Positions 1 through 64,000 of a stretch of 64,000 bases of DNA are shown here, piece by piece. The notes beneath the pieces are model-generated. The model saw only the letters and a list, made by a program, of their open reading frames with translations. It ran no database searches and was not told the DNA's origin. Source of the stretch: an uncultured Francisella sp. (GTDB lineage: Bacteria; Pseudomonadota; Gammaproteobacteria; Burkholderiales; Neisseriaceae); contig CALUCM010000004.1 in NCBI GenBank assembly GCA_943914555.1, forward strand, positions 2,137-66,136. Direction: 5' to 3'. A program made the translations under genes and the position numbers. Each line of letters begins with the position of its first letter. Positions within the stretch are counted from its first letter, which is position 1.

Positions 1-1157
1 AAAGTAAACCCTTTATTGCTTTCTCCTTCTTTAGGTACTTTAGGTAGTCGAAAAATATCAGTACTACCCAAGCCAAGAGCCTCTCTTGCACGGCGAGTTA
101 AGTTACGACCAATGATCAAATTAATTCGACCACCTGCCTGCACTTCATCCAATAATACCTCAGACTTTAATTGAAAATGGGCAACTGTTTTACCTGCTTT
201 ATTAACCTTCCCTTCGTAAGGATAAATATCAATCACATCCCCCATAACCAGCTGACTCACATCAACTTCAATTGGTAAAGCACCTGAATCTTCTTGGGTA
301 TTAAAAAAAATAGGAGCAATTTTGCCACCTAGGCAAATACCACCTGTTCTTTTATTGGGAACATAAGGAATATCTTCACCAGTGTGCCATACTAAAGAAT
401 TTGTGGCCGATTTACGACTAGAACCAGTACCAACCACATCTCCTACATAAGCAATAGGATGTCCTTTCTTTTTAAGTGTTTCAATTTTGGATAACGGCCC
501 TACTCTACCTGGTTCATCAGGTTGAATTCCAGGACGCTCATTTTTTAACATTGCTAAAGCATGTAGCGGAATATCAGGTCGGCTCCAAGCATCCGGTGCT
601 GGCGATAAATCATCAGTATTAGTTTCACCATCTACTTTAAATACTGTCACCGTAATTTTTTCTGGTACTTTTTCACGAGAAGTAAACCATTGGGCATGGG
701 CCCAAGAGTCCATAACTTCCTTGGCAAATACGTTGCCTGCTTTCATCTTTCTTTTGATCTGATCAAAACTATCAAAAATAAGTAAAGTCTTTTTCAATGC
801 ATTAGCTGCAGCTTGACCCAACTCTTTATCGTCTAACAAATCAACCAATGGAGTGACATTATAACCACCTAACATAGTCCCCAATAGCTGGGTTGCGTGC
901 TCTGGGGTAATTAACTCAGACGACACTTCCTTTTTCGCCAGCTGATTTAAAAATTCTGCTTTGACCTTAGCTGCATCATCCACCCCTGGTGGAACTCGCT
1001 CAGTCAATAAATAGAGTAATTCTTTGCCTGTTTGCTCATTAATTCCTTTTTGCTGCAAAGCACTAACGACTTCAGTCACATCATTAGCAGTTAAAGGCAA
1101 GGGAGGGATTCCAAGTACTTTTCTTTCTTCGGCTTGTTCCTTATATTTTTTTAACAT
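1..1157 (-). CDS. acnB: Aconitate hydratase B, N-terminal part only (the gene runs off the window start)
   Basis: The minus-strand translation from the ATG at 1157 reads MLKKYKEQAEERKVLGIPPLPLTANDVTEVV...TVTVFKVDGETNTDDLSPAPDAWSRPDIPLHALAMLKN. This matches the E. coli AcnB N-terminus almost residue for residue, including the TVTVFKV.GETNTDDLSPAPDAWSRPDIPLHALAML block. Confidence 0.85.
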   Translation of the reverse strand, partial: MLKKYKEQAEERKVLGIPPLPLTANDVTEVVSALQQKGINEQTGKELLYLLTERVPPGVDDAAKVKAEFLNQLAKKEVSSELITPEHATQLLGTMLGGYNVTPLVDLLDDKELGQAAANALKKTLLIFDSFDQIKRKMKAGNVFAKEVMDSWAHAQWFTSREKVPEKITVTVFKVDGETNTDDLSPAPDAWSRPDIPLHALAMLKNERPGIQPDEPGRVGPLSKIETLKKKGHPIAYVGDVVGTGSSRKSATNSLVWHTGEDIPYVPNKRTGGICLGGKIAPIFFNTQEDSGALPIEVDVSQLVMGDVIDIYPYEGKVNKAGKTVAHFQLKSEVLLDEVQAGGRINLIIGRNLTRRAREALGLGSTDIFRLPKVPKEGESNKGFT

Positions 1158-1323
1158 GATTTTTCTCTCAATTTATATAGTGTGTTAGGGTTGGCTTCAC
1201 ACCGACTAAAATAACGCTGTTCGTATACTCTAGATTATGTAGTTGAGGTCAAAACTAGTTTCACTCTCTAACCTAATATTATAGCATATAGTGCAGACAA
1301 GCGTTTGAATACCTACACCCTCT

Positions 1324-2733
1324 TTAGTTGATCTTTACGGCATTATGTGACAAAACTTCTTTCCATCTTTCAATTTGTAAATTAACTTGATGCGGGGAAG
1401 TGCCACCTAAGTGATTACGCATTTTCAAACTACCTTCCGGAGATAACACATCATAAACATCTTTATCGATTAATTCGCTTTGTGCTTGCAATAAATCAAG
1501 AGGTAACTCTGCCAAATCACAATGTCTTACTTCTGCCTCTTTAACGAGCGCAGCGACTACACCGTGACTGTCTCGAAAAGGCAAACCTTTCTTCACCAAA
1601 TAGTCTGCCAAATCAGTGGCAGTCGCATGCCCTTGCAAAACAGCTTGACGCATATTAGGCACATGACTACGAATACTCATCACCATATCCGCATAAACAC
1701 TAAGGCTTTGTAATACTGTATCTACAGTGTCAAAAAGAGGTTCTTTATCTTCTTGATTGTCTTTATTATAAGCCAAGGGTTGCGCCTTCATTAAAGTCAA
1801 TAAAGCAACTAGATAGCCAATGACCCGACCACTTTTTCCTCGAACCATTTCTGCAACATCAGGATTTTTCTTTTGCGGCATGATACTAGAGCCGGTACAA
1901 AAACGATCTGCTATTTCGATGAAATTGAAACGAGGGTTCATCCATAAAATAATTTCTTCTGAAAAACGGCTTAAGTGCAACATAATAAGGCTAGCAGTAC
2001 TAGTAAATTCAATGGCAAAATCTCGATCTGAAACCGCATCCAAAGAATTTTGGCAGATACGCTCAAAGCCAAGTAACTGAGCTGTTTTCTCTCGATCAAT
2101 AGGAAAAGTCGTACCTGCTAAAGCGGCAGCGCCTAAAGGCATGGTGTTAATTCTCTTTCTACAATCAAGCAAACGTTCTCTATCACGAGCAAACATCTCC
2201 ACATAAGCCAATAGATGATGAGCAAAACTTACGGGTTGCGCTACTTGTAAATGAGTAAAGCCTGGCATAATCGTATCAACATTTTTTTCCGCCACAATAA
2301 GCAAAGATTGCTGTAACCGTATCAAAGCTTGCTCAATTTGATCTACCGCATCTCGTAACCATAAACGTAAATCAGTAGCCACTTGATCATTACGGCTTCT
2401 ACCAGTGTGTACATGTTTCCCAGGTTCTCCAATGGCATTAATTAAGGCTTTTTCGAGGTTCATATGAACATCTTCTAAATCTGTTGACCAAGGAAATGCT
2501 CCATCTGACACTTGTTGCAAAAGATCGTTAAAACCCTTTTTAATTTCCTGCCATTGTTGTCTATCGATAATACCCTGCTGGGCTAGCATTTGTGCATGTG
2601 CTAGCGACCCCATAATATCGACTTTTGCTAAGCGCTTGTCAAAATGGATAGATGCCGTATATTCCTTAACAAATTCATCGACTGGCTCATCAAAACGCTC
2701 TGACCACTTTTTGTTGGTTTTATGCTCGCTCAT
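1324..2733 (-). CDS. argH: Argininosuccinate lyase
   Basis: 469 aa with the fumarate-lyase signature [12 protein letters not shown] and an N-terminus WSERF that matches E. coli ArgH WGGRF. Confidence 0.92.
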
Positions 2734-3828
2734 TTTATTGTTCCTATAATTTTATTAGAATATAACCGGTTATCACACGATTATATTGCAATGTTTCTCT
2801 CGAGAAAAAGTTGGTTCCAACTTCCTGATTTTAGGAATTTAAGCACAATCATTCAGCTGATTAGCCTATCAATATCGCTGATATTTGTCTTAGCGATGCT
2901 TGAAAAGTTTAAATTTGGCGGAAATTATCGCGCTTATCTGGCCGATGTTGCTATTTGGCTATCTCCAGCTACTTTAATGAACATTAGCTTGTTGATGATG
3001 GGCAACAATTTCTTTTCTCGCATCAGGCTTTTTTCCTATATCAAGGGTTATCTTGTTCTTATTTTAGTTATAGTCAACGTTGTTAACTATATTTTTTACA
3101 AGTACTTAGCTACCCCAGTTACTGCTAGTCCTGCTTATTTTGTAGTGCTTAATTTTTTCTATTTAATTTGGGCGCGCTATCATACCATTATCAAACAAAG
3201 CGTTGCACCTGCGTCAATTGAAGCTAAATTAGTGGCACTTAATTCTGCAATCCGCCCTCATTTTTTATTTAATAGTATTAATTCAGCGATCAGCCTAATC
3301 AAAACCAGACCAGAAGACGCCGAAGAAATTTTACAAAATATGGCGGATTTGTTTCGTGCAATGCTTAATAGTAAGCAGCAAAGTACACTAGGAGAAGAAT
3401 TAACATTAGTCAAAGATTATTTAAATATAGAAACAATCCGCTTGGGCAAACAGCGGATACAAGTCAATTGGCAAGTTAACGCTCCCAAGAATACAGTAAC
3501 ACCTTATTTTTTTCTGCAACCTCTTTTGGAAAATGCTATTTACCATGGTGTAGAAAATCTCATTCATCCTGAGCCAATTTTAGTTAAGATCTATCGCAGT
3601 GGTAGTTGGATTTATGTTTATGTTAAAAATCAAAGAGGTAAAGAAAGACTGCGTAATAGCGGGAATAAAAAAGCTTTGAAAAATCTAGATGAACGCCTAT
3701 TTTTAATGTTTTCTCAAGATGCTAAGTTGCACTATTTCAAAAGCGGTAACTACTTTATCGTTAAGATACGGCTGCCTTATTACACCACAGCGCCCAAAGT
3801 TAACATTTCTTCCCACATTGAAGAATAA
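2722..3828 (+). CDS. LytS/AlgZ(FimS)-family sensor histidine kinase (PF06580 His_kinase plus HATPase_c), 4-5 TM N-terminal region
   Basis: It has the [17 protein letters not shown]-box typical of the LytS/AlgZ family and the [15 protein letters not shown]-box. The ORF start overlaps the divergent argH start by 12 nt, so the real start is probably the internal Met at 2791 (MFLSRKSW). Confidence 0.75.
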
Positions 3829-3873
3829 GCATCAAGCTGTATAATCTTACACTAATCTTTTCAGGATCAGGCT

Positions 3874-5004
3874 ATGAATAACGTACCTAATAATAAACAG
3901 CTACAGGAATTTTCTGTTGTTTATACCGATCGCGCAGTAAACCATATGTCTCAAGAATTCCAACAAGCCATGCGCGATCTCTCCACCCTTTTTAAAACTG
4001 TTTATCATGCTGAGGAAGTAATTTTGATCCCAGGTAGCGGAACAACTGCTATGGAAGCCGTAGCACGGCAGTTTGCTAGAGAAAAAAAGTGCCTGTGTCT
4101 ACGCAATGGTTTTTTTAACTTTCGCTGGAGTCAAATCTTTGCACAAGGCCACATCCCAAATGAGGAATTTGTGCTCAAAGCGCATGCGCTTTCTAGAGAA
4201 AAAAAGGCCAGCTTTCTACCCCCTTCATTAGAAGAAGTAAATAAATGTATTCTTGAGAAAACACCTAATTTAGTCTTTGCAACCCACGTTGAAACGTCCT
4301 CAGGAATAATGCTTTCTGATGAATACATTGCCGCTATTGCAGAAAAAATCCATAGTATGAATGGCTATTTAGTTCTTGATTGCGTTGCTTCAGGCGCCAG
4401 ATGGATCGATATGCAAGCATTAGGGGTTGATATATTAATTACTGCTCCGCAAAAATGTTGGAGTGCACCACCTTCTTGCGGTATTGTACTCTTAAATAAA
4501 ACCATCGGTAGTCAATTAAGCCACACAACAAGCGATAGTTTCGATCTTGATTTGAATCAGTGGTTAAATATTATGCGCGCTTATGAACAAGGTAAATTTG
4601 CTTACTACGCCACCATGCCAACAAATGCCCTAATAGCTCTGCGTAATAGCATGTTAGAAGCGCAAAAAATAGGTTTTTCCTATCTAAAAGATCGCCAACT
4701 AGAGCTAGGAACAAAAGTACGGTCTCTGTTTAAAAGCAAGGGATTTATCTCTGTCGCCGCAGAGCAGGTAGCCTCACCCAGTATTGCAGTATACTATACA
4801 GACGATCCAACCATACAAAACGGCCAAAAATGGCAAGAATATGGTATACAGATTTCTTCCGGTGTTCCACTAAAATGTGGCGAGCAAGAACCTTTTCAAA
4901 CATTTCGTATAGGGTTACTAGGCTGGGACAAATTAAACCATATTGATCAGACAGTAGATACATTAAAGGAAACGTTAAAAGAAATATGCAAAGAGAAAAA
5001 CTAG
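3874..5004 (+). CDS. Class V PLP-dependent aminotransferase (alanine-glyoxylate / serine-pyruvate aminotransferase-like)
   Basis: 376 aa with an AGXT-like architecture and a PLP-lysine context [15 protein letters not shown] resembling human AGXT SGSQKALNAPPGTS. The substrate cannot be assigned from sequence. Confidence 0.7.
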
Positions 5005-5663
5005 TGCTTCCTGAAGGTCATAGCCATGAAGCTGTATTGTTACATATCTGCTGTGCACCTTGCTCTGCTGAGATTATTGAATCTCTTGCAGATTCGGGGA
5101 TTTCTTTTACAATCTTTTTCTATAACCCGAATATCCATCCAGTTAAGGAGTATGAAACTCGCAAAGAAGAAAGTAAAAATTTTGCCAATTCCCGCCATAT
5201 CCCATTTGTAGATGCTGATTATGACAGTGATCGCTGGTTTAAGCGCACCAAAGGGATGGAGTGGGAGCCTGAGCGGGGCAAACGTTGCACCATATGTTTT
5301 GATATACGTTTAGAAAGAACTGCGTTATTTGCTAAAGAAAATGGTTTTCGTCTATTTGCCACTTCTATGGGCATTTCTCGTTGGAAAAATATGCAGCAAG
5401 TTAATACTTGTGGCTTGCGTGCGGCCTTAGCCTATCCAGATTTGACCTATTGGGATATGAACTGGCGAAAAAAAGGTGGTTCACAACGCATGGTTGAAAT
5501 CAGTAAACGCGAACACTTTTATCAGCAAGAATATTGTGGCTGTATCTATTCTCTGCGCGATAATAATATATGGCGACGCTCTCAGGGAAGAAAAAATATT
5601 GAATTGGGGCAAAAATTTTATACAAATGATTCCTCAACTGAACACATCAATATGAAAAAATAA
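4986..5663 (+). CDS. queH: Epoxyqueuosine reductase QueH (DUF208)
   Basis: It has the [15 protein letters not shown] and EYCGCIYS cysteine motifs characteristic of DUF208/QueH. It overlaps the preceding gene by 19 nt. Confidence 0.72.
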
Positions 5664-5676
5664 TAATTCTGCGCAC

Positions 5677-5697
5677 AAAGAGATCGATGATCTCTTT
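5677..5697 (+). terminator. Stem-loop (AAAGAGATC-gat-GATCTCTTT) directly after the queH stop; possible weak terminator
   Basis: A 9-bp perfect inverted repeat with a 3-nt loop lies 14 nt after the queH stop. It is followed by an A-run rather than a U-run, so its function is uncertain. Confidence 0.3.
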
Positions 5698-6010
5698 AAA
5701 AAGCTTGATCAGTTAAGTAGTTAATGATAGAGTGTATATATAGAGCTATTATTCTATTTTGACTATATTTTCCAGTTTCATAAAATGTTATGGGTTGCTG
5801 TAGTAAAGCTTTCTGGCTGGTGCTGTAAAGGCCATTGCTTATAGAAAATTCCTAGCCTTAGTAAACAGCTTTTGTGGTGGTACTTTTGCTAAAAAATAAA
5901 TAAAACAGTAGTATGTGTTTGGCTTAGTAAATCTCACGCTGATTCCAAAATTGCTAAGTTAATATGTTACGGTACCTTTAGCGTTGTTTGAGAAATAAAA
6001 TCTATGGAGG

Positions 6011-6613
6011 TTGTGGTATATGAAAAAATCCCTTGTTTTAGGCACTATCTTACTGATCTCACCGTTATATGTATTTTCAGAAACAGTCAAAATTTCGAAT
6101 GTGCATATTACAGAAAAAATAAAAAATAATTTCATAGGCCCTTCCATCAATATCAACTTTAAAAAAGTCAATATTGATATAACAGCAGATTTTGTGGCTA
6201 AAACTGGTCATATTAATCTTGATGTTTATCCAGAACATGCTGAGATTTCACCACGTGTTCTTGCTTCCTTTATTAAAGGAGGAGAAAATTTCGATGCAAA
6301 AAAGCATAAAACCGTTACCTTTAGAAGCACAAAATTAAATTTCACTAATAATAATCAAATCTCTAGTGTGGCTGGTATCTTAACAGTAAAAGGAATTTCA
6401 ACACCTATTGTGTTTAAGAAAAATTCATTTAAATGTAAGCCGCTTGGTCAAGGGCGAAGCTGTAATATAGACTATACTGCTTCATTAGATAGAACCAAAA
6501 TAGGAATCACCTCTGGCGTTAAACTTGGCCTCTCCAAGCAAACGTCAATTAGATTAACAGCAACTTTCACAGATTCATTAAGTGCTGACTCTTCAACAAA
6601 GACCAAAAAATAA
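6011..6613 (+). CDS. YceI-like periplasmic polyisoprenoid-binding protein
   Basis: It has a signal peptide (MKKSLVLGTILLISPLYVFSE) and the blocks HKTVTFRSTKL and AGILTVKGISTPIVF, which align to E. coli YceI FPTITFKSTKV and GDLTIHGVTKPVTL. The likely start is the ATG at 6020. Confidence 0.65.
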   Translation: MWYMKKSLVLGTILLISPLYVFSETVKISNVHITEKIKNNFIGPSININFKKVNIDITADFVAKTGHINLDVYPEHAEISPRVLASFIKGGENFDAKKHKTVTFRSTKLNFTNNNQISSVAGILTVKGISTPIVFKKNSFKCKPLGQGRSCNIDYTASLDRTKIGITSGVKLGLSKQTSIRLTATFTDSLSADSSTKTKK

Positions 6614-6633
6614 GTAAAATATTGCCCCGAATT

Positions 6634-6661
6634 AAAAAAGGCTAGAGTACTAGCCTTTTTT
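6634..6661. terminator. Bidirectional rho-independent terminator
   Basis: The sequence is AAAAAA-GGCTAG-agta-CTAGCC-TTTTTT: a 6-bp GC-containing stem flanked by an A-run and a T-run. It lies between the yceI-like 3' end at 6613 and the 3' end of the minus-strand small ORF at 6687. Confidence 0.8.
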
Positions 6662-6686
6662 AATTTAACTTAATACTAAGATTTTA

Positions 6687-6928
6687 TTATTGCGCTTGCT
6701 TGGCTAGTTTCTTTACTAGATAACCTCTTAGCCCCTGTTTTCCATCACAAATATGTTGGACTGCTTGCCGTTGCAATTCTAAAGCTTCTTCTTGAAGCTG
6801 CTCTCGGTGCACGCATTCATCATAGCGCTCTAATCCTTCCTGAAATGCAAATGTTCGTGGGAAACAGTGCGGCCGATGCCGAAGAGTAAATCATCAGTCC
6901 GCCCCAAAAATACAACTAGTTTTTTCAT
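6687..6928 (-). pseudogene. Small frameshifted ORF, possibly a decayed gene
   Basis: The ATG at 6928 opens MKKLVVFLGRTDDLLFGIGRTVSHEHLHFRKD*, 32 aa. A second frame continues without a start codon as ...FAFQEGLERYDECVHREQLQEEALELQRQAVQHICDGKQGLRGYLVKKLAKQAQ* to the TAA at 6687. The 242-nt span is not a multiple of 3, which is consistent with a 1-nt indel. Confidence 0.3.
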
Positions 6929-7116
6929 AAGAACACCCCCTTTTGATAAAAACGTTTAGTCACTTCCTGACTACTGCTAAGGCTATAATAGAAAAATAAA
7001 TATCTTGCAACATATCAATGAGCTATGTTTACAATGAAGTCTTTCTGTCTGGGGCATCTGGAACATAAAGGTTATCAAAACATCTGTTCTTTTAATATAA
7101 AATTCTACTGTAACAT

Positions 7117-7794
7117 TTATTTCTCTTTCTTTGCTAAATAATTTTTTAGGCCTTGTTCTCGTAAAAGACAACTAGGACAGCGCTTGCACCCTCCTTGTTT
7201 TCCCTCATAGCAAGTATGGCTGTATTTTTTTACAAACTCCATATAGCCAAGTTGATCAGATAACTCCCAAACAGTTGCTTTATCTAAATACATCAGCGGC
7301 GTTTGGATGGTAAACACTTGATCCATCGCTAAATTAATACTGGCATTGATACTGCGAATAAACCCTTCACGACAATCAGGATAACCACTATAATCTGCCT
7401 GGCTAACACCAATAATGATATTAGCAATATTCATCTGATAAGCATAGATGGCAGTATATAAAATAAAAAGTGCATTTCTGCCAGGAACAAAAGTATTGGG
7501 ATAGCTTGCACCTTGAGATTGATTAATTTTTATCTCTTGGTTCATCAATGCGTTCTCAGTTAGCCCAGATAATTCTTCTAAAGCGATAATACGGTGGTGT
7601 TTAACTCCCAATCTCTGACAAATATCAAGAGAGCACTGCAGCTCTATCTCATGGCGTTGACCATAACGAAAGCTTAGAGCATGTACTTGCTCCAATCCAT
7701 AACGTGCAATTGCCTGCACCAGACAAGTAGTAGAATCTTGCCCTCCTGAAAAAATAACAACGACAGATTGCTGATCTAAAGTTTTATTGCTCAT
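7117..7794 (-). CDS. queC: 7-cyano-7-deazaguanine synthase
   Basis: It has the SVVVIFSGGQDSTTCL PP-loop and the C-terminal CxxC Zn motif (CKRCPSC). Start is taken as the internal ATG at 7794 (MSNKTLDQQ); the longer ORF overlaps phoR. Confidence 0.88.
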   Translation of the reverse strand: MSNKTLDQQSVVVIFSGGQDSTTCLVQAIARYGLEQVHALSFRYGQRHEIELQCSLDICQRLGVKHHRIIALEELSGLTENALMNQEIKINQSQGASYPNTFVPGRNALFILYTAIYAYQMNIANIIIGVSQADYSGYPDCREGFIRSINASINLAMDQVFTIQTPLMYLDKATVWELSDQLGYMEFVKKYSHTCYEGKQGGCKRCPSCLLREQGLKNYLAKKEK

Positions 7795-9007
7795 AAGCTG
7801 GTAAATAAAATTTAAAAAGACTCCCCTGACCTGGCTCACTCTCTATTAAAAGTTGAGAGCCATGTTTCTTCAAAGCATGACTAACAATAGCTAAGCCCAA
7901 ACCTGAACCTCCATGTGAAGTACGCTGACGTGCTGAATCAACCATATAAAATCGTTCAGTTAAATGGTTTAAATGCTCTTTACCAATCCCTACCCCATTA
8001 TCTTGAATGGCAAATAAGGCAAATGTTTTAGCACCTTGTTCCACTTTCTGCCAGCGAATCTCTATCTCACTAAGTTTGGGATTATGCTCTATTGCATTGT
8101 AAATTAAGTTGGAAACACATTCATTTAAAAGTTTGGGATATCCCTGCACCACTAACTCATCGTCCAAGTACAAGCGAATAATATGTTTTTTTCCTTTTCT
8201 AATTTGTAATTCATCATAGATAGAATAGATGATATCTGGCATGTCAACCACTTCTAAAGTTTCAGAATATAGATTATCTTCAATTCTCGCCAAAGTTAAC
8301 AGTTGCTCCACCATGCTAAGCAAACGATTAACCTGTTTTTGCATACTTTTATAAGGTTTTAAATCAGTCTTATCATGCTTGACAGCTTTTTTCTGATTCT
8401 CTAGGATCTCGATGTAACCTTGCAGTACTGTCAAAGGAACGCGTAATTCGTGGCTAATATTTGCAAAAAGACGTTTTCTGGTATTTTCATACAAAACTCT
8501 TTCAGAAATATCAGTAAAGTAAATAAGTGAAAAATGCTTGACTGATAACGGATGGATGACGTATTCAAGGTGAAGTTCAGGGCTCAGCTCAAGCAAACCT
8601 TGTCTCTGCTTAGGATCAATAAGAGCTTGCTTTAAAATTTCTTGACTAATTAAAGGAAAAATAGTTAGAGAATTCTTGCTGCCTTTCAAATTGAAATAGT
8701 TCTTGATCTTTTTATTGCGCCAGATTACCTTCCCTTGCTCATCAGTAAAACAGACAGCAACTGGTAATTCTTTGATTGCTAACATCATTTTTTTTAATAT
8801 ACGAATGTAATTAGGCTCTAATACTAACCAGTGATAAATAAAACTATGCGTCATGCTTATGATAAAAAAAGCAACAAAAAAACTAAGTGCCAGACTATAT
8901 GTAAAATAATAAAGTATCAGCATTAAAAAAATCAGTATAATGCTCAACTTAAGTATAAGTTCAGTTTTTGACCAGTCACTTGTTAGCTTAAAGTGTCTTT
9001 TTTCCAT
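7784..9007 (-). CDS. phoR: Phosphate regulon sensor histidine kinase PhoR
   Basis: It has two N-terminal TM segments and the H-box [21 protein letters not shown] (E. coli [23 protein letters not shown]). IEIRWQKV and [27 protein letters not shown] are near-identical to the E. coli PhoR blocks. Confidence 0.88.
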   Translation of the reverse strand: [407 protein letters not shown]

Positions 9008-9008
9008 A

Positions 9009-9788
9009 TTATCTTGAAATGTTCGAAAATCGATAACCCTTTCCTCTGATTGTCTGCAATAACTGATCGTGCCCTGTCTGAGCCAAAATCTTTTTTAAAC
9101 GCCCCACGCTGACATCTACAGTGCGCGGAGCTACAAAGGTATGTACCCCCCAAACACCATCTAACAGCTCTTCTCGGGTAAAAACTTGATCAGGATAAGT
9201 CATAAAAAATAAGAGCAGCTTAAATTCAATACGCCTAATCTGGATCATCTTATGGTCTATTAGTACCCGGTGAGCCACCGGATCTATAGTAATACCGCCA
9301 TACTTTACTAGACTATTTTTTATATTATTTTTTGACTCAATACCACTGCGACGCAAATGAGCTTGAATGCGCGCCAATAGTTCTCTTAAAACCACCGGTT
9401 TAGTTAAGTAGTCATCTGCACCAGCATCTAGCCCTGTAATCCGATCATCAACTTCAACTTTAGCACTCAATATAATCACTGGAACATTTTTCCGACGAGG
9501 ATTTTTTTTGATTTCATGTAATAAATCGATACCATTAAGCACTTGATTAACTGGCTTACCATCGCCTATCGGTATCATCCAATCTAAGATAATAAGATTA
9601 ATACGTTTTTCTGAATTAATAAGAACTTCTGCTTCTAAATAATTACTTGCTTTTAATACACGGTATTTTCGACTATTCAAATATACCGCAATCATATCAC
9701 GAATATTTTTTTCATCTTCTATAATTAAAATACTTTCAACCAACTGCACTTTATCCTGATGATCTATTTTATTTCGTTTATTAGCCAT
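9009..9788 (-). CDS. phoB: Phosphate regulon response regulator PhoB (OmpR family)
   Basis: ILDWMIP, GADDYLTKP, EFKLLLFFMTYPDQVFTREELL...VWG...RTVDV and RGKGYRF align block for block with E. coli PhoB. The N-terminus is longer than in E. coli, so the start is uncertain. Confidence 0.88.
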   Translation of the reverse strand: MANKRNKIDHQDKVQLVESILIIEDEKNIRDMIAVYLNSRKYRVLKASNYLEAEVLINSEKRINLIILDWMIPIGDGKPVNQVLNGIDLLHEIKKNPRRKNVPVIILSAKVEVDDRITGLDAGADDYLTKPVVLRELLARIQAHLRRSGIESKNNIKNSLVKYGGITIDPVAHRVLIDHKMIQIRRIEFKLLLFFMTYPDQVFTREELLDGVWGVHTFVAPRTVDVSVGRLKKILAQTGHDQLLQTIRGKGYRFSNISR

Positions 9789-10315
9789 ATTAGTCCTATT
9801 GTATATAAAGCAGCGATAATATCATCAATCATAATGCCTAAACCTCCGCCCAAATTTGCATCAATCTGGCGTATTGGAAAAGGTTTTCTAATATCAAAGA
9901 ACCGAAACAAAATAAAAGAAAGACACCACCAATACCAAGTTGCAACAGGTAGCAAAGACAAAATAAGCCACATAGCTGCAATTTCATCTATCACAATACC
10001 TGAATAATCTTCCACACCCAAGATTCGGCTGGTTCTATTTGAACTCCATAACCCCAATAGAAAAGTGAATAAACTAAGTAGTAAGAGGAACCCATGCTGA
10101 CCCAAATTTAATTGGTTTAATATAGCAGCAATGACTAAAGCCGCAAAACTGCCAATTGTTCCTGGCATAATGTGGGATAAACCAATACCGCAACCAAAGG
10201 CTAATAATGCAGCAGGCTGCCTGATTAGCCAAGAAAAACGAATCGGAAAATTAATCGACCGCGGTATTTTCTTCAAAATGATCAAAACCCTTGTGTGAAT
10301 ACCACAGTGGCTCAT
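9764..10315 (-). CDS. pgpA: Phosphatidylglycerophosphatase A
   Basis: FGCGIGLSHIMPGTIGS, WYWWCLSFILFRFFDIRKPFPIR and GGLGIMIDDIIA match E. coli PgpA. The 5' end overlaps thiL, so the start is uncertain. Confidence 0.8.
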   Translation of the reverse strand: MSHCGIHTRVLIILKKIPRSINFPIRFSWLIRQPAALLAFGCGIGLSHIMPGTIGSFAALVIAAILNQLNLGQHGFLLLLSLFTFLLGLWSSNRTSRILGVEDYSGIVIDEIAAMWLILSLLPVATWYWWCLSFILFRFFDIRKPFPIRQIDANLGGGLGIMIDDIIAALYTIGLIWLINEIK

Positions 10316-11219
10316 TTGCTTTCATAACATGTAAGCCACTGTTAGCACATATTTCACCAATGTGGCTAAGCTGTACTCCCTCTTCCTTAGCCAGATTTAA
10401 AAGAGCCGTTCTATTTTTCTTATCGGCAGTAAATAAGATCTCATAATCATCTCCTCCACTTAGTATCCATTCATTATAGTACGAATATTCTTCAAGTTTA
10501 CCAAGAGAAGCGATAGCATCTACATTGATTTTAGCGCCTTTATGGGAAGAACTAAGAATATGGTTAAGATCTTGTAATAAACCATCTGAAAGATCTTGTG
10601 CCGCATGAATAAAAGGCTTTGCCCTGGACATAAAAGAAAGATAAATAGGCGGGTACCGGCGATGTTGCTCACATATTGTGAATATCTCTTTTTTTAAAAT
10701 TACCTTATGCCAATGATGGTACAGTGCAGCAGCTGCAAGCCCCAAACGACCAGTATGCCAAATATCATCCCCTTCATACGCGTTGTCTCGTTGTAAACCC
10801 CTGCCTTCTGTTTCACCAATAATGGTAATATTAATAATCAAAGAAGACCCCTTGCATGTATCGCCACCAATCAATTGAACATGATAACAATCTAATAAAG
10901 CAAAAAAAGTAGCAAAAAACTCATCCAACCAAGATTTTTTTAAGGAAGGTGCTGCTAAAGATAATAGTATCCAGCGTGCTTTCGCCCCCATGGCAGCTAT
11001 ATCAGAAAAATTAGTAGCTAAACTTCGGTAAGCAACAGTCTGTGCATTATCCCACGAAAAAAAATGTTCATTCTCAAGTAACATATCCGAACTAATGTGC
11101 CAACAGCGGTTTTGATCAATGCGAATACTAGCCGCATCATCTCCAATCCCTAATAATAAACTGTCATCAGGATGACATCTGGCACGCAAATAGTGATCAA
11201 TGAATTCAAATTCTCTCAT
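10251..11219 (-). CDS. thiL: Thiamine-monophosphate kinase
   Basis: It has a ThiL-like N-terminus (EFEFIDHYL....LLLGIGDDAA) and is 322 aa long. thiL next to pgpA is a conserved gene pair. Confidence 0.82.
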   Translation of the reverse strand: MREFEFIDHYLRARCHPDDSLLLGIGDDAASIRIDQNRCWHISSDMLLENEHFFSWDNAQTVAYRSLATNFSDIAAMGAKARWILLSLAAPSLKKSWLDEFFATFFALLDCYHVQLIGGDTCKGSSLIINITIIGETEGRGLQRDNAYEGDDIWHTGRLGLAAAALYHHWHKVILKKEIFTICEQHRRYPPIYLSFMSRAKPFIHAAQDLSDGLLQDLNHILSSSHKGAKINVDAIASLGKLEEYSYYNEWILSGGDDYEILFTADKKNRTALLNLAKEEGVQLSHIGEICANSGLHVMKANEPLWYSHKGFDHFEENTAVD

Positions 11220-11292
11220 TAGCTAAGTATTTTATTTTGACTGAGGCTTATTATACAATTACGTATTTTAGCTCTATTTTAGCCTATTTTTT

Positions 11293-12882
11293 ATGACCTT
11301 AGAATCAGCCATCAATAAAAGGCGAACCTTCGCCATTATCTCTCACCCTGACGCTGGTAAAACAACCTTAACAGAAAAATTATTACTTTTTTCAGGGGCA
11401 ATTCAAAAGGCAGGAACAGTCAAAGGTAAGAAATCTGGCAAATTTGCTACTTCTGATTGGATGGAAATAGAAAAACAACGTGGCATCTCAGTGGTATCTA
11501 GTGTCATGCAATTTAGCTATCGTGATCATGTGATTAATTTACTTGACACACCAGGTCACCAAGATTTTTCAGAAGATACTTATCGCGTATTAACCGCAGT
11601 TAATAGCGCATTGATGGTGATTGATGGCGCCAAGGGTGTAGAAAGCCAAACAATTAAACTTTTGGAAGTATGTCGCTTACGCGCTACTCCAGTCATCGCT
11701 TTTATGAATAAATTTGACCGGGAAGCGAAAGATCCTTTATCACTATTGGATGAAATAGAAAATATTTTAAATATCCGCTGTGCTGTTGTGACTTGGCCAA
11801 TCGGTTCTGGTAAAAATTTTAAGGGGGTATACCACCTATTAACTAATGAAATTCGCCTTTTTAAAGCTGGGGAGGACCATATACATCAAACAAAACAACA
11901 AATAGTGACCAACTTAGATGATCCTTTACTAGATAAGCTTTTTCCCATTGAAGCACAGCAACTCAGGAGCGACATAGAGTTGATACGCTCTGCTTCTCAT
12001 TCTTTTGTCTTAGAAGACTTTTTACAAGGCACATTAGCCCCAGTTTTTTTTGGTTCCGCAATTAATAATTTTGGAGTACGTGAACTACTGGATGCCTTAA
12101 TTGATTGGGCTCCACCGCCTCAACCAGAACACGCATTAGAGCGCGAAGTGCATCCTACAGAAAATCAATTTTCAGGATTCGTGTTTAAAATACAAGCAAA
12201 TATGGATCCTAAGCATCGTGATCGTATGGCTTTTCTAAAAATCTGCTCCGGGGCACTTTCACGTGATATGAAAATCAAACATCTGCGGCTAAAACGAGAT
12301 ATTTCTGCTTCTTCGGTGGTTTCTTTCATGTCTGAAGATAGGATTTTAATTGAGCAAGCTTACGCAGGCGATATCATTGGGATTCCCAATCACGGTAATA
12401 TTCAAATAGGAGATAGTTTTAGTGAAAAAGAAGAATTGACCTTCACGGGTATTCCCTACTTTGCACCAGAATTATTTAAAAAAATAGTAATCAAAAATCC
12501 TCTAAAAACCAAACAACTGCACAAGGGATTACAGCAATTAAGTGAAGAAGGAGCTATTCAAGTTTTTCGACCTTTATCAGGAGTAGAAATTATTTTAGGT
12601 GCGGTGGGACAGTTACAATTTGAAGTGGCAATTTCTCGCTTGCAAGAAGAATACGGGGTTGATGCCTTCTTTGAGTCTTGCGAAATTTACTCTGCACGCT
12701 GGGTAGATGCTGATAAAAAAAGTGATTTAGATCAATTTATTAAAGCTGTGTCTACTCAGCTAAGCTATGATGCAGCACAGAAACTTGCTTATCTTGCGCC
12801 TAATCGAGTCAATCTTGATTTAATACAGGAACGTTGGCCAAACATCCATTTTTACACTACTCGTGAACATGCTATTTCTTAA
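11293..12882 (+). CDS. prfC: Peptide chain release factor 3
   Basis: 529 aa with GTPase motifs [16 protein letters not shown] and DTPGHQDF and overall RF3 length and architecture. Confidence 0.9.
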
Positions 12883-13426
12883 AATGTTTTTTTCTTCGAT
12901 GTTGCTTCTCTTGATTAATATAGCATTTAAAAGCATAAGAAGCGATCCAATAACCAGGAATGGCCAAACAAAGCCCTAAAATAGGCACCCCTAGTAAAAG
13001 ATAAGTAGCGCTATGGTGTAACCAATCAACAAACTGCGAAAAATTCCAAGAAGATAGTTGCGTTAAACTGAGCGCCTGGGTCTGTTTTGTTGGTCCTAAA
13101 ATAGTTTTCCCAATCAAATAAGCCAAGTAATATAACGGGGCATAAGTGAAAGGATTACTGTATAGCGTGGTGATTATAGCGATGGGTAAGTGAGCACGCA
13201 GAAGATAAGCCACCAATAGGGCTGAAATCATCTGGGTCGGTCCTGGCATCAATCCACAAAATAATCCGATTGCAACTGCTAGCGACACATTTTTACGTCG
13301 TAAGTGCCAGTAATCGTGGTGATCAAAGTAAGATTCTAAAAAGCTAAGACGCCCTTTAAACAGTTGTTTTTTTGAAGGTAATCTATGCTTAATAGTACCA
13401 ATATATGACCTTATTCGCTCTAACAT
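12872..13426 (-). CDS. DUF2062-family membrane protein
   Basis: 184 aa multi-TM protein whose [13 protein letters not shown] block is typical of DUF2062. It converges on prfC with an 11-nt overlap. Confidence 0.55.
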
Positions 13427-13441
13427 GATTCTTTATTCTAT

Positions 13442-14008
13442 CTAGATTTTTGGTAGAGTGACTCCCGTTTGTTGCATATATTTGCCGTTACGGTCTTTGT
13501 ATGACACCTCACAATCTTCATCACTTTCAAAGAAAATTACTTGTGCAACTCCTTCTCCTGCATAAATCTTCGCTGGCAATGGTGTGGTATTAGAAAATTC
13601 TAAAGTCACATAACCCTCCCACTCTGGTTCAAAGGGAGTGACATTCACAATAATTCCACAACGAGCATAGGTAGATTTCCCCAAACAAACAGTAAGAATT
13701 TTGCGCGGAATGCGAAAGTACTCGACAGTACGTGCTAAAGCAAAAGAATTAGGAGGGATAATGCAATGATCTGCTTTAATCTGTACAAAATTCAATGGAT
13801 CAAAGGCCTTAGGATCAACCATGGTATTATTGATATTGGTAAAAATCTTAAATTCTTCAGCACAGCGAATATCATATCCATAGCTTGATGTGCCATAGGA
13901 AATTATCTTTTTACCATCAATCTCTTTCACTTGGCTCTCAACAAAGGGATCAATCATACCCATTTCCTTACTCATACGCTTAATCCAACGATCTGATTTA
14001 ATACTCAT
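13442..14008 (-). CDS. dcd: dCTP deaminase
   Basis: 188 aa with the RWIKRM N-terminus and overall Dcd similarity. Confidence 0.85.
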
Positions 14009-14897
14009 CTCTTTTCAATCCTCCTGCAGCCTTTATTAATATCTCATATAATGAGGTCAAATCTTGAGCAAATAACCATTGGAATGTAAGTGCGTCATTT
14101 GGGTCTATCTCTATCGCCTGCTGCTTTTCCACATATTGAATACTTTTCAAACTAAAATCTTCACATAAAATAAAACGTAATTTATCTTGCCAAATGAGCG
14201 CTAATTGACTGACAAAATGGTCCTTTTTAAGTATTCCAACTACTTCTTTACTTTGGATATCTTGATTTACAAAACGGCTCACACTCTTAATATTTGCAAT
14301 ATTTTTTAATTCGCAGTAATTACCTATAACCAAATCACTAGGTAAGCTACCATCATCCAGTAGCCACTGACTCATTAAATCAGTAGCAGCCTTGTCGCAT
14401 GATATTAAAGCTGCTTCAAAACTGCCTAAGGCTTGACGTAGATATGACAATAATTCTTCTCGTTTATTCGCTTGAGCTTGATTAACTAGTAAAAACCCCT
14501 TATCACTGATATAAATCGCCTCAATAGTGGAAGTCTGGCTAAAAGCCCGAGGTAATAATTCATCTAATACTCTTTGTTTTAAAGCTTTTTTATCTTTAAT
14601 AGAAAGTTGCCGATGCTCTTTTTCTTCTATTTCTTTAATTTTACGCTCAGACTCTTGTCTGAGTACAGAAGCTGGTAACAATCTTTTTTCTTTGCGCAAT
14701 TGTATTTTCCAACTATTCTGAGCTGTGATAACCATTTGATCACTAAAATCATAAGGTGGAGCAAAGCCCTGCTCTGCTATGCTAAGATCAAGTAACAAGG
14801 GGATAGCATGTTTTTGCAGGCTGGTTTCCCAGATATTAATACTTGGCACTAAAGAAGGATTAATATGAAATAAACTTAACTGACTAAATGCCTTCAT
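13998..14897 (-). CDS. rdgC: Recombination-associated protein RdgC
   Basis: 299 aa. [10 protein letters not shown] matches E. coli HSLLPRAFSR, and the C-terminal [16 protein letters not shown] matches LALDWQQRIQFVMCDD. Confidence 0.85.
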
Positions 14898-15772
14898 TTT
14901 GCTCTTAATCCTTGGACAATTAAACGTATATTATGGCGCATAAGTTGAAGATAATCAGCAGCATCACCTGATGTTGCGCTTAAACTATCAGAATATAATC
15001 CCCCTATCACACAAGTATTTGTTGATTTAGCTACTTGCCTACTTAAACGGATATTTGAATCCATTTCAGAAAAGATGCAGCGTGTTTTTTTTACGTGAAT
15101 TTCATTTATCGCGCTAACAATTGCCTTGGCAGAAATATCGGCATGATGATGTTTTGGCTCCAAACTCAAATACTCCAGACCATAACGATTAGCCAAATAA
15201 TGAAAACCTCCATGTGTTGTTACTAATAAAGAGTGCACCGGTAGCTGCGAAAATGTTTTCGTAGAAAATCTGGCAAATTCAATCAATTGCTTGGCATATT
15301 GACGATATCTATGCAAATAAAAAGAACAATGTAGTTGATCATGCAAACACAATGCCTTAGTAATGCTTGCCACTGCGCGATTACTTAAACCAATGTCATG
15401 CCAAGTATGAGGGTCAATATGACCATTTTTAAATGATAATAGTTGAGAGCGAGGATAACTGTTTTCTAAAAGAATTAATTTCTTAGGATATTTTCTCATC
15501 GCTCTTGTTAATGCCGGGATTTCTAGCCCCAAGCCCTGCCCAATGATCAAATCTGCAGTGTGTAGGCTCATTAAGTCGTGGGCAGTAGGTTCATAGTCAT
15601 GGGCATTTCTATCAAAGGGGACAAGTGAAGTGACCTTAACTTGCTCTCCCCCAATTTGCTTGACCCAATCAGCAATGATACTAAAACTAGCCACAACTTG
15701 TAGCGGTTTTGCTACTGAGCATTGGAGTAAAAATAAGCTTAAGACAAGCCCGATACAAATGCGTTTTATCAT
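14894..15772 (-). CDS. Metal (Zn/Mn-type, cluster 9 TroA/ZnuA-like) ABC transporter substrate-binding protein
   Basis: It has a signal peptide, a short His run (KHHH) and a ZnuA/TroA-like fold. Metal specificity cannot be assigned from sequence. Confidence 0.75.
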   Translation of the reverse strand: MIKRICIGLVLSLFLLQCSVAKPLQVVASFSIIADWVKQIGGEQVKVTSLVPFDRNAHDYEPTAHDLMSLHTADLIIGQGLGLEIPALTRAMRKYPKKLILLENSYPRSQLLSFKNGHIDPHTWHDIGLSNRAVASITKALCLHDQLHCSFYLHRYRQYAKQLIEFARFSTKTFSQLPVHSLLVTTHGGFHYLANRYGLEYLSLEPKHHHADISAKAIVSAINEIHVKKTRCIFSEMDSNIRLSRQVAKSTNTCVIGGLYSDSLSATSGDAADYLQLMRHNIRLIVQGLRAK

Positions 15773-15783
15773 AATTTGCTTCT

Positions 15784-16632
15784 TTATCGTTGAATAAAAT
15801 AAGATCTAAGGCTTCCTTTAATAAATAAAGAAAGAAGATAGAGTATACCGCCACATAAGATAATGGTCGCACCTGCAGCGAAATCAAAATAAAAAGAACA
15901 TAAAAGGCCGATTACCCCACTTATCAAAGAAAAAATAAACGCTCCTATTAAAAGGATAGAAATACGATGAAACCATAGTTGAGCAGTGATAGCAGGTATA
16001 ATCATTAACCCGACCGATAATAAAGTTCCAAAAGTCTGAAAACCTGAAACCAAATTAAGCACAACCAAAAACTGAAATATCAATACAAAAAGTAAAGGAT
16101 GACTTTTTAAACCACGCAAAAAAGTTGGTTCAACGGTATCTATATAAAGTGGTCGAAAAATAATCATCAAAGTAACTAAACTGAACGAGCAGGCGCAAGC
16201 AATCCACAATAAATTTTGATGCGAGATTTGAAACAATGAACCAAATAAAAAGCTCATTAAATCAGTACTAGAACCAAACTTATTAACCAAAATCACCCCA
16301 AGAGCTAAAGAACTAAGATAAAAACCAGCAAAGCTTGCATCTTCCTTTAACTCATTTTTATCACTGGCCAAGCTACTACCCAATAAACTAAGATAACCAG
16401 TAACTAATCCACCAACACTCATTACAATTGGGTTAAGGCCGCTTAACATAAAGCCAATCGCCACACCTGGTAAAATAGCATGACTTAAAGCATCCCCCAT
16501 TAAGCTCATACGGCGCATGATTAAAAAAACCCCAAGGGGCGCAATAGCCAAACTTTGGTAGAAAATTGCGAGTAAGGCAAAACGCATAAATTCATATTCA
16601 ACAAAGGGGCGGCACAGATAATGATAAAACAT
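15784..16632 (-). CDS. Metal ABC transporter permease (ZnuB/MntB-like)
   Basis: Polytopic membrane protein. Start is taken at the internal ATG at 16632 (MFYHYL), which avoids overlap with the upstream ATPase gene. Confidence 0.75.
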   Translation of the reverse strand: MFYHYLCRPFVEYEFMRFALLAIFYQSLAIAPLGVFLIMRRMSLMGDALSHAILPGVAIGFMLSGLNPIVMSVGGLVTGYLSLLGSSLASDKNELKEDASFAGFYLSSLALGVILVNKFGSSTDLMSFLFGSLFQISHQNLLWIACACSFSLVTLMIIFRPLYIDTVEPTFLRGLKSHPLLFVLIFQFLVVLNLVSGFQTFGTLLSVGLMIIPAITAQLWFHRISILLIGAFIFSLISGVIGLLCSFYFDFAAGATIILCGGILYLLSLFIKGSLRSYFIQR

Positions 16633-16636
16633 GCTT

Positions 16637-17302
16637 TCATTTTCCCTGAGTAATGAAAGCATTAGAAACCTTATGACTTACTTTATCTAACTGCACAACC
16701 TGTGAAAAATGTTGTGCCACTATATCATTATTGTGTAATACGGCAATCACTGTTTTGCCTTCCTTGCGTAAACGGGCAAATAATGACAGAAAACACTGTG
16801 TACTACCCTCATCAACAGCATTGAATGGTTCATCCAAAAGCAAGAAATCAGCCTTTTGTACTAAAGCTCGTGCTAAACGTGAGCGCTGTAGTTGACCGCG
16901 AGAAAGCCGATCAATCGATTGTTTGGCCAAATCTTGCAAACCAACCACATGCAGTGCATCTTGCACCTGTTGCACTTGTGAAGAATTGATCGTTTTATAA
17001 AAAGAAATTTCATACCAAAGACCAAAACAAACGAATTCAAATACAGTTAGCATAGCTGATGCATGAAATTGTGGCTCTTGTGCAAGATAGGCCATAGCAG
17101 GGGGCGGTACATCAACCCATTGTATCCGACCGCTTAGTGGTCTAATTAAACGATAAATGGTTTTTAGTAAAGTAGATTTGCCGCTGCCGTTTCTTCCACA
17201 AATAGCCCATTGCTCACCTTGTTTAAAACATAGATCAATATTTTTAAGCACCAAATGTTTGCGATAGGCAACGTTCACTGCTTGCAAAATAATTTGCCCC
17301 AT
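16637..17302 (-). CDS. Metal ABC transporter ATP-binding protein (ZnuC/MntA-like)
   Basis: It has Walker A GRNGSGKST, ABC signature LSRGQLQR and Walker B LLLDEP. Confidence 0.85.
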   Translation of the reverse strand: MGQIILQAVNVAYRKHLVLKNIDLCFKQGEQWAICGRNGSGKSTLLKTIYRLIRPLSGRIQWVDVPPPAMAYLAQEPQFHASAMLTVFEFVCFGLWYEISFYKTINSSQVQQVQDALHVVGLQDLAKQSIDRLSRGQLQRSRLARALVQKADFLLLDEPFNAVDEGSTQCFLSLFARLRKEGKTVIAVLHNNDIVAQHFSQVVQLDKVSHKVSNAFITQGK

Positions 17303-17515
17303 GTTTTAACCCCATACATAAAAGCTAAGCCATATGGATCCCAATAAGGGAATAAGCAGTACAACACGTTTAAAAACACTGATCAGCAATAATGTGCGCA
17401 TGAAAAATAATGGAGAAAAATATACTTAAGGTATCATAGTAACAGAAAAAGATACATGAACGAATAGAACCTTATTTTCAATAAACAATCCAAAGCTAGC
17501 AACAAAAGGAGAATC

Positions 17516-18028
17516 ATGAATTTACTTTTATGGCGACATGCTGATGCTGAAGCTCTTGACAACGATTTAGCGCGCCAATTAACCATTAAGGGCAAAGAGC
17601 AAGCGCGAAAAATGGCTCAGTGGATTAATGCCCACTTTTATCAAGACTACACCTGCTGGGTTTCTCAAGCAAAAAGAACCCAGCAAACCGCATCATACTT
17701 AACAGAAAACATGGTCATCAATAGTAAGCTCAATCCGGGAGCAAATGTACAAAAAATTATTGATGAGTTAGCAAAGCTTAAAAGCAATACCGATCTCATC
17801 CTAGTGGGTCATCAACCTTGGATAGGTAAGCTGGCTTTATTTCTAATTAATGGATATCACTATCCTAATAGTTATTTATCCTTTAAAAAAGCCAACATCT
17901 GGTGGCTAGAAAATAAAGATGGTTTTAATCACGCAAGCAGCTTTTTTCATCTTAAAGCCGTGCTGAGCCCTGCGCTACTCAAAGAATCTGCTGCAAAAAA
18001 AACATTAAAAAGATCACAATCAAAATAA
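17516..18028 (+). CDS. sixA: Phosphohistidine phosphatase SixA (histidine phosphatase superfamily)
   Basis: LWRHADAE aligns with SixA MRHGDA, and LILVGHQPWIGKL with VISHLPLVGYL. The 3' end overlaps the convergent ubiB by 50 nt. Confidence 0.7.
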   Translation: MNLLLWRHADAEALDNDLARQLTIKGKEQARKMAQWINAHFYQDYTCWVSQAKRTQQTASYLTENMVINSKLNPGANVQKIIDELAKLKSNTDLILVGHQPWIGKLALFLINGYHYPNSYLSFKKANIWWLENKDGFNHASSFFHLKAVLSPALLKESAAKKTLKRSQSK

Positions 18029-19496
18029 TGAGACAGAGCTGTATCATTTTTTGCTGACGCATTAAAATACGCAAACTTTTTTCTTGATGCTCCAATCGTT
18101 GGTCTAAAACACGATCAATTTTTCTGGGCAGCTGAGGCAGAATTCGACTCCATAATAAAGATTCATTTTTAATATTTCTCCATAAAGCAGGAAAACCTAA
18201 TTGTTCCTTAGTCCAGCGTTCAAAAAAAGGTTTACCAATTTGCCATAGATCTAAATCAGGATTTAGCTGCCTACCTAAACCTTCAACATTAAGCAATGTT
18301 TTTTGTAGTAGTACTAATTGAGATTGCACCTCAATATTAAAACGTCGGCTTACCTGAAATAAACGCAGCAGTACTAGACCAAAGGAAATACGTGCCAAAG
18401 GTTGATTAAAAATTGGTTCACACACATAACGAATGGCTGCTTCTAGTTCTTCCACTCTTGTTTCACTGGGTGCCCAACCAGATTCGATATGGGTCTCTGC
18501 TACCTTACGGTAATCACGATTAAAAAAAGCAAGAAAATTAATGGCTAAATAGCGTTTATCATGATCTGTTAACGAACCAAAAATACCGAAATCTAAGGCA
18601 ATATAACGTCCATCATCGGCAACCCAAATATTGCCCGGATGCATATCAGCATGAAAAAAACCTTCATTAAATACTTGTTCAAAAAAAAGGGTCACTCCCG
18701 CTGCAGACAATTTTTTTAAATCAATATTTTTGGCTTTTAACTGTGCAATATCATTAACCGGTACACCTTCCATCCATTCCAATGTGAGTACATGTTCGGT
18801 ACAATAATCAAAATACACTTTCGGTGCAATCACTAAAGGACTGTTTAAAAAACGGCGTCGAAATAAGCTAGCATTGGCCGCTTCGTTAAGAAAACTAATT
18901 TCGCTATCAAGGCATTTTTTAAATTCCAGCAATACTTCTTTTAATTTCAAACGCTTGGCATCTGTAGATAGCCATTCTAGAAAGCTACAAATACATGAAA
19001 TTAGACGAGTATCTTGCTCAATCAATGCCTTGACATTGGGGCGGATAATCTTAACAGCAACTTTTTGGCCGCTACCTCTAAGACGAGCTTGGTGTACTTG
19101 CGCAATAGAAGCACTAGCTACTGGAATTGGATCAAAATGACAATATAACTCCTCTGGTAAACGTTTAAAATCTAAAAGTATCTGCTGACTCGCTAAATGG
19201 CTGTCAAAAGGAACCACATCATTTTGTAAATGGGAAAGTTCATCAATGTATTCCTTTGAAAAAATATCTGGTCTGGTCGACAGCACTTGACCAAATTTAA
19301 TAAAAATAGGACCTAATTCTTCCAACGCGCGACGCAAACGCACCGGTAAGCTTAAATCGGAGAAACGATTGGAAAGAGGATAATAGCGTAATAGTTTCCT
19401 CAAACTCCAAGGAAGATTATCCCGCTTAATGAGCTCTATTAAAGAGTAGCGGTGGACAATACTTAAGATATTAAACAGTCTAAATAATGATTTCAT
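17979..19496 (-). CDS. ubiB: Ubiquinone biosynthesis protein kinase UbiB
   Basis: 505 aa with LGPIFIKFGQVLSTRPDI, ASASIAQVH and ADMHPGNI, ending in C-terminal TM helices. These are UbiB/ABC1 atypical kinase features. Confidence 0.9.
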   Translation of the reverse strand: MKSLFRLFNILSIVHRYSLIELIKRDNLPWSLRKLLRYYPLSNRFSDLSLPVRLRRALEELGPIFIKFGQVLSTRPDIFSKEYIDELSHLQNDVVPFDSHLASQQILLDFKRLPEELYCHFDPIPVASASIAQVHQARLRGSGQKVAVKIIRPNVKALIEQDTRLISCICSFLEWLSTDAKRLKLKEVLLEFKKCLDSEISFLNEAANASLFRRRFLNSPLVIAPKVYFDYCTEHVLTLEWMEGVPVNDIAQLKAKNIDLKKLSAAGVTLFFEQVFNEGFFHADMHPGNIWVADDGRYIALDFGIFGSLTDHDKRYLAINFLAFFNRDYRKVAETHIESGWAPSETRVEELEAAIRYVCEPIFNQPLARISFGLVLLRLFQVSRRFNIEVQSQLVLLQKTLLNVEGLGRQLNPDLDLWQIGKPFFERWTKEQLGFPALWRNIKNESLLWSRILPQLPRKIDRVLDQRLEHQEKSLRILMRQQKMIQLCLIILIVIFLMFFLQQIL

Positions 19497-19652
19497 GTAT
19501 CATCCATAGCTTTAAGGTTCTTTATGAAAAGCAGGCTTAAAGCCAGGATTTTACAAAATTTTTTTCACCTTGACCAGCTAAAATAAATACGAATATCCAC
19601 TTATGTAAGCAAATTTGCTATGATGTGCCCTTAAATTTGAAAGGAGTGATTT

Positions 19653-20051
19653 ATGTCTAACGCTAAAAAAATAATTCACACAAAAAAAGCACCTCAGCCG
19701 ATCGGCGCATATTCTCAGGCTATTGAGGTTAGTCAGTCAGAAAAAATAATTTATCTTTCTGGCCAAATTCCTTTATCACCAGAAACAGGGCAGTTGATTG
19801 GTGAAGATTTTATCACTCAGGCAAAACAAGTATTTAGCAATATCAATGCTGTACTTTGCGCTGCTGGAAGTAGCTTTACCGATTTGGTTAAATTAAATGT
19901 TTACCTGATTGACATTAATCACACTCCTATTCTTAATCAAGTCATGCAAGAGATTTTTCATGATGCATTCCCTGCCCGTAGCACAGTGCAAGTGTGTAAA
20001 TTACCAGCAAACGCCCTGATAGAAATTGAAGCAATCGCTTTAGCTCACTGA
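19653..20051 (+). CDS. ridA: RidA/YjgF-family reactive enamine/imine deaminase
   Basis: 132 aa with APQPIGAYSQAI and the typical RidA length. Confidence 0.85.
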   Translation: MSNAKKIIHTKKAPQPIGAYSQAIEVSQSEKIIYLSGQIPLSPETGQLIGEDFITQAKQVFSNINAVLCAAGSSFTDLVKLNVYLIDINHTPILNQVMQEIFHDAFPARSTVQVCKLPANALIEIEAIALAH

Positions 20052-20166
20052 TAGTGATTGATATGCATTCATAACAGGGTTAGCTTAGCAAGTATTTTAT
20101 AATATCGGTAAAACTAAATTATTGTGCACTAATTTGATAATTCAAACCATTGCTTTATTTTAGCGG

Positions 20167-20757
20167 CTATTCCACCTGATGCAACAATTTTTTTACTAAT
20201 CGTGGTACTGCCTCACCTGCCTTGGCTTGAATAACCGTTACATCCTCTCGCTGTGTATCAGGTTTGGGGTCAACAAGATAAATAGGTATGTCTGCAACTA
20301 CAATATTTGGTACCGCTTCACCAAACCACACCACATGCGGACGCAAAGGACCACCTTGACTGTCTGTATCTGCGGAACTTAAATCTCCTTGCCAGTCTAA
20401 AATTTCCTGCTCATTAGTAAGAGAACGCACCTTATTGAGCTCCCCATGCAGATGAATGATATTTTTACTGCCCGCTCGTTCATGCAAATCATCAATATTC
20501 TGTGTGATAATGCTTACCTCATAGGATTTCTCTAATTGTTTGAGGGCATAATGCGCAGCATTGGGCTGTGCTTTTTTTAGTTCTCTACGCCGAGCATTGT
20601 AAAAAGCCAATACTAATTCCGGGTTTCTGGCATATCCTTCCGGGGTTGCAACCTCTAAAACCGGATATCCTTCCCATAGCCCTCCAGCATCACGGAAAGT
20701 TTTAATACCGCTTTCTTGGCTAATTCCAGCCCCAGTTAATACCACTATTTTTTTCAT
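20167..20757 (-). CDS. cobB: Sir2-family NAD-dependent deacylase (CobB-like), shortened and lacking Zn-binding cysteines
   Basis: [30 protein letters not shown] and [26 protein letters not shown]...[11 protein letters not shown] align to E. coli CobB [25 protein letters not shown]...[11 protein letters not shown]. The four Zn-ribbon Cys are replaced. Only 196 aa; the GTS/VYPAA strand after FGE appears deleted. Confidence 0.7.
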
Positions 20758-20772
20758 AGCCCATGAATTATC

Positions 20773-21426
20773 TTAAAGTGCATAATGGTGTAAGAGATTA
20801 ACACCACTAACTCTGGAAAAATGTACCATATAGTCAGCAAGACGTTTGGGAAAAACAATATCCCTAAATAAACTAATACCACGCAACATAGCAAATAAAT
20901 TAAAGTCATCCTCAGAAAGTTCTTCATTGATCGTTTCTTCACTCTGCATTAACGGAGGCAACTTCTGCAAAGCCTGATTAAGACGCCCAATAAAAATTTG
21001 TTTTTTTTCTCGTAATGAAGCCAAACTTGTGCCCAATAACTGCTCTTTCTTATGTATATAATAATCAATAGCACTTTGTGTTTTAAATTCAGGGAAAGCA
21101 ATTAACACATAGTGTGGTAAAGTAAGCAAACGGATATCATCACGCACACTATCCAACCATTGGGTAATAGCTGGATTACTTTTTCCTATCACCCGAGCTA
21201 CTGCTTCTTGGTGATCTATATAATGGACAATTTCCATGCTCTCACCCATAACGCGCCCGTTTTGCTCTTCAAGTACTGGCACCATCTTCTTTCCTATTAA
21301 ATTTAATAACATTTGCTCCTCATCGTTGAGTAAAAATTTAAGGCGCATTGGCAACGCATGAATACCAAAAATCATTCTCGCTTTTATACAATATGGACAG
21401 TGTTCATACACATACAAAGTTCTCAT
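20773..21426 (-). CDS. grxB: Glutaredoxin 2
   Basis: YEHCPYCIKARMIFG, ESMEIVHYID, ELSEDDFNLFAMLR and RLADY align with E. coli GrxB YDHCPYCLKARMIFG, ESMDIVHYVD, ELSEDDIQLFPLLR and RVADY. Confidence 0.88.
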   Translation of the reverse strand: MRTLYVYEHCPYCIKARMIFGIHALPMRLKFLLNDEEQMLLNLIGKKMVPVLEEQNGRVMGESMEIVHYIDHQEAVARVIGKSNPAITQWLDSVRDDIRLLTLPHYVLIAFPEFKTQSAIDYYIHKKEQLLGTSLASLREKKQIFIGRLNQALQKLPPLMQSEETINEELSEDDFNLFAMLRGISLFRDIVFPKRLADYMVHFSRVSGVNLLHHYAL

Positions 21427-22031
21427 GTTTTGTTTCCTTTTACTTTGTTCCTTTGATAAAAAGACTGGGCAATAGTGCCAGAGTCAACATACTCCAATTC
21501 TCCACCTAAAGGAATACCATGCGCTAATCTTGTGATAACTACCGGATAAGGTTTTAACATTTCTTGCAAAATAAAAGCCGTAGTTTCTCCCTCTGCATTA
21601 AAATTAGTCCCTATAATAACTTCTTTTAAATTTTTTTCTTGAAGACGATGTTTTAATTGTTGTAAAGCAATATGATTGAGATCTTTATTAAGCAAAGGCT
21701 GTACTCCTCCCATCAGCACAAAATAAAGTCCCCTGTAGCAGTTAGCTGCTTCAACTGCCTGGACATCTAAGGGCATTTGTACAACCATTAATATACTTTG
21801 ATCTCTCTCTTTATCTTGACATAAATCACATAATTCTTCCTCACAAAAAGTATTACAATATTTACAGTGGCGTACCTGCTTTAATGCTTTTTCCAAGCAG
21901 TGAATTAAATGAAAAGCATCTTCTCTTTGATGCTGTAAAAGATAAAAGGCCATACGTCTAGCAGAAACAGGCCCAACATTAGGTAATACTTCTAAGGCTT
22001 GAGCCAACTCATCGAAAACATTTTTATTCAT
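21423..22031 (-). CDS. recR: Recombination protein RecR
   Basis: It has the N-terminal HhH LPNVGPVSARRMAFYLL, a C4 zinc finger CKYCNTFCEEELCDLC and a Toprim region. It follows ybaB, as in the canonical dnaX-ybaB-recR cluster. Confidence 0.88.
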   Translation of the reverse strand: MNKNVFDELAQALEVLPNVGPVSARRMAFYLLQHQREDAFHLIHCLEKALKQVRHCKYCNTFCEEELCDLCQDKERDQSILMVVQMPLDVQAVEAANCYRGLYFVLMGGVQPLLNKDLNHIALQQLKHRLQEKNLKEVIIGTNFNAEGETTAFILQEMLKPYPVVITRLAHGIPLGGELEYVDSGTIAQSFYQRNKVKGNKT

Positions 22032-22037
22032 TATTCA

Positions 22038-22370
22038 TTACTTAAAAAAGTGCTCCATATCTGCTGGCAATTGTAGTCCACCTGTGAGCGCTCCCATTTT
22101 TTCTTGTATCTGTGCTTCTACTTTTTCTCGGGCGTTATTGACAGCAGCACTGATTAAATCTTCCAACATATCTTTATCTTCAAGCAAAGAATCATCCAAA
22201 ATTTGTATACGTTTAACTACTTGATCTCCACTCATTTTCACTTTGACTGCACCAGCACCAGCATCTCCTTCTACCTCAATTTTTTTTAACTCTTCTTGAG
22301 TTTGTTTCATTCTCTCCTGCATCTGCTGGGTTTGTTTCAATAAATTGCCTATACCACCTTTGCCAAACAT
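22038..22370 (-). CDS. ybaB: Nucleoid-associated protein YbaB/EbfC
   Basis: [21 protein letters not shown] matches E. coli [21 protein letters not shown]. Start is taken at the ATG at 22370; the longer ORF begins at a TTG. Confidence 0.9.
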
Positions 22371-22394
22371 AATTTTCTCCAAAATAATAATAGC

Positions 22395-24095
22395 TTAAAC
22401 CAATACACAAGTTGAAGGATCCCATTTACCTTCAAAAAGATTTTTTAATTCCACCGCCTGTGAATCGCGATCAAGATAATGCAAAACTTGCTGTCGCTGA
22501 TGATCACGCACATGTAATTTTAACTCAGTATAAGTTCTTAAGCCTGATTGCCAAATCGACCAGATCAATTCAAGCCCATGATATTTTGCAAAAGCATCAT
22601 GAAGTAACTGTTTATGACGATCTACAACTTTTAGATCAAAATAATCTTCTTTTTTAATTGCACAAATACAAATTTTTTCTTCTTGCTTTAAAGAAATAAA
22701 CGCAGTTTGAAAAATAAGTGACTGATTATATTCATCTGATAAGGTTAATAGCTGATCCATGATTGCTAACCATTTTTCTTCAGACGGTGTTAGCAGACTT
22801 GTTTGTGATAAATCAAAACCGTCTTGACTTTGCTGAATCGAATGAGTCAATTGACTTGTTGTAAGTTGCGTGGACTTTTCTAATTTATTATTAAATGACG
22901 ATGCTGATTCCTGCTGAGGCACGGTTGAAACGGTATTATCTAAGTTAAACTTTTTTTTTAAGCCTATGTTAGCTACATCAGTAGATAAAGATGACTTATT
23001 CTTTAAAAAATAAGGTTGAAAAGAAAGTAAACGCACCATCATCATTAAAAACCCTGTGTAATCATCAGGAATAACTGCTTCATCTCGTTTAGACTGCACA
23101 ACGGTTTGGTAAAAAACTTGAATTTGTTCATTAGATAAACATTGTCCAAGTTGATAAAAAAGAGACTGTTGAGATTCTTCATATCCCTCTGGAACAATTG
23201 AAAAACTTTTATATACTGCCAAATCATTTAATATAAAAATTAATTCATCCAATAAAGCAGCAAAATTAATTCCCTTATAGCGCAAGTCATTCAGTTGTTG
23301 ATAAAGCTCCTGCTTTTTATCCTGGCTAATCAACAATAGTAATTGGTATAGGGTATCACGTTTTACTACACCTAACATAGCTTCTACAGTAGCAGTATCA
23401 ATTTGATTATCAGACAAAGCAAGCGCCTCATCCAATAAACTTAAAGCATCACGCATAGAGCCAGTAGCAAAGCGAGCTAATAATTGGATAGCTCCTTCTT
23501 CATAGCTAAGATGCATTTCTCGCATAATATTTTCAAGATGAGCTGCAATCTGCTGACTAGGCAGGTTTCTTAGTACGAATTGAAGACAACGACTTAATAT
23601 AGTTACTGGTACCTTGTGTGCATCTGTGGTTGCTAATATGAATTTGACATGAGTAGGTGGTTCTTCTAAGGTTTTTAGCATCGCGTTAAAAGCACTTTTT
23701 GAAAGCATATGCACTTCATCGATAATATAAATTTTGTATTTGCCCATAGTAGGCATATACCGTGCGTTATCCAGTACTTCTCTGATATGATCAATCCCAG
23801 TATTGGAAGCTGCATCTATCTCCAATAAATCAGGAAAACGTTCTTTATCAATACTCTGACAAATCTCACAGTAACCACAAGGCTCACCGTCTTGCACATT
23901 AAGACAATTGGCTGCTTTGGCGAGAATGCGCGCAATTGTTGTCTTACCAACACCTCTGGTCCCAGTCAAAAGATAGGCATGATGCAATTTTTCTTCTTTG
24001 ACCGCATTTTGCAAAGCTTTAGTAACATGCTCCTGCCCAATTACCTCAGCAAATTTTTTAGGACGCAATCTACGCGCTAAAACTTCATAACTCAA
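22395..24095 (-). CDS. dnaX: DNA polymerase III subunits tau/gamma
   Basis: It has the AAA+ N-terminus (VIGQEHV, GTRGVGKTT) and is 566 aa. An internal A9G slippery run lies at a position equivalent to the E. coli gamma/tau frameshift site. Confidence 0.93.
   Translation of the reverse strand: MSYEVLARRLRPKKFAEVIGQEHVTKALQNAVKEEKLHHAYLLTGTRGVGKTTIARILAKAANCLNVQDGEPCGYCEICQSIDKERFPDLLEIDAASNTGIDHIREVLDNARYMPTMGKYKIYIIDEVHMLSKSAFNAMLKTLEEPPTHVKFILATTDAHKVPVTILSRCLQFVLRNLPSQQIAAHLENIMREMHLSYEEGAIQLLARFATGSMRDALSLLDEALALSDNQIDTATVEAMLGVVKRDTLYQLLLLISQDKKQELYQQLNDLRYKGINFAALLDELIFILNDLAVYKSFSIVPEGYEESQQSLFYQLGQCLSNEQIQVFYQTVVQSKRDEAVIPDDYTGFLMMMVRLLSFQPYFLKNKSSLSTDVANIGLKKKFNLDNTVSTVPQQESASSFNNKLEKSTQLTTSQLTHSIQQSQDGFDLSQTSLLTPSEEKWLAIMDQLLTLSDEYNQSLIFQTAFISLKQEEKICICAIKKEDYFDLKVVDRHKQLLHDAFAKYHGLELIWSIWQSGLRTYTELKLHVRDHQRQQVLHYLDRDSQAVELKNLFEGKWDPSTCVLV
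22945..22959 (-). other. dnaX: Probable programmed -1 ribosomal frameshift site in dnaX (A AAA AAA AAG followed by a -1-frame GTT TAA)
   Basis: On the minus strand the sequence reads GGC TTA AAA AAA AAG TTT AAC (G L K K K F N), about 67% through the ORF, the same relative position as the E. coli A AAA AAG site. After a -1 slip the next codons are GTT TAA, so the short product terminates one residue after the shift, like E. coli gamma (KKE-stop). Confidence 0.65.
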
Positions 24096-25153
24096 AGAGA
24101 TACCTCTGCACGAATAAGACTGGCTAATCGATCAACCAACATGATGTAATTGGCACTATGATTATAATGCCATAAGGCGTATAAATTATCTGAACCAAGA
24201 TAATAAGACCACTGAGAAGGGCCAGTTTGCAATGCAAATAGACCGACCACTTCTTGATCTTGCAAAGGAGCTCTACTAAAAACTCCTTGGTGTTTTACTT
24301 GTGCAAAACGATAATCAAAGTTCACTCTTTTAGTGAATAAAGCATGTGCCATGGACTGATCCTGCAATAATACCGGATAGATTAGCGCAAAATTTTTACG
24401 CCAACCCTGCTTTTGTAAATAATTAGCTACTGAAGCAATAGCATCTTCCACATTATCCCAGATATCAGGATATCTTGTCTGACCATAACTAACCGCCCAA
24501 CGACGATAACTCGATGGCATAAACTGAGGATAACCCATAGCTCCAGCATAACTACCAAGATAGCTAAAAGGATCACGTCCTTGTTTTTGATATAGTTGAA
24601 AAAACTCCCGCAGTTCTTGTTGAAAAAAAGCAGCGCGCCGTGGATAGTAAAAAGCATAGGTATAAAGAGAATCTGCAACTCGATAAGAACCCTTCAATTC
24701 TCCATAACGTGTCTCTACACCTAAAACTGCTACGATGTATTCTGGAGCAACTCCAGTCTCTTGCGACACCTTTTTCAAAGCAGCCTGATGTTGACGGTAA
24801 AAATTAACTCCATTTCTACACAAGTAGTCAAGCGGTACATGCTTTATATACTGATACCAAGGCTTCGCAGTACTGGGGCGATCCATTAATTCCAATAGAT
24901 TGGCACGAAAAACAACCCGAGAAAAAAAATCATCTATTGTCTGAGCACTTGCCACTGAGTCATGCAATAAACTTTGTTTAAAATCCTCCAAACTCAATGC
25001 ATCCGTCGATGTGCTTACCTGCTTTGCTTGCTGATTGCTGATTGCTAAAGGTAAAAGCTTCTCTTTGACAGCAACTTTGGATGTGCTAGCACAGGAACAT
25101 AAGCCTAAGGAAAGAAACATATATAAGAAGATTCTCATTAAACCATCCTTCAC
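24092..25153 (-). CDS. mltB: Lytic murein transglycosylase B (lipoprotein)
   Basis: It has a lipobox (LGLCSC) and the MltB catalytic-region blocks GVETRYG and AGAMGYPQFMPSSY. Confidence 0.85.
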   Translation of the reverse strand: MKDGLMRIFLYMFLSLGLCSCASTSKVAVKEKLLPLAISNQQAKQVSTSTDALSLEDFKQSLLHDSVASAQTIDDFFSRVVFRANLLELMDRPSTAKPWYQYIKHVPLDYLCRNGVNFYRQHQAALKKVSQETGVAPEYIVAVLGVETRYGELKGSYRVADSLYTYAFYYPRRAAFFQQELREFFQLYQKQGRDPFSYLGSYAGAMGYPQFMPSSYRRWAVSYGQTRYPDIWDNVEDAIASVANYLQKQGWRKNFALIYPVLLQDQSMAHALFTKRVNFDYRFAQVKHQGVFSRAPLQDQEVVGLFALQTGPSQWSYYLGSDNLYALWHYNHSANYIMLVDRLASLIRAEVSL

Positions 25154-25183
25154 TCAATTTTTAGTGCATTAACCGCAGCGATT

Positions 25184-25199
25184 ATAACGGATCCGTTAT
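25184..25199. promoter_or_regulatory. Perfect 16-bp palindrome ATAACGGATCCGTTAT in the mltB upstream / rplI downstream intergenic region
   Basis: The palindrome was read directly from the sequence. It lies 31-46 bp upstream of the mltB start codon. Confidence 0.4.
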
Positions 25200-25317
25200 T
25201 AAGTGACTATGCTAAAAACAGAAGAAAGCTTTCTACCTATCTTTAAAAATAGATAATGGGAGAAATGAAATAGCATAAATGTTTTATTCTCTCATTTTAA
25301 ATACGGCTAAATTCTAC

Positions 25318-25770
25318 TTATTCAATTAAAGCAGTAACTTGTAAAGTTATCTTTGCCACTGCATCATGGTGGTAAACTACTTCAATTAGATACTCGCCAG
25401 TAGTTTTTAAAGGACCATTTGGCAAACGGATATGTGAACGTTCAGTAGGAACTTCCTGTTCATTTAATATCCTAGCAATATCAATAGTGGTTACAGAACC
25501 AAAAAGCCGTCCATCCATCCCTGCTTTTTGTTCTATTTTAAAAATTTGCCCATCAATTTTAAGTTGCTTTTCTTGCGCTTCTTTTAAGATAGCTGCTTGC
25601 TTCGCTACTAACTCTTCACGCCGACGTTCAAAATCAGCTTTGTTTTCTAAGCTGGCTCTTTTTGCTTTATTTTGAGGAATAAGATAATTACGCGCATAAC
25701 CATTTTTAACCTCTACAATATCACCTAAGTTCCCTAAATTACTGATCTTCTCTAATAAAATTACTTGCAT
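25318..25770 (-). CDS. rplI: 50S ribosomal protein L9
   Basis: MQVILLEKISNLGNLGDIVEVKNGYARNYLIPQNKA is a canonical L9 N-terminus. Confidence 0.95.
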   Translation of the reverse strand: MQVILLEKISNLGNLGDIVEVKNGYARNYLIPQNKAKRASLENKADFERRREELVAKQAAILKEAQEKQLKIDGQIFKIEQKAGMDGRLFGSVTTIDIARILNEQEVPTERSHIRLPNGPLKTTGEYLIEVVYHHDAVAKITLQVTALIE

Positions 25771-25791
25771 GTCGCTTCCTTTTCCTAATTT

Positions 25792-26025
25792 TTATTTTTG
25801 TTGATCTGTATACGGTAATAAAGCCAAAAAGCGGGCTCGTTTTACTGCTACAGATAACTGACGCTGATAACGTGCCTTGGTCCCAGTAATCCGTGATGGG
25901 ATAATTTTGCCGTTTTCAGCAATAAAATCCTTAAGTAAATCAATGTCTTTATAATCAACATGCTTGATCCCTTCAACTGTAAAGCGACAGTATTTTTTTC
26001 TTTTATACATTGCATATTGTGCCAT
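25792..26025 (-). CDS. rpsR: 30S ribosomal protein S18
   Basis: [46 protein letters not shown] matches E. coli S18. The start ATG at 26025 has a GAGG Shine-Dalgarno sequence 9 nt upstream and abuts the priB stop. Confidence 0.93.
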
Positions 26026-26026
26026 C

Positions 26027-26338
26027 TTATAATTCCTCACTCATATCTAAGTCTTTTATTTCATTAATATGAAATACAACATTCTTTAAGCCCAACTTCG
26101 AAGTTTGTAAAAAACCTCTTGCCCAAATCAGCTTTCCTAATCTATTCTGATAAACTAGAGCTTTATTTCCTACAATTTTCGCCATCAAATTCAAATGAAC
26201 CTGCTTGGAACAATCATCTTCCTGCTGGATCGAATCATGCGCAAGAATCAGTGTCAGCACTGGCTTACCTGTGATGGACCAACGAAGTGGCATCACTTTT
26301 TTGATAGTGGCCGTTAATTCAACAGCATTAAACAGCAA
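26027..26338 (-). CDS. priB: Primosomal replication protein N (PriB), SSB-like OB fold
   Basis: 103 aa, sitting between rpsF and rpsR as in the conserved rpsF-priB-rpsR-rplI operon. Confidence 0.8.
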
Positions 26339-26340
26339 AC

Positions 26341-26709
26341 TTATCTTTCTACCGCATCAACTTTCGTCGCTGCAAGTAAATTTTTAGATTTATCCTTGCC
26401 CATCATGGGTGAAGGCTCAGAAATCGCCTGATCAACCTTAGAAGTCAAGTGGCGCAACACCGCATCATTAAATTTAAATGCAGTTTCTATTTCTTCAATC
26501 ACTCTGGGTTCGCACTCAATATTCATCAATACATAATGAGCTTTATGTAATTTGCTGATAGAATAAGCTAGTTGACGGCGGCCCCAATCTTCAAGACGAT
26601 GGAAAATACCACCTGACTCTGTGACCAAAGCTTTATAGCGTTCAATCATACCGGGAACTTGTTCACTTTGATCTGGGTGAACTATAAAAACAATTTCATA
26701 ATGGCGCAT
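26341..26709 (-). CDS. rpsF: 30S ribosomal protein S6
   Basis: [25 protein letters not shown] is a canonical S6 N-terminus. Confidence 0.95.
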
Positions 26710-26800
26710 GCGATCTCCTATGGGTCAAACCTTCTGTCATGCGAACAGAAAGCAGGCAAATAATATTAAGAGCGCATTATGCTCTTTATTAAAAAAAAAA

Positions 26801-28816
26801 TCAATGATCTCCTTGTTTTGGTTTAATTTTTCTATAGAAATAATACAAAGAAAAACCAAAAGCAAACACTGTTAATATATTAACTAGTATGCCATTTAAA
26901 TGTAACGCCAAGGGTTCAGCACTGCCTCCTCTGGATACAGAGAATAAAATAATCATGGCAATCACAATTCCCATTAAGCTTTCGCCAACAATTAACCCAG
27001 AAGAAAATAACACTCCCTTATGTTTGATTAAATCAGCGAATTTTTTCTTGTCTTCTTTGTCTTGATCTGTCCCCTTTAATTGCTTTAAAGTCAATATTGC
27101 AATCAAAGAACCAAAAAACATCGGCACAATTGCTTGGGGTGGTAAATAAATCCCCATACCAAAAGCCAAAGGTGGGAAAGCCAACTTATTGCGACTTAGC
27201 TTTTGCACTAGCTTATCTATGATCATTACTATAACGCCTAGCATGATGCCAATATTTAAATCTTGCCAATCTAGATCATGTGAAAACATCCCTTTAGCCA
27301 ATACCGAAATCAAAGTTGCTTGGGGTGCAGCCAGAGCAGCAGAAAGATCCATCCCCTCTCTTGGCATAAATCCACCCTGAAAGCCATAGGCCGAATAGAG
27401 CATGTCTAGTACCGGTGCGGTCACAAGCGCTCCACCAATACATCCTAAAATCAATACCCATTCCTGGTTGGCAGGTGAAGCCCCTACCAATTGACCTGTT
27501 TTTAAATCTTGTAAATTATCGTTGGCAATTCCAGCAATACTAACCACAACAGAAGTAGAAAAAATAGATAAAGCAATTAAAAATGGCTTAAGCTCAGGAG
27601 AAACCTTATTTAAACCTAAATGCCATAACGCCATTAATACACCGGAAATCATCAATACAGCTAAAATGGCAAGACTGGATATCGGACTAGAAGAAGTTCC
27701 TAATAATCCTGCCATATAGCCGCAAGTAGCAGAAACTAAAAATCCAAAAATAACTGATAAAAAAACAGCAGTGAGTATCAGCGCAATCATCCAAGGAAAA
27801 CTCATTACGTGAGGCGAAATAATGTAATAGAAAGTTGCAATCAACATCATCATGATGATAACAATCAGTACCAATATATAACGTGGCGCAATATCTTCTA
27901 AAGTTGGTTTCACTGGACCAAAGGATGAATCAGCGATGCCACTGACCCGGCGTGAAGTTAATATCACGCTTTGAAAAAGTGGTTTGGAAAGAGACATTAA
28001 CGTCCAAATTGCTCCCACACCCAATGTCCCCACACCAATCATGCGCGTGCGTGAATACCAAAGCCTACTGGCATATTCACTGATACTATGAAATGTGCTC
28101 GGGTCTATGGGATTTAGTGAAGTCATAATAGGCACTAAAACACCCCAATTAAACGCTACTCCCACTAGCATCACGGTACTAACCCCAATACCAATAAGAT
28201 AACCAGCTCCAACAAGCGCAAGTGAAAAACCAAAAGGAATCTGGAAAATTGCACTTTTAATATTGAACCACAAACCAGCCTTATCTGCGAAAATCTTTAG
28301 TGCTCCTGTCATAAAATTAACTGCGGCAGCAAGGATGCCCCCTGAAAAAATAAGGCCAATATCACGTGGACTACTTTTATCTCCCGCCATTAAAATAGAA
28401 GCAGCTGCTACCCCCTCTGGATAAGGTAACTGACTTTGTTCAATTAATACATTGCGCAAGGGAATACTAAATAGTACTCCTAAGACCCCCCCCAATGAAC
28501 ATAGTAAAAAAGTGGTCCAAAATTGAAAATGACTCCAAAATCCTACCATCAATAAACCTGGTAAAACATAAATAATAGAAGTTAAAGTTCCAGCAGAAGA
28601 AGCTTGTGTTTGCACGAGATTATTTTCCAATATGTTGCTGCCTTTAAAGTTGCGTAGTAAACCCATGGAGATGACTGCGGCAGGAATAGAAGAAGCCACT
28701 GTCATTCCTACTTTTAGACCCAAATAAACATTGGCAGCCGTAAATATGGCAGTAATCACAAAACCCAATATTGTCCCACGCAGAGTAATTTCTTTTATTT
28801 CATTAGTCACATTCAA
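26801..28816 (-). CDS. OPT-family oligopeptide transporter
   Basis: 671 aa polytopic membrane protein. Its N-terminal ITLRGTILGFVITAIFTAANVYLGLKVGMTVASSIPAAVISMGL block is typical of the bacterial OPT superfamily. Confidence 0.8.
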   Translation of the reverse strand: MNVTNEIKEITLRGTILGFVITAIFTAANVYLGLKVGMTVASSIPAAVISMGLLRNFKGSNILENNLVQTQASSAGTLTSIIYVLPGLLMVGFWSHFQFWTTFLLCSLGGVLGVLFSIPLRNVLIEQSQLPYPEGVAAASILMAGDKSSPRDIGLIFSGGILAAAVNFMTGALKIFADKAGLWFNIKSAIFQIPFGFSLALVGAGYLIGIGVSTVMLVGVAFNWGVLVPIMTSLNPIDPSTFHSISEYASRLWYSRTRMIGVGTLGVGAIWTLMSLSKPLFQSVILTSRRVSGIADSSFGPVKPTLEDIAPRYILVLIVIIMMMLIATFYYIISPHVMSFPWMIALILTAVFLSVIFGFLVSATCGYMAGLLGTSSSPISSLAILAVLMISGVLMALWHLGLNKVSPELKPFLIALSIFSTSVVVSIAGIANDNLQDLKTGQLVGASPANQEWVLILGCIGGALVTAPVLDMLYSAYGFQGGFMPREGMDLSAALAAPQATLISVLAKGMFSHDLDWQDLNIGIMLGVIVMIIDKLVQKLSRNKLAFPPLAFGMGIYLPPQAIVPMFFGSLIAILTLKQLKGTDQDKEDKKKFADLIKHKGVLFSSGLIVGESLMGIVIAMIILFSVSRGGSAEPLALHLNGILVNILTVFAFGFSLYYFYRKIKPKQGDH

Positions 28817-29108
28817 TCCTTCCAGGTTCAGACAGTTCTTTTCTCTGTCCTAACAAGTTTTGCAGTTGGTTAAAACCAAGACGCGCTCATTATTTATCGC
28901 TACTTTTGACTATTTTAAAAGTACCAATAAAAATCCTATGTCCAAGCCATATGGTATCAGTTCCAATTATTTTATTTGTTACCTATCTTGGCCAACAACC
29001 AAAAGGTGTATCTTTATCATATTGAAATGCATCTGTCTATTCCTTGATCTGCATATTCGGGATCATCCTTGATTTATTTGAACTTACTTACTTTTTAATA
29101 AAATTTCT

Positions 29109-29996
29109 TTATCTTTGCTTTTCTTGTAATTCAGTCTCTTTTTTCCAAGCCAACCATTCTTCTGGTCTTTCTAAAGAGATACGCCCTAATTGACCACTAC
29201 GAAAATCTTGAATAAATAATTCAGCAATTTTTTGATAGTTCAATTCCCCACCTTTAAATATTGCACCACGCAAGCGAGCTAATTGAGTTAAATAAGTGTG
29301 CGCTGAATCAATATGTTGATTAAAGATGTCTGTGATGCAATAGCGTCTTACTAAATAAGCCCAATAAAATTTTTGCAAATACTCACATAAATGAAGCGCC
29401 ACTTGTTGTGCATCATAAGCGTTCTTACCCATCGAACCTACTGCTGCCAAACGATAAGCACTTTGAGGTGGCGTAATTTTCTCCCATAATATCCCTGGCG
29501 TATCATAGATCCATACATCGTCTTTCCAAAATAAATGTTGCTCTTTTCTAGTAATTCCTGGTTCATCCCCAGTTTTGGTAATTGCTCTATTAAGCAACCT
29601 GTTAATAAAAAAAGACTTACCAACATTAGGAATCCCAACAATTAACAACCTAAGTGGCTTGCTCATACCACCGCGTTGCGGAAGTAATGTGCGTATATGT
29701 GTCAAAAGAAACTTTTTATCTAAACCAGTTTTAGCACTAATAACAAATGCTTGGGTATTTCGTTGTGTCCTATAGTAAGCTAACCAGGCATTACTGATAA
29801 CAGGATCAGCTAAATCCGATTTGTTAAGAAGTTTGAGTTTGACCTTATCCTGAGCTAACCTTTCTAGCAAAGGGTTGCAAGAAGAACCAGGGATACGTGC
29901 ATCTAATAATTCGATCACCAAATCGATACGCTTAAGCCGCTCTTTTAAAGCAAGCTTGGTTTGATGCATATGCCCTGGAAACCATTGGATAGACAT
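29109..29996 (-). CDS. rbgA: Ribosome biogenesis GTPase A (RbgA/YlqF)
   Basis: MSIQWFPGHM matches B. subtilis MTIQWFPGHM. It has the circularly permuted GTPase order LLNKSDL ... GIPNVGKSFFINRL ... DTPGILW, with the typical ~295 aa length. Confidence 0.85.
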   Translation of the reverse strand: MSIQWFPGHMHQTKLALKERLKRIDLVIELLDARIPGSSCNPLLERLAQDKVKLKLLNKSDLADPVISNAWLAYYRTQRNTQAFVISAKTGLDKKFLLTHIRTLLPQRGGMSKPLRLLIVGIPNVGKSFFINRLLNRAITKTGDEPGITRKEQHLFWKDDVWIYDTPGILWEKITPPQSAYRLAAVGSMGKNAYDAQQVALHLCEYLQKFYWAYLVRRYCITDIFNQHIDSAHTYLTQLARLRGAIFKGGELNYQKIAELFIQDFRSGQLGRISLERPEEWLAWKKETELQEKQR

Positions 29997-30000
29997 TTGC

Positions 30001-30840
30001 TTAATTTACTAACTGTCGATGATGTACTAACACAGTATGCCCTTGATTTTTAAAGCATTGTGCTAACTTTTCTGTTATATAGACTGAACGATGTATCCCC
30101 CCTGTACAACCAATTGCAATGGTAAGGGATGCATTTTCTTGATAGTGAGAAATAATAGTGTTTAAGAATGAAAAAATATGCTTTAGCATCTCTTTGACTT
30201 CATTAAACTGTTCAAAATATAACTGAATTTTATGATCAAAACCAGTCAATTCTTTTAAATCAGTAGAATAATGAGGATTGGGCAAACAGCGCACATCAAA
30301 TACATAATTGGCATCAGAAGGAGCACCAAATTTAAAACCAAAAGATTGAAAAATAAGAATCAATGGACGAGATAACACCCCCACCCAATCTTTGATCCAC
30401 TGACGAAGTGTTCTTTTATGCATATATGAAGTGTCTAACACCAAAGATACTTCACGAATTGGTCCAAGTAATACTCTTTCTTTAGCAATTGCTTCTTTAA
30501 TAAGAGGAAAATGATCATGCAAAGGATGTGCACGTCTAGTTTCCAAATAACGCTGCAATAATATTTCATCTTTTGCTTCAAGAAATAATATGCGTACATT
30601 ATCCTGTGCCTGCTTGATCTTATATAACTGTTGGTTTAAAGACTTAAGTTGTGTTTTGGAGCGTGCGTCAATACTCACAGCAAGGAGATCAGTACCACCA
30701 GCTTTTCTATGCCAAGCAATTAAATGTTCTAATAATTCTAGAGGAATATTATCAACACAGTAAAAACCAAAATCTTCCAGTGCTTGCAGTGCCAATGATT
30801 TTCCAGAACCAGAAATTCCACTTACTAATACTAAATTCAT
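30001..30840 (-). CDS. rapZ: RNase adapter protein RapZ (YhbJ)
   Basis: It has the P-loop LVSGISGSGKS and the C-terminal IAIGCTGGIHRSV motif characteristic of RapZ. Confidence 0.88.
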   Translation of the reverse strand: MNLVLVSGISGSGKSLALQALEDFGFYCVDNIPLELLEHLIAWHRKAGGTDLLAVSIDARSKTQLKSLNQQLYKIKQAQDNVRILFLEAKDEILLQRYLETRRAHPLHDHFPLIKEAIAKERVLLGPIREVSLVLDTSYMHKRTLRQWIKDWVGVLSRPLILIFQSFGFKFGAPSDANYVFDVRCLPNPHYSTDLKELTGFDHKIQLYFEQFNEVKEMLKHIFSFLNTIISHYQENASLTIAIGCTGGIHRSVYITEKLAQCFKNQGHTVLVHHRQLVN

Positions 30841-31583
30841 TATTTGCTTTCATAATAATCACATAGTTGCTGTGCCTTAACCAAATCCAAAGTACCTTCA
30901 TATAAGGAACGGCCAACAATTACTGCAGCAATTTTGTTTTTACCTAATTTAAGTAATGCTTTGATATCATTAAGATTCTTTACACCACCAGAAGCAATGA
31001 TTGGAATAGACACCTGCTGCGCCAAAGCTAAGGTCATAGCAAGATTGATTCCACTTAACATACCATCTCTCTCAATATCCGTATAGATAATACCAGCTAC
31101 TCCAATGTCTACTAGTGTATTTGCCAAATCCAGTACCCTAAGTTGACTTATTTGTGCCCAGCCTTCAATCGCTACCAATTCGTTTTTGGCATCAATCCCA
31201 ACCCAAATACGACCAGGAAAACGTTGACAAGCTTCCCTGACTAAGTTTTGATCATTGACTGCCGCTGTACCTAAAATAATACGGTTAATACCCAGTCGAA
31301 ATAATTCGTTGATGGTATCAAGGTGCCGTATACCACCTCCTAATTGAATGGGGATCTGTCCATTAATTTCTTGAATAATGGCCTTAATGGCTACTAAATT
31401 CATTGGTTGGGCTGCAAAAGCGCCATCTAAATCCACCAAGTGAAGTCCACGTGCGCCTCTTGTCAACCAATGCCTTGCCATTTTGGCAGGATGAGAAGAA
31501 AAAGAGATGGCTTCTTCCATTTGTCCTTGTTTAAGGCGCACACATTCTCCACCTTTTAAATCAATTGCCGGGATCACTTGCAT
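30840..31583 (-). CDS. hisA: ProFAR isomerase HisA-like (TIM barrel)
   Basis: MQVIPAIDLKGGECVRLKQG and GGGIR are HisA hallmarks. The protein is 247 aa. It sits alone, with no other his genes nearby. Confidence 0.8.
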   Translation of the reverse strand: MQVIPAIDLKGGECVRLKQGQMEEAISFSSHPAKMARHWLTRGARGLHLVDLDGAFAAQPMNLVAIKAIIQEINGQIPIQLGGGIRHLDTINELFRLGINRIILGTAAVNDQNLVREACQRFPGRIWVGIDAKNELVAIEGWAQISQLRVLDLANTLVDIGVAGIIYTDIERDGMLSGINLAMTLALAQQVSIPIIASGGVKNLNDIKALLKLGKNKIAAVIVGRSLYEGTLDLVKAQQLCDYYESK

Positions 31584-31595
31584 GATATCAAATCC

Positions 31596-32150
31596 CTAAA
31601 AAAGAGAATAAATGCGTTGAGCAGCAAGTTTAAGCGCTCGATCCAGGGCTTGTAACATTGCTGGATAACCATTTTGTTGCTGTTTGACTTTAATATCAAA
31701 ATCATTAGCTTTTTGCACTTCATCTTCTTGATTTAACAATTTTGCATAACCTGTCACCCTTGCCGTTCCATTCAAATTACCCTGGAAGCGTTCAATAAAG
31801 ATGACGAGTTTTTTTGTGTGCCGATGGCTTGTATCAATAGTAAAAAAGCGTCGCTCTCTTTGCCCTAACTCATTTAAACGATTGCTTAAGTTATTACGAA
31901 TAGCTTCAGCAAGATTACCGACCCACTGATTTTGGCTAGTAAAAATTACTGTGCCCTCAGTATCACCAACAACCATAGAAGAGGTATTTAGATAGCTTGC
32001 TAACTGCAGTTCAATATGAGTAGCATGATCATTCTGCAATGGAGGAATAAAATGTGAGTGGGGCAAATAGTGGTATTGATTGGCTAAACTATGATCCATA
32101 AGAGAGCAAGCACTTAATAGACTAAGCAACAACGGAATAATGTATTTCAT
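31596..32150 (-). CDS. pqiC: Intermembrane transport lipoprotein PqiC (DUF330 / YmbA-like)
   Basis: It has a lipobox (LLSACS), is 184 aa, and lies immediately downstream of pqiB. Confidence 0.7.
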   Translation of the reverse strand: MKYIIPLLLSLLSACSLMDHSLANQYHYLPHSHFIPPLQNDHATHIELQLASYLNTSSMVVGDTEGTVIFTSQNQWVGNLAEAIRNNLSNRLNELGQRERRFFTIDTSHRHTKKLVIFIERFQGNLNGTARVTGYAKLLNQEDEVQKANDFDIKVKQQQNGYPAMLQALDRALKLAAQRIYSLF

Positions 32151-33757
32151 AATTGACCTTTTTTGGGCTGCGGATCAGGCAAAGCATTCAGTAAAGGGAT
32201 ACGGTTTGTCTTATTATTTAATGAACGGCTTAAATCATTTAGTTGTTGTATCAAATGCGAAATGTCTTGATACATGGGTGAATGAGGAGAAATTGCTTTA
32301 AGAGAATCGTTAAGTTCCTTAATATCCCGTGATAAATCATGCACAACTCCTTCTTTTTCTACACTACGAGTGATGTGTTTTATGGAACGCAAGGTTGCAT
32401 GTAATTCATCCAAATTGGCATTTAGTCGAGATAAAGTCTTGCCATTTACTATGGCTAGTAAATGATCAATTTTATTTATAATACTATCCAAACCAGTGAG
32501 CGTGGTTGGAATAACACGATAATGAGTGTAAGTGCGCATTGGATAAACAGCCTGATCAGATTCACCTCTCTCATATAAAGAGATATATTTAGTTCCCGTT
32601 ATATAATTTCCTGAAGCGATGGTTGCAACTAGACCATGTTTTAACGCATCTACCATTTCATGTTTAAAAGATGCATCATGCTGATTAAGTGGTAGCAAAG
32701 CTTTAGGATCAATATAAAATAAAATAGGAATGGACTTGCGCATTAGGATATTGATGTGATCAGTTAGCGGATAATACGGTACCTTAATTACACGGCCTAC
32801 AGCGATCCCCTTATAATCCACCAAGGTACCTTGCACAATACCACGGATACTTTGATCAAAAAAACCCACTAAATAATAAGCATTGTTAGGTACAGGTTTA
32901 GGAACCTCTAGCTCACTGGCATATACCTCAAATTGATGATTTTTTTCTATTGGCGCACCTTTGCCTTCTCCTTCTGGTTCACTAAAAGCAATGGAGCCAA
33001 CTAAATCATCAAAATTAAGCCCTTTGACCTTAATTTCCCCGCCACGAGTATCTAGCGCCACACCAAAAGAAATCCAAAAGCGAAGATTGTCACCAAGTAA
33101 TTGATCATTAGGTGCGTTAATAAAAATTTGATAATGAGGCTGTTTATCTTGAACATTAAAATAAGAATAAGTGACCATCCCTACTTTTACTCCGTGGTAC
33201 ATTACCGAACTGCCAGGAGCCAATAAAGTGTGATTGTTTCTACCAACCAGACGAAGTGCAGTGCCTTGGCTCTCAAACAGCATCGCAGGAGGCTGATCTA
33301 AAACCTCAAAAGCATTACTTTTTTGAGGACTTTTACCAGGCAAAGCGCCTATATATGATCCAGAAAGTAAAGTATTTAAACCAGAAACCCCTCCCTTAGT
33401 TAACATTGGCTTCACTACCCAATACTGACTATCAGAAGCCAAAAGCTGAGGATAATCACGATTAATATAGGCTGTTAATAACACCCCTTTGCCATTAGGA
33501 GCCAATTTAATCTGCTTGATCACACCCACATCCACATCTAACACTTTGATCACCGTACTGCCTGCTTTAAGATTTTCTGCACTAGCAATATGTAAAGTAA
33601 TGGGTCGCCCGATAGATTGATAGTAGTCATAAATCAACCAAATGCCTGTAACTATAGCAAGCAAAGGAATAAACCAAACCACAGACAAAAGGGATACTTT
33701 TGAACTTTTGACCAATTTCTTTTTTCTTTGCGTGTCATCCACTTTTATGATTCCCAT
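32147..33757 (-). CDS. pqiB: Intermembrane transport protein PqiB (multi-MCE domain)
   Basis: It has an N-terminal TM helix followed by repeated MCE domains and is 536 aa (E. coli PqiB is 546 aa). Confidence 0.85.
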   Translation of the reverse strand: MGIIKVDDTQRKKKLVKSSKVSLLSVVWFIPLLAIVTGIWLIYDYYQSIGRPITLHIASAENLKAGSTVIKVLDVDVGVIKQIKLAPNGKGVLLTAYINRDYPQLLASDSQYWVVKPMLTKGGVSGLNTLLSGSYIGALPGKSPQKSNAFEVLDQPPAMLFESQGTALRLVGRNNHTLLAPGSSVMYHGVKVGMVTYSYFNVQDKQPHYQIFINAPNDQLLGDNLRFWISFGVALDTRGGEIKVKGLNFDDLVGSIAFSEPEGEGKGAPIEKNHQFEVYASELEVPKPVPNNAYYLVGFFDQSIRGIVQGTLVDYKGIAVGRVIKVPYYPLTDHINILMRKSIPILFYIDPKALLPLNQHDASFKHEMVDALKHGLVATIASGNYITGTKYISLYERGESDQAVYPMRTYTHYRVIPTTLTGLDSIINKIDHLLAIVNGKTLSRLNANLDELHATLRSIKHITRSVEKEGVVHDLSRDIKELNDSLKAISPHSPMYQDISHLIQQLNDLSRSLNNKTNRIPLLNALPDPQPKKGQL

Positions 33758-34937
33758 CTAGCCATAATAAACGGGTATCGATAGCAGCAGTTGCTAGCAT
33801 AGTTAAATTAACCAATAAGCAAAAATAGAATACAGCAGAACCCGCTGAAATAAATACCGCCTTGCTATGAAACAATGAAACCATCAACATGATAACAAAA
33901 ACGTCAATCATCGACCAACGCCCAATACGTTCTATCGCTACATAACACCAAGTCAGTTTCTTTGGCGGTATTGGTTGCTGTTGATGAATATGAATACTCA
34001 ACAATAAAATAAATAAAATAAAAAGCTTGAAAATAGGAATTATAAAACTGGCAATAAAAATGACACTAGAAATCAGATAATCTCCACTGTTCCAAATGGA
34101 GATAACCCCTTGTAAAATATTACTATGGTACGGCTGAAAACCAATACCTTCTGTGTTCATCATTGGCAAAATATTTGCCGGTACATAAAAGATTAGGGAA
34201 GTGAATAATAGTGCCCAAGCCAACTGCACTTTTGGTTTAGCCATATTTTTTATCGTCTCATCGCTATATTTATTCAAAAGTAGCTTTTGTTGATATATCT
34301 GGGCAACCTGATCCTTTAACCAATATATGGAGCTTGCCAATACTAGGCGAGCCAAAAAAATAGAGTACGCAAATAGCACCACCATTGCCTGCCCAAAACC
34401 AAAATCAGCCAGAGCATTCACTTTAATCAAAGCCACAATAATAGAAATAAAAAAAATATCCACCATCATCCATGGCCGAAGGTATGCAATTATGGCAATA
34501 GCCTTTTGCATTAATGGCCATTTTTTTCTAAACAAAATACCCAAATAAAGATAAAGGTGAGTAAAAATAAAGATTAGGGGCAAAAAAATTACTAAAAACA
34601 GATAGATAAAAGCTAAAAAAAGATTACCTAGTTGCTGCAAATATTTAAATAATTGCCAAATCGAAAGAGTAGTGACTTGTTCAACATACGGCAAAGTTAC
34701 CGTTAACAAAGGAAAAATAAGACAAAGGATAAAAGAAAATAGAGCCAAAAAACTATAAATCAACGGCACCAAAATTGGATGGCGTTCAATACGAATCAAG
34801 GTTTCTTGACAACGTGGACATTTAATCTGCTCTCCAGGATAAACTCGATCAATAACAAAATCCGTATTACAGAAATGGCAAACAATTTCTCTAGATGAAA
34901 TAGTTGAATCTCGCTGGATGCCCATTGAAATTGACAA
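33735..34937 (-). CDS. pqiA: Intermembrane transport protein PqiA
   Basis: It has zinc-ribbon pairs CHFCNTDF...CPRCQETL plus a duplicated polytopic PqiA membrane domain and is 400 aa. Confidence 0.85.
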   Translation of the reverse strand: MSISMGIQRDSTISSREIVCHFCNTDFVIDRVYPGEQIKCPRCQETLIRIERHPILVPLIYSFLALFSFILCLIFPLLTVTLPYVEQVTTLSIWQLFKYLQQLGNLFLAFIYLFLVIFLPLIFIFTHLYLYLGILFRKKWPLMQKAIAIIAYLRPWMMVDIFFISIIVALIKVNALADFGFGQAMVVLFAYSIFLARLVLASSIYWLKDQVAQIYQQKLLLNKYSDETIKNMAKPKVQLAWALLFTSLIFYVPANILPMMNTEGIGFQPYHSNILQGVISIWNSGDYLISSVIFIASFIIPIFKLFILFILLLSIHIHQQQPIPPKKLTWCYVAIERIGRWSMIDVFVIMLMVSLFHSKAVFISAGSAVFYFCLLVNLTMLATAAIDTRLLWLDGNHKSG

Positions 34938-35135
34938 AACCTCCTATCGATCAGTTGGGTGCACTTTCTTATCATAACACGCTTCTTTACCGGCATCCGT
35001 ATCGTCTATAAATTGGAAGCAACTGATTGGTATAAGTTCAAAAATAAATTTTACAAACAAAAGATACACCAGCAAACTGCACTTACTCTCTATTATCTCT
35101 GACCGAGATAAAGCACAAGTACAAAAGCTTCAATG

Positions 35136-37556
<2,421 letters not shown>

Positions 37557-38666
37557 TTAAATCTTCATTGGCATTACAACATATTTAAAGTGAGGATCAT
37601 CTGGAATAGTTACAAGTGCTGAACTTTTTTCATTTGCAAAAGCAAAGCGTATCTCTTCACTTTTTGCGCTGCGTAATACATCTAACAAATAAACAATATT
37701 AAAACCTAAATCAAGTGACTGCCCCTGATAAGCGATTTCTAATTCCTCCTGTGCTAGCTCTTGTTCATTATTGGTACAAGAAATGGTCATTAAACCAGGA
37801 CGCAAAAACAAATTGACCCCCCGTAACTTCTCATTGGCCAAAATAGACACTCTCTCTAATGCCCCTAATAGTTGTTGACGATTAATCATAAAATAATTCG
37901 GGTTATCTTTAGGAATCACCGATTGATAGTTAGGGAAACGCCCATCAATCACTTTACTGATTAAAGTCGCCTTAGATGTACTAAAACGCATTTTGTCTGT
38001 TAGCAGTTCCAAGGTAACAAGATTGTCTGGCTCATCTAAGAGCTTATACAGTTCAAGCACTGTTTTTCGAGGGATAATCACTTCATCAAAATTGGGAAGA
38101 TCTTCACCCATTTCACAAGCAGTATAGGCCAGACGGTGCCCATCAGTTGCAACCATACGTAATTCCTTATCCACAACTTGAATCAACACACCCATTAAAA
38201 AATAACGAATGTCTTGTGCTGCCATGGCATATTGAATTAACGATAACATTTTATAAAGCACTTTTTGCTCGACACTAAAAGCCAAACGAACTGTATCTTC
38301 TACCTTCATTAAAGGGAAATCCCTTGCTTCTAATATCTGTAAGTTGTACGACCCTTTTCCTGAGCGTAATGTCAAAATATGCTGATCCAAACTTAATTTG
38401 ACAGTTGCCAAATCTGGCAAAGCTCTTAAAATCTCTAACAGTTTCCTAATATTAGTAGTAAAAGCAAAAGTAGAGTCATTCCCTATTTTAGGACCCAAGG
38501 TATGCATTTGAATTTCCAAATCCGTACCGATAAAGCCCACTTGTCCGTTTTTACTTTCAATATACACATTTGACAGTATAGGCATAGTATGTCGTCTTTC
38601 CACAATACCAGAAATCAGCTGTAATGGCTTTAGCAGTTCTGCACGAGTGGTCTCTAGTATTAACAT
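37557..38666 (-). CDS. dnaN: DNA polymerase III beta sliding clamp
   Basis: 369 aa. Its position between dnaA and gyrB and its DnaN-like three-domain length support the call. Confidence 0.9.
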   Translation of the reverse strand: MLILETTRAELLKPLQLISGIVERRHTMPILSNVYIESKNGQVGFIGTDLEIQMHTLGPKIGNDSTFAFTTNIRKLLEILRALPDLATVKLSLDQHILTLRSGKGSYNLQILEARDFPLMKVEDTVRLAFSVEQKVLYKMLSLIQYAMAAQDIRYFLMGVLIQVVDKELRMVATDGHRLAYTACEMGEDLPNFDEVIIPRKTVLELYKLLDEPDNLVTLELLTDKMRFSTSKATLISKVIDGRFPNYQSVIPKDNPNYFMINRQQLLGALERVSILANEKLRGVNLFLRPGLMTISCTNNEQELAQEELEIAYQGQSLDLGFNIVYLLDVLRSAKSEEIRFAFANEKSSALVTIPDDPHFKYVVMPMKI

Positions 38667-38722
38667 CAGATTTATCCTTTCATTCTTTCATTATGTCTAT
38701 TTGAGCAGTTTTATTACATCGT

Positions 38723-40147
38723 TTATTGGCTTAGAGTTTTAACTAAAATATTATACTCTCGGTCCAGTTCACTATCTTTTAGCCTCAGTTTAGCAATAGC
38801 ACGGTGTGCGTGAATGACAGTACTATGATCTTTACCAAAAGCCTGACCAATGGCTGGTAGTTTATATTCTGTTAACTCTTTAGCCAGACTCATGGCAATT
38901 TGTCTTGGTCGTACAATAGACTGTTTTCTTAGTTTTCCTTTTAAATCAGATAATTTTATCGAATAATATTCAGCTACCACTCGTTGAATTTCATCAATAG
39001 TAATAGGCTTATACCCCTGAGCTAAAATATCTTTGAGCGCAGATTTTGCTAGCTCAATAGTCAAAGGCTGTTTGGTAAAATTAGTATGTGCACGCACTCG
39101 GTTTAAGGCACCTTCTAACTCTCTGACATTTGACTTAATGTGTTGGGCAATAAAAAAAGCGATTTCTTCAGGAAGTTCAAAAAAAGTATTACTAGCCTTT
39201 TTCTGCAAAATAGCAACACGCAGCTCTAACTCAGGTGGATCAATCTCCGTTGTTAGACCTCCTGAAAAGCGAGAAATCAAACGCTTATCAAGTTTATCAA
39301 TCCTTGCTGGAAGACAGTCTGCTGTTAAGATAATCTGCTTGCCCTGATCTAGCAAATGATTAAAAAGATAAAAAAACTCTTCCATGGATTTTTCTTTGCC
39401 AGCAATGAATTGAACATCATCCAAAATAAGCAAGCCTAGATCTTGATAGGTCCTTTTAAAACCATCGATATCAGCTCTCCTTACATGCCTGACATAATCA
39501 TTGACAAATTTATCAGCATGGATATAGCGGATGCGAAGATTAGGATTTAAAGAAAATAATCGATTGGCAATAGCCTGTACTAAATGAGTTTTACCAAGAC
39601 CTGTTGCTCCATAAACAAAAAAAGGATTGTAGTCTTTTTTTCCTGGCTGCTTAGTAATAGCAACACCAATACTATGCGCTACTTGATTGCTTGTTCCTAC
39701 CACTAAATTATCAAAATTAAGTTCAGGATTAAGCCGCGTATGTTCATACCCTGGGGGGCTTCGCTTTTTTTCTCGAACACTATTTTCTGCCCCTTTTACG
39801 CTTTCAAATCTTTGATTTTTAGTAATTTCTACTCTTTGAACTAATCCGTTTTTCTTTTTACTAGAGGAACTAATAAACTCTTGTAAAGCAATTTCTCCCA
39901 AACCAACTTCTAAAATAATGGTTGGCAAATCTGCTTTAAAATGCTCTTTCAGCTCATTAATCTTGGAAAGACAGTTCTCTTTAACAAGGTTAAGAATAAA
40001 ATTACTTGGAGCGTATAGATGCCAACTTTCCTTACCTTCACTTGTAGTAAGAAGCGGTATCCACGTTGCAAATTGATAAGGATCCATTTCCTTTGCAAGA
40101 TGTCCAACGCACGTGCGCCAAAAGTTGGTGAAATCTTCCATATACAC
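38723..40147 (-). CDS. dnaA: Chromosomal replication initiator DnaA
   Basis: It has the AAA+ block NPFFVYGATGLGKTHL and the domain IV block AFGKDHSTVIHAHRAI, and is 474 aa. Confidence 0.95.
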   Translation of the reverse strand: MYMEDFTNFWRTCVGHLAKEMDPYQFATWIPLLTTSEGKESWHLYAPSNFILNLVKENCLSKINELKEHFKADLPTIILEVGLGEIALQEFISSSSKKKNGLVQRVEITKNQRFESVKGAENSVREKKRSPPGYEHTRLNPELNFDNLVVGTSNQVAHSIGVAITKQPGKKDYNPFFVYGATGLGKTHLVQAIANRLFSLNPNLRIRYIHADKFVNDYVRHVRRADIDGFKRTYQDLGLLILDDVQFIAGKEKSMEEFFYLFNHLLDQGKQIILTADCLPARIDKLDKRLISRFSGGLTTEIDPPELELRVAILQKKASNTFFELPEEIAFFIAQHIKSNVRELEGALNRVRAHTNFTKQPLTIELAKSALKDILAQGYKPITIDEIQRVVAEYYSIKLSDLKGKLRKQSIVRPRQIAMSLAKELTEYKLPAIGQAFGKDHSTVIHAHRAIAKLRLKDSELDREYNILVKTLSQ

Positions 40148-40326
40148 TTGATGTCTAAATAGGCTGTATCGAAAATACTAAGCTACCTTCTTGGAGTTTT
40201 CTTAATAGAATAGCACTTAATAACTCAAATTAAGTACTTTGTGATTATACCCCTAAATCAGCTTATTTTTAAAAGCCTTATCTTGACCGATTTACCGTAC
40301 TAATAGTTTTTTCACCACGTCCTATA

Positions 40327-40355
40327 TTGACAAGAGACAACAGGGGAAATATAAT
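40327..40355 (+). promoter_or_regulatory. Consensus sigma-70 promoter for the rpmH-rnpA-yidD-yidC operon
   Basis: TTGACA (40327-40332), a 17-bp spacer, then TATAAT (40350-40355). Both hexamers are perfect consensus and lie about 65 bp upstream of the rpmH ATG. Confidence 0.75.
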
Positions 40356-40419
40356 CAAAAATTGACCTTAAAAATAACTACCATCTAAAAACTATCCACT
40401 GCAACATGGGTGACCAATC

Positions 40420-40554
40420 ATGAAAAGAACTTATCAACCCTCCAATATTAAAAGAAAGCGTACTCATGGATTTTTAGTGCGCTCAAGAACTCGCGCTGGG
40501 AAAGCTATATTGGCTGCTCGTCGTGCAAAAGGTAGGCACCGCCTCGCTGTTTAA
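40420..40554 (+). CDS. rpmH: 50S ribosomal protein L34
   Basis: The 44-aa ORF is not in the supplied track (below its size cutoff). It reads [44 protein letters not shown], a canonical L34. Confidence 0.95.
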
Positions 40555-40608
40555 GTTGACCAAGGAGTGCGCTGTTGTTCATGTCACTTTAGAGCACCAG
40601 AAAAACAA

Positions 40609-40953
40609 ATGCCTGATTTTTCTTTTAGTAAAAACAGACGCTTACTGGATCAGCGAGATTTTAAAAAAGTGTTTGAGCAACAAAAAGTATTTTATTGCTC
40701 TCAGATAAAGATATTTTACTTTTTAAAAACAGTTCAACACCGACGCTTGGGTTTGATTGTGAGTAAAAAAACAGCCAAAAGAGCTGTGAGACGCAATTAT
40801 ATGAAGCGTGTACTGCGAGAATGGTTTCGGTACAACCAAGATCATTTACCTGCTGGTGATTATATCTTTCTTATCAAAAGAGCTTTTGATCACTCAAATC
40901 TCGCTTTGGCAAAAAGAGAATTAGCGCTGTTTATTAAAAAATGTGAGCGATAG
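40609..40953 (+). CDS. rnpA: Ribonuclease P protein component
   Basis: FSFSKNRRLLDQRDFKKVFEQ aligns to E. coli [21 protein letters not shown], and IVSKKTAKRAVRRNYMKR matches the RNR motif region. Start is taken at the internal ATG at 40609; the track ORF starts at 40567. Confidence 0.88.
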   Translation: MPDFSFSKNRRLLDQRDFKKVFEQQKVFYCSQIKIFYFLKTVQHRRLGLIVSKKTAKRAVRRNYMKRVLREWFRYNQDHLPAGDYIFLIKRAFDHSNLALAKRELALFIKKCER

Positions 40954-40955
40954 TT

Positions 40956-41183
40956 ATGAAGTGGCTATTGATTTTTTTTATTCGCTTTTATCAGATTGCG
41001 ATCAGCCCATATTTTTCTGCCTGCTGCCGCTTTCAACCAACCTGTTCTGAATACGCTGTTATAGCAATACGCCAATTTGGCGCCACTCAAGGAAGTTGGC
41101 TTGCCTTAAAGCGCCTAGTGCGATGCCGTCCTAAACAAATATTTGGCTTTGATCCTGTTCCAGAATCTATCGTAAGGAAGTAA
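40956..41183 (+). CDS. yidD: Membrane protein insertion efficiency factor YidD
   Basis: YQIAISPYFSACCRFQPTCSEYA is the YidD signature. Confidence 0.92.
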   Translation: MKWLLIFFIRFYQIAISPYFSACCRFQPTCSEYAVIAIRQFGATQGSWLALKRLVRCRPKQIFGFDPVPESIVRK

Positions 41184-41185
41184 TC

Positions 41186-42847
41186 ATGTACCGCCCCCCC
41201 CACCAGTCTTCTGATAGCACTAAAAATGCGGTTGTATTTTTGATTATTTTATTTATCGTAATGGTTACCTGGCAATGGTTATTTCCAGCACCACCCTCTT
41301 CTTCTAGCTCACTGCCTAATACTCAAATTGCTTCTAAACAATACAAAGATAATCCGCACGAAAAAAATCTTCCAGCCAACACCACTGCTAACAGCACCTT
41401 CGCCCATTCTCGTACGCTCAAGGTAGAAACTGATCACTATGATATTTTACTGGATGAAGCAACTGGAGATATCACGCAGCTAACCTTGAAAAAACATCAC
41501 TCTGATCAACAGAAAAAAGAGGCGGTGCTTTTAATGAATCCAAAGATTAATTACCGTGCACAAAGTCGTTTAATCTTTGCTGATAATGGCCAATTTTTGC
41601 TAGAGAAAATCCCTTTTATAGCTAGCAAAGACCACTATACATTAGCGCCAGATCAAGACAGTTTAACAGTAGTGTTACATAAGCAATCAAATGATTTGCA
41701 GATACAAAAGATTCTCACCTTTAGAAAGGGGAGTTATTTGATTGAAATGAAATATGTCGTCTTAAATCGCAGCCAGAATCCATTACACCTAATCGCACTT
41801 TACCGTTTATTACATAATGGAACACCTGAACCTTCTCATTTCTTCAACAAATTTTATACAGGGCCCGTGCTTTATACCCAAAATAAATTTAGCAAAATTC
41901 CCTTTAATGACATTGCAAATAAAAAAACCAACGTGCCATCGATTCTACATAATGGTTGGTTAGGGATCAGTCAGCATTATTTTGCTTCTGTCTTTTTACT
42001 TAATCCAATTGGACATCCTTCTGTATGCCAGCCCAGTCCTTGCCAGCTTTATATAGACAATAATCGAGAAGATAAACTATATCAAGTTGGTTTCACTATT
42101 ATGTTACCAGTCATTGGTACTGGTCAAAATCAGCAATGGTCAGTTGATCTTTTTTCTGGACCAGAGGAATACCAAGCTCTGGTAGCAGTAGACCCTAAAT
42201 TACCCTTGATTAAAGACTACGGCATTTGGCATGTCTTTGCTAACCCTTTATTTCTGATGTTGAAATACATCCATCAACTGATTGGCAATTGGGGTTGGTC
42301 AATTATTATTCTAGTATTTTTACTAAGACTGATCCTATTCCCTTTGAATTCTGCCTCTTTTAAAAGTATGGCAAAAATGCGCAAAATGGCGCCTAAAATG
42401 CAGTCGATTAAAGAAAACTATGGCAAAGATAGAATAAAAATGCAGCAAGAAATGATGGCTCTTTACAAAAAAGAAAAAATCAATCCTTTAGGTGGTTGTT
42501 TGCCAATGTTACTGCAAATCCCTATTTTTTTAGGTTTATATTGGGTATTATTTAATTCAGTTGAGTTACGTGGTGCATCATGGCTTGGTTGGGTAACTGA
42601 TCTATCACAAAAAGATCCTTACTTTGTTTTACCTCTTTTACTTGCTATGACTATGTTTTTACAAAGCCATTTAAATCCCCCCACAGGGGATCCAACGCAA
42701 GCCCGATTAATGAAAATTATGCCAATTGCATTTTCTGTCATGTTCTTCTTCATGCCATCAGGGTTGGTACTTTATTGGTTGGTAAATAACATCCTCACTA
42801 TTGCTCAGCAATGGCTTATTACTCGTTCAATAGAAAAACAGAAATAA
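41186..42847 (+). CDS. yidC: Membrane protein insertase YidC
   Basis: 553 aa with a large periplasmic domain, followed by the conserved C-terminal 5-TM core (LQIPIFLGLYW). Confidence 0.93.
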   Translation: MYRPPHQSSDSTKNAVVFLIILFIVMVTWQWLFPAPPSSSSSLPNTQIASKQYKDNPHEKNLPANTTANSTFAHSRTLKVETDHYDILLDEATGDITQLTLKKHHSDQQKKEAVLLMNPKINYRAQSRLIFADNGQFLLEKIPFIASKDHYTLAPDQDSLTVVLHKQSNDLQIQKILTFRKGSYLIEMKYVVLNRSQNPLHLIALYRLLHNGTPEPSHFFNKFYTGPVLYTQNKFSKIPFNDIANKKTNVPSILHNGWLGISQHYFASVFLLNPIGHPSVCQPSPCQLYIDNNREDKLYQVGFTIMLPVIGTGQNQQWSVDLFSGPEEYQALVAVDPKLPLIKDYGIWHVFANPLFLMLKYIHQLIGNWGWSIIILVFLLRLILFPLNSASFKSMAKMRKMAPKMQSIKENYGKDRIKMQQEMMALYKKEKINPLGGCLPMLLQIPIFLGLYWVLFNSVELRGASWLGWVTDLSQKDPYFVLPLLLAMTMFLQSHLNPPTGDPTQARLMKIMPIAFSVMFFFMPSGLVLYWLVNNILTIAQQWLITRSIEKQK

Positions 42848-42938
42848 AGTACGCTACAGCCACAATCCAGGCAAAACGTCTATTATGGCTTTTGAGCAAA
42901 CTTGATTATCTTATTTCGTGAATACTGATTTCAATCAT

Positions 42939-45900
42939 TTAAAGGAATTGCTTTCTAGCAGATAAAAATAACTGTAACCAAGGACTAAATTCTCCTTGCC
43001 ATTGCGGCGGACACCAGCTTAGCTGTGCATTACGTACAACACGTTCAGGATGTGGCATCATAATCAGCACTCGCCCATCTGCACTGTGAACACCTGCGAT
43101 ACCATGTGGAGAGCCGTTTGGATTCATTGGATAACTGCTCGCAACTGTTCCATCATGATTGCAATATTGTAAGGCAATAAAGGAATCGCTATGACCATTT
43201 TTCTTGAAGTTTCCTTGAGGAAATATTGCTTGACCTTCACCGTGAGAAACCACCACGGGTAATATTGCTCCCTGGAGCTCTTGCAACCACAATGAAAAAG
43301 AAGTAGGTATTTTAACCATTAGTAAGCGCGCTTCATATTGTTCTGATTGATTTGTGCGAAAACGTGGCCAAAATGAGCTACCTGGTATCAAAATATCTAA
43401 TTCACTTAACATCTGGCAGCCGTTACAAACTCCCAGACTTAAAGTATCAGATCTCTCAAAAAATTGTCTAAATTGCTCTTCTAATATTTTATTGTATAAA
43501 ATTGTGCTGGCCCAACCACGACCAGCACCCAGAACATCTCCATAACTAAATCCCCCACAAGCAGCAAGTACTTGAAATTGATCCAAATGAGTACGACCGG
43601 CAATGAGATCACTTAAGTGAACATCATGCGCCTCAAAACCAGCTTTAAAGAAAGCAAAAGCCATCTCCAAATGACCATTAATGCCTTCCTCACGCAAAAT
43701 AGCCACCTTAGGTTTGAGCGCTTGACTAATAAAAGGTACAAAAATTGCCTGCGCATCATTAGGTAAATAACTGATTAGTTTTTTTTGCTCATGACAAATG
43801 CTTTCTCGTTCTTCTCTGGCACAATCAGGATGATCACGTAGGCTTTGCAAACGATAAGATAGTTGTTGCCAAGCCAGTTGTAAATCGACACGAGTTTCTT
43901 CTAATACTGTTGTTCCATGCCACCTAACGCTAAGTGATTCTTTGGTTTGCAAGCAACCGATTATCCGAATAAAATTTGATAGTCCATGACTGGCAAAAGT
44001 GTCTAAAAGAGCTTGCGCTTTTAGAGTTCTCATTTGCACAACCACCCCTAATTCCTCATTAAAAAGTAAGCGTAGTAATGCTTCTTGTCCTGGAATATGA
44101 CTAAGAGTACTTTGCAATTCATCCAAAGATAGCAAAACCCCTAAACGAGAAGCAAATTGCATTTCTAGTACAGCGGTGATTAAGCCACCATCTGAACGAT
44201 CATGTAGTGCCAAAATATTTTTGTTTTTTAATTCTTTTTGTAATAAATAAAAAATCTCTTTGACTTGCTCAGGATAATCAAAATCTGGTGTTTCTCCCTC
44301 CTGCCAATATTCAAATACTTGCGTCAAAGCAGAACAAGCAATACGCGCTTGAAATGCTGAAAAATCAATTAACAATAAAAGAGAATCCCTTTCATCTTGC
44401 AATTGAGGGCTCACGCTTAAACGAATATCCTCACTAATCGCAAAGGCAGAAACAATTAATGACAGTGGTGAAATGACACTTTTTGATACCCCTTGCTCTT
44501 TCCAGAGTGCCTTCATAGATAAAGAATCCTTGCCTACAGGAATGGCTAGCCCCAACTTTTGACATAACTCTGAGGTCGCTGCCACCGCTTGATAGAGTTT
44601 GGCATCTTCTCCTGCTTCTCCACAAGCAGCCATCCAATTTGCAGATAGTTTGATTTTTTTTAAATCTCCAATATAGCATGCCATTAAATTACTAAGTGCC
44701 TCACCAATAGCCATACGTGCAGAATGAGTTCCCGAACGAAGGGCTAATACACTGCGCTCTCCTATGCTCATGACTTCGCCATAGTAGCCTTCAAAACTCA
44801 TAGCAGTGATTGCACAATCCGCAACTGGTACCTGATATGGCCCCACCATTTGATCACGATAAGTCAATCCCCCTACTGTTCTATCAGCAATGGTTATTAA
44901 AAAATCCTTAGCTGCCACCGCTGGTAGACGCAATACTCGATAAAGAGCCTCTTTTAATTCAATCGATGAGAAAAAAGTAACCTCTTGCACATTAGTAGTA
45001 GCTGTGATTAATTGATCCGAACGTTGGTTACGCGGTATTTTGCCAAACAATAGAGAAAGGGGTAGATCAACTGGACGATTTTTAAAAAGGCCATCCTCTA
45101 CTACTAACAACTTTTGCTGCATTATCTTCCCTACTACAGCAAAGGGACAACACTCTCGCTCACAAATAGCTGTAAAACGGGCTAAATTTTGTGAAGCGAT
45201 GATCAAAACATAACGCTCTTGTGATTCATTACACCAAATTTCTTTCGGTGACATTTGGGTATCTGCAATAGGGATATCACGTAATTGAAACACTCCTCCT
45301 TTACCAGCATCGTGAATTAATTCAGGGAATGCATTGGATAGACCACCTGCACCAACATCATGAATCATGAGAATCGGATTATCTTCACCCAACTGCCAAC
45401 AGCTATCAATCACTTCCTGACAACGGCGCTCTAACTCTGGGTTTTCTCTCTGCACTGAATTAAAATCTAGCTCTGTTTGATTATTACCAGCAAACATACT
45501 GGAAGCAGCTCCTCCGCCCAAACCAATTAAAAACCCCGGTCCACCTAATTGAATTAATAAGCTGTCATTTGGTACAGCCTGTTTCTTACTTTGTTTAGCT
45601 TGAATATTGCCTAATCCACCAGCCAGCATGATAGGTTTATGATAACCCCAACGTTGCCCAGCAAAATTAGTTTCTAAAGTTCTAAAATAACCAAGTAAAC
45701 CAGGACGGCCAAACTCGTTATTAAAAGAAGCATTACCGATTGGCCCATCTAACATAATTTGTAGAGCACTGCTCATTATCTCTGGTTTGCCATAATCCTC
45801 TTTTTCCCATGGTTCAATATAAGCTGGAATCCTCAGATTAGAAACTGAAAAACCACATAAACCCGCTTTAGGTTTGCCACCTCGTCCAGTAGCACCCTCA

Positions 45901-46859
45901 TCTCTGATTTCCCCTCCCGAACCAGTAGCGGCCCCAGAAAATGGTGCAATCGCTGTGGGATGATTGTGTGTTTCAACTTTCATCAATACATGAGTGAGTT
46001 CTTCAGAAAAATCATATATTTTATTTTTAGCTTGCGCATACCAACGTTTGATATTTTTTCCTTCCATGATTGCGGCATTATCCTGATAAGCAACCACAGT
46101 ACCCATAGGCTGCGCTTGATGCGTTGCCTTAATCATGTCAAATAAACTTAAATCTTGTACTCTGCCATTAATCACGAACTGTGCATTAAATATTTTATGA
46201 CGACAATGCTCAGAGTTGGCTTGTGCAAACATCATCAACTCCACATCAGTCGGATTACGATTCAACTTACGATAATGCTGCCATAAATAATCTATTTCAT
46301 CATTGCTTAAAGCCAAGCCAAATTGTTTATTAGCTTGCCATAAGCTTTCTTTACCATGTTTTAAAAGCTCAATTGTCTGTAATGGTTGTGCTAAGGCATG
46401 TTGAAATAGTTGTGTCAATAATCCATTTTCGACAATCACACTTTCTGTCATGCGATCGTGAATGAAAGGTAAATAAGTATTGATTGCAATAGAAGAACTT
46501 GTCTCAAAGCGATAAACCACACCACGCTCGACTCGTTTTATTTCAGTCAAGCCAGCATGATGCAAAATATCTTGTGCTTTAGAAGACCAAGGAGAAATGG
46601 TAGCGAACCGGGGGAAAACCGCTACCTCTTGCGAATCAGATAAAAGGGAAAGATCATGATGGAATGAAGCATTTAATAATGCACATAAATGCTCTCGCTT
46701 TTTTTCATTTAAGGCTTGAGCACACTGCACCAGATACCAATAGCGACTTTCAATACTCTGACATTCATCAAGGCCTAAACGTTTAATATTCTCTTGTAAG
46801 GCCCTAATTCTAAAAGGAGAAAGAGCTATTTCTCCCCGCATTGCCATGATGTCGTGCAT
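42939..46859 (-). CDS. purL: Phosphoribosylformylglycinamidine synthase, large single-chain form
   Basis: About 1300 aa. ALSPFRIRAL matches E. coli ALSAFRINKL, and the C-terminal glutamine amidotransferase domain (LGVCNGCQM) is present. The start is uncertain: ATGs at 46925, 46859, 46847 and 46841 are all possible. Confidence 0.9.
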   Translation of the reverse strand: MHDIMAMRGEIALSPFRIRALQENIKRLGLDECQSIESRYWYLVQCAQALNEKKREHLCALLNASFHHDLSLLSDSQEVAVFPRFATISPWSSKAQDILHHAGLTEIKRVERGVVYRFETSSSIAINTYLPFIHDRMTESVIVENGLLTQLFQHALAQPLQTIELLKHGKESLWQANKQFGLALSNDEIDYLWQHYRKLNRNPTDVELMMFAQANSEHCRHKIFNAQFVINGRVQDLSLFDMIKATHQAQPMGTVVAYQDNAAIMEGKNIKRWYAQAKNKIYDFSEELTHVLMKVETHNHPTAIAPFSGAATGSGGEIRDEGATGRGGKPKAGLCGFSVSNLRIPAYIEPWEKEDYGKPEIMSSALQIMLDGPIGNASFNNEFGRPGLLGYFRTLETNFAGQRWGYHKPIMLAGGLGNIQAKQSKKQAVPNDSLLIQLGGPGFLIGLGGGAASSMFAGNNQTELDFNSVQRENPELERRCQEVIDSCWQLGEDNPILMIHDVGAGGLSNAFPELIHDAGKGGVFQLRDIPIADTQMSPKEIWCNESQERYVLIIASQNLARFTAICERECCPFAVVGKIMQQKLLVVEDGLFKNRPVDLPLSLLFGKIPRNQRSDQLITATTNVQEVTFFSSIELKEALYRVLRLPAVAAKDFLITIADRTVGGLTYRDQMVGPYQVPVADCAITAMSFEGYYGEVMSIGERSVLALRSGTHSARMAIGEALSNLMACYIGDLKKIKLSANWMAACGEAGEDAKLYQAVAATSELCQKLGLAIPVGKDSLSMKALWKEQGVSKSVISPLSLIVSAFAISEDIRLSVSPQLQDERDSLLLLIDFSAFQARIACSALTQVFEYWQEGETPDFDYPEQVKEIFYLLQKELKNKNILALHDRSDGGLITAVLEMQFASRLGVLLSLDELQSTLSHIPGQEALLRLLFNEELGVVVQMRTLKAQALLDTFASHGLSNFIRIIGCLQTKESLSVRWHGTTVLEETRVDLQLAWQQLSYRLQSLRDHPDCAREERESICHEQKKLISYLPNDAQAIFVPFISQALKPKVAILREEGINGHLEMAFAFFKAGFEAHDVHLSDLIAGRTHLDQFQVLAACGGFSYGDVLGAGRGWASTILYNKILEEQFRQFFERSDTLSLGVCNGCQMLSELDILIPGSSFWPRFRTNQSEQYEARLLMVKIPTSFSLWLQELQGAILPVVVSHGEGQAIFPQGNFKKNGHSDSFIALQYCNHDGTVASSYPMNPNGSPHGIAGVHSADGRVLIMMPHPERVVRNAQLSWCPPQWQGEFSPWLQLFLSARKQFL

Positions 46860-47042
46860 TCTTAAATACTCCAAACTTCTTCGACTAATGCGAAGAAAAG
46901 CACGATTATAATTTTTCTCTCTCAACGACTCAATGAGTGTTACATAAAGAGCAATTGTCTCAAATTAAGTTTTTCAGCAAATGATTTTTTACTTTATTCG
47001 TTATAATAAGAAGCTCTAGCTAGTAAAAAATAATTAGATCGT

Positions 47043-48455
47043 ATGACAGCTAATCACTCTCTCTTAGATATCTCTTCTAATTTCCTTAATGAACATACTG
47101 ATGAGTCCGAAAGTAAGTTGACCTTACCACGCAGTATTGATGCAGAACAAGCAGTATTAGGAGCAATTTTAGCTAATAATGAGCTATGGTTTGAAGTACA
47201 GCCTATTTTAGTAGAAGACGATTTTTATAACATATCTCATCAAAATATTTATCAGGCAATAGTCTCCCTTATTAATCGTGACATTCGTGCTGATTCAATT
47301 ACCGTGGCAGAATTATTAAACGACAACAAGCAGCTAGAAAAAATCAAAGGTGGACGCTCCTATCTAGTTGAAATGATGCAAAACGTTCCTGCCATCAGCA
47401 ATGTTATTGGCTATGCTAAGATTGTCAGAGATAAATCAGTACTGCGTCAGCTTTATACGATAGGACGAAAAATTAGCGAAATGGCTTATCAAGAAGGTCG
47501 TGACGCCACAGACATCCTCGATGAAGCAGAAAAGTTAATTTTTGGTATCGCCGAAGAGCGCCACCGTAGAGGATCAACTTTGTTACCAGTGAGTCAATAT
47601 CTCTCGTTGATTGAGCAACGCATTGCCAGACTCCACAACATGCCTAACAATGGGATTACAGGCATTGAAACCGGTTTTTATGATTTAGATAGAATTACTT
47701 CTGGTCTGCAAGCAGGTGATCTTATCATTATTGCAGGGCGCCCCTCTATGGGTAAAACAGCTTTCGCTGTTAATATTGCTGAACATTGTTCATTAAGTAA
47801 CCAAGGTTCAGTTGCCATATTTTCTATGGAGATGCCAGCAGAACAATTGGTGACCCGGATGATTAGTTCTACTGGAGAAATTAGTATCAACCAAATTCGC
47901 TCTGGTCAATTTGATACAAATGACCACTATAAGTTTCAAGAAGCGCTTAATAAGTTACTCTCTTCTCGTATTTTTATTGATGAAACAGCTGGGCTGAACG
48001 CATTGGATATTCGAGCAAGGGTAAGACGCTTTAAACGCCTTCATCCTGATTTAAGTCTGGTGGTTGTTGATTATATTCAACTTATGTCAGGTTTGGGGAA
48101 AAATACCAACAATCGTGTGACTGAGCTGGGTGAAATTTCTCGTTCTTTAAAGGCTTTAGCCAAAGAAATTAATATTCCGATTATTGTGCTATCGCAATTA
48201 TCTCGTAACGTAGAAACTCGCCAAGATAAACGACCAATTATGTCTGACCTACGAGATTCAGGTGCTATCGAGCAAGACGCTGATATTATTATTTTTATGT
48301 ATCGTGCCGGCTACTATAGTCGAGAAGAAGGAGAAAAAGAACCAGTAAATGACCCGGCAGAAGCCATTATTCGTAAGCACAGAAACGGTGCATTAGGAAG
48401 TATTAAACTTTTTTTCCGAGGAGAATACAGCAAATTTATGAATGCACAAATGTAA
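47043..48455 (+). CDS. dnaB: Replicative DNA helicase DnaB
   Basis: It has Walker A GRPSMGKTAF and the DnaB RecA-like domain. There is no intein. 470 aa. Confidence 0.93.
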   Translation: MTANHSLLDISSNFLNEHTDESESKLTLPRSIDAEQAVLGAILANNELWFEVQPILVEDDFYNISHQNIYQAIVSLINRDIRADSITVAELLNDNKQLEKIKGGRSYLVEMMQNVPAISNVIGYAKIVRDKSVLRQLYTIGRKISEMAYQEGRDATDILDEAEKLIFGIAEERHRRGSTLLPVSQYLSLIEQRIARLHNMPNNGITGIETGFYDLDRITSGLQAGDLIIIAGRPSMGKTAFAVNIAEHCSLSNQGSVAIFSMEMPAEQLVTRMISSTGEISINQIRSGQFDTNDHYKFQEALNKLLSSRIFIDETAGLNALDIRARVRRFKRLHPDLSLVVVDYIQLMSGLGKNTNNRVTELGEISRSLKALAKEINIPIIVLSQLSRNVETRQDKRPIMSDLRDSGAIEQDADIIIFMYRAGYYSREEGEKEPVNDPAEAIIRKHRNGALGSIKLFFRGEYSKFMNAQM

Positions 48456-48617
48456 ATCAACAAACCCACCATACTCTTTTGTCGCTTATCCCCATTTTTC
48501 AACCATTAATCCAGAAAAGTAACTTATCTTATTTTCCTAGGTTAAGATAGATCCGAAGATATGCGCAGGATGTGCTTTGCCTGCCTGCTCGTTTAAGTTA
48601 ACACGAAAGCAAATCTT

Positions 48618-49298
48618 ATGTACTTAAGCCCACCCAAGCACCGTGGATTCACCTTATTAGAGCTGTTGGTTGTGCTGATCTTAATTGCAATTACTGTCTC
48701 TATGGCCTTACCCTCTTTTCTAGGCGCAATACGCCGTTCTGAAGTGCGTTCTGCTGCTTTACAACTTGCAAGCGTGATTAACTATGCTCGAGTGGAAGCA
48801 ATACGACAAGGAGAAATCGCTTATGTCGTGCCAACATATTTTAGAAAAAACGGAAAATTTGATGATCCAGAAAGATATAGCTGGCAAAAAGCAAATGGCT
48901 TGTTGGCCTTTATAGATAATATGAGTAATGATTTTACAGGGACTGCTCATTACAATAAAGATGAAGAGATAAGAAGCACACAGATTAAAAATTCCATTAC
49001 AATGGTTGCAGAGGCCGCGCCTCTTAGCAATTTAAATCAGTTTACTGCAAGTGAAATAGGTCTGTTGATCTACCCTAATGGAGAAATGAAATATACTCCT
49101 AATTATCGATCTACTAGCAAAGGTAACAGCGGCTATATTGTACGTATTACCCTAAAAAATAAGCGAGTACCCAAAGATTGTCACCGCTTATGGATCGATG
49201 CTCTTGCGCGAGCCCACAGTTGCCCTACCGCACTTAAAGCAGCAGATGTATCTGATATCGAAAAACAAATTTGTAGTTGTGAACCAGTCACTAAGTAA
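48618..49298 (+). CDS. Type IV minor pilin / pseudopilin, GspH-FimT/FimU family
   Basis: It has a prepilin leader cleaved after Gly (KHRG|FTLLELLVVLILIAI) with F+1 and E+5, and is 226 aa. Confidence 0.75.
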   Translation: MYLSPPKHRGFTLLELLVVLILIAITVSMALPSFLGAIRRSEVRSAALQLASVINYARVEAIRQGEIAYVVPTYFRKNGKFDDPERYSWQKANGLLAFIDNMSNDFTGTAHYNKDEEIRSTQIKNSITMVAEAAPLSNLNQFTASEIGLLIYPNGEMKYTPNYRSTSKGNSGYIVRITLKNKRVPKDCHRLWIDALARAHSCPTALKAADVSDIEKQICSCEPVTK

Positions 49299-49326
49299 AT
49301 CTGAACCAAAGAGAAAGAAATTCCTG

Positions 49327-49944
49327 ATGATCAAACGTCCTTTACAGCAAACTGGTTTCACCATGATTGAAGTGGTTGTATCAATGTTTATTTTAGCCTT
49401 AGGAATTATGGCGATGATTGGCATGCAAACTCGAACTTTAGGCAGTATTAAACAGGCAGAAAATATTTCTCAAGTATCACAGGCAGTTGACAACTTAGCC
49501 AGCGGTATATCGCTTAATCCTCATCTTAAATTGAAAGTCACTCCTAAAGGATACGAAACCCACAAAGATTATTCACTTTATCAGTTGCCTCATGGTTGCA
49601 TTGACCAAAGTATTACGTCTTTCATTAAACAAAACAGCCAATATAGTAAAAAACAATTTGCTCAAACTACACTGAAACGGTTCTGTACAGAAATAAAACA
49701 AATCACTAGTATTGATCCCAAAGATATCCAACTTAAAGTATGCCCCAACTCCAAGATAGAATCTAATTTGTCTTGGAATTTTTCCTGTCAAGACAATGGG
49801 GCACAAACCGTGGTCAAAGTGGTATGGAAATACAAAACCAAAATTCAAAACCCAGAACAAAAAACACAGCAAGAAAAAAATTTAGAAATACTCGATGAAG
49901 ATAATAAAGTGACCCTATCTTATCAAGTTCCTTTGAGCGAATAG
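49327..49944 (+). CDS. pilV: Type IV pilus minor pilin PilV
   Basis: MIKRPLQQTG|FTMIEVVVSMFILALGIMAMIGMQ is a PilV-type N-terminus. Start is taken at the internal ATG at 49327. Confidence 0.75.
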   Translation: MIKRPLQQTGFTMIEVVVSMFILALGIMAMIGMQTRTLGSIKQAENISQVSQAVDNLASGISLNPHLKLKVTPKGYETHKDYSLYQLPHGCIDQSITSFIKQNSQYSKKQFAQTTLKRFCTEIKQITSIDPKDIQLKVCPNSKIESNLSWNFSCQDNGAQTVVKVVWKYKTKIQNPEQKTQQEKNLEILDEDNKVTLSYQVPLSE

Positions 49945-49952
49945 CAATCTTA

Positions 49953-51302
49953 TTGCGAAAGATAAACATGAAAAGACCTCCTTCTTGGTATCAACAAAGC
50001 GGTTTTACTTTACTGGAATTTCTACTAGCAAGTGCCATCGGTCTCTTGTTGGGGGCTGCTGTGTTATCACTCTATTTTTATACAAGCCGCTTAAATCACA
50101 TTGCTAGTTTAAACCTATCCGTGCATGAAGACTTGCGTGCTGTGTCTCGCTCTATTAATCAAGATGCTGCAATGGCTGGTAGCTTTGGCTGTTTGTCTTT
50201 GACCTCCTTATATAGCCAGGATAGTAAAAATATTGATGATCAGTTTAATCGTCAATTTCATGTTTATTTTAATGATAGTATCCCTAAAAATAGCCCAATT
50301 GTGTTTGACAAGCCTGGAGATTCTGCACGTTCTTCTAATCAAAATTTTGGAGTTGCTCTACTTGATCCAGAAAAACTTAAAATCCCTAATTTTCAGGCCA
50401 AAAGTCAGGCTTTGACTTTCTATTATGCGATAGGTGAGGCAGCTACTTTCAGCGATATATATACCTCCACTGGAGACACAATTGCTGATTACAAAGCTGC
50501 TGATAACTCTCACAATCAATATGTGATGTCCACTGTAAAACAAGGAGGATATATTGCTTTTGGTAGCTGTTATGGTTTAGATATTTTCAAAGCAAAGCCA
50601 AGTAATACTAGTGTTGTTAATAGGAAAGAAGTAATTCATTTAGATGAGGCCACTTTGGGAGACGTGCGTATGGCTCCTGCCATGGCAGCGATAAACAATG
50701 AACAAACATTCACTTCCCATTTAATGCGCTATATGGTTCATTCCTATGTGTTGGGACAACTCAATAATGGTCCTTTGGGCTTATATAAAATAGAACTTAA
50801 TGAAAATGGTAGCTGGGGGCCGCCTGTGCTACTCTCTTCCCATGTGAGTAAGATGCAGGTTTCTTTTATCTACCCAACTGATTGGGATAAGGAACATCAG
50901 CGCTTTTTAGGCTGTCCTAGCGCCTTTAACAATGACGTCTATGCAAATGACAAACAGACCTTGGAAGAAAAATTTAATCAATACCAGTTTTTTGAGCGAG
51001 ATAATCCGACTTTCACTATCACTCATGATCCTAAAAACCCTAAAGGGGGTAAGCGCGAGGATTTAAAAAAGGTACTAAAAACAGAAGATCGTTATTTAGC
51101 ACCCTCTGCAGTGAATGTGGTTTTGACTGTCACTTATCCAAAACTATCTCGTCCTTTTGGTTTGGGAAAAAATGATCATGGATCATCCACAGAAAGCAGT
51201 CATGTGGATTTAAATGATAATAAAAGTGACAAGAAAATTTTTAGAATATTTTCTTCTATCAAAGGTGGTAATCAATGTGCCGATCGAAATTTAGTGGATT
51301 AA
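49953..51302 (+). CDS. pilW: Type IV pilus minor pilin PilW-like, unusually long at 449 aa
   Basis: It has the leader QQSG|FTLLEFLLASAIGLLLGAAV. Its position after pilV fits a pilW assignment. Confidence 0.65.
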   Translation: MRKINMKRPPSWYQQSGFTLLEFLLASAIGLLLGAAVLSLYFYTSRLNHIASLNLSVHEDLRAVSRSINQDAAMAGSFGCLSLTSLYSQDSKNIDDQFNRQFHVYFNDSIPKNSPIVFDKPGDSARSSNQNFGVALLDPEKLKIPNFQAKSQALTFYYAIGEAATFSDIYTSTGDTIADYKAADNSHNQYVMSTVKQGGYIAFGSCYGLDIFKAKPSNTSVVNRKEVIHLDEATLGDVRMAPAMAAINNEQTFTSHLMRYMVHSYVLGQLNNGPLGLYKIELNENGSWGPPVLLSSHVSKMQVSFIYPTDWDKEHQRFLGCPSAFNNDVYANDKQTLEEKFNQYQFFERDNPTFTITHDPKNPKGGKREDLKKVLKTEDRYLAPSAVNVVLTVTYPKLSRPFGLGKNDHGSSTESSHVDLNDNKSDKKIFRIFSSIKGGNQCADRNLVD

Positions 51303-51985
51303 AAAAAAATGAGCAAGGCTACGTCTTAATCGTGGTATTGGCCATTTTGGTTCTGATCACCTTGCTGATCTCTGCTACCTATTTAAATGCTGAAAGTGCA
51401 TTAAAAGAAACTTCTTTAGAATCAGATAGACGTTATGCTCAGTCTTTAGTAGAGGTCACCACGGCAATTGCTGCTCAAGAAATAAGTCATCTTTTTTCAA
51501 ATCCACAAAACAAAATTATTCCACCTGCTGGTAGCTATGATGAAGAGCAGGTTCAAGGAGGAGCATTGCTTGCTCATTTATCTGAAGGTGGGCCATCACT
51601 CAAAATGCTCGATGGAAGTAGTTGGCCTCAATATTTTCGTATTAATTGTGATGGAATTAAGGGAAAATTAAAAGGCCTATGTACTACTACCATTCTTAGT
51701 AGTGATAAGACAACTAAAAAACAGATTTATCCACCCCCACCTGTTTATAACCGCCCCAATGTGTTTAATGAATACGGTAATAAAAAACAATGCGGTAATG
51801 CTTTTAAAATTGATCAAAAAACGCTTCCTAATGAAGCAATAAGACAACCATGTTATGTGGTCGAATTTATGGGAATTGACTTTCATACCCGCACATTGCG
51901 CTTTCGCATTACAGCAATTGCTTGGGGCAGACATCCAAAAACCTCTGTAAAAATGCAAACAACTTATGAGATGGATTATGATTAA
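51275..51985 (+). CDS. pilX: Type IV pilus minor pilin PilX-like
   Basis: It has the N-terminal hydrophobic segment GYVLIVVLAILVLITLL without E+5, which is typical of PilX, and it sits between pilW and pilE. The start is uncertain because the ORF overlaps pilW by 28 nt. Confidence 0.6.
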   Translation: MCRSKFSGLKKNEQGYVLIVVLAILVLITLLISATYLNAESALKETSLESDRRYAQSLVEVTTAIAAQEISHLFSNPQNKIIPPAGSYDEEQVQGGALLAHLSEGGPSLKMLDGSSWPQYFRINCDGIKGKLKGLCTTTILSSDKTTKKQIYPPPPVYNRPNVFNEYGNKKQCGNAFKIDQKTLPNEAIRQPCYVVEFMGIDFHTRTLRFRITAIAWGRHPKTSVKMQTTYEMDYD

Positions 51986-52463
51986 TTGCTTTTACATAAA
52001 CAAACACCTAACAAAAGGTTTCACTTTATTAGAAATAATGGTGGTACTGATCATATTAGGTATTTTGGCTAGTTTCGCTGTTAACACTTATTCTCGTTAT
52101 ACTGAGCGTTCCCACTTAGATATTGCACAAATGATGTTGTCAAATTATGCCCAAGAAATCACTGCTTTTCAGTTAAAAACAGGCCGTGTACCAGATACAG
52201 AAGAAGAATACGAAACGTTTAAAAAACAAATGACCCATGACCCCAATTTAGACCGTCAGTACAGGGATTTTTTCCAAGTGCAGTTTACTCAAGGTAATAA
52301 AGAGTTATTAGCTGTGCCACAAAAGAAACATCGCTATCCGTCATATGCCAAAATGAAACTTGTTGATTACAGTATTTTTATCTGTAAACATGCTCCAGCG
52401 CTGTATAAAGCTGAAGGTGGCGAATGCAAAAAAGCAACTACTAACACATCCTTAAATATGTAG
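51966..52463 (+). CDS. pilE: Type IV pilin PilE-like minor pilin
   Basis: It has the leader ...LTKG|FTLLEIMVVLIILGILA and is 165 aa. An alternative start is the ATG at 51978. Confidence 0.75.
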   Translation: MRWIMINCFYINKHLTKGFTLLEIMVVLIILGILASFAVNTYSRYTERSHLDIAQMMLSNYAQEITAFQLKTGRVPDTEEEYETFKKQMTHDPNLDRQYRDFFQVQFTQGNKELLAVPQKKHRYPSYAKMKLVDYSIFICKHAPALYKAEGGECKKATTNTSLNM

Positions 52464-52788
52464 TTAGATTTACAATTAGAGCAATCTTGCTAGAAGCAGA
52501 GCTTTTTAATCAAACATTTTGATTGCTAAAGCAACTTTAATAAACAAAGCGAAAAGCTTCCTACTTTACTTGCTAATCTATCCCAAAACAGATAAATTCT
52601 AATGCCATAGTTGGTCTGATAACAGTACACCTAAATACATATACGCTATGATTATTTAAATAATTCCATAAGTGTATTATTTGTTTTTTACACTATGGCA
52701 TAGCCAATATACTAAAAGTAAAGATCAGCTAGAAATAATCCAATTGGCAACTGTTTTTTCTAGTAACCTAAAATCTTGGATGTAAATG

Positions 52789-53073
52789 TTACTCTTCTTT
52801 ATGCACGTTATCACTGACTGAAGAAGAAGATGTGCAATCTGCAGCTCCTGAATAAGCAATAGAAACCGTGCGTGCAGGAACAATTGTTGAAATTGCATGC
52901 TTGTAGACCATCTGAGTCACTGTTGAATTTCTCAATAACACCACATATTGATCAAATGACTCTACTTGCCCTTGCAATTTAATTCCGTTAATTAAATAAA
53001 TAGAAACAGGAACATGTTCTTTTCTCAAAGCATTTAAAAAAGGGTCTTGTAGCATCTGTCCTTTATTCAACAT
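52789..53073 (-). CDS. hfq: RNA chaperone Hfq
   Basis: [62 protein letters not shown] is near-identical to E. coli Hfq. Confidence 0.95.
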
Positions 53074-53156
53074 AATTATGACTCCGTGATTAAAATATAA
53101 AATAATTGATTAGTGTTTTACCATAGTAGCACAAGCCTTAAAAATATGAGATTTTT

Positions 53157-54596
53157 TCAGCGTTTTTTAATAGAAACTTGCCGTTTTTTCGGGTTCAGGC
53201 GCTTTTTTACCTCTCTTTTTGCAATTCGCTTACTACGCATTTCACGACGCAGAGTTTGCTGCTTGCTCGCCCCTTTATTCCTAGCATCATAAGGGTTCTC
53301 AGTAGTAACATAATTGATTTTAAGTGGGGTACCCTGCAAATCAAAAGCTTTGCTCAAATATTTGCTCAGATAACGCGTATAACTTTCAGATACTCTATCC
53401 AATGAATTGCCATGAATGATCACAGTAGGAGGATTGCTCCCTCCCTGATGTGCATAACGCATCTTGGGTCGAAAACCAGCTCTTTGAGGAGGTGCTTGCT
53501 TTTCAATTGCCATGTGTAATAGACGAGTCAGCTGCGGTGTAGGTAATTTCCTGAACGCCGACTCATAGGCTTCTTGCACTGCTTTTAATAACTTATTAAC
53601 TCCATTACCTTTTAACGCTGATATTTCTAGTACTTTGGCATAATCTAAAAAATATAACTTTCTTAAAATACCTTCCTTAATTTGTGCCGCTTCTCTTTTA
53701 GACAATAGATCCCATTTATTTAGTACAATCACACAAGCTTTACCCAGCTGATCAGCAAATCCTGCTAAAGTAGCATCTTGTTCTGCGATGGCTTCACTAG
53801 CATCTAATACTAAAACTACTACATTACATTGTTCAATAGCGCGTAGAGATTTTAATACCGAAAATTTTTCAATAGCCTCTTTAACTCTGCCTTTTCGTCT
53901 TACTCCTGCGGTATCAATCACGCGATAATGCTGCTCTTTTTTTATAAAATCTATCAAAATCGCATCGCGCGTAGTCCCTGCTTCACTTGAAGTAATCAAA
54001 CGGTTTTCACCAATTAATGCATTAACCAGAGTTGATTTACCAACATTTGGCCTACCAATGACAGCAAAACAAGGATACTGCACCATGACTTGTTCATCCA
54101 CACAAGTAAATGGCGCAAGAATATCATTAATCAGCTCACCTACTCCTTCATTATGTGCCGCTGAAATTACGTAAGGGTCGCCTAATCCCAAACGATAAAA
54201 TTCAGCTTTGGCTAATTCTCGTGATAAGCCTTCAGCTTTATTAAGGACCACGTGTACAGGAGATGCTTGACAGCGCAGTATTTGGGCAATTATTTCATCC
54301 TGTGTATGTAAACCAGCGCGCGCATCCAAAAGAAATATGATCACATCAGCCTCTTTAATAGCCAGACGCGTTTGTTTGCCCATTTCCTGCACAAGCCCAT
54401 CCTCTTCATCTGGTTGAAAACCACCAGTGTCAATTAATAGATAAGGTTTATCACCAACCTGGCCATGGCCATAATGCCGATCACGGGTTAAACCCGGCTG
54501 ATCAGCAACCAAGGCATCCCTGCTTTTAGTGAGTGCATTAAAAAGCGTGGACTTACCAACGTTGGGCCGTCCAACAATCACAATTGTCGGCTTCAT
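53157..54596 (-). CDS. der: GTPase Der (EngA), tandem G domains plus KH-like domain
   Basis: It has two G1 motifs, GRPNVGKSTLFN and GRPNVGKSTLVN, and is 479 aa with a basic C-terminal tail. Confidence 0.93.
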   Translation of the reverse strand: MKPTIVIVGRPNVGKSTLFNALTKSRDALVADQPGLTRDRHYGHGQVGDKPYLLIDTGGFQPDEEDGLVQEMGKQTRLAIKEADVIIFLLDARAGLHTQDEIIAQILRCQASPVHVVLNKAEGLSRELAKAEFYRLGLGDPYVISAAHNEGVGELINDILAPFTCVDEQVMVQYPCFAVIGRPNVGKSTLVNALIGENRLITSSEAGTTRDAILIDFIKKEQHYRVIDTAGVRRKGRVKEAIEKFSVLKSLRAIEQCNVVVLVLDASEAIAEQDATLAGFADQLGKACVIVLNKWDLLSKREAAQIKEGILRKLYFLDYAKVLEISALKGNGVNKLLKAVQEAYESAFRKLPTPQLTRLLHMAIEKQAPPQRAGFRPKMRYAHQGGSNPPTVIIHGNSLDRVSESYTRYLSKYLSKAFDLQGTPLKINYVTTENPYDARNKGASKQQTLRREMRSKRIAKREVKKRLNPKKRQVSIKKR

Positions 54597-55252
54597 TGAG
54601 TCAGATGAGTGATTTTCTTGGCTTCAATCTGTGAACGGATTTGTTCAATATCTTCTTTACTTACCACTGGATTGGGTTTGGGCAAAGCAGCAATGGCGCG
54701 ATTATAAGCAGCTACTGCTGACTTTTCATCACCTTTGGCTATATAGATATCACCACGCAAATCTTTTAATAAAAAATCTAATTCGGGAGCGACTTTTTCA
54801 TCAGTCAAATGTAAAGCTTCATCAAACTTTTTTTCACTTAACTTAACATTGACTAAATTAATAATTGCAGATACATGAAGAAATTCATCATGTTGATGAT
54901 CATATACCCACTGAAAATGGCGTTGTGCATCGGTAAGTCGACCATTATAGAATGCCAATATGCCTTCAGTAGTAGTGGCAATGCTAGCAGCCGCTGTGTT
55001 AGCATAGTTATTTTGTAATATCTGCAAGGTTTCGAGAGCCTCAGCCTCCTTTTTATGTTGCATTTGAGTCTGATAAGTAACTAATAAATCCGTAGCTTGC
55101 TCATTTTTGTCATGTCGATAGTTACGCAAAGCTACAAAACATAAATAAACCAATGCCACACACAATAGAGCCAAAACACACCATTTTAAGCCCCCATGCC
55201 AAATATTCTTAACACGCTCTAATTCTTCTTGTTGTTGCAAATCTAGTGCCAT
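54593..55252 (-). CDS. yfgM: YfgM-family (UPF0070) membrane-anchored TPR-like protein
   Basis: It has a single N-terminal TM helix, is 219 aa, and occupies the hisS-yfgM-(bamB)-der position as in E. coli. Confidence 0.6.
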   Translation of the reverse strand: MALDLQQQEELERVKNIWHGGLKWCVLALLCVALVYLCFVALRNYRHDKNEQATDLLVTYQTQMQHKKEAEALETLQILQNNYANTAAASIATTTEGILAFYNGRLTDAQRHFQWVYDHQHDEFLHVSAIINLVNVKLSEKKFDEALHLTDEKVAPELDFLLKDLRGDIYIAKGDEKSAVAAYNRAIAALPKPNPVVSKEDIEQIRSQIEAKKITHLTQ

Positions 55253-55255
55253 TTT

Positions 55256-56569
55256 TCATTCTATCCATTGATATAGGGCTTGTGAAAGCGCTTCAGGGTC
55301 ACTTATCTCAAATTCTCGTTGCCCTTGTTTACCTGCCAAATCTTTGATACTGATGACATGATTCTTTACTTCTTCTTCACCAATAATCAAAGCATAACGA
55401 GCGCCAAATTTATTCGCCTTTTGAAATTGAGAACTCATTTTCTGACGGCTAAAAAAAGGTATATAAATCTGCCAGCCCTTTTGTCGTAACATAGTAGCAT
55501 ATCTTAAGCCTTTATTTAACGCCTCATCTCCCTGGCTAATTAAATAAAAAACTGCATTCTTGACTTTTGTCTGTGCACAAGAAGTCATTGACTTAGAAAA
55601 ATCTTTCTGCTGCTGCACAAGTAGAACTAACCGTTCCATCCCCAAAGCAAAACCGGTTCCTGGCACATCATCTTTATTTCCCAAAGCAGAAAGTAGGCCA
55701 TTGTAACGTCCCCCAGCACACAAAGTTCCTTGACTACCCAATTGATCAGTCACCCATTCAAAGACAGTGTGATTGTAATAATCTAGGCCGCGCACTAAAC
55801 GAGGATTTTCTTGGTAAGGAATATTTAAAGCGTGTAGACCTTCTTTAAGCTCATTATAAAAAATCAAAGAAGGACTGCCTTTTGCTAAAGAATCAATCAG
55901 CTTAGGAGAATCTTCGCATATCTTTTGCAAGGTAGGATTCTTGCTATCCAGTATACGCAAAGGATTGGTGATCAAACGACGCCGACTATCTTCATCAAGA
56001 ATTGATTCATAAGTCTTTAAATAATCGATCAAACTGCGTCGGTATCGCTGCCTCTCTTCATAAGTACCTAAGGTGTTAATCTGTAGAGTGATTTGATCAC
56101 TTAGCCCTAGACGTCGCCATAATTCATAAACCATGGCCAAAAGTTCAATATCTGCTTGAACTTTTGCAAAACCCAACACCTCTACACCGAATTGATGAAA
56201 TTGCCGATAACGTCCCTTTTGGGGCCGTTCACGTCGAAACATTGGTCCATAGTACCATAACTTGCGCGGACCATTATAAAGATAATTACGCTCTATTACC
56301 GCACGCAATACAGAAGCAGTGCCTTCTGGACGCAAGACAACCTGTTCTTCTGATTGATCAATAAAACGGTACATTTCTTTACCCACTACATCAGTTTCTT
56401 CTCCAACTGAACGGGCAAATAGTTCATACATTTCTAAAATAGGGGTACGTATCTCACCATAGGCATAAAGCGCAATCCACTCTCGTAACACACTCTCTAA
56501 TACTTGCCAGATGTTAAGTTCTTCTGGCAATAAATCTTGCATACCTGTTAATAGATGATACTTTTTCAT
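55256..56569 (-). CDS. hisS: Histidine--tRNA ligase
   Basis: It has class II aaRS motifs and MKKYHLLTGMQDLLPEE matches E. coli MAKNIQAIRGMNDYLPGE. The ATG at 56569 is preferred over the GTG at 56578. Confidence 0.92.
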   Translation of the reverse strand: MKKYHLLTGMQDLLPEELNIWQVLESVLREWIALYAYGEIRTPILEMYELFARSVGEETDVVGKEMYRFIDQSEEQVVLRPEGTASVLRAVIERNYLYNGPRKLWYYGPMFRRERPQKGRYRQFHQFGVEVLGFAKVQADIELLAMVYELWRRLGLSDQITLQINTLGTYEERQRYRRSLIDYLKTYESILDEDSRRRLITNPLRILDSKNPTLQKICEDSPKLIDSLAKGSPSLIFYNELKEGLHALNIPYQENPRLVRGLDYYNHTVFEWVTDQLGSQGTLCAGGRYNGLLSALGNKDDVPGTGFALGMERLVLLVQQQKDFSKSMTSCAQTKVKNAVFYLISQGDEALNKGLRYATMLRQKGWQIYIPFFSRQKMSSQFQKANKFGARYALIIGEEEVKNHVISIKDLAGKQGQREFEISDPEALSQALYQWIE

Positions 56570-56578
56570 GCATGACAC

Positions 56579-57817
56579 TCAATTAATTGTTTGAATTGTT
56601 GCTGCGTCAGATAGCCGATAATGGGTATTCACATAGTCTTTTAAAATAGCAATAAACTCCCTCACCAAACCTTCACCACGCAAAGTAACTGTTTTTTCAC
56701 CATCAATATATACGGGAGCAACTGGAACCTCCCCCGCACCTGGCAAACTAATACCAATATTGGCTAATTTACTTTCTCCAGGACCATTGACTACACAGCC
56801 CATTACTGCAACTTTCATATTTTCAACACCAGGATGGCTCTTTTGCCAGATAGGCATTTGCTGCTCTAGATAAGCTTGGATTTCTAAAGCCATTCGTTGA
56901 AAAAAAACACTGGTAGTGCGCCCACAGCCAGGACAAGCTGTAACAGAAGGCATAAAGCTACGTAAATCCATACTCTGTAACAATTCTTGTGCAACTTTCA
57001 CTTCTTTGGTTCTAGACTCTCCTGGAATAGGGGTTAAGGATAAACGAATAGTGTCGCCAATCCCCTCTTGCAGCAAAATAGCTAAAGCCGCACTGGAAGC
57101 CACAATCCCTCTACTGCCCAAACCAGCCTCCGTTAAACCCAAATGAAGAGGATAAATACAGCGAGAAGCCAATTCACGATATACCGATATCAATTGCTGC
57201 ACTTTACTTACCTTACAGGAAAGAATAATTTTTTCCGCAGGTAAACCAATTTCTCTTGCACGCGCTGCAGATTCTAATGCAGAAATCACTAAGCCCTTTT
57301 CTACCACTGCAAAGTTACTCAATGGCTGGTCCAATTGACGATTTTCATCCATCAAGCGGCTCATCACTTTTTTATCTAAGCTTCCCCAATTCACTCCTAT
57401 ACGAATCACTTTGTTATTTTTTATCGCCTGTTCAATCATAAAAGCAAATTTATCATTGCCATGACTACCTTGAGCAACATTTCCTGGATTAATACGATAT
57501 TTATCCAAAGCTCGTCCACACCCGGGATAATCTCGTAACAAACGATCCCCATTAAAATGGAAATCACCCACTAAAGGGAGTTCTTCATAACCTTTGGCTA
57601 TTAATTGATCTTTAATTGCTTCTACCCGAGAAGCTGCTTCAGCAGTGTTGATAGTCAAACGCACTAACTCAGAGCCGGCTTGAGCCAATTGAATAATTTG
57701 ACTAACAGTAGCTTTTATATCAGCAGTATCAGTATTAGTCATTGACTGCACACGCACAGGGTAAGCAGAACCTAGCCATAATGAGCCTATTTTGATCTGA
57801 ACCGTTGGGCGACGCAC
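56579..57817 (-). CDS. ispG: 4-hydroxy-3-methylbut-2-en-1-yl diphosphate synthase (IspG/GcpE)
   Basis: It has [11 protein letters not shown] and the C-terminal Fe-S cysteines CPGCGR...GCVVNGPGE, and is 412 aa. Confidence 0.92.
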
Positions 57818-57838
57818 TAGTTGATGTTCCTTTATTAT

Positions 57839-58600
57839 TTAATGGAGTAGCTGCCAAGTTTCTTTGGCATAGGGGAAATACTTTTTTAGTTGATTAATAT
57901 AATATTGACGCAAATCATTATTGTGTAAATGACTAGCCAATTGCACTGCAAAAGACAGATCTTCTGGCCTAGGAGGAGGATTTAATTCATCATAACGATC
58001 TAAATATTGTTTGGCCTTAATATAGTGACCTTGTATATCATAAAGTCGTGCCATTTCTAAAAAACTATAAGGAAAATTAGGAGCAGCTGTTATGGCTTGG
58101 TGCAACGTTTCCTTGGCCTGATCGTATTGTCCAAGACGGGACAAGCAGATGCCCTTATTCATATAAGCAACTTGAATATTTGGATTGGTTAAATCAGCAG
58201 CGGCCCGATCAAAATATACTAAAGATTCTCCTGGACTTCTTAATGAATCGCAAACAAACCAACCATAGGCATTATTGATTTCAGCATTGCGCGGTGCCAA
58301 AGATAAAGCTTTGCTATATGCGCTTTGCGCTGCGGTGTTATTTTTCATGCTTTGATAGATATATGCCTGAGCCATCCAAGAAGTAAAACGATTGCTATCA
58401 AGAGCAATTACCTCGTTGATGGTATTAATAGCAGAACGATAATTTCTGTTCTTGGCAAGTTCAATGGCCAAAACTGTTTTGGTATCAATCAAATTAGCTT
58501 TTTTTTCTTCAGGACTAGTTTTATCATGATCTAGGTGCCAAGAAGCACAACCAATTAACGTACTAAATAACAACAAAAAAATCCAAACAGGTAATCTCAT
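57839..58600 (-). CDS. pilF: Type IV pilus biogenesis/stability lipoprotein PilF (PilW of Neisseria), TPR repeats
   Basis: It has a lipobox LIGC and TPR repeats, is 253 aa, and sits in the conserved rlmN-pilF-ispG position seen in Pseudomonas. Confidence 0.75.
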   Translation of the reverse strand: MRLPVWIFLLLFSTLIGCASWHLDHDKTSPEEKKANLIDTKTVLAIELAKNRNYRSAINTINEVIALDSNRFTSWMAQAYIYQSMKNNTAAQSAYSKALSLAPRNAEINNAYGWFVCDSLRSPGESLVYFDRAAADLTNPNIQVAYMNKGICLSRLGQYDQAKETLHQAITAAPNFPYSFLEMARLYDIQGHYIKAKQYLDRYDELNPPPRPEDLSFAVQLASHLHNNDLRQYYINQLKKYFPYAKETWQLLH

Positions 58601-58616
58601 AGACTCTCTCCTAGTC

Positions 58617-59696
58617 TTACTGAATTTGCATGATACTCTTACTGCGAGTTGTTTTGTCTTTTACTTTCCCTACCAATTGGCCGCAAGCGGCATCAATCTC
58701 ATCCCCACGTGTTTTGCGCACAGTCACCACCAAACCAGCTTCTTGTAATATCTCTTTAAATACCCGAATATTTTGCGGATGAGAGCATTTAAAATCAGAG
58801 TGCGCAAAAGAATTAAAAGGAATTAAGTTAAATTTACAGGGTAAATCTTTAACTAGCTGCAATAAGGCTTTGGCCTGCGATGGTTTATCATTAATACCAT
58901 CAATCATAGTGTATTCAAAAGTAATGAAATCGCGAGGTGCTCTAGCTAAATACAGCTGACAAGTTTTCATTAACTCTTGCAAAGGATATTTTTTATTGAT
59001 GGGGACCAAAAAATCTCTTAACTCGTTAGTTGGTGCATGTAAAGACACTGCAAGTGACACTGGGCACTCCTGCGCTAGCTGTTTTATTTGCGGCAATAGG
59101 CCAGAAGTGGAAACTGTTACCCGACGCCTTGATAAACCATAAGCGTGATCATCCAACATCAAGCTTAAAGCTGAGATCAGTGCTTGAAAATTGGCTAGCG
59201 GCTCCCCCATGCCCATCATCACCACATTAGATACCACACGTTTATTTGCTAAGCTACCCATACGATAATTAGCCCACCATAATTGGCCAATGATCTCATC
59301 TGCTGATAAATTGCGATTAAACCCCTGTTTACCAGTGGAGCAAAAACTACAATTTAATGCACAGCCAATTTGAGAAGAAACACACAAAGTATTTCTATCT
59401 CGTTCAGGAATATATACGCACTCCACCGCATTAAAGGCATCTACCCCCAATAGCCATTTAATGGTACCATCGTTGGCTTTTTTTTCTAATTGTACAGGCG
59501 GAATTTTTATCATTGCTCTTTCATACAACGCTTTTCTAAATGACTTTGCTAAATCAGTCATTTGCTCAAAATCTGTGATTTGATTTTGATGAATCCAACG
59601 CAAAAGCTGCTGAGCGCGAAAAGGCTTTTCACCCCATTCTTTTAAAAGCTCTGTTAAAGATAGCCGAGCACAACCCAGCAAATTAACGCGTTCCAT
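58617..59696 (-). CDS. rlmN: Dual-specificity RNA methyltransferase RlmN (radical SAM)
   Basis: It has the radical-SAM motif [11 protein letters not shown] plus GMGEPLAN, is 359 aa, and is adjacent to ndk. Confidence 0.93.
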
Positions 59697-59707
59697 TTTA
59701 AACGTTG

Positions 59708-60133
59708 TTAGTACGAAAAAATCTCGTTTTCTTTAAAAAAATAATTGATTTCGATTTTAGCATTGCTCAGACTATCTGAACCATGCACCGCATTAGCTTC
59801 TACAGAAGAAGCAAAATCATAACGAATGGTACCTTCTTTGGCTTTTTTCGGATCAGTGGCTCCCATTAATTCGCGATTCATTGCTACTGCATTTTCTCCC
59901 TCTAATACTTGGACAACCACTGGCCCAGAGATCATGTACTGAACTAAGTCAACAAAAAAGGCCTTATCTTGGTGTACGGCATAAAAACCTTCAACCTCTT
60001 CTTTTGTCAGTTGCTTCATCTGCAAAGCAACAATTTTTAAACCATTTTTTTCAAAACGACTTTCAATTTCTCCAATCACATTCTTTGCCACTGCATCAGG
60101 CTTAATAATTGACAAAGTTCTCTCGACTGCCAT
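59708..60133 (-). CDS. ndk: Nucleoside diphosphate kinase
   Basis: [15 protein letters not shown] matches E. coli MAIERTFSIIKPNAV. The NAVHGSDS active-site His region is present. Confidence 0.95.
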
Positions 60134-60175
60134 ACTCATCCTTTATCGATATATTTGCAAAAGAGCCTTATCTTA

Positions 60176-61291
60176 TCATTTCATCTGTAGATGCGGTAGA
60201 TCCAAGTAAGCTTTAGACTGCATTTCCCGCATGCGACTTGCAGTACGCACGAATTCCTCTGCAAACGGACCTTCTGTATAAAGCTTTTCTGGAGAAGTTT
60301 CCATGGTCATCGCTACTTTGACATGGCAATCATAAAAAATATCAAATAACCATGTTAGTCGGCGTGCTTCTTGTTGCTGATTAGCGTTTAGTTTTTTTAC
60401 ACCAGAGATAAATACATAGGAATAACATTTAGCTAACTCTAAATAATCTCTCTGCGAACGAGGCTGGCAACAAAGTTCCTTAAAACCAAACCAAATAGCA
60501 TTATCACTGCTTTTCTTGGCTTGTACAGTATGACCTAAAATTGTAAAACAAGGATCAACTGCCACTTCACCTTCACTAACTCTAATAAATAATTCATTAA
60601 GATGCTTTTCCTGATTTGCATCAAGACCTTTAAAAAAAAACTCTGCTTGATCAGGATAAGTTTGGCGGTAATCAACACCCCCATCTACATTGACAATATG
60701 AAAACATTTTTCCAGTAAAGCAATGGTTGGTAAGAAACTGGAACGGTTTAATCCTTGCTCATAAAGTTTATTGGGTGGGAAATTAGAAGTAGCAACTATG
60801 ACCATATGATGCGCCAACATTGACTCAAGTAAACGACCCAGAATCATTGCATCGGCAATATCGCTAACATGGAATTCATCAAAACATAAGACACGATAGT
60901 TTGAAGCAAATTTCTTAGCTATAGTGGTCAATGGATCTTGATGATGTTTATATTCCCGCATTTTTTGATGCACTTCTGCCATAAAAGCGTGAAAATGAAT
61001 ACGTTTTTTATTACTAATGGGCAAACATTGGAAAAAAGCGTTCATTAAAAAGCTTTTACCACGTCCAACACCACCCCATAGATAAATGCTCTGCGGGATT
61101 GTCTTACTAATAAAACCAATGCGCCTTAACAAGGACTTATTTTTCTTTTCATAATTAATGATCGCCTGCCACAACCCATCCAAAACCGTGATGGCATGAC
61201 GTTGCGCTACATCAATTACAAAATGAGACTTCTGCGCGATTTTCTCATACCAAGCAAGTGGACGTAAATCTTGAACTATTTCTACATCCAT
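60176..61291 (-). CDS. zapE: Cell division protein ZapE (AFG1-like ATPase)
   Basis: It has Walker A WGGVGRGKSFLM, is 371 aa, and has AFG1/YhcM-family architecture. Confidence 0.85.
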   Translation of the reverse strand: MDVEIVQDLRPLAWYEKIAQKSHFVIDVAQRHAITVLDGLWQAIINYEKKNKSLLRRIGFISKTIPQSIYLWGGVGRGKSFLMNAFFQCLPISNKKRIHFHAFMAEVHQKMREYKHHQDPLTTIAKKFASNYRVLCFDEFHVSDIADAMILGRLLESMLAHHMVIVATSNFPPNKLYEQGLNRSSFLPTIALLEKCFHIVNVDGGVDYRQTYPDQAEFFFKGLDANQEKHLNELFIRVSEGEVAVDPCFTILGHTVQAKKSSDNAIWFGFKELCCQPRSQRDYLELAKCYSYVFISGVKKLNANQQQEARRLTWLFDIFYDCHVKVAMTMETSPEKLYTEGPFAEEFVRTASRMREMQSKAYLDLPHLQMK

Positions 61292-61295
61292 TGGC

Positions 61296-63008
61296 TTATA
61301 CCTTACTTATCAAATTAAGAAGATGAGAAACAACATCTTCTGTACTGATTTTTTCTATCTGATCACAGCCACGTCGTTGATATTCAATAACACCTTGCTC
61401 TAAGCCTTTGGCACCAATAACAAGGCGATAGGGAATGCCAATAAGCTCTGAGTCATTCAATAATACACCTGCGCGTTCATCACGATCATCCAGTAAAACT
61501 TCCAGGCCAGCACTCATCAATTCCTGATATAGTTGATCGCTGTATTGCTTTATTGCAGCATTTTTATGGTAATTCATAGGCACAATCACTACAGTAAACG
61601 GCGCCAAGGCCAACGGCCAAATAATGCCTTTATCATCATGATTTTGCTCGATACTCGCTGCCATCACTCGGCTAATACCTAAGCCATAGCAACCCATTTT
61701 TATTGTTTTAGAATGACCATCTTGATCTAAAAATTTAGCTTGCATTGCTCGACTATATTGCTCTCCTAGTTCAAATATGTGCCCTACTTCAATACCTCGA
61801 GCCAGTTTTAATGTGCCCTGTCCATCTGGTGAAGGATCCCCTTCTTCTGCATTGCGAATATCCACAAACTGCGGCTCAGTACTATCTCTACCAAAGTTAA
61901 AACCAAGATAATGGTGATCCTTTTGGTTGGCTCCAACTACCCAATCACTTCCTTTCTCCAATGCATAATCGGCATATACTAATCCCTTAAAACCACACGG
62001 TCCTAAAAAGCCACTCTCTGAGTTAAAAAAATCTTGTAAAACCTCCTCAGAACAAAAATGTAATGGTTTTTTAACGCCCTTAAGGTGACTGGCTTTGACT
62101 TCATTTAACTGATGATCTCCACGCAGTAATAATAAAACAGGGGTATCCTTTCCACCTTCCACCACAATAGCTTTGATAGTACGCTCAATGGAAATATGTA
62201 AATAAGCTACCAAGGCATTAATAGTCTTAATCCCTGGTGTTGCTTTTAACTGCAATGCTTCATTTGCCGGTTTGCGCTCTCCTGGTAAACGAGCAAGAGG
62301 TGTCAATTCAATATTAGCTGCATAGTCAGATACTGTGCTATAGGCAATAAGATCTTCGCCATTTTTAGCAATCACTTGGAACTCATGGGAAGAAGAACCA
62401 CCGATACTGCCGTTATCAGCTGCAACAGCGCGAAATTTTAGACCCATACGTTTAAAAATATTGCTGTAACATGTATACATCTTCTGATAAGTTTCATGTA
62501 AAGAAACCTCATCAGCATGAAAAGAGTAGCCATCTTTCATAATAAATTCACGTGCGCGCATCACCCCAAAACGAGGGCGAATTTCATCACGAAATTTTGT
62601 TTGTATTTGATAAAAATTAACCGGCATCTGTTTGTAACTAGTCAGATGATTACGCATAAGATCGGTGATCACTTCTTCATGCGTTGGTCCATAACAAAAA
62701 TCCTTCCCATGCCTGTCCTGAAAACGCAATAATTCTCTGCCATATTTTTGCCAACGTCCTGATTCTCGCCACAGCGATGCAGGTTGCACCGTCGGCATTA
62801 ACAACTCTATCGCCCCTGCTTGATCCATTTCCTCACGCACAATTCTTTCAATTTTTTGTAATACACGACAACCTAATGGCATCCAAGTATATAAACCAGC
62901 GGCAGTTTTTCTAATTAAACCCGCACGCAGCATCAATTGGTGACTGGGAAGTTCTGCTTCACTTGGCACTTCCTTAAATGTTTCTATGTAATAATGAGAC
63001 GCTTTCAT
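61296..63008 (-). CDS. proS: Proline--tRNA ligase (bacterial type with editing insertion)
   Basis: 570 aa. The N-terminus [31 protein letters not shown] matches E. coli ProS [32 protein letters not shown]. Confidence 0.93.
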   Translation of the reverse strand: [570 protein letters not shown]

Positions 63009-63189
63009 GATATTCCCCGTTATTTGTGTGCAGTGGCTTTTTCAATATTTAAAGCTCGTGATTGTACACTAAGCCTGCCTGTTCATAATGATATTTTTAT
63101 CCTTGTCAAGCGGTTTTTCAAAACTTTTCGCTAAGTCACTAAATCATAAAAGATTTATCATAAGTATTTGAATAATAAAATTATTATCT

Positions 63190-63210
63190 AGTGACTAAAA
63201 TTTAGTCACT
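63190..63210. promoter_or_regulatory. Perfect inverted repeat AGTGACTAAA-a-TTTAGTCACT (10-1-10) with an extra half-site copy at 63124-63134
   Basis: The repeat was read directly from the sequence, in the 378-bp proS upstream / OMP-gene downstream intergenic region. It is operator-like. Confidence 0.4.
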
Positions 63211-63273
63211 CTTGGCTTGGTCTCTGATTTTTCAAGTTTTTTAGCAGCTAATACTTGATCATTTGCCCAGCTA

Positions 63274-63290
63274 TTCACAAAAATTGTGAA
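63274..63290. promoter_or_regulatory. Perfect inverted repeat TTCACAA-aaa-TTGTGAA (7-3-7)
   Basis: The repeat was read directly from the sequence, in the same intergenic region. Its arms are in the opposite order to a CRP site (TGTGA-N6-TCACA). Confidence 0.35.
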
Positions 63291-63386
63291 CAATAGAATA
63301 ACTTAACTAACTATTTGATTAAAAAAATATTCTCGATAAAAACAATGAAAAATATTGATTCTTACTTGATGACAAAAAACTCCCCC

Positions 63387-64000
63387 CTATAGTCGATAAT
63401 GCATATCAACAAAAATACCTTGTCTAATCAAGTAATTATAGTTCCTACCTTCATATCCAAATTTAACGATGTTATGTTTGTTTTTCTTATATTTCATATA
63501 GATAGCCCAGTCTCCTTCATAGTTAGCAATCAGCTTAATTTTACGTTTAAATTGCACAGGCGCATGTTTAATACTACCAATTAATTTTAATTTGCTCAGT
63601 GATTGATTGTACTGCGCTTGTGCCTGCATACCGATTGTCAATCGATCTGTAGGATACTTTTTGCTCTCCAAATTAAATTTGCCTTCCCCATGAATATAAA
63701 ACCAGTTATTAGGCATGAAAGAAACAGAAGTACTACGAGTATCATAATCTTCATAACGATGATTGATCATATAGCCTGGACCAAACAAGCCTCTTAATCT
63801 AAAGATCACATCCTCATTTTCCCAATTTAATTTCATGACACCAGCAACCACTACTTTTTGGCTACTTAAGTCTGCTCTTTCATAGCGATCCTTCATACTT
63901 AAAGGAAGTTTGCCTTCGAAAGTTACCTCCCGCCTTACTTGGTAATAACTTTCTGTAATTTGACTTTCCAAACCCAAAGATAAATAATCATTCAAATAAT
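63387..64000 (-). CDS. Hypothetical protein, C-terminal fragment (N-terminus lies beyond the window end); possibly an outer-membrane protein
   Basis: The ORF is open to the window edge. It has alternating hydrophobic/aromatic beta-strand-like segments, and no family was recognised. Confidence 0.35.
   Translation of the reverse strand, partial: YLNDYLSLGLESQITESYYQVRREVTFEGKLPLSMKDRYERADLSSQKVVVAGVMKLNWENEDVIFRLRGLFGPGYMINHRYEDYDTRSTSVSFMPNNWFYIHGEGKFNLESKKYPTDRLTIGMQAQAQYNQSLSKLKLIGSIKHAPVQFKRKIKLIANYEGDWAIYMKYKKNKHNIVKFGYEGRNYNYLIRQGIFVDMHYRL

Follow-up and report, generated by a model that had tools for sequence, protein, structure and literature searches.

The sirtuin Rossmann domain is built as a duplicated beta-alpha-beta-alpha-beta arrangement (PMC8556138), and reviews describe a structural zinc site of four cysteines as a conserved feature of canonical sirtuins. 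In SIRT2, the serine and the glutamine of the GTSLQV motif hydrogen-bond the NAD phosphates (PMC4583397), and the equivalent loop of SirTM coordinates the pyrophosphate (PMC4518038). E. coli CobB (1S5P, 6RXJ), a class III deacylase, showed approximately 46-47% identity with the protein studied here and has in common with it the motifs GAGIS, TFR, a YxxR pair, QNIDxLHERAG, HxHGEL and RPHVVWFGE, together with GTS and VYPAA in the 228-aa form of the gene. However, the KCHCC loop of CobB is 3 residues longer than the corresponding T---DSQGG, which has no zinc cysteine, and the allele found in the window (the whole 64-kb stretch of DNA that was analysed) is additionally shortened by 32 residues of the Rossmann domain. 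Human and zebrafish SIRT5 and Archaeoglobus Sir2-Af1 resemble the 228-aa form in fold (TMq 0.83-0.91 with its model) and in the Tyr/Arg pair of the acyl pocket, but they are longer, have the canonical CxxC...CxxC zinc module and are ~32-42% identical.

Proteins of Bacteroidota (Salinimicrobium, Hanstruepera, Arenibacter, Gillisia) that are named 'NAD-dependent deacylase' in NCBI and UniRef formed a Zn-less clade of 223-233 aa with 52-65% identity. They have the same motif set and no four-Cys site (0-2 Cys between HxHG and RPH), but all of them kept the 32-residue segment, and the host here is labelled as a Francisella-like gammaproteobacterium. Finally, the non-canonical Sir2 domains of DSR, SPARSA and FAM118 are also without zinc cysteines according to the literature, but these are NADases or ADP-ribosyltransferases with other architectures, partners and contexts. 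The window gene is a stand-alone CobB-like gene with the deacylase motif set in a housekeeping neighbourhood, and its membership in these groups is not proposed.

The sirtuin ORF and its small domain

In the ORF listing, 20167-20757 (minus strand) is an intact ORF that begins with ATG and encodes 196 aa. Its Pfam SIR2 match and its PDB match to CobB identified it as a CobB-type (class III) sirtuin gene in the form of a deletion allele. The match with the Pfam SIR2 profile (PF02146) had an E value of 1.3e-36 and a score of 126.6 bits against a cut-off of 24, and it ended early, at profile positions 1-154 of 180. By this domain profile the protein is assigned to the SIR2 superfamily. The best sequence match among solved structures was E. 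coli CobB 1S5P (E 6.5e-50), in which residues 3-154 aligned with residues 3-148 of the window protein; beyond this point, only the last ~15 residues aligned again. GAGIS, TFR, the YNAR pair, HLHGEL and RPHVVWFGE were all found. The preliminary description, made from the sequence alone, had noted that the N-terminal NAD motifs and the small domain can be aligned to CobB, and this was confirmed by the structure match. The E. coli CobB sequence used in the multiple alignment matches the PDB alignment over its first 154 residues and in its C-terminal motif, and the conclusions are based on database homologues and not on this sequence.

The GAGIS NAD-binding motif (aa 9-13; 20719..20733, minus strand) is retained, and G9, A10, G11 and S13 were invariant in the clade alignments. 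The Tyr/Arg pair typical of class III sirtuins of the SIRT5/CobB type is present as Y53-N-A-R56 (20590..20601, minus strand), with Y53 and R56 invariant in 71 aligned clade members; from what is known of SIRT5 and CobB, we take this pair to be a mark of class III and of specificity for acidic acyl groups. The catalytic histidine, His104 of HLHGEL (20446..20448, minus strand), aligned to the HG histidine of E. coli CobB and was also invariant. Overall, the catalytic histidine and the N-terminal NAD motifs (G9-S13, T20-R22, Q86-D89, H104) are kept in the window protein and are invariant in the clade. The Tyr-x-x-Arg pair and the best PDB matches in both sequence and fold (CobB, Sir2-Af1 and SIRT5) assign the protein to class III, CobB/SIRT5 type. 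The window protein scored below the cut-offs of the NCBIfam CobB equivalog models NF001755 (193 vs 318 bits), NF040867 (163 vs 320) and NF001753 (170 vs 243), and the full-length 228-aa protein (P0002) likewise scored below them, with 222, 211 and 217 bits, respectively. Since even full-length proteins fall under these cut-offs, the clade is covered by the generic SIR2 profile alone.

The small-domain segment that seats the four zinc cysteines in canonical sirtuins corresponds to aa 105-136 (20350..20445, minus strand) and has no cysteine in the alignments; the entire window protein has none. The canonical CxxC...CxxC positions are occupied by S112, N115 and then D and G within 'DSQGG', in agreement with the replacement of the Zn-Cys positions noted earlier. 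The models still predicted the three-stranded sheet of the small domain with high confidence (E105-112, E119-121 and E137-142).

The absence of the zinc cysteines was found throughout the clade. Among the best 120 database matches, 119 could be parsed, and the number of cysteines between HxHG and RPH was 0 in 29, 1 in 78 and 2 in 12 of these, with three or more in none. All 70 parsable species-representative loci, out of the 80 among the matches listed, had at most 2 cysteines in the small-domain segment; according to GTDB these loci were mostly from Bacteroidota, with a few MAGs of Pseudomonadota, Verrucomicrobiota and Marinimicrobia, and the relatives listed had at most 60% identity. When 1.84 billion 50%-identity representatives were searched exhaustively with HMMER, 896 matches had E ≤1e-30. 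Of the best 150 of these, 107 could be parsed; 89 had at most 2 cysteines and 18 had the canonical CxxC...CxxC. A large and diverse clade of CobB-type proteins, comprising most Bacteroidota and this lineage, is thus without the four-Cys zinc site that reviews call conserved, which bears on annotation rules and on how far sirtuin structure can be generalised. As the cysteine-less domain is common to all close relatives and their genes are under purifying selection, it does not represent decay; unlike the deletion described below, it does not make the window protein an outlier within the clade. On the aligned sequences, the Zn-free state is best read as old, ancestral and widespread in a CobB-type subclade on which purifying selection acts.

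A search for zinc-free class III sirtuins found no description of a Zn-less CobB-type clade in the searchable literature, which yielded statements on four-Cys conservation, in-silico notes on sirtuins of acetic-acid bacteria and the non-canonical defence sirtuins. The CobB of Porphyromonas gingivalis, which might belong to the Zn-less clade, has been studied experimentally. None of the solved structures among the PDB matches was that of a class III sirtuin without cysteines.

Two further observations were made on the relatives. Several representatives of 186-221 aa (P0167, P0191, P0193, P0198, P0200, P0288 and others) were without GTS, with alignments that stopped near residue 150-170. These are probably contig-end fragments or frameshifted calls, and independent C-terminal truncations of Zn-less sirtuins could also be among them. 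In addition, the nearest relatives outside the genus (52-65% identity) were almost all from Bacteroidota among the matches listed, and the host carries the label of a Francisella-like gammaproteobacterium; the Zn-less type may have been acquired horizontally, or relatives may be sparsely sampled.

Extent of the 96-bp deletion and constraint on the lost segment

A search of ~5.8 billion proteins showed that the nearest relative of the window protein is the 228-aa P0002, which is 100% identical outside one gap. DNA alignment of the window with the 228-aa alleles placed the junction of a 96-bp in-frame deletion at 20294..20295 on the minus strand. Removal of exactly these 96 bp from the 228-aa allele gives the window allele, with 0 fixed differences over the other 591 nt. 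The sole other variable column was one synonymous-site polymorphism in the locus L009. No secondary lesions have accumulated in the 196-aa gene, and its frame is intact. The lost peptide is MRLVKQADVLLVIGTSLQVYPAAGLIDTVKSS, exactly 32 residues that correspond to 156-187 of the 228-aa form, and the junction in the ORF reads ...ATTGTAGTTG|CAGACATACC..., with a microhomology of 1 nt (C). In the alignments, the GTS and VYPAA stretch of CobB has no counterpart in the window protein. The length of the gap fits the earlier estimate of ~30-40 missing residues, and the preliminary description was right on all points that it had observed.

The segment was retained by the relatives. Among the best 120 database matches, the window protein was the sole one without both GTS and VYPAA and the sole one shorter than 223 aa, hence its deletion is a real outlier; the other 119 all kept both motifs and were at least 223 aa long. 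GTS was kept in 69 of the 70 parsable species-representative loci. In an alignment of 70 clade members, G169, T170, S171, V174, Y175, P176 and A177 were invariant. The genes of two sister lineages (P0006 and P0007) encode 231 aa, are syntenic with the window locus and showed 94% amino acid identity and ~87-94% nucleotide identity in 200-bp windows of the locus. Among these sister-lineage genes the core of the deleted segment, QAD[VI]LLVIGTSLQVYPAAGLID, was unchanged, and pairwise Nei-Gojobori estimates gave a dN/dS of 0.06-0.09 at a dS of 0.40-0.52, which points to strong purifying selection on the sirtuin gene across the sister lineages. The ancestral state is intact at the same locus, both in the conspecific 228-aa allele and in the 231-aa orthologues. 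The lesion appears to hit constrained residues that would be functionally required in this protein.

Two other origins of the length difference were considered and rejected. Repeat-mediated or programmed excision was rejected because the flanks share just 1 nt of microhomology, and an insertion of the 96 bp in the longer alleles was rejected because the segment is present with an invariant core across all relatives.

The AF2 model of the 228-aa form had a pLDDT of 92.3 and superposed on E. coli CobB with a TM of 0.92-0.93 and an rmsd of 1.7-2.0 A. It comprised a helix at 152-160, a strand at 164-168 and a helix at 177-181, so that residues 156-187 correspond to the end of the first helix, the strand, the GTS loop and the second helix. 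The AF2 model of the 196-aa protein was without these three elements (228-aa numbering); its overall pLDDT was 89.7, falling to 75-79 around the junction, and it matched CobB with an rmsd of ~3.1 A and a TMq of 0.90. As judged from the models, the complete six-stranded Rossmann domain with its GTS pyrophosphate loop is present in the 228-aa allele and absent in the window allele. Given the duplicated beta-alpha-beta-alpha-beta build of the domain, the lost strand would be the middle strand of the second unit, and by the standard Rossmann strand order it would lie in the interior of the sheet. The high confidence of the 196-aa model does not speak for stability, since AF2 follows the family alignment and is known to be insensitive to deletions that destabilise a fold.

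The intact frame, the confident model with its TMq of 0.90 on CobB, the retention of the catalytic His and of the GAGIS, QNID and Y/R motifs, and the occurrence of the allele on 39 contigs from independent samples could indicate a stable and functional minimal sirtuin that is kept by selection and combines a Rossmann sheet of five strands with a small domain free of Zn. Such a variant had been offered earlier as one of two readings of the sequence. However, the architecture was seen in no other protein among the best 120 matches and is confined to one near-clonal haplotype of one species; the deleted residues, which are invariant in the clade, include NAD pyrophosphate ligands, and zero nucleotide changes elsewhere in the gene mean that there has been no compensatory evolution. 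In addition, the gene at this locus still has the segment in conspecifics (228 aa) and in sister lineages (231 aa), and a stable minimal sirtuin is accordingly considered very improbable. If this reading were true, one lineage of a human-associated bacterium would have a naturally minimal sirtuin in the 196-aa protein. In a weaker version of it, the zinc-free CobB-type clade may stabilise its small domain in a yet uncharacterised way.

A changed role of the 196-aa protein, for example as a dead acyl-lysine binder or as a dominant-negative partner of another sirtuin, would fit the retention of the peptide-binding cleft elements, the FGE loop and the small domain as well as the persistence of the allele in the population. 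Against this, the sequence has not changed besides the deletion, a second sirtuin or partner was not evident in the window, and the removal of an interior strand makes a stable fold doubtful; a new role of this kind is thus held to be hardly likely.

Distribution of the alleles and the favoured reading

The exact 196-aa protein (P0001) was found on 39 contigs and the 228-aa allele (P0002) on 120 contigs in the search of ~5.8 billion proteins. Both alleles have the same synteny, dnaX-ybaB-recR-grxB-sirtuin followed by a convergent ridA and then ubiB. The 196-aa contigs came from Logan, MEGAHIT (k119/k127) and SPAdes (NODE) assemblies and an NCBI record, with a human skin metagenome and others among the sources. 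Most carriers of the 196-aa allele differed by 0-4 SNPs per ~8.6 kb among themselves and by 13-44 SNPs from the 228-aa carriers, which indicates one event on one haplotype. The deletion has a single origin on one main near-clonal haplotype of one species; it is recent and segregates in the population. Apart from the 96 bp, no indel was found between the allele classes across the 8.6-kb neighbourhood.

A deletion that is in frame and leaves a remainder identical to the full-length allele is also what a collapse or misassembly of a truly full-length gene could give. However, the same junction was recovered in contigs that differ in project and assembler (Logan, MEGAHIT k119/k127, SPAdes NODE and the NCBI record), the deleted segment is unique with a 1-nt end microhomology and so offers no repeat to collapse, and the carriers have their own SNP haplotype in common. 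A sequencing or assembly artefact, an alternative raised in the preliminary description, is extremely unlikely in view of the 39 contigs from independent assemblies.

The 196-aa protein is likely to be a recent, segregating loss-of-function allele, either null or at best severely hypomorphic. The ancestral functional form in this organism would be the 228-aa CobB/SIRT5-type protein, a putative NAD-dependent protein deacylase without a structural zinc site. In one lineage, a single 96-bp in-frame deletion with 1 nt of microhomology would have removed residues 156-187. By the models, these span the last part of one helix, the middle strand of the second Rossmann half, the GTSLQV loop, which binds the NAD pyrophosphate through its Ser and Gln, and the helix with VYPAA. 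The 196-aa protein would keep its catalytic His and N-terminal NAD motifs, and productive NAD binding or stable folding would most likely be lost; the loss of activity is what we infer here. Three points speak against a loss of function. The frame is intact and free of secondary lesions, and continued function would be compatible with this sequence. AF2 still gave a confident sirtuin-like model for the 196-aa protein, with its pLDDT of 89.7. Contigs with the 196-aa protein amount to approximately a quarter of the full-length count, and one carrier (L005) has a diverged flank, which shows that the allele is no one-off and is at least tolerated.

Under the reading as a loss-of-function allele, the proposal of a decaying cobB held for the deletion and failed for the Cys-less small domain, which is clade-wide and under purifying selection. 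The missing cysteines and the missing strand had been treated as one phenomenon; both are real but have separate origins, an ancestral clade trait in the first case and a recent 96-bp deletion in the second. Orthologues of normal length (228 and 231 aa) were found at the locus, and this result favours recent pseudogenisation over a stable variant. As a polymorphic and probably null variant of a gene for a regulatory, non-essential deacylase, the window allele would be one of a sort that is found segregating in many populations of bacteria. The otherwise identical 228-aa and 196-aa pair constitutes a natural experiment on the beta5/GTS element in sirtuin folding and NAD binding.

Side observations were made on two haplotypes. 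In the deletion carrier L005, the 5' flank on the recR/ybaB side (L005:1-600) was ~8% diverged from the other haplotypes and from both sister lineages; its first 200 bp matched nothing among the sequences compared, and the coverage of the contig was low (~4). Either the flank was imported by recombination or the contig is a chimera of the assembly. In L008, a 228-aa haplotype, grxB (L008:3383-3985) was called with 200 aa and not 217 aa (P0153, 4 contigs), which points to a polymorphism of the start codon or the N-terminus of glutaredoxin 2.

Locus context

The sirtuin gene lies downstream of a co-directional cluster on the minus strand (20773..24095) in the ORF listing. This cluster consists of dnaX (22395-24095), ybaB (22038-22382) and recR (21423-22031), identified by ORF and by Pfam on identical loci, and of grxB (20773-21426), identified by ORF and Pfam. 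The sirtuin starts 15 nt past the grxB stop and is probably the last gene of the cluster; from this spacing, co-transcription with the upstream genes may be expected. On the downstream side, the locus is bounded by a convergent gene of the RidA/L-PSP family on the plus strand (19653..20051; Pfam PF01042, E 3.3e-36), an arrangement that was identical in all related loci. A promoter and terminator scan of the locus gave counts not above those of shuffled sequence, and a tRNA scan and an Rfam search at the gathering threshold had 0 matches in the gene-dense 64-kb window.

The GC content was 37.6%, and the organism is uncultured and present in human-associated metagenomes. UbiB fragments of the same 90% cluster carry the NCBI submitter label 'MAG: Francisella sp.'. 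The preliminary description had suggested that a decaying sirtuin would point to reductive genome evolution. A symptom of such ongoing reduction in a host-associated bacterium would be in keeping with an uncultured organism of low GC from human metagenomes and with the Francisella sp. label given by the NCBI submitters, as Francisella is a group with known pseudogene-rich lineages. However, at least 89% of the 64-kb window was covered by ORFs of 120 aa or more, with short gaps in between; the allele classes differed by no other indel in the 8.6-kb neighbourhood, and the sirtuin is under strong purifying selection across the sister lineages. The pointer to genome reduction was accordingly not borne out by the window, and this explanation of the deletion is regarded as unlikely.

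Two further arrangements were observed beyond ridA. A set of ABC-transporter genes on the minus strand (14894-17302), ~3 kb from the sirtuin, had ABC_tran, ABC-3 and ZnuA Pfam domains in identical loci, which suggests a znuCBA-like zinc uptake system; its proximity to a zinc-free sirtuin is probably coincidental. Finally, an ORF of the histidine-phosphatase family (17516-18028, plus strand) and ubiB (17979-19496, minus strand) converge at their 3' ends with a 50-bp overlap, which was conserved across all related loci.
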